Positions 1 through 10,016 of a stretch of DNA of 10,016 bases are shown here, one piece after another; position 1 is the stretch's first letter, and every line of letters begins with the position of its first letter. The notes beneath the pieces were generated by a model, which saw only the letters and a program-made list of their open reading frames with translations, did not search any database and was not told where the DNA came from. Both the position numbers and the translations under genes were made by a program. The stretch is from Candidatus Thorarchaeota archaeon. GTDB lineage: Archaea > Asgardarchaeota > Thorarchaeia > Thorarchaeales > Thorarchaeaceae. The stretch spans positions 1 through 10,016 of the forward strand of contig JBHIAE010000080.1 in assembly GCA_046758445.1 (NCBI GenBank). Reading direction: 5' to 3'.

Positions 1-152
1 TATTGCTTCTGCAGGCTGGAACTCCTATTCCTGCAGTCGATGTTGTTCTTGCTGCTGTCGCTGTCAACAGGGGACTGATCTTGCACACAAGAGACCGACA
101 CTTTGAGCATGTTGGCAAAATGAACAGTGAGTTTCAAGTGCAGATCCTGTAG
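1..152 (+). CDS. vapC: PIN-domain (VapC-like) ribonuclease, C-terminal part (5' end outside window)
   Basis: Frame starting at nt 3 translates as LLLQAGTPIPAVDVVLAAVAVNRGLILHTRDRHFEHVGKMNSEFQVQIL* (TAG 150-152). It contains the VapC signature GxPIPxxDxxxAAxA...LxTxDxHF. Not in the ORF track. Confidence 0.88.
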   Translation, partial: LLLQAGTPIPAVDVVLAAVAVNRGLILHTRDRHFEHVGKMNSEFQVQIL

Positions 153-669
153 CCTCTACAATTCTATCGAATATACAGTACTGTGGAGTGGCTCATCAGA
201 GCCGGCTTGGTTGAACGGGGCCAAGACTAGGACTTCATCTCTCCTTCTCATTTTGAACTCGACTCCCAGTATTCTTCTCCTAGGACCGAAGTTCCATTCT
301 ATTCTTACAGTTCGTTCTAAGGACTCATGTTTGTCAGAGAAGATTTTCACATAGGTCCAATATGACCATATGAGAATCATGCTCGTCTTGAGATTATCCT
401 GATTCTTCCAGTCCAATGCACCCTGTCACTGAAAGATGGCCTTCTCTCGAAGCCAAAGCTCTCTGGGGGAGCAGCTCAGGATACTCTGCACTATGAGTCC
501 ACAGAATGAATGAGTTGGATTCTAATTGGCGCATCACATCAAGAGTTGCCGGGACTCTCTATCAGCTGCCATACCTCAGAGAAGAACTAGTAGTTCTTGT
601 TGAAAAGAAAGGTGAGAAGAGAGTATCTGAGCGCTCTTCTCTACCGTGAGAATAGAGGCCAGTTTCTTC

Positions 670-1224
670 TTATTCAGGCAGGAACTTGCGGACGAAGGGA
701 GAGGTCTCACCTCGACGCATGAAGTGCCCCGAAGGCCCTTCTCCAAGAAACTCAGAAAACCAAGACTCATGCTCAACCTCCTCGTGGAGGATGGCTTGGG
801 AGAGTGCATAGGTTCTGTGGTCTTTCCCTGCAGTCATGTTGCAGATCTCACTGTAGCCTCTGACAGCACAACGCTCAGCAGCCACTAGGACCTTTAGAAT
901 TGCCTGAACATCTGTGGGGTCCTTGGGAATCCTAGCTGGGGGACATGCTGAGATGTCATGGAACTCTACCATGTTCTCTGGAAGATTGCCCCCAAGCTCG
1001 TAGATGCGTGGGACTAATGCCTCGAAGTGGTTCCTGTCCTCGATACGGGCCGCCTCGGCAATCTCATTGATTCCCTCCCCTTCAAGTCCAATCAGATTGG
1101 CTCGAAGGATCGTATAGTAGTAGTATGTTGTCAGCTCAGCAGCTGCGTTCTTGATTAGAAGGTCGAGGAGCTTGTCAACATCAATTCCTGCCTTCTCGAC
1201 CATCTCTCTTGCTACTCGTGCCAA
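670..1224 (-). CDS. dpsL: DPS-like (DPSL, thioferritin) ferritin-superfamily protein
   Basis: Motifs AAAELTTYYYY, EDRNHFE, AERCA and EEVEHE give the di-iron ligands. The cysteine pair (ISACPP, AERCA) matches the thioferritin motif. The likely start is TTG at 1224, 5 nt after an archaeal RBS AAGGTGA; the ORF track uses GTG 1233. Confidence 0.93.
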   Translation of the reverse strand: MARVAREMVEKAGIDVDKLLDLLIKNAAAELTTYYYYTILRANLIGLEGEGINEIAEAARIEDRNHFEALVPRIYELGGNLPENMVEFHDISACPPARIPKDPTDVQAILKVLVAAERCAVRGYSEICNMTAGKDHRTYALSQAILHEEVEHESWFSEFLGEGPSGHFMRRGETSPFVRKFLPE

Positions 1225-1258
1225 TGTTTTCACCTTACTTCGAAAAGAAAGTTACTAC

Positions 1259-1267
1259 TATATAAAA
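1259..1267 (-). promoter_or_regulatory. Archaeal TATA box for dpsL
   Basis: The minus strand reads TTTTATATA about 35 nt upstream of the TTG start, leaving room for a short leader with the RBS. Confidence 0.6.
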
Positions 1268-1276
1268 GTTGTTTCA

Positions 1277-1291
1277 GATATGTTTATTATC
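1277..1291 (+). promoter_or_regulatory. Putative TATA box for the fur/perR gene, overlapping a possible Fur-like operator
   Basis: TTTATTAT (1283-1290) lies about 23 nt before GTG 1313, consistent with a leaderless transcript. It is embedded in GATATGTTTATTATC, an imperfect GATA..TATC dyad with one exact ATTATC Fur-box half site. Confidence 0.35.
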
Positions 1292-1312
1292 CCCATTGCC
1301 TGAGCTGAGAAT

Positions 1313-1705
1313 GTGATAGACAGTCTAAGAAAGAATGGACTTCGGCTCACCCCACAGCGCATTGAAATGCTGAGGGTTCTTGAGAATCAAGGGAAGCATC
1401 ATCCTTCATTCTCTGAGGTCTACGCGGCAGTCAGGACCAACCTCCCCAGTGTGAGTCAGTCCACCATACTCAAGAATATGGCCATATTTGAGGAGTTGAG
1501 AATTGTACGCAGCTTCTCATTCAGAGGAGAAACTCGTTACGAGCTGAATCCCGCCCCCCACGTGAACTTTGTGAACACAAGCGGAGAAATAGTGGACATT
1601 GAAGGCGAGGAGATAGAAGAGATCCTCGAGGGTCTCATCGACACGATAAAGAGAAAGACTGGCATTGATGCAACGAACCTGCTGGTAGTGATGAATGAGG
1701 GATGA
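1313..1705 (+). CDS. Fur/PerR-family transcriptional regulator
   Basis: Motifs LRKNGLRLTPQR, HPSFSEVY, SQSTILKN (helix-turn-helix) and RYELN..H..GEIVDI. Divergent from dpsL. Confidence 0.92.
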   Translation: MIDSLRKNGLRLTPQRIEMLRVLENQGKHHPSFSEVYAAVRTNLPSVSQSTILKNMAIFEELRIVRSFSFRGETRYELNPAPHVNFVNTSGEIVDIEGEEIEEILEGLIDTIKRKTGIDATNLLVVMNEG

Positions 1706-1721
1706 GTTAGAAGAAGAAGAA

Positions 1722-1754
1722 TGCAACCCCGTCTAGCAATAGCAGGTTGGGAGT
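1722..1754 (+). repeat. Dispersed intergenic repeat family R1, copy A (core only)
   Basis: TGCAACCCCGTCTAGCAATAGCAGGTTGGGAGT is 28/33 identical to 7728-7760. Confidence 0.85.
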
Positions 1755-1867
1755 CTTGGCGTTTCACAGCATTCGTGAAAGCGTCTGCATATTCTCCTAA
1801 AGGATGGACTGATTAGTCACCAACAGGCTCACGACCTCTAGCGGGACAGTCTGCTAGATTCACGGAC

Positions 1868-1925
1868 AGACAATGCAAGGAGGATGAGATTTGCCAGAGG
1901 AACCAAGATACTGGGGATCATGGAA
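1868..1925 (+). repeat. Direct repeat R2, copy 1
   Basis: 55/58 identical to 8853-8910; the last 39 bp (1887-1925) match perfectly. Confidence 0.97.
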
Positions 1926-1959
1926 AGGGCTTTTTCCCAAAGGCACTTGTTAGGGTGAA

Positions 1960-2835
1960 TCAGTCCTCATTCAATTCAAAGGATGGATTTCTCTCATTGA
2001 CTACGTTGGTCGCCCGATCTTGAATTGCATCCGCGAGATCTGGGTGTTGATCAAGAAAACCCGGTATGCCGATATACAACCTATCCTCCTGAAGACCCTT
2101 GAACAGGATGTCAGCTGCCTCCTCGATAGTCTTTCCAGCCGCGAGTTGCTTCCTTACCGATTCCATTCATTCCCGCTCCCCGTCGGTAACGACATATTCC
2201 CTCGGGTCATTCTTCAAATCATCAGGTCGATTACGTTCCGAATCTGCAATGTCGGTGTCCACCTGGCCTGGGATGTAGACTGACACCTTGACGTGTGGGG
2301 CCCGTTGGGAGAGTTCAAAATGGAGACTCTCCGTAAGGGCAACCACAGCATGTTTTGAAGCACAATATGATCCAAATCCACCTATACCCGGGAGGACGCC
2401 ATTCGCAGATGATACGTTCACGATATGGCTTTGGGTAGATTGTTCAATCATTCTTGGCAGAAATGATTGAACTCCATACAAAGTTCCCCAGAAATTCACT
2501 CCCATGACCCATTCCCAATCGGCCAAGCTGCTCTCCCACACAGACTTGAATACCACCACCCCTGCATTATTCACGAGTAGATGGACCTCCCCGAAAGTGC
2601 CGAAGGCCATTTCAGCGAGTCTGTCAATGCCACTGGCCTCGTGAACATCAGTCTGAACAACCAGTGTGGTTGCTCCTAGTTCTTCTAGGTCAGCACTAGT
2701 TCTCTTCAGCGATTCCAGACCTATGCCCGCCAACACAACACGCATTCCCTCCTCTGCGCAGCGCAGTGCGACCCCACGCCCAATACCCCGCCCTGCTCCC
2801 GTAATCACTGCAACTTTTCCGTCAAAATCTCTCAT
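1960..2835 (-). pseudogene. Classical short-chain dehydrogenase/reductase interrupted by a single in-frame TGA (2167-2169)
   Basis: Motifs TGAGRGIG, NNAG, NVSS and YCASK are intact. ORFs 2167-2835 and 1960-2166 are in the same frame (...GAA TGA ATG GAA...) and together give a normal 291-codon SDR with the family C-terminus (AG...EEAADILFKGL...LYI). Confidence 0.8.
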
Positions 2836-3065
2836 TTCAGAACCCTCATTGAACCATGGTATGACTTAAGGAGATTAGATACAATCCTCTGTCCACGAAT
2901 GCGCGCTGGGACGGCTCGTGATGTTCGTGCACACTGCAGACCCCGGACTCCGGAAACTGTACAAACTGAGGCATTCTCTTCATAAGCCCCTTTGGCCCGA
3001 TGCATACTCGCTGTAGCTCAATGGACAGTACCCATCGATACCGACGCGACAGAGCCAGCATCAGT

Positions 3066-3116
3066 AGATTGCATATGTTACCATATCGAATAAGAAGAAG
3101 CGGTATTATGCAATCT
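3066..3116. other. Inverted repeat / hairpin
   Basis: AGATTGCATA (3066-3075) and TATGCAATCT (3107-3116) form perfect 10-bp arms, with an inner TACC/GGTA pair. Confidence 0.6.
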
Positions 3117-3140
3117 CTTTCGCCGGTCTGAATTCACACA

Positions 3141-3203
3141 GGTTATTGAAAACTCGCGGTACTCCGCTCTGTGCACGCCCGTCCAGCAATAGCACGTTGG
3201 GGG
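3141..3203 (+). repeat. Repeat family R1, copy B
   Basis: 3161-3203 is 37/43 identical to 7717-7759. The upstream GGTTATTGAAAAC resembles AGTTCTATGAAAAC of copy C. Confidence 0.88.
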
Positions 3204-3534
3204 CTACCTACTTGATCAATACTGCGCCACGGTAGTCAGCGTAAGAGTACGTTGTGACTCTGGACGACTTCTTCTACGAGAATATAGGCAGGTGTGAGGA
3301 CGCTCTGGAGAAGACGAGCGTGTTTGAATGCCAAGACGAAGAGGCGATAGCCTGGTCAAGCGAGCAAGGGACCACATCGCTGGCGGCGAAGGCTATGTTG
3401 CAAGGGAAGTAGGGTTCACTCTAGTGGACTACAGAGCTACTATGAGGAATATGCTTATATTCAAGTGCAAGTACGAAAGCTCAGTTATTTTCGCTGTCGT
3501 TCGCAAGGACGACAGATGTATATTAGGAGGGTAA

Positions 3535-4104
3535 TTGTTGTCGAGGGCCGCAGTTCTTATTGACTTAGGTTTCTTCTCGAAGGTTTTGAAGTTCTGTTTT
3601 GGAGAACCACGTGTTGACTTCGAGAAGCTATCCGAAACTCTGTGTGAGGGGAGAGAACGATTCCGAACTTACGTCTACGACTGTATGCCATATCAGAGTA
3701 ATCCTCCTACACAGCAGGAGAGAGAAAGGTATGGCAAGGTCGACTCGTTCATGAATCATCTGAGAAAACTGAATCGATTTCAGATTCGATTGGGTCGTCT
3801 TCAATACATCCCACAGAGGACTCCACCCTTCATGCAGAAACGTGTGGACGTCCACCTTGCGGTTGATCTAGTCCGCATGAGCTGGGGGAAGCAGATTGAC
3901 ACTGCAGTCTTGGTGGGAGGAGATAGTGACTACGTGCCTGCTGTGATGGCCGCCAAAGATGCTGGAGTTCTGACTATCCTCTACTATCGTATGTGCTACG
4001 ACAAGAACGGCAAGCTAAAGGCAAAGGCTTCCGATGAACTCATGGCGGCTTGTGACGAGTGTCGAGAGATTGACCAAAACCTGATCGACAAGGTCACCAT
4101 CTAG
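3535..4104 (+). CDS. NYN-domain (LabA/DUF88, PIN-like fold) putative ribonuclease
   Basis: Motifs VLID.., YVYD, QKRVDVHLAVD, LVGGDSDYVPAV and SDELMAACD. RBS AGGAGG at 3525-3530 precedes TTG 3535/3538. Confidence 0.93.
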   Translation: MLSRAAVLIDLGFFSKVLKFCFGEPRVDFEKLSETLCEGRERFRTYVYDCMPYQSNPPTQQERERYGKVDSFMNHLRKLNRFQIRLGRLQYIPQRTPPFMQKRVDVHLAVDLVRMSWGKQIDTAVLVGGDSDYVPAVMAAKDAGVLTILYYRMCYDKNGKLKAKASDELMAACDECREIDQNLIDKVTI

Positions 4105-4276
4105 ATAGACAGACACCTCTCACCAGACGGTCAAGTACCGATTAGGCTCCGGATATCCAAGAGTAATATCATCCAATCACCGAGAAACCTCCAGCTACCA
4201 CCTGTTTCAATTCGTCGAGAGTCTAGGAAAAGGAAGTCGTGGCAGACCATCTGTAATCTAGGTCCATATTCACAAA

Positions 4277-4348
4277 AGTTCTATGAAAACCCTTAAAACT
4301 CGGCTTGGTGCAGACCCCTTCAGCAATAGCGGGTTGGGGGATGGTTCT
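4277..4348 (+). repeat. Repeat family R1, copy C
   Basis: 59/72 aligned positions are identical to 7697-7767 (one gap). Confidence 0.9.
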
Positions 4349-4395
4349 AGTTTCCTTCTTATTATCTCGCCACTATACCTCATGTAATGTATTAC

Positions 4396-5016
4396 TCAGC
4401 GACTCTCAGCATACACTAATTCTGCTCTCATGACTTTCACTAGTGGGTACAGCGCAAAAGTGAACGCGACCAGACCGCCTATGAGATGGAGGAGTGCTCC
4501 CATGGCAAACATCCTGAAGACTAAGACCAATAGGAAAACCTCAACGACTCCGAATATCACTACCACTGGCACGTCGGAGGGCTCAGCCAAGTCGTGGTCC
4601 ATTCGATTGAGAGCCCAGATGATGGGCAACGCCAAGAACAAGCCGCCCATCGATAGAAACGCCAGCATGATCGTGCATGCATAGTGTTGCAGATGTATGA
4701 ACTCGCTCTGGTCAGGACTCTGGGGAAACTCATACACCGGTCGGCCATCAGGCCAGCCAATCACAATCCTGTAGAAGAACTGATCAGCCTCATAGTCACG
4801 GTACTGCTGCATCGTGAATGGGAATGCACCAGGCGGCTGAACCCTTAGCATCCTCTCTGTGTCAACTTGAAACTCAGTGAAGCCTCCAACTGTTCCCGTG
4901 ACCACAATGATGTAGACCAACGCAATTCCTAGTGCTAGCACATGGATCATTTGCTGTTGTCCACTCTTCTTCAGTGGCAGCCATAACAACACTGTCATGA
5001 CCATAACAACAATCAA
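4396..5016 (-). CDS. Hypothetical multi-pass membrane protein (5' end uncertain)
   Basis: 206-aa ORF with about 5 hydrophobic segments and a soluble loop of about 70 aa. An in-frame TAG immediately precedes the TTG start, so the true N-terminus may be disrupted. Confidence 0.7.
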   Translation of the reverse strand: MIVVMVMTVLLWLPLKKSGQQQMIHVLALGIALVYIIVVTGTVGGFTEFQVDTERMLRVQPPGAFPFTMQQYRDYEADQFFYRIVIGWPDGRPVYEFPQSPDQSEFIHLQHYACTIMLAFLSMGGLFLALPIIWALNRMDHDLAEPSDVPVVVIFGVVEVFLLVLVFRMFAMGALLHLIGGLVAFTFALYPLVKVMRAELVYAESR

Positions 5017-5138
5017 CTATGCGACCCACAGCCAATGCGGCTCGGATTCTCAAATACCTTCCTTTGTGCAAGCCCATGTACCAATACAAAGAAGCCAGTT
5101 GACGAAGCTTGCACAAGTATCATAGTTCCTGACAAGAA

Positions 5139-5614
5139 TCAGTCCCATGGCGACACAGGCTCGGGGACCGGTCTTAGCCACATTACTAGGGCCCCGGCCA
5201 ATAGGAGGACTGGGACCGGTATGAACAGGTAGAGGCCAATAAGAAGAGAGAACGGAATCGTGGCCAACATCAGTAGCGTCATGACAAAACCAGGACCGTC
5301 AGCGACCACACCGAGAACGAGCGTAAGCCTTCTACTGGTCGCCTTCCTGTAGTACCTATCCACTTGGTACACGAACAGAAGGAGGAATGCCAGGAACGGG
5401 GCTGTGAACGTGAGTTGAAATGGTTCAAATATGATGAAGTGCTTGCCATACCTATAGTCATTGTATGCCCATATGGCCGCAAGTATTGTCGTAGACATTG
5501 TGAAACATAGCAGAAGATTGGGGCCAAGAGTGCCAAGGCGGCCAATCCGATGGCCACGAGTCTTCTGTCCACAGCTGCTTGAATCTCTGTGGGGGGGTCA
5601 CTCACTCTGCTCAC
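5139..5614 (-). pseudogene. Small multi-pass membrane protein with an apparent frameshift near 5500
   Basis: The N-terminal TM segment (RRLVAIGLAALALLAPIFCYVS) is in the frame of ORF 5279-5614. The remaining TM helices (MSTTILAAIW...PVPEPVSPWD) are in the frame of ORF 5139-5498. Adding one base joins them into about 158 aa. Confidence 0.6.
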
Positions 5615-5656
5615 TTCAGGATTCAGTCGGATTTCCGTTGATCTATCGGAGCGTTT

Positions 5657-7486
5657 CTATATCCCATCTTTCCTAAGCACATAGACAAGGACTATGATGA
5701 CTACGACTGCACCTCCGCCACCTAGTATGACGATTAGTATCGTTTGGTCGTCAGGAAGAGCTGTTGAGGAAGTGGTTGTTGTCGTGGTACTGGTCGTGGA
5801 TGTCGTTGTGGTTGTAGTCGTTGTGGTAGTTGTTGGAGGAGGCATATCTATCGTCAGTAGGCCAAAATACCAGTTTGCGGTGATGTCAAGGATGACATCA
5901 TGTACATCCGTGGTGCTAACAGCAACTGTATGTCCTTGCCAGAGTGGGACAATAGAACATTCGTCTGCTTGCAGTTCTTGTAGGGATTCGTAAGCTGTCT
6001 GTCTGTCCAGGTCTGTGGTGGCACTTCTTCCATCAATCCATAGGTTGTATTGGTTGATTCCTCCCAGTGGGTATGTGCTGTTGTATCCTAGGTTGAGCCA
6101 CCATGCAAATGGCAAGAAGGCGTAGTTGTCCGGATCTATGAAGTCAGGATACCAGCCGTAGATGAACACTTCCATGATGCCATTGTTCCTGTTCTGCCTG
6201 TAAGTGGCCCATTCGGCACTCAGCAATGTGACGTCGATAACCCCACTCGCTTCCAAGTCGGCCTCATATACAAGCGCCTGTTCAGCACTCTGTGGGTAGT
6301 GTCCTGAGCTCTCATACCAGAGCCCAATCTGAAGCTTGTTTCCAGCATTATAGCCGAAGTCGTCAAGACAATCTTGGGTATAGGTATAGTTGGCATCTCC
6401 ATACTTCTGAAACGAGGGCTTGTGATAAGCAAGACCATCAGGAATTATGCTATACAAGGGATCAACCGTATTGAGAAAGACAAGATCAACCATGTGAGTC
6501 CTGTTCAATGCGGCGGTAATCCCTTGCCTGATTCTAGTTTCATTAAAAGGATAGATGTTCTGTTGAAAGCACATGTATTGGATCTGGGGACCAAGCCCCT
6601 CCCATACAGTGAAACTAGGAAGGTTCCCGAATGTGTCCGTCTGAACTGGAGTGAGATATCTATAAGCTACGTCCACATCCCCTGATAACAATGCAGCAGC
6701 GAGTGCTGTTGCAGAAGCATAGAACTTGATGATGATAACATCAGTCTGTGGAAGTGTCGTGCTCCAATAGTAAGGGTTCTTTTCTAGGCGCATTGACTGG
6801 TCGCTACCTCCAACTCGATTCCATTCTGTCAGATTGTATGGGCCCAGACCACATGGATGACTGGCGCGCGCATCCGAATCTGTAAACCGAACATAATCCC
6901 CCAAAGGTGCATACCTTGGGTGTACAATAGCCGATGCCGCGCAGGACATCAATTGAAGGAATGGAGCGAATGCTGTGTTCAGGTAGAATCGTACTGAATA
7001 ATCGCCGGTTATGGTGATGTTCTCGATGATTAAGTCATAGCCTATGTTCACCTGGGGACCATCGGGCAATGCTAGACCAATGTTACGGTCAAAGCTGTAT
7101 TTCACCACTGAGGCGTTAAGCGGATATCCATCGAAGAATGTGAGTCCTTGTTTCAAGTTGAAGTCCCAGATGGTTCCTCCGCCACTCATGGCCCACGATT
7201 CTGCAAGTGCCCCCTGGATGTTGTTAGACCCAGCATCTGACCCTGGTATAATCTCAACCAATCCTGAGCTGAGGGCCGATATTAACGCCCAGCCAAAGTA
7301 GTCATATGATTGGGCTGGGTCAAGACTGGCTTCGACGCTGTCAGTAGTACCCATAGTGATCGTTGTTTCAACTTGAGCTAGAATGTTCGGGAATCCGGAC
7401 GGGCTTCCCGCAAGTTGACCATTCACAGTTCCAACAAAAAGCAGTAGAACGACTGTAGCTCCGACAATCTCATACGATTTAGCCAC
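5657..7486 (-). CDS. ABC transporter substrate-binding protein, family 5 (OppA/DppA-like), with Thr-rich linker and C-terminal membrane anchor
   Basis: Motifs SLDPA, GALAESW, WDFNLKQGLTFFDG..LNA..VKYSFDR, GLGPY, KNPYYW, RIRQGI and GWYPDFIDPDNY. It has an N-terminal hydrophobic signal and a C-terminal TM helix followed by RK. The likely start is GTG 7486 after GGAGGAGGAGGT; the ORF track starts at 7510. Confidence 0.95.
   Translation of the reverse strand: MAKSYEIVGATVVLLLFVGTVNGQLAGSPSGFPNILAQVETTITMGTTDSVEASLDPAQSYDYFGWALISALSSGLVEIIPGSDAGSNNIQGALAESWAMSGGGTIWDFNLKQGLTFFDGYPLNASVVKYSFDRNIGLALPDGPQVNIGYDLIIENITITGDYSVRFYLNTAFAPFLQLMSCAASAIVHPRYAPLGDYVRFTDSDARASHPCGLGPYNLTEWNRVGGSDQSMRLEKNPYYWSTTLPQTDVIIIKFYASATALAAALLSGDVDVAYRYLTPVQTDTFGNLPSFTVWEGLGPQIQYMCFQQNIYPFNETRIRQGITAALNRTHMVDLVFLNTVDPLYSIIPDGLAYHKPSFQKYGDANYTYTQDCLDDFGYNAGNKLQIGLWYESSGHYPQSAEQALVYEADLEASGVIDVTLLSAEWATYRQNRNNGIMEVFIYGWYPDFIDPDNYAFLPFAWWLNLGYNSTYPLGGINQYNLWIDGRSATTDLDRQTAYESLQELQADECSIVPLWQGHTVAVSTTDVHDVILDITANWYFGLLTIDMPPPTTTTTTTTTTTSTTSTTTTTTSSTALPDDQTILIVILGGGGAVVVIIVLVYVLRKDGI
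5763..5843 (-). repeat. Low-complexity Pro/Thr/Ser linker-coding tract
   Basis: Encodes PPP followed by a Thr/Ser run. Codons vary, so selection is at the protein level rather than a microsatellite. Confidence 0.85.
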
Positions 7487-7544
7487 AGGACCTCCTCCTC
7501 CAATGCTCACGCGAATGTTTCAGTACATGTATGCTTCTATGTAG

Positions 7545-7576
7545 ATTTGACTGTTTCGAGATGTTACCAGTCAAAT
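7545..7576. promoter_or_regulatory. Inverted repeat upstream of the solute-binding protein gene (possible operator or hairpin)
   Basis: ATTTGACTG-N14-CAGTCAAAT, perfect 9-bp arms. Confidence 0.4.
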
Positions 7577-7696
7577 GCCATCTCAGCTTATCAAAGAAAC
7601 TCCTTGTCAACAAGACTAACCGGACTATGAAGTTTGCATATGACACCGCAGAGTAGGTTAGTCAAACTGTGGCCAGCAGAATCCCTAGATTTGCCG

Positions 7697-7767
7697 AGTT
7701 CTATGAAGACCCTTAAACTCCGCTCTGTGCAACCCCGTTCCGCAAAAGCAGGTTGGGGGTGGGTTCT
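7697..7767 (+). repeat. Repeat family R1, copy D
   Basis: Aligns with copies A, B and C. Potential pairings are CAACC/GGTTG and AAGACCC/GGGT(T)CTT. Confidence 0.9.
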
Positions 7768-7885
7768 TTAGGGCACTCTATTCAGTCCAATGGCGTTTCC
7801 ATGGGCGTGTAAGAGCGCTCTAGATTTCCAGAGCTATCTAAATTCTTTTAATTTCTATGACCCTAGTCTTGGGTTGTTGGGAACT

Positions 7886-8341
7886 ATGTCTAGAATATCA
7901 AGACCATTGATAGTGGCCCTAGGAATAGCAGTAATCGTTATTGGCACAATAAGCTGGTGGTCATTCTCCCCAATGCTCTTGCCCCCAGAACAACCTGAAT
8001 TCACAGTCTTGTTATCGGGATCTCTTCAGGAAGTTGATGCGTCACACACAGGCAGTGGAACCGTACAGCTCGTACAATCCGATACAGGAAACCAGTCAAT
8101 TCTTTTCATTGATGTGTTTATTACAAGTGGACCAGACCTATACGTCTATCTTTCCAACAAAAGTAGCTTCTCAGGCATCTATGATGATCCGGGGGAGTAT
8201 GTAAGTCTTGGCCTGACTCCTGCCGTCACGGGGAGTTTTACCGTGCCAATCCCCGAAAACATCAATGGAACTGATTATGCTTCAGTTCTTATTTGGTGCC
8301 AGGCTTATGCAGTCCTGTTCACGTATGCCGTACTTGAATGA
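7886..8341 (+). CDS. DM13 domain protein with N-terminal membrane anchor
   Basis: Motifs H.GSG.V, GPDLYVYLS, VSLG and IP......Y.SVLIWC...VLF. The likely start is ATG 7886 (MSRISRPLIVALG..., TM helix); the ORF track starts at 7790. Confidence 0.88.
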   Translation: MSRISRPLIVALGIAVIVIGTISWWSFSPMLLPPEQPEFTVLLSGSLQEVDASHTGSGTVQLVQSDTGNQSILFIDVFITSGPDLYVYLSNKSSFSGIYDDPGEYVSLGLTPAVTGSFTVPIPENINGTDYASVLIWCQAYAVLFTYAVLE

Positions 8342-8498
8342 GAACCATCTCTGTTTGCTCTTGGTCGATGGATTCACGATGGCGTTCTGTGAGAGGCTTC
8401 TAGATACGAAGTAGAATCTGCACCAGTCTCGTTTCTACTAGGGTTTTTAGCGAAGCAGTGTGTATCCGGTTTGATTCCAACCTCTAGGTGGTTGAAAA

Positions 8499-8846
8499 TT
8501 GTTTCTTGATGTCGGACAATGGCAAATTCCGGTCGAGAGTAGTAGAGAACACAAAGAAATAGTCCTAAAACTGCTTGATCATCACAGAGCTAACCCTGAT
8601 GAGTTCCCCTACAAGGAAGCATACTTCTACAAGATGCCTAGCGAAGACGCTTCTGTCGAGTCTTGGATGTACATACACATATTCGATAGCACTGAAGCCT
8701 TCTTGAAAATGGAAGACGCACAACAAAGAATGCTGGAAACAGAACCCGAATTGAAGGCCGCTATGGATAGGGCGTTTGAATTGATGGTTTCTGATTCTTG
8801 GAGGACTACACAATGGACTAGGGTTCAAGAATCTCGTAATGAATAG
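8499..8846 (+). CDS. Hypothetical protein, possibly dimeric alpha-beta barrel (ABM/NIPSNAP/DUF1428-like) fold
   Basis: 115-aa ORF with RBS-like AGGTGG upstream of TTG. The beta-alpha-beta-beta-alpha-beta pattern with WMYIHIFDS.EAF suggests the fold; this assignment is inference. Confidence 0.7.
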   Translation: MFLDVGQWQIPVESSREHKEIVLKLLDHHRANPDEFPYKEAYFYKMPSEDASVESWMYIHIFDSTEAFLKMEDAQQRMLETEPELKAAMDRAFELMVSDSWRTTQWTRVQESRNE

Positions 8847-8852
8847 TAGAAT

Positions 8853-8910
8853 AGACACTGAAAGGAGGATTAGATTTGCCAGAGGAACCAAGATACTGGG
8901 GATCATGGAA
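8853..8910 (+). repeat. Direct repeat R2, copy 2
   Basis: 55/58 identical to 1868-1925. Confidence 0.97.
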
Positions 8911-8934
8911 GCTACATCTGCTTCCTTTACATAC

Positions 8935-8998
8935 GTGACTGATACTCGAGTTGCCATTGGCTTTCGATTTTACTCACGAGGACACCGAGATCAGTCAT
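8935..8998. other. Long imperfect inverted repeat
   Basis: GTGACTGAT(A)CTCG ... CGAGATCAGTCAT gives 8+4 Watson-Crick pairs around a single bulged A. Confidence 0.55.
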
Positions 8999-9135
8999 GG
9001 CTCAGCCTATTTCGCCTCTCGGAAGTCTTATGTCGAAGCTCCGGACATAGTCTGGTTTGTAGTGTTGTCATATCTGTGACACAACTTCAGGTCCAGCTTT
9101 CTTGCCAGTACTATCTTTATGTCTAGCCTATCTGA

Positions 9136-10016
9136 ATGAATAATGGAGAGCCAAAAGTGCTTGGCGTAGAGGAACTAAAGGAAACGATTGAACTCACAAA
9201 TGAAACAGTGGAATGTCCAGTTAAGGGATGTAGTAAGAGGGTAAAAAGACAAAGACGAGGAGACAGATTCGACGAAGACAGATTCAAGTGTCAAACGCAT
9301 AATATCTTCATTTCTCCATCCACCTTTCAATACCCAAGTGTAGAAGATAACCTTCTTTGGAGAGATAAGCAAGGTCAAGGACTACTAGATAGAATAAAGA
9401 CAAAGAAACGACTATGGTATCCGTGGATGGCACGGGAAAGAAGCGAAGATGCTGTTAGTTGGAATGTCTTCAGATTCTTGGAGAAGAATGATCTAGTCGA
9501 GGGATTCTTGGAGTCGATTACTAACTCATCATTGAGTTCTTCAGAAGTGATTTACTGGTCGTACAGCCAGAGTGAAGACGCTGGCTGGCCCCCACTAAAC
9601 AAAGCAAGAAAAGAGTTTGGCGAGTGGATATCGCAGAGTTCAGAGCCTGATATAACTATCATAACTGATATTGCACTGTTCTTTGTTGAGGTAAAGTTAA
9701 CCTCTGATGGGAAGAATCCACCCCGCAAATCCAAGAAGTATGAAACCGGTGGCGATAATTGGTTCTCAGAAGTCTTTCAATCGGACTACGAAACGGTTGC
9801 AAAAGCTGAGGGACAACTCATGCGTTTCTGGCTACTTGGATCTTGGATGGCCAAGGAAATGGACCTAGATTTCTATCTCATGAATCTCGTACTGTCTGAA
9901 CGAGATGCGAATATCGAGGCCATCTTTGGGAGGCACATCAAGGAGAATCAGCGAAGGAGGTTCTTGAGAGCTACATGGGAGGCCATCTATGAGTACATCT
10001 CAAAGACAGGTCCATC
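9136..10016 (+). CDS. PD-(D/E)XK-superfamily putative endonuclease with N-terminal C-x4-C-x19-C-x2-H zinc finger (3' end outside window)
   Basis: The frame is open from ATG 9136 (or GTG 9157) to the window end, 293 codons by manual translation. Motifs are CPVKGC...KCQTH, RSEDAVSWNVF, SEPD, FFVEVK and QLMR. Absent from the ORF track because there is no stop. Confidence 0.85.
   Translation, partial: MNNGEPKVLGVEELKETIELTNETVECPVKGCSKRVKRQRRGDRFDEDRFKCQTHNIFISPSTFQYPSVEDNLLWRDKQGQGLLDRIKTKKRLWYPWMARERSEDAVSWNVFRFLEKNDLVEGFLESITNSSLSSSEVIYWSYSQSEDAGWPPLNKARKEFGEWISQSSEPDITIITDIALFFVEVKLTSDGKNPPRKSKKYETGGDNWFSEVFQSDYETVAKAEGQLMRFWLLGSWMAKEMDLDFYLMNLVLSERDANIEAIFGRHIKENQRRRFLRATWEAIYEYISKTGP

Follow-up and report, generated by a model that had tools for sequence, protein, structure and literature searches.

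Orphaned copies of the initiator tRNA promoter and 5′ end separate accessory gene blocks in a thorarchaeial genome

The window analyzed here, 10,016 nucleotides from a Candidatus Thorarchaeota archaeon, is contig C80 of genome G000; the genomes compared with it are designated G004, G007, G008, and so on. It begins with the 3′ end of a PIN (VapC-like) gene on the + strand (positions 1–152; Pfam PIN E value of 0.008, below the cut-off), the 5′ part of which is on contig C24. The end of C24 and the start of C80 share a unique 55-nt overlap, with the PIN reading frame continuous across it, and because this gene is split across both contigs we joined C24 to the left end of C80. Pfam searches identified a ferritin/Dps-like gene (670–1233, − strand) and a Fur gene (1313–1705, + strand), both to the left of the first copy (A) of an intergenic repeat, R1. 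Homology of this pair to three other genera stops at 668–671 and 1676–1699, and R1 was present at none of 15 Fur-orthologue loci; as judged from these sequence limits, the pair is a portable two-gene module in other genera rather than a fixed anchor. To the right, R1 copies divide the window into blocks. Block 1 (1758–3127) holds a short-chain dehydrogenase gene on the − strand (1960–2835), a single frame split by an in-frame TGA, and block 2 (3210–4264, + strand) holds a decayed small reading frame (3254–3412) followed by an NYN-domain nuclease gene (3535–4104). Block 3 (4347–7684, − strand) carries two membrane-protein genes (4396–5016 and 5139–5498) and a family-5 solute-binding protein gene (5657–7510). 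Block 4 and the region beyond it (7768–10,016, + strand) comprise a DM13-domain gene (7790–8341) and unknown genes at 8499–8846 and 9136–10,014; the last gene runs off the contig, so that this block is open at the contig end. The blocks of the window measure 1.1 to 3.4 kb and contain one to three genes each, with two of the three closed blocks on the strand opposite to R1, whereas those of a second contig of the same genome, C65, reach 6.4 kb. The accessory genes on the two contigs include nucleases, a restriction-modification pair, a kinase, and toxin-antitoxin pieces.

The four R1 copies reported by an earlier note on this DNA (1722–1754, 3141–3203, 4277–4348, and 7697–7767, all on the + strand) were found again at these coordinates, and none overlaps an ORF accepted as a gene. 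The identities to copy D were reproduced for copies A (28/33) and B (37/43), whereas recalculation for copy C gave 61/70 rather than 59/72. The extent originally assigned to the repeat was too short: copies B, C, and D are alike for about 15 nt further left, and several copies are alike for about 50 nt further right. Alignment of the four window copies with their flanks revealed 31 invariant columns. When an nhmmer profile was run against the whole 3.25-Mb G000 assembly, eight R1 matches were obtained with E values from 2e-20 to 1e-4, the next match having E = 0.08; the similarity is far beyond chance. The eight copies, which are ∼75 to 88% alike, are confined to C80 (four copies) and C65 (four copies) and are co-oriented on each contig (4/4 and 4/4). 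The R1 core includes an inverted repeat (AACCCG/CGGGTT, spaced 11 nt) that exhibited no compensatory change, an observation that counts against the site-specific accretion discussed below.

R1 had been described as unrecognized, but its origin is evident: each copy is an orphan that duplicates the control region at the 5′ end of the initiator tRNA (tRNA-iMet) gene, namely the native BRE/TATA-like promoter, a spacer of ∼25 to 29 nt, and the first 12 to 13 nt of tRNA-iMet. The last copy on C65 continues into the tRNA itself, which there is cut by the contig end, and C65 positions 14484–14538 match, at 94.5% identity, the first part of a G004 gene that ARAGORN called as tRNA-Met(CAT) once two intron-like stretches had been removed. 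In G004, the whole tRNA-iMet gene follows an R1 copy. Six native tRNA-iMet genes were retrieved from genomes of the family; every one starts with the same 12-mer, and five of the six share the same upstream AAAA(C/G)CCTTAA(A/T)AC box. Of 41 family genomes, 35 contain this tRNA-start 12-mer, usually as a single occurrence, compared with two matches in total for the reversed control. Direct repeats of a displaced tRNA fragment with an intact tRNA at one end, as seen here, are what defines 5′-type tRNA-targeting elements.

The window copies differ in how much of this control region they retain. Copy C (4265–4346, + strand) is full, with a TATA-like box (CCTTAAAAC at 4291–4299), the spacer, and an exact tRNA-iMet start (AGCGGGTTGGGG at 4328–4339). 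Copy D (7685–7767, + strand) also is full, with one base missing in its TATA part and a tRNA-start-like 12 nt at 7747–7758. Copy B (3128–3209, + strand) has a decayed promoter part that has lost the TATA, together with a retained spacer and a tRNA-start-like 12 nt at 3191–3202. Copy A (1722–1757, + strand) is a short form of only ∼35 nt, made up of the last ∼20 nt of the promoter-to-tRNA spacer and a tRNA-start-like 12 nt at 1741–1752, with no TATA part. There are at least six such short copies, found in five distinct left contexts and all starting near −22. On the right, similarity ends after tRNA position 12 to 13 in copies whose right flanks are unrelated; this boundary is not unique, with the break following tRNA position 6 in three copies and one G004 copy running on to about tRNA position 48. 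Orphan copies also were found in two further genera (G072 and G030). Among 25 orphans, the frequency of the commonest base was 0.92 for tRNA positions +1 to +12, 0.81 for the spacer (−19 to −1), and 0.72 for the TATA part, a pattern that fits a recombination site better than a promoter.

The differences in gene content between G000 and G007 break at R1, which is where the earlier note had proposed looking for gain and loss breakpoints. The G007 contig C504 has, in order, the solute-binding protein block, an R1 copy, an extra block of 1.25 to 1.3 kb, a core copy, and the DM13 flank. Window positions 6199–7766, on the side of the solute-binding protein block, are 94% identical to this contig, and positions 7731–8130 of the DM13 flank are 92.8% identical to it beyond the extra cassette; G007 has an additional 1.25- to 1.3-kb cassette between two blocks that are parted in G000 by copy D alone. 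The extra block corresponds to C65 positions 1–1249 of G000 (93.6% identical), and in both genomes it keeps its own unusual short R1 copy, whereas its right-hand neighbors differ. G000 and G007 being different species, either a gain by one or a loss from the other could account for the block. In G008 (contig C294), a full R1 copy directly follows a NUDIX gene that in G000 lies 3.2 kb to the left of copy A. Public contigs from two other samples have variant flanks that begin exactly at the end of copy C; the same two samples provided a D-to-core joint, whose short side extends only 31 to 32 nt at 90% likeness. All of these genomes are fragmented MAGs, with G004 consisting of contigs joined by runs of N, and array order was read within single contigs; among the fragmented MAGs compared, neither an excised circle nor a clean empty site was seen. 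The suggestion that R1 copies are cassette-like recombination sites holds in outline: the copies are few, clustered, and co-oriented, and the whole blocks by which species differ end at R1, so that none of the grounds the earlier note had named for abandoning the idea applies. We infer that accessory blocks were stacked and swapped ahead of the initiator tRNA gene and that the R1 copies mark the places.

Sites of the attC type are imperfect palindromes (R″-L″...L′-R′) that fold as single-stranded hairpins and conserve structure over sequence, and most integron cassettes consist of one promoterless ORF that points the same way as the array. Integrons also place an IntI integrase, a tyrosine recombinase with an IntI-specific domain, beside the array together with an attI site. 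That R1 encodes or forms a structured RNA or a single-stranded DNA hairpin, either a small RNA or an attC-like integron/CALIN site, is suggested by the 6-bp inverted repeat of its consensus (83% of cells pair), by its right end, GTTGGGG, which fits 6 of 7 positions of GTTRRRY (the consensus as quoted by the earlier note), and by the enrichment of archaeal integrons, mostly CALINs, in Asgard MAGs, as far as the account in PMC9668308 goes. The CAACC/GGTTG stems noted earlier are indeed visible; however, the 28 copies lend them no support, with double-sided changes at zero pairs of the inverted repeat and one pair of an alternative hairpin, neither being above shuffled controls. Rfam gave no matches in the window at E ≤ 1 or on C65 at E ≤ 0.1, and DNA folding of the four copies on both strands yielded z-scores from −1.27 to +0.58. 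R1 conserves sequence rather than structure. The possible hairpin, assessed by eye, is ∼33 nt and has no L-box or extrahelical bases, the blocks carry genes on either strand and reach up to 3.4 kb in the window and 6.4 kb on C65, and the tRNA promoter plus tRNA start explain the R1 sequence fully. We therefore regard this reading as largely refuted, with only a very slight likelihood left to it. Of the earlier proposal of a structured RNA or regulatory element, the structural half fails on Rfam, covariation, and folding, whereas the regulatory half stands in that R1 is a copy of the tRNA-iMet promoter; the accompanying judgment that R1 does not fit attC agrees with the folding z-scores and the lack of covariation, which reveal no attC fold. 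An integron/CALIN assignment of the locus was considered and rejected, as an attC fold, an IntI adjoining the array (as judged by PF00589 matches, within the contig ends), and a predominance of single co-oriented ORF cassettes all were absent.

The notion that the R1 copies derive from an insertion sequence, as its solo ends or as MITE remnants, arose from their short length and intergenic location, and from a loose resemblance of the start of copy B to an IS5-like terminus in the earlier note. That start is a decayed promoter segment that aligns with the other copies. G000 has just eight copies, co-oriented on two contigs, with no transposase domain in the 25 ORFs scanned on those contigs, and R1 lacks terminal inverted repeats or target duplications. 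Copy number and placement rule out this origin, to which we assign practically no probability.

The interpretation that we consider probable is the tandem, site-specific accretion of integrase-less modules at the 5′ end of tRNA-iMet, in the manner of pTN3-type elements, with the recombinase supplied in trans. Modules of 1.1 to 6.4 kb that have no recombinase gene and each carry their own R1 site would enter the 5′ end of the tRNA-iMet gene through site-specific recombination, and each insertion would rebuild the promoter plus tRNA on one side while leaving a dead R1 copy on the other. Repeated insertions would therefore produce a co-oriented stack of blocks parted by R1 and ending in the real tRNA gene, as at the end of C65, with the window representing the distal part of the stack. 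About 35 bp, spanning roughly −22 to +13 with the tRNA start as reference, would be the smallest core sufficient for retention as a site. The recombinase would have to act in trans: scanning 25 ORFs on C80 and C65 detected no recombinase or transposase domain, and neither contig (their ends bounding the search) had a PF00589 match that could represent an IntI integrase. G000 has only two PF00589 proteins, on C34 and C52 with no R1 copy nearby, and both, at 71 and 30 bits, fall well short of the 220 bits that the XerA cut-off requires. PF16795 gave nothing above cut-off in G000, the decayed frame after copy B has no integrase relatives, and five congeners revealed no tyrosine recombinase on an R1-bearing contig or at such a place. 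Six metagenome contigs with R1 copies contained no integrase, and 55 viral-contig loci yielded nothing alike beyond a ∼20-nt seed and no free element with R1.

The failure to find a recombinase near any R1 copy also is compatible with an unlikely alternative that needs no dedicated enzyme, in which the segment was duplicated a few times and homologous recombination between copies of 70 to 130 nt reshuffles the blocks. Copy pairs share perfect runs of about 23 to 24 nt (in alignments inspected by eye), neither the left nor the right boundary of R1 is strictly unique, and homologous recombination between tandem integrated archaeal elements is, within the account in PMC8371274, a proposed route of module exchange. 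Yet G000 copies that are ∼75 to 88% alike make a poor substrate, and a single position accounts for most right ends, and another for the starts of the short copies, although the surrounding contexts are unrelated. The gain of R1 by new outside blocks also is left unexplained. Less probable still is that R1 is kept mainly as a portable promoter, or promoter plus leader, for neighboring accessory genes, with its position at block edges being secondary. The left part of R1 is a genuine archaeal promoter, copy D is upstream of the + strand DM13 gene, and a truncated Endonuc_Holl (PF10107) gene on metagenome contig L118 is entered in frame by an ORF whose ATG lies inside R1; however, the blocks that follow copies A and C on the right (blocks 1 and 3) have their genes on the opposite strand, the TATA is absent from copy A and lost from copy B, and among the orphans conservation is weaker in the TATA part than in the tRNA fragment and spacer.

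Site-specific accretion at tRNA-iMet has partial counterparts among known systems. CIMEs and genomic islands accrete in tandem at tRNA genes between direct att repeats, and some are integrase-less with a recombinase in trans; the R1 stack resembles them in having modules at one tRNA gene parted by direct repeats. The described CIME-type cases concern the 3′ end of bacterial tRNA genes and have an integrase-bearing element in the stack or nearby, in contrast to an R1 site composed of the promoter plus 5′ end of an archaeal initiator tRNA with no known helper. IMEX at dif (e.g., in Vibrio) are recombinase-less modules that pile up in tandem at a short chromosomal site by using the host recombinase. 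They share with the R1 stack recombinase-less tandem modules at one short site with inverted-repeat arms; however, the R1 site is a tRNA promoter plus start rather than the replication-terminus dif, and the G000 tyrosine recombinases score far below the XerA cut-off. In the account given by PMC8371274, the 5′ half of a tRNA gene serves as attB for the pTN3-like archaeal integrases, the rebuilt tRNA being expressed from an element-borne promoter; the elements encode an integrase, and insertion splits its gene, within which the att site lies. These elements (SSV family, Thermococcales) thus match R1 in their 5′ tRNA target, rebuilt tRNA read from the element promoter, and displaced tRNA fragment at the other end, to the extent described there (PMC8371274), but no integrase or integrase fragment was found in R1 modules, the duplication takes in only 12 to 13 nt of the tRNA, and the promoter brought by the element duplicates the native tRNA promoter. 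Integrons and CALINs, including archaeal examples as far as Ghaly et al. 2022 (PMC9668308) describe them, similarly have co-oriented accessory/defense arrays, a repeated site, and blocks without a recombinase gene. In both cases the site travels at the 3′ end of the block, but R1 has no attC fold or adjoining IntI, its blocks are larger, often multi-gene, and on both strands, and its site derives from a tRNA gene control region.

R1 sites break MAG assemblies, as illustrated by the window being a whole 10-kb contig, and therefore the gene content around tRNA-iMet is systematically under-assembled. We tentatively raise the possibility, which remains rather doubtful, that thorarchaeial Asgard archaea have an independently evolved integron-like capture platform that docks at the initiator tRNA promoter and first bases by means of a ∼35-bp core. 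A host or helper recombinase, not yet recognizable, would insert and shuffle the cassettes, and leftover tRNA promoters could express the cassette genes, many of which are defense-related. If the accretion that we consider probable is correct, Asgard accessory and defense genes would be gathered by means of recombinase-less modules in a small, fast-changing stack before an essential tRNA gene. The lineage closest to eukaryotes would then have a compact means of exchanging genes that differs from both integrons and self-sufficient integrative elements and that implies a recombinase yet to be identified.

The four intergenic copies of R1 described in the earlier note were confirmed on the + strand at 1722-1754 (A), 3141-3203 (B), 4277-4348 (C) and 7697-7767 (D). 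The identities to copy D were reproduced for copies A (28/33) and B (37/43), but copy C gave 61/70 rather than the 59/72 reported earlier. When the whole G000 assembly (3.25 Mb in 113 contigs, the window being all 10,016 bp of contig C80) was searched with a profile of the copies, eight places were returned with E values of 2e-20 to 1e-4, and the next match had E = 0.08. They are split evenly between C80 and the 14.5-kb contig C65, four each, and all are on the + strand of their contig. The unit is longer than described in the earlier note, with ∼15 more bases on the left in most copies and ∼50 more on the right in several; copy A and the first C65 copy comprise the ∼35-nt core only. R1 was found in 9 of the 17 genomes of the genus, G000 included. 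A Rab-like small GTPase on contig C34 fits the Asgard (Thorarchaeota-type) assignment of this genome.

The fourth C65 copy continues to the contig end in sequence that resembles a tRNA 5' half with the anticodon CAT, and this continuation is 94.5% identical to a locus in the related genome G004. The unedited G004 locus was called by neither ARAGORN nor Rfam; with two intron-like stretches cut out, the first behind the anticodon and the second within the T-loop, ARAGORN called it tRNA-Met(CAT). We take this tRNA to be the initiator (tRNA-iMet), applying general identity rules to its starting A, its CAT anticodon and a G-C-rich anticodon stem read by eye. All six native tRNA-iMet genes retrieved from family genomes start with AGCGGGTTGGGG followed by AAGCC, and five carry the box AAAA(C/G)CCTTAA(A/T)AC some 25 to 30 nt upstream; the gene of the congener G002 is box-bearing and intron-free. 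The tRNA-start 12-mer was present, mostly once, in 35 of 41 family genomes, compared with 2 matches altogether for the reversed control. On the basis of the native genes, the G004 tRNA call and the 12-mer census, R1 is therefore not the unrecognised repeat it had been taken for: it consists of the native tRNA-iMet promoter (left), the promoter-to-tRNA spacer (middle) and tRNA positions 1-12/13 (right). Copy C retains an intact box (4291-4299) and an exact 12-mer (4328-4339); the box has a one-base deletion in copy D and is lost in copy B, and copy A is without that part. A search of the G000 assembly did not find the remainder of this tRNA gene or the flank downstream of it.

Wherever contigs permitted the test, in comparisons with G007, G008 and G004, gene-content breakpoints fell at R1. 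In G007, a different species, contig C504 carries the solute-binding protein (SBP) block of the window (6199-7766, 94% identity) and then an R1 copy, followed by a 1.25-kb block (a short frame, an XRE-type regulator and a membrane protein) that is 93.6% identical to C65 1-1249, a short core copy, and the DM13 flank of the window (7731-8130, 92.8%). The SBP block and DM13 flank are separated in G000 solely by copy D; given the C504 order, one whole block therefore differs between the species at this place. In both G007 and G000 the 1.25-kb block ends on the right in one and the same unusual short copy, yet its right-hand neighbours differ; the site therefore moves together with the block to its left, just as attC accompanies its cassette in integrons. 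In G008, a full R1 copy lies directly after a NUDIX gene (C294); the G000 NUDIX gene is on C24, 3.2 kb left of copy A, with C24 and C80 joined by a unique 55-nt overlap across which a PIN reading frame is continuous. A C65 block is likewise preceded by an R1 copy in G004, a genome that we rejected as a closed reference because its contigs are joined by 100-N runs. Public contigs from two further samples of the same study contain a different 136-nt sequence, absent from G000, that starts exactly after copy C, as well as copy D joined at its end to a core and then to the right flank of a C65 block; these variants count as weak because their short sides span only 31-32 nt at 90% likeness. Three other joints in that comparison (237->1, 9052->165 and 6321->6947) were due to other repeats or paralogues, and a fourth (4111->7715) has a short side of only 25 nt. 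Reading R1 as a cassette boundary, one of the possibilities raised in the earlier note, is supported by one clean breakpoint between species and by several partial ones.

The anatomy of the copies bears on how such boundaries might arise. Where the right flanks are unrelated, R1 similarity stops after tRNA position 12-13, and the short copies, found in five distinct left contexts, all start near -22 (window copy A; C65 copy 1 and its G007 counterpart; G009; two in G004; and one further in G004). This common start and end therefore delimit a minimal site of ∼35 bp. The site holds AACCCG and CGGGTT, 11 nt apart, a layout that appears to resemble the core site of a tyrosine recombinase. Among 25 orphan copies, conservation was 0.92 for the tRNA fragment, 0.81 for the proximal spacer and 0.72 for the TATA part; because the tRNA fragment and proximal spacer are conserved above the TATA part, the pattern favours a recombination site rather than a promoter as the constrained function. 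Three exceptional copies, in G004 at 343 kb and 1944 kb (L025, L029) and on G006 C171 (L008), break after tRNA position 6 and join a common, different right flank, which may reflect a secondary site or another junction class. One G004 copy reaches to about tRNA position 48.

Several other identities for R1 were considered. Rfam gave no match in the window or on C65, and a tRNA search of the window gave no call. We aligned 28 copies, drawn from 7 genomes and 4 metagenome contigs, and scored the 6-bp inverted repeat of the core and a small hairpin proposed by RNAalifold; 0 and 1 pairs, respectively, had changed on both sides, and neither count exceeded shuffled controls. Single-strand DNA folds of the four window copies, on both strands, were no better than shuffles (z of -1.27 to +0.58). 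With no Rfam match, no covariation and shuffle-like folds, the repeated structured RNA entertained earlier was rejected. Canonical attC folds are retained in archaeal integrons (PMC9668308); R1 falls outside the attC/integron definition because it shows neither a fold signal nor compensatory change, and because of the block sizes and the mixed strands of the genes, in agreement with the earlier judgment that it does not fit attC. The proposal of solo IS/MITE ends was likewise rejected, as the eight copies are clustered and co-oriented and no transposase domain was found in 25 scanned ORFs. Nor was the reading frame that begins at the ATG inside R1 accepted as a conserved peptide: an open run of 19 codons in a single consensus is not unusual, and the TATA box of R1 lies downstream of that ATG. 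The decayed small frame after copy B (3254-3412) was unsupported as an integrase remnant: it has one odd match in 1.84 billion proteins, and its counterparts on C65 and in G007 are interrupted by stop codons.

Further elements occur in and near the arrays. A second short repeat (window 1864-1928 and 8853-8910; 58 nt, 94.8% identity), one copy of which lies ∼100 nt right of copy A, is also present at three G004 places (L025 and twice in L027). A third element, ∼60-70 nt long and containing two short palindromes read by eye, was seen at window 9019-9089, at C24 46303-46353 in G000 and in G004 (L027, L028, L029); on C24 it comes after the NUDIX gene, where G008 has the full R1 copy. The C65 array contains a ∼330-nt non-coding stretch (L003, 1686-2033) without an Rfam match. 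Matches to it at 72-83% identity occur in array loci of three relatives: G004, with three stretches of which one spans 76 nt; G008, with two; and G009. A candidate second array behind an acyl-CoA dehydrogenase gene was probed by quick BLAST searches with ∼110-140 nt around each of the six PF00441 gene ends, none of which returned a second copy at E < 1e-4. At 668-1699, the ferritin/Dps-like gene and the Fur gene behave as a portable two-gene module: compared with three other genera, similarity (74.8-75.8% DNA identity) ends at both gene ends, with unrelated flanks. Fur was rejected as a fixed chromosomal anchor of the array since dps-fur contexts differ in other genera; R1 was at none of 15 Fur orthologue loci. 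The short-chain dehydrogenase (1960-2835, - strand) is one 291-codon frame with a single in-frame TGA (2167-2169) directly followed by ATG, which could be a nonsense mutation, the junction of two coupled ORFs or a recoded stop. At 9136-10014, a protein of 293+ residues without a Pfam or PADLOC match runs off the contig end; by eye, its N-terminus is Cys-rich and it contains a D...EVK motif resembling that of restriction-endonuclease-fold proteins.

The two PF00589 proteins of G000 are encoded on C34 and C52, away from any R1 copy, and both score far under the archaeal XerA cut-off. No SSV-type integrase was found in G000, and in five congeners no tyrosine recombinase shared a contig or place with an R1 copy. 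None of 55 viral-contig loci showed more than the seed as a free element with R1, and a metagenome scan yielded only short array fragments carrying R1. One gene that recurs next to R1 is a truncated member of PF10107 ('endonuclease related to archaeal Holliday junction resolvase'), which starts exactly at the core in three loci from two sources: twice in G004 (L027 7761-8084; L028 7542-8087) and once on a metagenome contig, where the gene is fused in frame to R1. This contig was recovered as both L118 (464-838, - strand) and L124, identical over the stretch compared. The truncated form is without the N-terminal ∼50 residues of the full-length G000 relative on C59, and in two of three G004 places the third element lies behind it. 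The most likely mechanism, which we consider probable, is that modules without an integrase would accrete in tandem, site-specifically, at the 5' end of the initiator tRNA gene. It would resemble integration of the pTN3 type (PMC8371274), which targets the 5' part of a tRNA gene, but would lack an element-borne integrase. The main rival, homologous recombination between R1 copies, seems to us rather unlikely. A full-text literature search found no description of such tRNA-promoter arrays in Thorarchaeota.

Accessory and in many cases defence-like genes make up the blocks: the dehydrogenase, an NYN nuclease, part of a transporter and a DM13 protein are encoded in the window, whereas C65 encodes a pYEATS protein, a PLD-type nuclease, an MvaI/BcnI restriction-methylase pair and a protein kinase. 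Initiator tRNA genes of the family (L024 15718-15866 and 13437-13550; L126-L131) have intron-like insertions in the D-loop, after the anticodon or in the T-loop; that of one congener has no insertion, and in G004 a partial copy of the tRNA bears an additional insertion in its D-loop. If tRNA 5' parts were exchanged at the arrays, such intron-like insertions could pass from gene to gene.
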